16,675 nucleotides of DNA from Chthoniobacteraceae bacterium (GTDB taxonomy: Bacteria > Verrucomicrobiota > Verrucomicrobiia > Chthoniobacterales > Chthoniobacteraceae), in assembly GCA_031409655.1 (NCBI GenBank), contig JANNXQ010000178.1, positions 1-16,675 of the forward strand, read 5' to 3'. Position 1 is the first letter of the stretch. Each line of letters opens with the position of its first letter. Positions 1-16,675 of this stretch are shown piece by piece. The notes below the pieces were generated by a model that saw only the letters and a program-made list of their open reading frames with translations, did not search any database and was not told the DNA's origin. The position numbers and the translations under genes are program-made.

Positions 1-369
1 ATCGATCTCCACTACGCGCCCCTGAGCATCGAAGAGTTGCACGGCAAGATCGGCGGAGTCGTCGGCGTCGAAGAGGATCGTCGCGGCCAGATCCTCATTG
101 ATCCGCCGGCGATCGAGCGTGATCGCAAGTCGCCCGATCCCCTCGCGCTCTGAGGCCGCGGCCTGCCAGCAGCGCGGATCGTCGAGGAAGCGTCCGCCCT
201 GCTGCTCGACGCTCACGACCCATGGCGGCGCTTGCGCGGCCTGGAGCGCGCCGGCTTGCTCAAAGCGCGCATCGAAGCTCAGCTCCGCAATGTCCGGTTG
301 CACGGCGCCGAGCGCGGCCAAGCGCAGGACTGCCGCGACCAGCATGGACATCGGGGAGAAGCGAAACAT
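1..369 (-). CDS. Hypothetical secreted protein, 5' part (runs off the window)
   Basis: Not in the ORF track. Open frame from ATG at 369 to base 1: MFRFSPMSMLVAAVLRLAALGAVQPDIAELSFDARF...DLAVQLFDAQGRVVEID. Signal-peptide-like N-terminus and GC-rich third positions. Confidence 0.7.
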   Translation of the reverse strand, partial: MFRFSPMSMLVAAVLRLAALGAVQPDIAELSFDARFEQAGALQAAQAPPWVVSVEQQGGRFLDDPRCWQAAASEREGIGRLAITLDRRRINEDLAATILFDADDSADLAVQLFDAQGRVVEID

Positions 370-502
370 GGCTACTCGGCGATCCTCGCGAAGGCTGCGG
401 CTTCGGCAAATTCTTTTCCGGCCTTCACTGCAGCGGAAGAGAAGGCGAGCGAGTGGTCAAAGGGGAATAGTGCTCAGCCAAACCCTCGCGTGAAAGTGTG
501 CG

Positions 503-537
503 GAGCGGCTGTCTCCGGGCTGTCGGACCAGCCGCTC
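503..537. repeat. Intergenic inverted repeat / hairpin
   Basis: GAGCGGCTG (503-511) pairs with CAGCCGCTC (529-537), with an inner TCCG/CGGA pair. It lies downstream of the MATE stop and has no clear U-tract. Confidence 0.4.
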
Positions 538-591
538 GCGACAGAGTCGCCCACCAGTTGCTCGTTCAGGCGTTCAGGTAGTCATCGTTGC

Positions 592-1947
592 TCACGAAGG
601 ATGCGCTGCGCTACGCCCGATCTTTTTCCACCCCCAGCCAAGGGCGAACAACGCGGCGCTCCAAGTCACGAAACAGATGCCCCACCAGACGCCCCAGATG
701 CCCCAGCCGAGCGTGAAAGCCAGTGTGTGGAAGACGACGAGGGGGGCGGCGATCTGGCGGTAGAGGCCGATCCAGAGGCCATAGGCGGGGCGCTTGATGC
801 CCTGCATGGCGAAGACGGTGACGAAGAGGATGGGATACGCGGCGAGGGTGACGGAGGCGATGAGCAGGTAGTCGCGGCCGTGGCCGATGACGGAGGCGTC
901 GTTCGTGAAAAGGCGCATCGCCGGATCGCGCAGGAGCCAGATGAGAAAGCCGCCGAGGAACATCAGGCCGGCGCCAATCTTGATATTCGTGATCCAGGCT
1001 TCGCGCACGCGGTGCGGCAGGCCGGCACCGTGATTTTGTCCAACGATGCTGAGCACGGCAGCGTTCAGGCCGATGGCGGGCATGAGGGCGATCTGCTCGA
1101 TGCGCGTGGCGATGCCGCTCGCGGCGACGGCTTCCTTTCCGAAGTGCTTCACGAACCACGTGATGACGAAGATGCCGAGGGCGACGGTGAGCATGTTCAG
1201 CGCGGCGGGCACGGCTTGTCCGGCGATGCGGCGCAGCACGCTGGCTTGCGGGCGAAAGTCTGCGCGGCGGATTCCTTGCAGGAGCTTCGATTGCGTGACG
1301 CTCCGCCACATGAAGATCACGCCACCGATCTGGACCAGCACCGTGGCCAGCGCGAGGCCGCTCACGCCCATCGGCGGCAGGCCCGTCCAACCCCACATCA
1401 GCACGGGATTGAGCACGACGTTCGCGAAGAAACCGGCGATCAGAAAATTGCGATACACCCGCGTCTCGCCCTGCGCGGCGAGCGCCGAGTTCAGGACCAT
1501 CTGCAGGAGAAAGAACACACCACCGGCGAGGATGACATTCATGTAGGCGAGCGCGGTGCGGAGGTAGCCGCCTTCCGCGCCGAGTTGCCGGAAGAGCCAC
1601 GGCGCCGCGAGCCAACCGGCGAAAGACAGCAGCAATCCCGCGACCGTGGCAAAGACCAGCGACTGTGCAAAGACGCGCCGCGCCTCGGGCCGGTCGTCGG
1701 CACCGAGCGCATTGGCGATCAGAGCGGTGGTGCCCTGACTGATCCCGCTGCCCACAGCCATGACGATGAAGAAGACGGGAAACGAGAGCGACAACGCCGC
1801 GAGCGCATCGGTGCCGAGCCAGCCAGCGCAGACCGTATCCACGACGTTGAACATCGTATTGAAAAACATCCCGACGCTCATCGGTACCGCGATCCGCCAG
1901 GTGAGCTGCGAGATCGGATCCGTGGTGAGCAAGAGCGGCGGCTTCAT
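592..1947 (-). CDS. MATE family efflux transporter
   Basis: 451 aa with many hydrophobic segments and MATE hallmarks (IAVPMSVGMFFNTMFNVVDT..GWLG..ALAA, NVVLNPVLM.G...MGVSGLALAT, IVGQNHGAG). Confidence 0.95.
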   Translation of the reverse strand: MKPPLLLTTDPISQLTWRIAVPMSVGMFFNTMFNVVDTVCAGWLGTDALAALSLSFPVFFIVMAVGSGISQGTTALIANALGADDRPEARRVFAQSLVFATVAGLLLSFAGWLAAPWLFRQLGAEGGYLRTALAYMNVILAGGVFFLLQMVLNSALAAQGETRVYRNFLIAGFFANVVLNPVLMWGWTGLPPMGVSGLALATVLVQIGGVIFMWRSVTQSKLLQGIRRADFRPQASVLRRIAGQAVPAALNMLTVALGIFVITWFVKHFGKEAVAASGIATRIEQIALMPAIGLNAAVLSIVGQNHGAGLPHRVREAWITNIKIGAGLMFLGGFLIWLLRDPAMRLFTNDASVIGHGRDYLLIASVTLAAYPILFVTVFAMQGIKRPAYGLWIGLYRQIAAPLVVFHTLAFTLGWGIWGVWWGICFVTWSAALFALGWGWKKIGRSAAHPS

Positions 1948-1959
1948 GAGCGCCTACTA

Positions 1960-2541
1960 CTACACGAGTCCGGCAATGATGCGCTCGAGCTGGGTGCGAT
2001 GGATGCCCATGTGACCACCGGCGAGTGCATACCAGCCGGAGGCATTCATTTCGCCGAACCACGGATGCGCAAAGCGCGCGGACGTATTCAGATCTGCTAC
2101 CGCGGCGGCGGCTGCGAGGACCACGTCGCAAGATGCTTCGTAGTCGGTCGCGACGCTGGCATCCGCCGCCCGACTTGGCTTCACCGCGGCAGTGCTCGCT
2201 GCGCCTTCGGGCGTCTGATTCCTAGCCAGCGTTGAAATGATGCGTGCCATCTCGAGATGCACGATGCGCAGGTGATCGAGCGTCATCCACACGGACCAGT
2301 TGCGACTGCTGTCTTCGAGTCCGGGACACCGCCGGATGAGCACGCGGCGCGCACCGGACTCCGCGTCCACCGAGCGGAGGAGCGCACGGATCATTTCCCG
2401 CTCGCGCTGAAATTTCGCGGTGAAGGAGGCGCGGCTGCCCGTCAGCCGTCGGAGCCGGAAAAGCACCCGCGCGATGAGATGTTCGATGGCGGGAAGCCCC
2501 GCGCCAGGCGGAGCGAGTTGTGGCTTGGTAGTCGTTGTCAT
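1960..2541 (-). CDS. DinB/YfiT-family protein (putative metal-dependent thiol transferase)
   Basis: Start at ATG 2541 (MTTTTKPQLAPPGAGLP), 193 aa. WSVWMTLDHL, HPWFG and HMGIH motifs give the DinB His triad. The upstream extension of the ORF track overlaps the HxlR gene and is not used. Confidence 0.85.
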   Translation of the reverse strand: MTTTTKPQLAPPGAGLPAIEHLIARVLFRLRRLTGSRASFTAKFQREREMIRALLRSVDAESGARRVLIRRCPGLEDSSRNWSVWMTLDHLRIVHLEMARIISTLARNQTPEGAASTAAVKPSRAADASVATDYEASCDVVLAAAAAVADLNTSARFAHPWFGEMNASGWYALAGGHMGIHRTQLERIIAGLV

Positions 2542-2562
2542 CGGCAAACGACATTCCCGATA

Positions 2563-2603
2563 TACTTGCATTACGCAAGTAAAAAGACTTGTGGAATGCA
2601 AGC
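2563..2603. promoter_or_regulatory. Two tandem palindromic operator-like sites in the divergent dinB/hxlR spacer
   Basis: TACTTGC-ATTAC-GCAAGTA (2563-2581, perfect 7-bp arms) and CTTGT-GGAAT-GCAAG (2588-2602) share the CTTG-N7-CAAG spacing, in an AT-rich spacer. Confidence 0.7.
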
Positions 2604-2625
2604 ATTGGCGCGGCAGTATTCCCCC

Positions 2626-3015
2626 ATGCCAAGACCGCAACCCCCGCGCCGAAGTCCGCCCGCTCCCATCCCCGGGACGCGCCGATCCCCGTGTCCCGTC
2701 GCCTGTTCTCTCGATCTCTTCGGCGACCGCTGGACGCTGCTGATCATCCGCGACCTGATGCTCGGCGGCAGCCGCTTCAAGGACTTCACCGCGTCTCCCG
2801 AAGGCATCCCGACCAACATCCTCAGCGACCGCCTCGAGCGCCTCCTCACGAGCCGCATCGTCGAACAAATCCCCACCAGCGAAGGCGCAAAACGGTTCGC
2901 CTACCGCCTCACGGAGAAAGGTGCCGCCCTCCGCGGCGTCGTGAAAGCCATGCGCGACTGGGCGCTCGAATGGGAGCCCGGAACGGAAGCCGCGCTGCCA
3001 GCGAAGCGGAGGTAA
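2626..3015 (+). CDS. HxlR/DUF24-family winged-helix transcriptional regulator
   Basis: ATG 2626, 129 aa: CPVACSLDLFGDRWTLLIIRDL..G..RFKDF...EGIPTNILSDRLERL....YRLTEKG, the typical HxlR pattern with an N-terminal Cys. Confidence 0.93.
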   Translation: MPRPQPPRRSPPAPIPGTRRSPCPVACSLDLFGDRWTLLIIRDLMLGGSRFKDFTASPEGIPTNILSDRLERLLTSRIVEQIPTSEGAKRFAYRLTEKGAALRGVVKAMRDWALEWEPGTEAALPAKRR

Positions 3016-3027
3016 CGGCGGTGGCCG

Positions 3028-6000
3028 TCACTGCAGCCGCACGTGGAGGCGGTAGAAGCGATGCGGCTCGCCGGTGGGGAGCGTGACAATCACGGGCTGA
3101 TTGTTCCCGAGGATATTGCTGGAGCCAGCCACCGGTTGCCACGAGGCGGAGTTCGTGAGGTCGGTGGTGGTCTGGAGATCGTAGATGCGCGTGAGCAGTG
3201 CGTAGGCGAGGCCATCCGCACGGAGAGCCTGGAAGGTGAGTTCGAGGTTCTGGCCGGAGCGGGCGTGCTGGAGAGGATTCGCGGTGCTGCCGGTGGGCAG
3301 CGTGCCGAGGACGTATTCCTGTGCGTTGGTGAAGAGGTCGCCATCGGGGTTCGCGGTGTCGCTGCCGTTGCCGGAATTCGCGGCGCTGCCAAAGTACTGC
3401 TGCCGCCACGTCTGGAGCGGCGTGCCCGTCACCGTGAGGGTGAAACTTTCCGTGTAGCTCGCCGTACCGTCGCTCGCGGCGAGGCCGATGATCGTGCTGC
3501 CGAGCTGATCCGCGGCGGGTGTGGCGGCGACGGTGTAGTAAGGCGACGCGCCTTCGAGCACGATCGCGCTGGCCGGCAGCAGCGCCGCGTTGCTGGAAGT
3601 CGCGGTGACGACCAGTGAGCCCTGCGCGGTGTCGTCTTCGGCGAGGAAGAGGCGCGCGGGGAGCGCGGTGTTGAGCGCGATGGTCCGGTCGGGCAGTGCG
3701 CTCACCAGCGGTGTGCACGCGATGGGCGTGAGGCGGATGTAATCGAGCGCGAGATCGAAGGCGGTGGACGCGCCATTTTTCCCCGTGACGGTAAAGCGAA
3801 ACTGCCAGTCACCGGCGGTGGAGAAATTCACCGTGCCGAGATTGAAGACCGAGGCATTCGTAGCGGCGGCGTAGGTGTCCTGCACCGCGGCGACATTGGT
3901 GAACGTCGCGCTGCCAGGCGGGGCGATGGCGAGTTGCATGCGCCCGCCGGTGGTGAGCCGCAGCACGCCGAGCTTCACATTCCACTGTCCGCTGAAGGGC
4001 ACGTGCGCGCGCAGCGTGAGGTAGTCATTGGCGGCATCGGCATTCAGCCGGCGCGCGGCGTTCGCGCTGAGTCGCGTGTCGGTGACGACCGCCTGCGTGT
4101 CGCCGCCCGACAGCGCGACGACGGCGAGCTTTTCGCACTGGCCGGCGAGCGCATTCCACAGGCCCCAGTAGGCGGGCTTCCGATCGAGCTCGAAGTCGAG
4201 GAGCAACGCCTGGCCGAAACCCGGCGCGAACGCCGGGATCCACGAGATGCCGTCGTACACGCCCCAGGTCTGGAAGACGCGGAGCCGCGAGTAGCCGAGC
4301 ACGGCGCCGGCGTAGCCAAAGTAGTCGTCGCTCTGCGCGGTGAGATCGGCGGCGGTGGCGAAGCCGTTCGCATCGACGGGCACGCGGTAGTCGAGCTCGG
4401 TCACATGCAGATCGAGCCCAAGATCCTGAAAGCGCTGAAAATTCGTGCGCGCCGTCGTGAGATTCGGCCCCGCCTCGAAGTGCGACTGAAAGCCGACGCC
4501 CTGCACGGGCACACCGGCGGCCACGAAGTTCGAGAGCAGGGTGTGGACGGCGTCGCTCTTCGTGTTGTCGTCCTCGATGCTGTAGTCGTTGTAGAAGAGC
4601 TGCGTCTCGGGATCGGCGGCGCGGGCGCGGGCGAAGACTTCGCGCAGATACCGATCGCCATTGGCCGCGTAGCCGATGCCCGGCGTGTCGTACCACAGCG
4701 TGCTGCGCAGCGTGCCGCCGCCGTCGTTCACCGCTTCATTGGCCACATCCCAGCACAGCAGGCGGTGGCGAAAGGCCGCGCCCTTTGTATCGATCTGATC
4801 CCACAGCATCGTCTGGAGCTGCGTCGCGGTGAAGGTGCCGCCGCTCACCCACGCGGGCAGTCCGCCGTGCCAGACGAAAGTGTGCCCGCGCGATGAGCCG
4901 CCGCGCGCGAGGCCGAGTTCGATGATCGTATTCGCATCGGCAAAGCGCCAGATGCCGTCCGCGGGTTCGGTGTCGGAAAATTTCTGCGCATTGCCTGGCG
5001 AAGCGAGATGGAAGTGCGCGCTCATTGCCGCGCGGAACCGTGGATCTTCCGCAAAGTGCGACGTGCTGATCCCGCCGGAGCCGAGCCGCAACGCGGGGAA
5101 CGCCGCCGCCGCGCGCCGCAGCCCCGTGACGGGCGCGAAGTAACAATCATCGACGCGCAGCGCCACGCCGCTGGGCGGACCTTCGACGAAGAACTTCACG
5201 TTCGTAAGCCCCGTCGTCGCCGGCAGCGTCACCGTGCCCGAGAGCCACGTCCACGTCGCGTTCGACGCCGGGCCCGAGGCGATGGCGAGAAAGCGCGAGC
5301 CGCTGCTGTCGATCACCTCGACCGTGAGCCGCACCGTCTCCGGCGTCGGCGAATCCGTCGTCACCCAACCCGCGCCGTAGTACATCCGCCCGTCCTCCGT
5401 CTTTCCGAAAACCGACTGCTCGACGCCATGCCACACCGCCGTGCGATTGCTCACCGTCACGCCGCCGACGCCCGTGTGCGCCGCGCCCGCCGCGCCCGTC
5501 GCCGGCCCATGCGCCTGCCAGCCCACGGCGCCACTCTCGAAGTCCGAGTTCGTGAGCAGATTCTCCAGCGCCGACGTATCGACTGCGCTGAAGCTCACGT
5601 CGTCGAGGAAGAGGTCCACGCCCGCGGGTGGTCCGTTGAAGAAGAGATTGAGCACCGTGAGCGTCCCATTCACATCGAAGCGGAAGAGCCCGCTAATCCG
5701 CGTCCACGTATCGGCGACCTGCAAGTTCCTGAGCCCATTGATGCGCGCGCCCCACGCGTCGGTCTGCTGCACCGAGAGCGCCACCGTCACCGGCGTCGCA
5801 CTGCTCGTGCGCACCCACGCGCTGGCCACGTAGGCTTTTCCCGGCGCCGCCACGCCGAGCAGCGACTGCCGCAGCCCGTGATTCGTCACCGTGCGATTCG
5901 TCGAGCGTCCGACCTGTGCGCCCGAGTGCGGCAGCGTATTCACCACTTGCACCGTGCCCCCACTGTACCCCGCCCACGGCGCGAGCCCCGACTCGAAGCC

Positions 6001-6096
6001 GGGATTGGTGAGCAAATTCGGCGGGGCCGCCTCGAGAGGCGCGAGAAACATCGCGAAGGTGCAGACGAGCCGACACGAGGCCGGGGAAAAACGCAT
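3028..6096 (-). CDS. Secreted multi-domain GH10 endo-1,4-beta-xylanase (signal peptide, 2x CBM4_9/CBM22-like, GH10, CBM-like, Ig-like, C-terminal domain)
   Basis: Probable start ATG 6096 (MRFSPASCRLVCTFAMFLAPLEA). Two NLLTNxxFESG modules. GH10 motifs RGHTFVWH, WDVANE (acid/base), LFYNDY, GVGFQSH, VTELD (nucleophile), TWGVYD..SW. C-terminus has WRQQYFG..DGD..N..EYVLGT.P and ends RFYRLHVRLQ. Confidence 0.93.
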   Translation of the reverse strand: MRFSPASCRLVCTFAMFLAPLEAAPPNLLTNPGFESGLAPWAGYSGGTVQVVNTLPHSGAQVGRSTNRTVTNHGLRQSLLGVAAPGKAYVASAWVRTSSATPVTVALSVQQTDAWGARINGLRNLQVADTWTRISGLFRFDVNGTLTVLNLFFNGPPAGVDLFLDDVSFSAVDTSALENLLTNSDFESGAVGWQAHGPATGAAGAAHTGVGGVTVSNRTAVWHGVEQSVFGKTEDGRMYYGAGWVTTDSPTPETVRLTVEVIDSSGSRFLAIASGPASNATWTWLSGTVTLPATTGLTNVKFFVEGPPSGVALRVDDCYFAPVTGLRRAAAAFPALRLGSGGISTSHFAEDPRFRAAMSAHFHLASPGNAQKFSDTEPADGIWRFADANTIIELGLARGGSSRGHTFVWHGGLPAWVSGGTFTATQLQTMLWDQIDTKGAAFRHRLLCWDVANEAVNDGGGTLRSTLWYDTPGIGYAANGDRYLREVFARARAADPETQLFYNDYSIEDDNTKSDAVHTLLSNFVAAGVPVQGVGFQSHFEAGPNLTTARTNFQRFQDLGLDLHVTELDYRVPVDANGFATAADLTAQSDDYFGYAGAVLGYSRLRVFQTWGVYDGISWIPAFAPGFGQALLLDFELDRKPAYWGLWNALAGQCEKLAVVALSGGDTQAVVTDTRLSANAARRLNADAANDYLTLRAHVPFSGQWNVKLGVLRLTTGGRMQLAIAPPGSATFTNVAAVQDTYAAATNASVFNLGTVNFSTAGDWQFRFTVTGKNGASTAFDLALDYIRLTPIACTPLVSALPDRTIALNTALPARLFLAEDDTAQGSLVVTATSSNAALLPASAIVLEGASPYYTVAATPAADQLGSTIIGLAASDGTASYTESFTLTVTGTPLQTWRQQYFGSAANSGNGSDTANPDGDLFTNAQEYVLGTLPTGSTANPLQHARSGQNLELTFQALRADGLAYALLTRIYDLQTTTDLTNSASWQPVAGSSNILGNNQPVIVTLPTGEPHRFYRLHVRLQ

Positions 6097-6319
6097 GGTC
6101 GAAGAGATTACGTGAAAGCATGGATGCGGCCAAGGGGTTTGGGACCGCAGCTTTCGGGCGGAGCTACGGCCAAGTGATCCATCAGTCATCCGTGGCCAGG
6201 CGTTTTCATTTTGACGGGCGAGGCGGACACCCGCAGGTTCGCGCTCGCGTTTCCGCGCGGAGCTGGCGAACGGTCGGCACCAGAGCGCGGCGCGTTCACA
6301 CCACCACTCACTTTTATCC

Positions 6320-7708
6320 ATGGCAAACTACGACCTCATCGTCATCGGCGGCGGGCCTGCGGGCTACGTCGGGGCAATTCGCGCGGCGCAACTCGGCAAG
6401 AAAGTCGCCTGCGTCGATAAGGATCGCCTCGGCGGCACGTGCAATAACTGGGGCTGCATCCCGACCAAGGCGCTGCTGAAAAGTGCGGAGCTTTATCACA
6501 CCATGTCGCACCGCGCGGCGGAGTTTGGCATGAAGTTCGACGGGCTCACCTTTGACTGGAGCAAGATCATCAAACGCTCGCGCGACGTCTCGGAGAAAGG
6601 TTCGGCGGGCGTCGAGTTTCTCTTCAAGAAGAACAAGATCGACTACCTGCGCGGCGAGGCCTCGATCGAGAAAGCTGGGACGGTGAAGGTGAAGGCAGAG
6701 GACGGCAAAGAGGAGGCGCACACCGCGGCGAAGATTCTCATCGGCACAGGCTGCGTGTCGCGGCCGATGCCGAATTTCCCCTTCAACGGCAAGACCGTCA
6801 TCGGCAGCAAGGAAGCCATGGCGCTCGAGAAGCAGCCGAAGTCGATCATCATCATCGGCGCGGGTGCGATCGGGATTGAGTTCGCGTATTTCTACAACGC
6901 CTACGGCACGAAGGTGACGGTTGTCGAAATGCTGCCCAATCTTCTGCCCGTCGAAGACACCGAGGTCTCGGTGGCGCTGGAGAAATCGTTCACCAAGCAA
7001 GGCATCGCCTTTTTGACGAACACCAAGACGACCAAGACCGAAGCGAACGACAAGGGCGTAAAAATCACCGTCGCGGATGCGAAGGGCGCGGAGAAAGTGC
7101 TCGAGGCCGACGTGTGCCTCGTGGCCATCGGCGTCGCGCCAGTGGTGCCTGGTGGCGCGAAGATCGGCCTCACCGATCGCGGTTACATCCAGGTGAATGA
7201 TCGCTACGAGACGACCATCCCCGGCGTGTATGCCGCAGGGGACATCATCGGGCCGCCTTGGCTCGCGCACGTCGCGAGCTGGGAAGTGCTCCAGGCCGTG
7301 AACGGCATGTATGTGAATGGCTTCAAGCCCAAGAAAGTCGGCCTCTTCCCCGGCTGCACCTACTGCCATCCGCAAGTCGCCAGCGTCGGCCTCACCGAAC
7401 GCGCCGCGAAGGAAGCCGGGAAGAAATTTAAAGTCGGCAAGTTCCCCTTCATGGCCAGCGGCAAAGCGCGCGCCATCGGCGAGAGCGAAGGTTTCGTAAA
7501 ACTGATCATCGGCGAACCGCACGGCGAAATCCTCGGCGCGCACATCATCGGCCCAGAAGCCACCGAGCTGATCGCCGAACTCGGACTCGCGATCCATCTC
7601 GAGGCCACCGTCGATGAGATTGAAGCCACGATCCACGCCCACCCGACGCTTAGCGAAGCGGTGAAGGAAGCCGTGGAAGTGGCCATGGGCCACGCGATTC
7701 ACATCTGA
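6320..7708 (+). CDS. lpdA: Dihydrolipoamide dehydrogenase (E3)
   Basis: 462 aa. GGGPAGYVGAIRAAQLG FAD motif, GGTCNNWGCIPTK redox disulfide, GAGAIGIE NAD motif, C-terminal HPTLSE. Confidence 0.97.
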   Translation: MANYDLIVIGGGPAGYVGAIRAAQLGKKVACVDKDRLGGTCNNWGCIPTKALLKSAELYHTMSHRAAEFGMKFDGLTFDWSKIIKRSRDVSEKGSAGVEFLFKKNKIDYLRGEASIEKAGTVKVKAEDGKEEAHTAAKILIGTGCVSRPMPNFPFNGKTVIGSKEAMALEKQPKSIIIIGAGAIGIEFAYFYNAYGTKVTVVEMLPNLLPVEDTEVSVALEKSFTKQGIAFLTNTKTTKTEANDKGVKITVADAKGAEKVLEADVCLVAIGVAPVVPGGAKIGLTDRGYIQVNDRYETTIPGVYAAGDIIGPPWLAHVASWEVLQAVNGMYVNGFKPKKVGLFPGCTYCHPQVASVGLTERAAKEAGKKFKVGKFPFMASGKARAIGESEGFVKLIIGEPHGEILGAHIIGPEATELIAELGLAIHLEATVDEIEATIHAHPTLSEAVKEAVEVAMGHAIHI

Positions 7709-7723
7709 GCGCGGAGCTGGGTC

Positions 7724-7784
7724 AGGGAGTTGGGGCGCCCTCGCCCCAATTGTGCAACTCGGGGCGGGGGCGCCCCGGCTCCTT
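7724..7784. repeat. REP-like inverted doublet (24-bp stem, 13-nt loop)
   Basis: AGGGAGTTGGGGCGCCCTCGCCCC (7724-7747) versus GGGGCGGGGGCGCCCCGGCTCCTT (7761-7784). All 4 mismatches are G-U compatible on the + transcript. Each arm is GGAG plus an internal hairpin. Confidence 0.75.
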
Positions 7785-7842
7785 GGAATCGCCGTGCCGA
7801 TTTCTGGTTCCGGGAATGGCGATCCGCGCGTAGCAGTTGGCC

Positions 7843-8514
7843 GTGCTGCCACGTGAATTCTTTCAACGCGACCCGGTGACCTGTGCGCGCGCGTTGATCG
7901 GCTGCGAACTGGTCTGGAACGAGTGCGCCGGCATCATCGTGGAGACGGAAGCGTACTCCGTGCAGAACGACGAAGCCTGCCACACCTTCGCGCGACCCTC
8001 CGCGCGCGCCTTTGTGGAAAAGCACCGCGCCGGCGATGCCTACGTGTACTTCAACTACGGCATGTACTGGCTGCTCAATGTCCTCGTCAAAGGCGGGAGC
8101 GAGGATGGCTTCGTGCTCCTCCGCGCTCTCGAGCCCACGCGCGGCCTCGCCGCCATGCAGCGCCGCCGCAGTGCCCATCGGAAATCTGCAATCTGCAATC
8201 TTAAATCCACCGCCCTCTGCTCCGGCCCCGGCAAGCTCGCCATGGCCCTCGCCGTCGATGGCCGCGACTACGGTCGTGACCTTTGCGCGAGCGAAGCAGT
8301 CGGTTTCCGCGTGCCACCGGCACCGACCGAAGTCGCCATCGACATCCGCATCGGCATCTCGAAAGCCGCGCACCTCCCCTGGCGCTTCCTGGCCCACGGC
8401 AGTGACTTTGTGAGCGTGAAGCCGACCCTCGCCGCGCAGTTGCCCACCGTTCGGAGTCCGCGCGAGAAACGAAGGAACCAGGGAATACTTGCCCCCAAGC
8501 GGCTGTCATACTGA
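7843..8514 (+). CDS. mpg: DNA-3-methyladenine glycosylase (MPG/AAG family)
   Basis: LPREFF.RD...AR.LIG, GIIVETEAY...D.ACH, YVYFNYGMYWLLNV, VLLRALEP, LCSGPGKL, RIGISKA..LPWRF. Start is GTG 7843 or TTG 7837. Confidence 0.95.
   Translation: MLPREFFQRDPVTCARALIGCELVWNECAGIIVETEAYSVQNDEACHTFARPSARAFVEKHRAGDAYVYFNYGMYWLLNVLVKGGSEDGFVLLRALEPTRGLAAMQRRRSAHRKSAICNLKSTALCSGPGKLAMALAVDGRDYGRDLCASEAVGFRVPPAPTEVAIDIRIGISKAAHLPWRFLAHGSDFVSVKPTLAAQLPTVRSPREKRRNQGILAPKRLSY
8176..8210 (+). repeat. Heptamer tandem repeat inside mpg
   Basis: CATCGGA AATCTGC AATCTGC AATCTTA AATCCAC, translated as HRKSAICNLKST. Confidence 0.7.
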
Positions 8515-8527
8515 GCGAAGCGGAGCA

Positions 8528-8557
8528 AATCGTGCAAATCGGAATCGTGCAAATCGG
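8528..8557. repeat. Perfect 15-bp tandem duplication
   Basis: AATCGTGCAAATCGG at 8528-8542 and 8543-8557, preceded by a partial copy. Confidence 0.85.
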
Positions 8558-8578
8558 GACCGGTCTTCTGCCGTGCAT

Positions 8579-8716
8579 GCCAAGCTCGCAGCCCTCGGTT
8601 TCGCACTGCGCCTTGGTCGGGGTGGCGATGGTCGCCCACGTCGCCTGCTCGATGGGATCGGAGCGGCGCTGCACCGTGTAGCTCTTGGCGTCGGAGAGCG
8701 GCTTTCATATTGCTAA
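8579..8716 (-). pseudogene. Fragment of a fibronectin type III-like domain gene
   Basis: Frame reads LAI*KPLSDAKSYTVQRRSDPIEQATWATIATPTKAQCETEGCELG with almost all third positions G/C. It resembles the W-x-P-x3-AKSY-x-V-Q FN3 pattern, with TGA (8705-8707) where Trp is expected. The YxFRVxA strand is missing. Confidence 0.55.
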
Positions 8717-8923
8717 GTTGGCGGCAGGCTCATGCTTGCCGTCGCATTCTCACATTGCCGGGCCCATGCCAGCCTCGGGATCATTTGCGGAAAAAGCCGG
8801 TTTTACTCTGGGAAATACCTTTTCGCGCCGCCTGGGAAGGCGCTCCGCGGAAACTTTTGCCTGTCAAAAACGAGAGCCGGTAAATCATTCCCGGCATATT
8901 TTTATGCGGCGGAATTTCCAAAT

Positions 8924-9154
8924 CGTGTGAACGAGACGCCGTCCAGTGCGCACGAAACGACGTTTCGTGCGAACGATGCGCCGCTCAGTGCGCACGAAAC
9001 GACGTTTCCTGTGAACGATGCGCCGCTCAGTGCGAACGAAATGGCGTTTCGTGTGAACGATGCGCCGTTTAGTCCGAACGAAACGGCGTTTTGGGTGAAC
9101 GATTTGCCGCATAGTGTGCACTGGATGGCGATTCCGGTGGACAACGCTCGGATT
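8924..9154. repeat. Tandem array of eleven 21-bp units with A/B alternation (42-bp super-period), quasi-palindromic
   Basis: Units such as AGTGCGCACGAAACGACGTTT (8945-8965, identical at 8987-9007) alternate with CGTGCGAACGATGCGCCGCTC-type units. The array degenerates toward 9154. Confidence 0.92.
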
Positions 9155-9297
9155 TTTTCTACGTCCCCCGCCGCAGCCGGGACGTGGGCGGTTCTTATCG
9201 GGAATCCGGTGGCGTCCAACCATCCGCCGAACCCCAAGTCTCTCGACACCGCTTCTCCTTTCGCATTTCGTTCTTGGAATTCTCGATTGAGAACAAA

Positions 9298-10500
9298 ATG
9301 CCTCAACCGCCAAGCAAACCCGCCTCCAAACACGCAAAACCACCGAAGGTGGGACGCTCGCCCCAGAGGGAGCGCGGCAATGCCGCGGATTCCAGCATTC
9401 TCCTCGAAGATGCTCCTGAATATGCCGCTGCCTCTCCGCGCTTCATCGACCTCTTCTGCGGCATCGGCGGCTTCCGCCTCGCCTTCGAGCGAGCGGGCGG
9501 GCGGTGTGTCTTCTCCTCCGACTACGACAAATTCAGCCAGCAGACCTACGAGGCGAATTTCGGCGAGCGCCCGCATGGCGACATCCACAGCGTCGCCGTC
9601 GCCGACATCCCCGCACACGACATCCTCTGCGGCGGCTTCCCCTGCCAGCCGTTCAGCATCGCGGGCGTGTCGAAGAAACTGAGCCTCGGCCGCAAGCACG
9701 GCTTCGAGGACGTGAAGCAGGGCAACCTCTTCTTCTCCATCGCCGACATCCTCGACTTCCACCGCCCCGCCGCGTTCGTCCTCGAGAACGTCAAGAACCT
9801 CAAGGGCCACGACGGCGGCAAGACCTTCGAGATCATCCACCGCACCCTCACCGAAGCGCTCGGTTACACCGTCTATTACAAGATCATCGACGCGCAGAGC
9901 GTCGTCCCCCAGCACCGCGAGCGCATCTTCCTCGTCGGCTTCCGCGAGTGGCGGTATTTCGAGTTCCCGCAGTTTCCCGCCGACGGTCCAAAGCTCGGCA
10001 GCATCCTCGAAACGAAACCGGACCCGAAATACACGCTCTCCGACCATCTCTGGACTTACCTCCAGAACTACGCCGCCAAACATCGCGCCGCCGGCAATGG
10101 CTTCGGCTTCGGCCTCGTCACCGAGCGCGACATCGCCCGCACGCTCAGCGCGCGCTACCACAAGGACGGCTCGGAAATCCTCATCGCGCAGAACGGGGGG
10201 CGCGTTCCCCGACGGCTTACTCCGCGTGAATGTGCCCGCCTCATGGGCTACCCGGAGTCGTTCAAAATCATCGTGTCTGACACGCAGGCTTATCGGCAAT
10301 TCGGCAACTCGGTTGTCGTTCCGGTCATCGAGAAAATTGCCCGCTCCGTTTGTGCGGCCCTCCGACGTCCGGTTGGTGAAACGCCGGATTTCGTTCTCAC
10401 GGCTGCGGAGCGTCCAGAGTCGCTTCCGGTTGAGTTACCTAGAACGCCCGTCCACTACGCGAAACCTCAGCGCGCAAAGCGCGCTCCACGTAAGAAATGA
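9298..10500 (+). CDS. dcm: DNA (cytosine-5)-methyltransferase, Dcm/M.EcoRII-like (predicted CCWGG)
   Basis: ATG 9298, 400 aa. Motif I FIDLFCGIGG, IV GFPCQPFSIAGVSKK, VI ENVKNL, VIII PQHRERI, Dcm-type recognition region KHRAAGNGFGFGLV...RTLSARYHKDGSEILI, IX RRLTPRECARLMGY, X SDTQAYRQFGNSV. Confidence 0.95.
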   Translation: MPQPPSKPASKHAKPPKVGRSPQRERGNAADSSILLEDAPEYAAASPRFIDLFCGIGGFRLAFERAGGRCVFSSDYDKFSQQTYEANFGERPHGDIHSVAVADIPAHDILCGGFPCQPFSIAGVSKKLSLGRKHGFEDVKQGNLFFSIADILDFHRPAAFVLENVKNLKGHDGGKTFEIIHRTLTEALGYTVYYKIIDAQSVVPQHRERIFLVGFREWRYFEFPQFPADGPKLGSILETKPDPKYTLSDHLWTYLQNYAAKHRAAGNGFGFGLVTERDIARTLSARYHKDGSEILIAQNGGRVPRRLTPRECARLMGYPESFKIIVSDTQAYRQFGNSVVVPVIEKIARSVCAALRRPVGETPDFVLTAAERPESLPVELPRTPVHYAKPQRAKRAPRKK

Positions 10501-11477
10501 ACGCCGACTTACTCCTTCAATTCCTGAACGACCCTGCTTGGGACGCCCCGTTTTTCAAGCGACTGGCGCATAATGACACGGGACAAGCGAGTGGCCACCA
10601 AGGCGGCATCGTCGTTCCGAAGGACCTTCGCGGCTACTTTCCCGCGCTCGACGAAGGGCTCGCCTCCGCCATCGCACCAACTGTTGACCGCTATCTCATC
10701 ACGGAAATGTTTGTTCCGGGTCAGCAGGTCGGCAGTGACATGGTGCGGTATCAATTTCAGACGTGGGGCGGCACGCGCAGCGCCGAAAGCCGCCTGACTG
10801 ATAACCTCGGACCCATCCGCAACAAGGCGCACGAAGGCGACTTGTTCATCATGCAACGCAGCCGTGACCGGCTCGATTCCTACCGCTTGGTGCTCGTTCG
10901 CAAAACCGATGCAGCGTTTGCGCAACTCGACGCCCTCACGCAGGGCACCCGCTGGGGCGCGCTGTTCTCCACGCGCCCGCCAATCTCACAACAAGAGCTA
11001 GTCGTTGCTCGCGCTGCGATGCTCGCGGATACCGCACAGCCATTCGTTCCAGTTCGCGAGAATGTTCCCCGCGTTGCAACGAGTCGGCAGGCAATCGCGC
11101 GCGATACTGCCTTCCGCGAAACGCTACTGACGCAATATCGGCGGCGTTGCGCCGTGAGCGGAATTGCCCTCGCGACGCACTCGCTCGCGGAAGCTGAAGC
11201 CGCCCACGTCATCCCGATTGGTCGCGGCGGCGCCGACGAACCTCGCAACGGATTCACCCTGACAGGAACGCTGCATTGGGCCTTTGACCGCGGACTATTC
11301 GGCGTCGCTGATAACCGCCGCGTCCTCGTGCCGGCGCGTGTGCGCGGGATGCAGGAGAATTCGTGGCTCGTCCAATTTCACGACAAGCCCATTGCCGAAG
11401 CAGATGTTTCGACGCTGCGGACTGCAACGGAAGCGTTCGCTTGGCACCGTGCGAATCTCCTCGTGCAGTGGGCCTGA
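10497..11477 (+). CDS. Putative restriction endonuclease: EcoRII-N-like DNA-binding domain fused to an HNH nuclease
   Basis: 326 aa with an ATGA overlap on the dcm stop. N-terminal FFKRLAHNDTGQASGHQGGIVVP resembles the EcoRII-N motif KRLSANDTGATGGHQ. C-terminal RD.AFR..L...Y..RCAVSG...EAAHVIP...GG.DEPRNG..L...LHWAFDRGL is HNH_2-type. Confidence 0.88.
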   Translation: MNADLLLQFLNDPAWDAPFFKRLAHNDTGQASGHQGGIVVPKDLRGYFPALDEGLASAIAPTVDRYLITEMFVPGQQVGSDMVRYQFQTWGGTRSAESRLTDNLGPIRNKAHEGDLFIMQRSRDRLDSYRLVLVRKTDAAFAQLDALTQGTRWGALFSTRPPISQQELVVARAAMLADTAQPFVPVRENVPRVATSRQAIARDTAFRETLLTQYRRRCAVSGIALATHSLAEAEAAHVIPIGRGGADEPRNGFTLTGTLHWAFDRGLFGVADNRRVLVPARVRGMQENSWLVQFHDKPIAEADVSTLRTATEAFAWHRANLLVQWA

Positions 11478-11516
11478 TTTTTTTCCTGGCAAGCGCATCG
11501 AGACCTGGTAGCGATC

Positions 11517-11894
11517 ATGGGCATGAGCACATGCATCTCCGTTCCAAACACGCTGCGTGCAGCGGGTCGGGCACTTCGCGGCGGTTTCGCCTCGCCCGTT
11601 GAAAAACTTGCCAAAGCCGACTTCGTCCGCGCGTGGTGCGCCATTGCTTACATTTATCCCGGCCTGCATCCGGAGGGTTTCGAGGAGAAAGATAATGGGT
11701 GGCCGCGCGTGTTGAAACGCTTCGCGGCTGATGCGTGGCGGCGGGCGGAAATTGGCGAACTGGACGAGAATGAAATGTATGTCTGCGACGCACAATGGGC
11801 CGGGCTTTACGACCGGATGCACACGCACGAGGACGACGAAACCGCGCGCCGTTTCCAAATTGCCGCCGACTACGGCGAGCCCGCCGATGGCTGA
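11517..11894 (+). CDS. Hypothetical protein (125 aa), no recognised family
   Basis: Fills the gap between the HNH gene and vsr in the same orientation, and its stop overlaps the vsr start (ATGGCTGA). Protein-like composition, rich in Trp/Tyr and acidic residues. Start 11517 or 11523. Confidence 0.7.
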   Translation: MGMSTCISVPNTLRAAGRALRGGFASPVEKLAKADFVRAWCAIAYIYPGLHPEGFEEKDNGWPRVLKRFAADAWRRAEIGELDENEMYVCDAQWAGLYDRMHTHEDDETARRFQIAADYGEPADG

Positions 11895-12330
11895 TGTCTT
11901 CACCCCGGCGAAGCGCAGCGCCGTCATGTCGCTCATCCGCTCGCGCGGCAACCGCGCGACGGAACTCCGCCTCATCGCGCTCATGCGCGAACACGGCATC
12001 ACCGGCTGGCGGCGGAACGCACTCGTCTTTGGCAAACCGGATTTTGTCTTCTACCGCGCGCGGGTCGCCGTGTTTGTGGACGGCTGCTTTTGGCACGGCT
12101 GCCCTCGCCACGCGACCAGTCCAGCGAACAACCGAGCGTTTTGGGAAGCCAAACTCTCCCGGAATGGAACTCGCGACCGCGAAGTATCCCGCAACTTGCG
12201 CAAAGCTGGCTGGACAGTTTTGCGAATCTGGGAATGTGCGCTCACGCCAGCACGAGCAGGGCGCACGTTGAAGCGGGTCGTCGCGGCATTGAGCCGATCA
12301 TCGTTGGCGCAGACGACCCGCCGATGCTGA
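11887..12330 (+). CDS. vsr: Very short patch repair endonuclease
   Basis: ATG 11887, 147 aa: MADVFTPAKRSAVMSLIRSRGN..TE, GKPDFVF, VFVDGCFWHGCP, FW..KL.RN..RD, GW.VLRIWEC. Confidence 0.96.
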   Translation: MADVFTPAKRSAVMSLIRSRGNRATELRLIALMREHGITGWRRNALVFGKPDFVFYRARVAVFVDGCFWHGCPRHATSPANNRAFWEAKLSRNGTRDREVSRNLRKAGWTVLRIWECALTPARAGRTLKRVVAALSRSSLAQTTRRC

Positions 12331-12439
12331 GATCGCCAGAGGACGATGCCGCCCCGGTGAAAAGCCGGAGCAGCCACCTTTTCCGCACGGACAAAGCCAT
12401 CACCCTCGAGGACGAAATTGCGCCGCACTGCTGCACGCG

Positions 12440-12463
12440 GCCGCCCGAGACGGCGGCGCTCCC
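12440..12463 (-). repeat. Single REP-like palindrome just downstream of ftsZ
   Basis: Minus strand GGGAGC-GCCGCC-GTCTCG-GGCGGC: GGAG plus a 6-bp GC hairpin, 4 nt after the ftsZ stop. Confidence 0.5.
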
Positions 12464-12467
12464 GGGT

Positions 12468-13814
12468 TTACTTCACCCGGAGATTCCGGCGGAGGAAGGT
12501 GGGCACGTCGAGGTCTTCACCGTTCACAATCGTGGGCTCGCTTTTCTCGAAACGCCCGCGGGTGACGGGCTCGAAGAGCATCTGTTCCTGCTTCGCTTCG
12601 CGCGCGGCTTTTTCTGCTTCGGCAGCAGCTTTGCGGGCTTGCTGCGTGGGCGTGGCACTGGCGGCGCTCGGGGCGGCTTCCGGGCGAGCTTTGGCGGCGA
12701 CTTGCGCGCGGTCCACGTCGTCTTCCGGCTCGACGAAGGCGAGGATTGGCGCGGGCCTGGGAGTTTCCGGCTCGGGCTCGGACGGACGCTGGGGTGCGGT
12801 GTGAGCCGCTGGGGTGGGCCGTGCGGCGATGCGCGCCGGGGCTTCGCCGCCGAGGGCGCTGAGGATCGTCACGCGCATTTTTCCACCGAGCTGCGCATCC
12901 GTGCCGCAGCCAAAAAGAATCCGCGTGGTGTCGCTGATGTGCCGGCCGAGTTCCTCCATGAGGATCTGCACTTCATTCAAGGTCATGCCGGGTCCGCCGA
13001 CGACATTCACGAGGACGTTGGCGGTTTCGTCGAGCAGTCGGCCGCGGTCCAGGAGCGGGCTTTTGAGCGCCTGGCTGAGGGCTTCGTGCGCGCGGTTGTC
13101 GCCGTCCGCTTCGCCGAAGCCGAAGATGCAGCGGGCATTCTGCGCGCGCAGGGTGGTGGCGAGTTCGTCGAAGCCGATGTGGATGAGGCCGCGCTGCTTC
13201 ACGAGGGAAGCGATCGCGCGGACGCTTTGGCTGAGCATCTGGTCGGCGGCGCCGAAGGCTTCCTGAATGCCCGCCCGCGGACTGACGGCATCGCCGAGGC
13301 GATCGTTTTCAAAACAGATGACGACGTCCGCCTGCTGCTGGAGCGCGGCGAGGGCTTCCTCTGCCTGGGCGAGGCGGCGCTTGCCTTCAAATTGAAAAGG
13401 CAAGGTGGCGAAGACGACGACGAGCGCGTTGTTCTCGCGGGCGTAGTTCGCGATCAAGGGCGCGGCACCGGAGCCAGTGCCACCGCCGAGTCCGACCAGG
13501 AGAAAAACCATCGACGCGCCTTCGAGCACGCTGCGCAGTTCGTCGGCCGACTCTTCCGCGGCGATGTAGCCGAGTTCCGGATCGCCGCCGGTGCCGAGCC
13601 CGCGCGTGGTCGCGCGTCCGATCTGCACCTTGTCGCCCGCGACCGATGCGAGGAGCGATTGCGCATCGGTATTCACGGCCACGAGGTCCGCCCCGGGCAC
13701 GCCGTCGAGCATCAGGCGGTCGAGGGCATTCGCACCGGCGCCGCCGATGCCGAGGATCTTGATCACGGGTTCCGTCGCCGGTTGGCTCGAAGGGTTGCGC
13801 GGGAGTTCGATCAT
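12468..13814 (-). CDS. ftsZ: Cell division protein FtsZ
   Basis: 448 aa. GIGGAGANA, VNTDAQ, GLGTGGDP..G, GLGGGTGSGAAP signature, PFQFEG, Pro/Ala linker, C-terminal core DLDVPTFLRR. Confidence 0.96.
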   Translation of the reverse strand: MIELPRNPSSQPATEPVIKILGIGGAGANALDRLMLDGVPGADLVAVNTDAQSLLASVAGDKVQIGRATTRGLGTGGDPELGYIAAEESADELRSVLEGASMVFLLVGLGGGTGSGAAPLIANYARENNALVVVFATLPFQFEGKRRLAQAEEALAALQQQADVVICFENDRLGDAVSPRAGIQEAFGAADQMLSQSVRAIASLVKQRGLIHIGFDELATTLRAQNARCIFGFGEADGDNRAHEALSQALKSPLLDRGRLLDETANVLVNVVGGPGMTLNEVQILMEELGRHISDTTRILFGCGTDAQLGGKMRVTILSALGGEAPARIAARPTPAAHTAPQRPSEPEPETPRPAPILAFVEPEDDVDRAQVAAKARPEAAPSAASATPTQQARKAAAEAEKAAREAKQEQMLFEPVTRGRFEKSEPTIVNGEDLDVPTFLRRNLRVK

Positions 13815-13820
13815 GGCTCG

Positions 13821-13848
13821 TTGGATTTCAGATTTCAGATTTCAGATG
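13821..13848 (-). repeat. Heptamer tandem repeat in the ftsA-ftsZ spacer
   Basis: Minus strand CATCTGA AATCTGA AATCTGA AATCCAA (GATTTCA x3 on +). Confidence 0.8.
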
Positions 13849-13863
13849 TGAAAGAGATCGCGC

Positions 13864-15084
13864 TCACCAGAGCCAAAGCCCGAAGAAGGCGAGCTTCTTG
13901 CGGATCCAGGTGAATGCCCCGGTGGGCTGCTCCGGCTGCATCGCTTGCGCGTATTTGATGAGACCGATGGCGGTCGAAAATTGCGGGTTCTCAAAGGCGG
14001 AAATATTTCCCGAGACCGAGGTCGCGTGCGTCACGGCCGCCTGGATGCCGAAGATTTCCTCGGCGAGTTCGCGGATGCCATCGAGCAGACTGCACCCGCC
14101 CGTGAGCATGAGTCCGGCGCCGAGAAATTCGAGGGCGATCCCGGCGTCGTCGAGCTGGCTGCGGAGCAACTCCAGCGTCTCGCGCACCCGGCAGTGGATG
14201 ATGCTGTTCAGCATTTCGCGCTCGATCTCTTTTCCGGCGAAGCCCGTCTCGTCCTTCAGCACGATCATCTCGCCCGGCCGACTCGCGCCGATGGTCACGC
14301 TGCCTTCCTCGCGCTTCAGCTTTTCCGCGCGATTGATCGGGATGCGCAGGCCGAGGGAAATGTCGTTGGTGATGTGATCGCCGCCGATCGGCACGCAGCC
14401 GCTGATCTTCACCGCGCCATCGATATAGACGATGTAGTCCGTGGTCCCGCCGCCCATGTCGATGACCAGCGCGCCGAGCCCTTTCTGATTGTGATCGAGC
14501 ACGACCTGCGCGGTGGCGAGCGGCGCGAAGACGACGTCGATGACCTCGGGCCCGACTTCCTTCACGCAGCGCACGCTATTCCGGATGCGCGTGGAGATGC
14601 CGTGGATGATGTGAAAATCCGCCTCCAGCCGGCGTCCGCACATGCCGATGGGATTGAGCACGCCGTCCTGCCCATCCACGTAGTAGTGCTGGAGCAGGGT
14701 ATGCACGAACATATTGGTCTGCGGGATGCTGACGTCGCCGGCATTGGCCTGCACTTCGTCAAAGTCCTCGTCGCAGATCTCGTCGCGCTCTTCGGGGATG
14801 TTGATCGCGCCGCGATTATTAAAGCTCTGGATGTGGCCGCCGGTGATTGCGAGATAGACGGCGCCGATGGCCACGTCACTTTTCTCCTCGGCAAAGGCGA
14901 GGGCTGAGCGGATGCATTTGCCGGCGGTTTCAAAGTCCACGATTTCGCCTTTGCGCACGCCGCGCGAAGGCTCCTCGCCCACGCCCAGGATTTTCACGGT
15001 TCCATCGCTGCGGCTTTCACCGACGGCGACGCAGATTTTCGAAGTCCCGATTTCGAGACCGACGAAGAGGTTATCTTTGCCCAT
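13864..15084 (-). CDS. ftsA: Cell division protein FtsA
   Basis: ATG 15084 (MGKDNLFVGLEIGTSKI), S.GVRKGEIVD, IDMGGGTTD, PIGGDHITNDI, AEKLK, LTGGCSLL, amphipathic C-terminal helix. Overlaps the ftsQ end by 14 nt. Confidence 0.96.
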   Translation of the reverse strand: MGKDNLFVGLEIGTSKICVAVGESRSDGTVKILGVGEEPSRGVRKGEIVDFETAGKCIRSALAFAEEKSDVAIGAVYLAITGGHIQSFNNRGAINIPEERDEICDEDFDEVQANAGDVSIPQTNMFVHTLLQHYYVDGQDGVLNPIGMCGRRLEADFHIIHGISTRIRNSVRCVKEVGPEVIDVVFAPLATAQVVLDHNQKGLGALVIDMGGGTTDYIVYIDGAVKISGCVPIGGDHITNDISLGLRIPINRAEKLKREEGSVTIGASRPGEMIVLKDETGFAGKEIEREMLNSIIHCRVRETLELLRSQLDDAGIALEFLGAGLMLTGGCSLLDGIRELAEEIFGIQAAVTHATSVSGNISAFENPQFSTAIGLIKYAQAMQPEQPTGAFTWIRKKLAFFGLWLW

Positions 15085-16159
15085 TTGAGTTAAACGGTTT
15101 TTTGAGATGATCGACTGGCGAGGTTTTGCGGACGGTTGAAGAAGGACTCGGGGAGGTCGCGGGCCGAGGCGTTGGGGTCGCGGTTCGCGGAGCGGGTGTG
15201 GCCTTTGGCGGCGTGCTTTTCGGCGCAGTTTTGCTGCCGGGTTTGGCGGGCGGCACTGGCGCGAGGGCGACGGGTTCGGGTTCGGGCTCCGCGGGCGTGG
15301 TGTAGGTGTTTTTCTCACCAAAGAGATTCACGCGCCGGAGTTCCTTCTGCTTCTCGACGCCGATGACCGCGAAGAGCTTGTGCAGCCGTTCGAGCTGCCG
15401 CTCAAGATTGTCGAGATGGAAGGTGACCTGAATGTGGCGGCTATCGGTGACCACGAGCGAATAGCCGTTGGCGACGTCGATCGTCTTGATCTGCCACCGG
15501 GTGTCGTCGGCATTGAGCCGCACCAGCTCGAGCGCGGCCTGGATCTCGTAGTTCGCCGCGCGCTGGCCAGCGGCGAGATTTTCCACCGGGAAGCCGCAGA
15601 TGATCGGCAGACGGAGATACTGGTGGAGCGCGCTGCGCGGCTGCATCGGGATCGCGCGCGCATCGATGAGGAAGGCTTTCCTGGAGGTCGTCGGGTCTTC
15701 GGTGCCCGTCGTCATGACCCAGGCGATGGGCTTCCGCTCCGAGACGGTGACATTCACGCGATTCGGAAAGAGGCGTCGCACCTCCACGCGATCGACCTGC
15801 GGCATCGCGGCGATGCGTGCGCGCGCGCCGGAGATATCGACTTTGAAAATGTTCACGCCTTCGACCAACTGTGCGGTGTTCAGGGCATCCTCGCGGAGCA
15901 GCGTGCCATCGGTGCGGTAGATGATTTCGGCGAGCGCGTAGTCGGGATTTTGCCAGACGAAACGGCGGAGCGCTTCCTTGCCGCCGACGACGGTGCCGAT
16001 GATGAGCGCCACCCAGAAGACGAACTTGCAGACCGTGAAAAGGGCGATGCGCTTGCGGCGCGAGCGCTCCTTGCTCTGGCGCGCCGTGACTTCGAGCGCG
16101 TGCTCGCGCTGGCGGCGGCGCTGGTAGTTTCCCCGGGTGTTGGCGGGCTTCTTTTTCAT
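15071..16159 (-). CDS. ftsQ: Cell division protein FtsQ/DivIB (POTRA domain)
   Basis: ATG 16159 with an ATGA overlap on the ddl stop. Basic N-terminus, one TM segment, POTRA (NIFKVDI...MPQVDRVEVRRLFPNRVNVTVSERKPIAW), Pro-rich tail; lies between ddl and ftsA. Confidence 0.92.
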   Translation of the reverse strand: MKKKPANTRGNYQRRRQREHALEVTARQSKERSRRKRIALFTVCKFVFWVALIIGTVVGGKEALRRFVWQNPDYALAEIIYRTDGTLLREDALNTAQLVEGVNIFKVDISGARARIAAMPQVDRVEVRRLFPNRVNVTVSERKPIAWVMTTGTEDPTTSRKAFLIDARAIPMQPRSALHQYLRLPIICGFPVENLAAGQRAANYEIQAALELVRLNADDTRWQIKTIDVANGYSLVVTDSRHIQVTFHLDNLERQLERLHKLFAVIGVEKQKELRRVNLFGEKNTYTTPAEPEPEPVALAPVPPAKPGSKTAPKSTPPKATPAPRTATPTPRPATSPSPSSTVRKTSPVDHLKKPFNSNGQR

Positions 16160-16674
16160 GACCGACGGGCGAGGGAAAGTTCGACGATGCGGCGGCAGAG
16201 CTCGGGATAGGTGAGGCCGACGACGGCGGCCGCCTCGGGGAGAAGACTCGAGGGCGTCATCCCGGGAATGGTATTGATCTCGAGAACAAAAGGTTGGCCG
16301 TGCGCATTGAGGAGCACATCGACGCGCGAATACACTTCGAGTTCGAGGGCCTGATGCGCGGCGAGGGCCGACTCCTGGACGCATTTGGTTTCTTCCGGCG
16401 TGAGCGCAGCGGGACAGAAGTGTTCGGCGCCGGGAGCGTTTGGATTCAGGAAGGGGTACTTGTTTTCGAAATTGTAGAAGTCCTTCTTCGCCACGATCTC
16501 GATCACGGGCAGAACCTGCGAACCGACGATGCCCACGGTGAGTTCACGCCCGGCGATGTATTCCTCGACGAGAAGTTCGCGCGCGTAGCGGTGCGCTTCG
16601 TTCACGGATTCATCGACCTTGGCCGCTTCCTTCACGATGTACACGCCGACGCTCGAGCCTTCCTTCGGCGCCTT
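16156..16674 (-). CDS. ddl: D-alanine--D-alanine ligase, 3' part (5' end outside the window)
   Basis: KAPKEGSSVGV, VEEYIAGRELTVGI, FYNFENKY omega loop, YSRVD, LEINTIPGMT.SLLP. Confidence 0.95.
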   Translation of the reverse strand, partial: KAPKEGSSVGVYIVKEAAKVDESVNEAHRYARELLVEEYIAGRELTVGIVGSQVLPVIEIVAKKDFYNFENKYPFLNPNAPGAEHFCPAALTPEETKCVQESALAAHQALELEVYSRVDVLLNAHGQPFVLEINTIPGMTPSSLLPEAAAVVGLTYPELCRRIVELSLARRS

Positions 16675-16675
16675 G

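Follow-up and report, generated by a model that had tools for sequence, protein, structure and literature searches.

The window analyzed here, a stretch of 16,675 nucleotides, carries a four-gene cassette in which a single protein joins an N-terminal B3 (EcoRII-N) reader domain to a C-terminal HNH nuclease, and we consider it probable that this protein is a Type II restriction enzyme that binds unmethylated CCWGG and, as a predicted HNH dimer, cuts nearby DNA. A preliminary description of this DNA had proposed a CCWGG restriction system composed of dcm and the nuclease. The candidate is supported by protein fold, by the recognition residues, by the specificity region of the methylase, by gene linkage and by a swap with an EcoRII-family enzyme; the linkage of the two genes stands, and the two-gene view needs refinement in that the system also includes vsr and orf125. 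The cassette has the gene order dcm-R-orf125-vsr and is set between mpg and ftsZ, with the following features:

8515 to 12467, strand not applicable: whole insert, between mpg (7837-8514, + strand) and the end of ftsZ (12468, - strand)
9298 to 10500, + strand: Dcm/M.EcoRII-type C5 cytosine methyltransferase, 400 aa from the ATG at 9298, predicted C5mCWGG; PF00145 E 3e-86
10497 to 11477, + strand: B3(EcoRII-N)-HNH nuclease, 326 aa, predicted cognate restriction enzyme
10533 to 10976, + strand: B3/EcoRII-N reader domain, about aa 13-160 of the nuclease
10989 to 11030, + strand: linker helix, aa 165-178 of the nuclease, from DSSP of the AlphaFold2 model
11052 to 11474, + strand: TagI/VcaM4I-type HNH domain, about aa 186-326, Zn site lost
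11517 to 11894, + strand: orf125, a 125-aa all-helical protein, real gene family, no assigned function
11887 to 12330, + strand: Vsr very-short-patch repair endonuclease, TIGR00632 above cut-off, Pfam Vsr E 9e-21

In a genome of the same genus (G001, locus L110), mpg abuts the end of ftsZ and the insert is missing, and the roughly 4 kb found here is therefore an insertion. Full-length matches to the nuclease occur in two of 41 related genomes, the source genome counted, which is a patchy distribution such as a mobile R-M cassette would show; the closest named relatives come from MAGs of Terrimicrobiaceae (86%) and Chthoniobacteraceae (78%). The ATG of the nuclease overlaps the dcm stop codon as ATGA, as first described and as borne out by the ORF and sequence check, and the same -4 overlap recurs in 7 of the 20 loci with a methylase directly upstream. 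The string KRLAHNDTGQASGHQGG, originally taken as the start of the nuclease, corresponds instead to residues 21-37. Contigs from two public runs read through the dcm/R junction and show no differences, a check of the assembly only, as both runs belong to one study and possibly to the source sample; one RNA-labelled run, probably of DNA, has zero cover over the nuclease gene. A search of the locus for a sigma-70 promoter and a convincing terminator returned neither. Two ORFs in alternative frames, 8732-9682 and 8885-9343, were set aside as GC-rich shadows with no Pfam match.

The reader domain is recognized only weakly by Pfam when the window protein is taken alone (EcoRII-N at residues 19-102, E 8e-4, 19.7 bits, below the 25-bit cut-off), and EcoRII-N is matched at E<=0.01 by 60 of 64 aligned homologues. 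Searched against the PDB, the family profile finds as its first matches EcoRII-N (3hqf, E 2.5e-5) and TagI (E 7e-5). The AlphaFold2 model of the 326-aa protein (pLDDT 92, pTM 0.84) superimposes on EcoRII-N with Z 14.3 for 1na6 and Z 13.7 for 3hqf (rmsd 3.0, 154 aligned; rmsd 2.8-3.0 over 152-154 residues overall), and its reader matches BfiI-C with Z 12.3 and UbaLAI-N with Z 12.1. The structural comparison with these three domains, at Z 12.1-14.3, thus upholds the original proposal that the N-terminal half folds as a B3/EcoRII-N domain. Searching with the B3 domain returned only B3-HNH proteins among the best 120 of 270 matches.

EcoRII-N is reported to contact the bases of its site through N28, H36, Q37, Y85, R94, E96 and R98 (PMC2770665). 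In the alignments, all seven have identical counterparts in the window nuclease, namely N26, H34, Q35, Y85, R94, E97 and R99, with one additional residue between R94 and E97 relative to EcoRII. The resulting spacing is that of R86/E89/R91 in UbaLAI, as the relevant part of its description gives them (PMC5766183). The EcoRII phosphate contacts Y41, K92 and R101, on the other hand, are without counterparts. The exact seven-residue set is found in 36 of 50 GTDB loci and in 31 of 70 representatives at 50% clustering, a count from which P0265, with another B3 variant, was left out of the original 71, and most deviating members differ by H>N or Y>F. Variants of the most divergent readers (e.g. W90R) are carried by two loci (L009 and L058), both still with Dcm-type methylases; a metagenome scan started from a divergent member, meant to show whether reader variants co-vary with other methylase types, brought up mainly window-like proteins, so that the most divergent readers are almost devoid of context here.

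The preliminary description had also placed an HNH_2-type domain at the C-terminal end of the nuclease, and this is confirmed by Pfam (HNH_2 at 218-270, E 3e-11, above the cut-off) and by fold: the C-terminal half matches TagI (6ghs) with Z 13.7 (rmsd 2.2, 114 aligned) and VcaM4I with Z 10.2. Residues H237, N251, H260 and D264 correspond to H229, N245, H254 and D258 of TagI and to H224, N241, D250 and D254 of VcaM4I, as these residues are named for the two enzymes (PMC6212794; PMC7897488), and the tetrad is invariant in 71 of 71 representatives. The zinc ligands, by contrast, are degenerate, with C218, S221, T256 and L259 at the four positions and hence three of four lost, while H237, N251 and H260 remain. 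Both points had been made earlier on; the fourth catalytic residue, D264, is likewise kept and had not been named.

Could the protein then be catalytically weak or dead, protecting the cell merely by binding CCWGG, or acting as a regulator? The case for this is the missing zinc ligands themselves, as substitution of the Zn ligands of TagI is reported to cost most activity and to leave the enzyme nearly dead (PMC6212794). Against it stand the invariance of the tetrad and the manner in which the site is lost, which is all-or-none: across 70 representatives, 38 have a complete site (CCCH or CCCD), 29 have none of the three later ligands, and 3 are partial. By our own reading of the alignment, these cysteines are missing from VcaM4I too, and that enzyme is active. 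A tree of 52 rows gathers the Zn-bearing ones in a single supported clade and places the window protein in a supported clade of 22 rows without zinc. The lost site is a trait of a large subfamily and not decay. We regard a weak or dead protein as very unlikely, and favor a working restriction nuclease; in view of the nearly dead TagI Zn mutants, we infer the nuclease activity of the Zn-less subfamily as a prediction.

The HNH domain is also predicted to dimerize. The homodimer prediction scores 0.61 against 0.00 for the best of three controls, with runs agreeing on at least 92% of contacts at pLDDT of at least 85; 20 of 30 solved homodimers pass the mark applied to this score, as does 1 of 23 monomers, and the score may reflect likeness to the solved TagI and VcaM4I dimers. 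The predicted interface lies on the HNH helix (222-232, 256-267, 285-291). Because the dimer is predicted to form through the HNH domains, the model favors double-strand cutting over nicking. The helix that links the two domains, residues 165-178, is placed in the model like the auto-inhibitory helix of VcaM4I and may play the same role. The free HNH domain of VcaM4I is reported to be a toxic, non-specific nuclease that the linker helix restrains (PMC7897488), and TagI is reported to make its cuts no more than about 20 nt from the site and to leave 1-nt 3' overhangs (PMC6212794).

The methylase is of the Dcm/M.EcoRII type. Over its core it shares 59% identity with a plasmid M.EcoRII-type enzyme and 57% with E. 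coli Dcm, and in its specificity region 40 of 55 residues (73%) are identical to the plasmid enzyme and 33 of 55 (60%) to Dcm. In 49 of 49 alignable loci the specificity region is 48-73% identical to that of Dcm, a comparison with CCWGG-type methylases as the only references; a single locus (L043) has a deviant specificity region. Vsr repairs the T:G mismatches that arise from 5mC deamination at Dcm sites. The best PADLOC model for the window methylase is DrmMII, which modifies CCWGG. A DISARM class II system was considered on this account and rejected: the window is without drmA/B/C/E, and only dcm, the nuclease, orf125 and vsr lie between mpg and ftsZ. No Drm model appears among the best five matches per protein for the 85 ORFs of a neighbour scan (longest non-overlapping ORFs of 150 aa or more, no farther than 900 bp from the cassette).

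The strongest contextual evidence for the CCWGG restriction reading is a gene swap in related genomes. A close methylase is carried by 9 of 41 relatives. In a genome of the same genus (G002), the cassette consists, in sequence, of dcm (90%), a 431-aa EcoRII-C-family enzyme, orf125 (68%) and vsr (73%). Similarity to the window at the DNA level covers 9292-10332, 10387-10466 and 11478-12242 and skips the B3-HNH gene; it stops at 10466 and restarts at 11478, the base after the nuclease stop codon. With an EcoRII-family enzyme in exactly the same slot of that cassette, the B3-HNH gene is, judging by these alignments, a one-for-one replacement of a cognate restriction enzyme. In two further genomes (G031 and G038) a similar dcm is paired with MvaI/BcnI-family enzymes that match PF15515. 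Thus one slot beside a CCWGG methylase is filled by three different nucleases, two of them from families with characterized CCWGG cutters.

This replacement bears on a quite different reading, in which the protein is a suicide nuclease: unmethylated CCWGG on incoming DNA would free the linker helix, and the HNH dimer would degrade DNA broadly, that of the host included, in abortive infection. The toxicity of the free VcaM4I HNH domain and the like helix modelled here speak for it (PMC7897488, in the passages cited above), as do three loci (L056, L086 and L104) in which the gene sits beside a complete EcoRII-type enzyme and a second layer of defense would add value. Against it, the gene takes the place of an ordinary restriction enzyme one for one, and TagI cuts close to its site. 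A suicide role seems unlikely to us, and a site-directed restriction enzyme remains the preferred reading.

The B3-HNH architecture is common and not a one-off, with 429 clusters at 90% identity and 135 representatives at E<=1e-30. Among its hosts are Verrucomicrobiota, Planctomycetota, Bacteroidota and Pseudomonadota, and there are single rows from Acidobacteriota, Ignavibacteriota and Lentisphaerota. Full-length members are also found on mobile elements: the cassette is present on Thauera plasmid pTha01 (WP_012592908.1, a Zn-bearing homologue from a cultured strain), the one full-length case among 84 plasmid matches, and 2 of 12 viral contigs in IMG/VR are full-length, both with dcm and vsr, while among three matches in phage records none is full-length. 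Of 63 GTDB loci, found with search patterns derived from the window's own clade and hence biased toward it, 50 span both domains; the other 13 are partial and were left out.

The suggestion that homologues might likewise sit beside dcm was checked in this set and holds. Of the 50 two-domain loci, 47 have a Dcm-type methylase no more than 1.6 kb away (in one of them, L007, as a stub only), and it is present in all 30 loci that have 3 kb or more of sequence to either side. Its placement takes three forms, upstream in 36 loci, convergent in 10 and downstream in 1, and Vsr is present in 34 of the 50. Among the three loci without a linked methylase, one (L013) ends 105 bp upstream and two (L015 and L020) have 5'-truncated nucleases. 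Twelve metagenome loci add a methylase in 8 cases; 3 are too short upstream and 1 is an HNH match only. Methylase and nuclease distances correlate across 47 loci (rho 0.39, 0 of 500 permutations), a correlation for which shared host ancestry could account.

Such near-universal linkage to a methylase of the same site bears directly on whether the nuclease might instead be a modification-dependent (Type IV) enzyme that attacks methylated DNA, as TagI and VcaM4I do. Its closest HNH folds are indeed those of Type IV enzymes, yet with this linkage such an activity would be self-destructive; for comparison, of 350 modification-dependent PUA-nuclease fusions, under 6% are reported to have a DNA methylase within 3 kb (PMC6765204). 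The reader, moreover, is a B3 and not an SRA or EVE domain, and it retains Y85 and Q35; in a model of EcoRII-N the corresponding residues clash with 5mC, and binding is reported to be lost once the inner C of either strand is methylated (PMC2770665). We consider a Type IV activity highly improbable.

A minority of loci depart from the simple pair. A second restriction-enzyme-like gene lies within the cassette in 5 of the 50 (EcoRII-C family in L022 and L056; probable PD-(D/E)XK family in L002, L003 and L006), and L086, L102, L104 and L106 likewise hold one. In L007 an intact nuclease accompanies a methylase stub of 87 aa that lies behind another HNH gene, and no further Dcm-type gene was found in that MAG; in L012 and L037 the methylases are frameshifted beside an intact nuclease, which could be sequencing errors. 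In L023 and L034 it is the nucleases that are damaged. These second enzymes, the three loci in which an intact nuclease meets a broken methylase, the lost Zn site and the binding of the B3 domain as an oriented monomer (PMC2770665) would all suit a site-specific nickase or a weak back-up nuclease that partners Vsr or a second restriction enzyme. The predicted HNH dimer, however, is of a type that makes double-strand cuts, and in 25 of the 30 well-flanked loci the B3-HNH protein is the only nuclease that the neighbour scan detected besides Vsr; another nuclease-like gene beside the cassette is found in the other 5, and none, Vsr apart, was detected in the window. We rate a nickase or back-up role as decidedly unlikely beside a dimeric restriction enzyme.

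The distribution of CCWGG itself offers modest support. Among 32 interrupted palindromes in 51 nuclease genes it shows the strongest depletion (45 vs 112), with CCSGG at 0.93, and when the genes are thinned to 21 the figures are 14 vs 40. Flanking ORFs stand at 0.63 and ORFs of the same genomes at 0.57, and in no more than 28 of 38 loci does the nuclease show a lower value than the flanks. The avoidance is thus mostly background, and methylation alone could produce it; genome-wide, the O/E of 0.84 is weak and not diagnostic.

Taken as a restriction system, the cassette would work as follows. The methylase would mark the inner C of host CCWGG sites, and Vsr would mend the T:G mismatches left by deamination of 5mC. 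The B3 domain would engage the major groove of unmethylated CCWGG in a single orientation, like the EcoRII-N monomer (PMC2770665), and a methyl group would block that binding. Binding would then license the HNH-domain dimer, and both strands would be cut outside the site. The dimer would probably follow TagI in leaving a 1-nt 3' overhang and in keeping a loosely fixed distance from the site; the cut pattern of TagI and the auto-inhibitory helix of VcaM4I thus supply working predictions for cut and linker. Binding specificity, the methyl block, the dimer, cleavage, cut position and restriction of phage are all matters that we infer; architecture, fold, the conserved reading and catalytic residues, linkage and the gene swap are observed directly. 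The nuclease is encoded separately from the cognate methylase to which it is linked, as in Type II R-M systems; Pfam finds no ATPase domain in it, and its recognition and cleavage domains are separate in the model, as in Type IIS enzymes.

Among known systems, EcoRII (Type IIE, CCWGG; 1na6, 3hqf) is like the window nuclease in its N-terminal B3 domain with the same seven base contacts, in the family of its methylase and, through its relative in the same-genus genome, in the slot that it occupies. The window nuclease, though, lacks the PD-(D/E)XK EcoRII-C domain, its C-terminal half being HNH_2/TagI-like with no room for more, and whereas the B3 of EcoRII is an allosteric effector reader and its catalytic domain reads CCWGG, the B3 domain here is the only evident specificity module. 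UbaLAI (monomeric Type IIE, B3 plus an MvaI-like domain; 5o63) shares, in what its description gives of the reader, a B3 domain for CCWGG with the R-x-x-E-x-R spacing of the C-arm; the window protein differs in having HNH in place of an MvaI-type domain (PF15515 finds no match in it) and in being a predicted dimer rather than a monomer.

TagI (SRA-HNH) and VcaM4I (EVE-HNH; 6yex) share the HNH fold, the H/N/H(D)/D set, the linker helix and the predicted HNH-helix dimer. They read 5mC/5hmC through a pocket, whereas the window nuclease has a B3 domain for unmodified sequence and no PUA-superfamily reader, and it is linked to a cognate methylase, so that the logic is inverted. In BfiI (Type IIS, PLD plus B3; 2c1l, 3zi5), a B3 domain is likewise the sole specificity domain and steers a separate nuclease that cuts outside the site, but the nuclease here is HNH and not PLD, the reader is N-terminal, and the predicted site is CCWGG and not ACTGGG. 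MORC/SWI2-SNF2 R-M operons, in the part of their description consulted, bring together a cytosine methylase, Vsr, HNH and a stand-alone VP1/RAV (B3) protein (Iyer et al. 2008, PMC2292703); that part describes no B3-HNH fusion, whereas B3 and HNH here form one chain, and both helicase and GHKL ATPase are absent from the window. The nuclease thus combines a BfiI-like design with EcoRII/UbaLAI-like reading and TagI-like cutting, and belongs to none of these families.

A search of the open-access literature, with supplements and REBASE outside its scope so that a deposited or characterized member may have been missed, found no study of a B3/EcoRII-N-HNH fusion, and the combination has apparently not yet been studied in the laboratory. 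If the restriction reading is true, HNH would be the fourth nuclease type of B3-guided restriction enzymes, after EcoRII-C, MvaI-like and PLD, and the TagI-type HNH module would serve both methyl-dependent and methyl-blocked restriction according to the reader attached. Neither PADLOC nor NCBIfam holds a full-length model for a B3-HNH nuclease, and with none in PADLOC, many 'orphan' dcm-vsr loci may therefore be working R-M systems. The point is of relevance to transformation of carrier Verrucomicrobia, Planctomycetes and Proteobacteria; on the predicted CCWGG specificity, E. coli Dcm should give protection against the nuclease.

More tentatively, and with somewhat more doubt than belief, one may picture an inverted Type IV design, in which an auto-inhibited HNH dimer is switched on by the absence of methylation as read by an oriented B3 monomer. 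Such an enzyme would cut on one defined side of its pseudo-palindromic site, or else at variable distance and in trans, and the same B3 reader, which is also plugged into GHKL-kinase, AAA-ATPase and other effectors, would be a general sensor of unmethylated CCWGG. EcoRII-N is a sensor domain in Menshen, as the pertinent part of that report has it (PMC12065111). If true, this would amount to a Type II subtype with a mechanism not yet described, a cutter that senses Dcm status.

As for orf125, it has 447 homologues; searches of Pfam, Atlas and known folds gave no match for it (best Z 4.0). A relative of orf125 is fused to the C-terminus of the second C5 methylase of the source genome, and hhalign pairs orf125 with the C40 methylase tail at a probability of 98.8.

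The small gene between the B3-HNH nuclease gene and vsr belongs to a helical protein family without annotation:

orf125, window 11517-11894, helical protein family without annotation

Its homologues number 447, and dcm/vsr cassettes carry it along irrespective of the type of nuclease present. A fold comparison of orf125 returned no match. In the second C5 methylase of the window's genome (L085, on another contig, 7118-8716), an orf125-type domain is fused at the C-terminus, and orf125 is possibly an accessory domain of the methylase or of Vsr. L085 is itself a second defence island of this genome, made up as follows:

C5 methylase
small ORF
HNH gene
several unknown genes
second vsr

The gene that comes after this second methylase (L085 5893-6669) resembles a PDLC04132-type HNH gene (PADLOC; 260 aa), which is found at the truncation point of dcm or of the B3-HNH gene in three loci:

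L007, 1128-1922, PDLC04132-type HNH gene
L117, 724-1527, PDLC04132-type HNH gene
L042, PDLC04132-type HNH gene

Because this gene sits at truncated dcm or B3-HNH genes in all three, these loci hint that the cassette has been repeatedly displaced. A further neighbour, a family of 316-335 aa proteins, adjoins the B3-HNH gene in L002 (5990-6997), L003, L006, L102 and L106. It has no match in Pfam or PADLOC, and its structural look-alikes are PD-(D/E)XK-like but fall below the bar for naming; the family is a candidate further restriction enzyme. At L043, the only locus whose methylase departs from the rest in its specificity region, an HhH-GPD glycosylase gene (7923-8591) follows the nuclease in place of vsr.

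The B3 domain of the B3-HNH type also occurs in other fusions (L046, 7001 onward; P0270, P0208, P0264). Its partners include a GHKL/MORC-like ATPase with a histidine-kinase-like domain (proteins of 1130 and 896 aa), a PDC-M62A-like AAA ATPase and, in another fusion, a C-terminal domain without family assignment. The fusion gene of L046 has dcm, vsr and an EcoRII-C gene nearby.

Across the whole genome, GTCGAC (O/E 0.05), CAGCTG (0.09), GTMKAC and GTGCAC (0.11-0.13) are all extremely avoided, far more strongly than CCWGG. Such avoidance points to long-standing R-M pressure at sites other than CCWGG.

Upstream of dcm lies an imperfect tandem repeat (window 8923-9110; 42-bp period, 4.5 copies, 86%) confined to this contig, and window 12331-12467 matches about 10 further genome positions. 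One other gene in the window was read by eye only:

3028-6321 (-), secreted-looking 1097-aa protein

It shows carbohydrate-binding-like repeats, and its middle appears glycoside-hydrolase-like.
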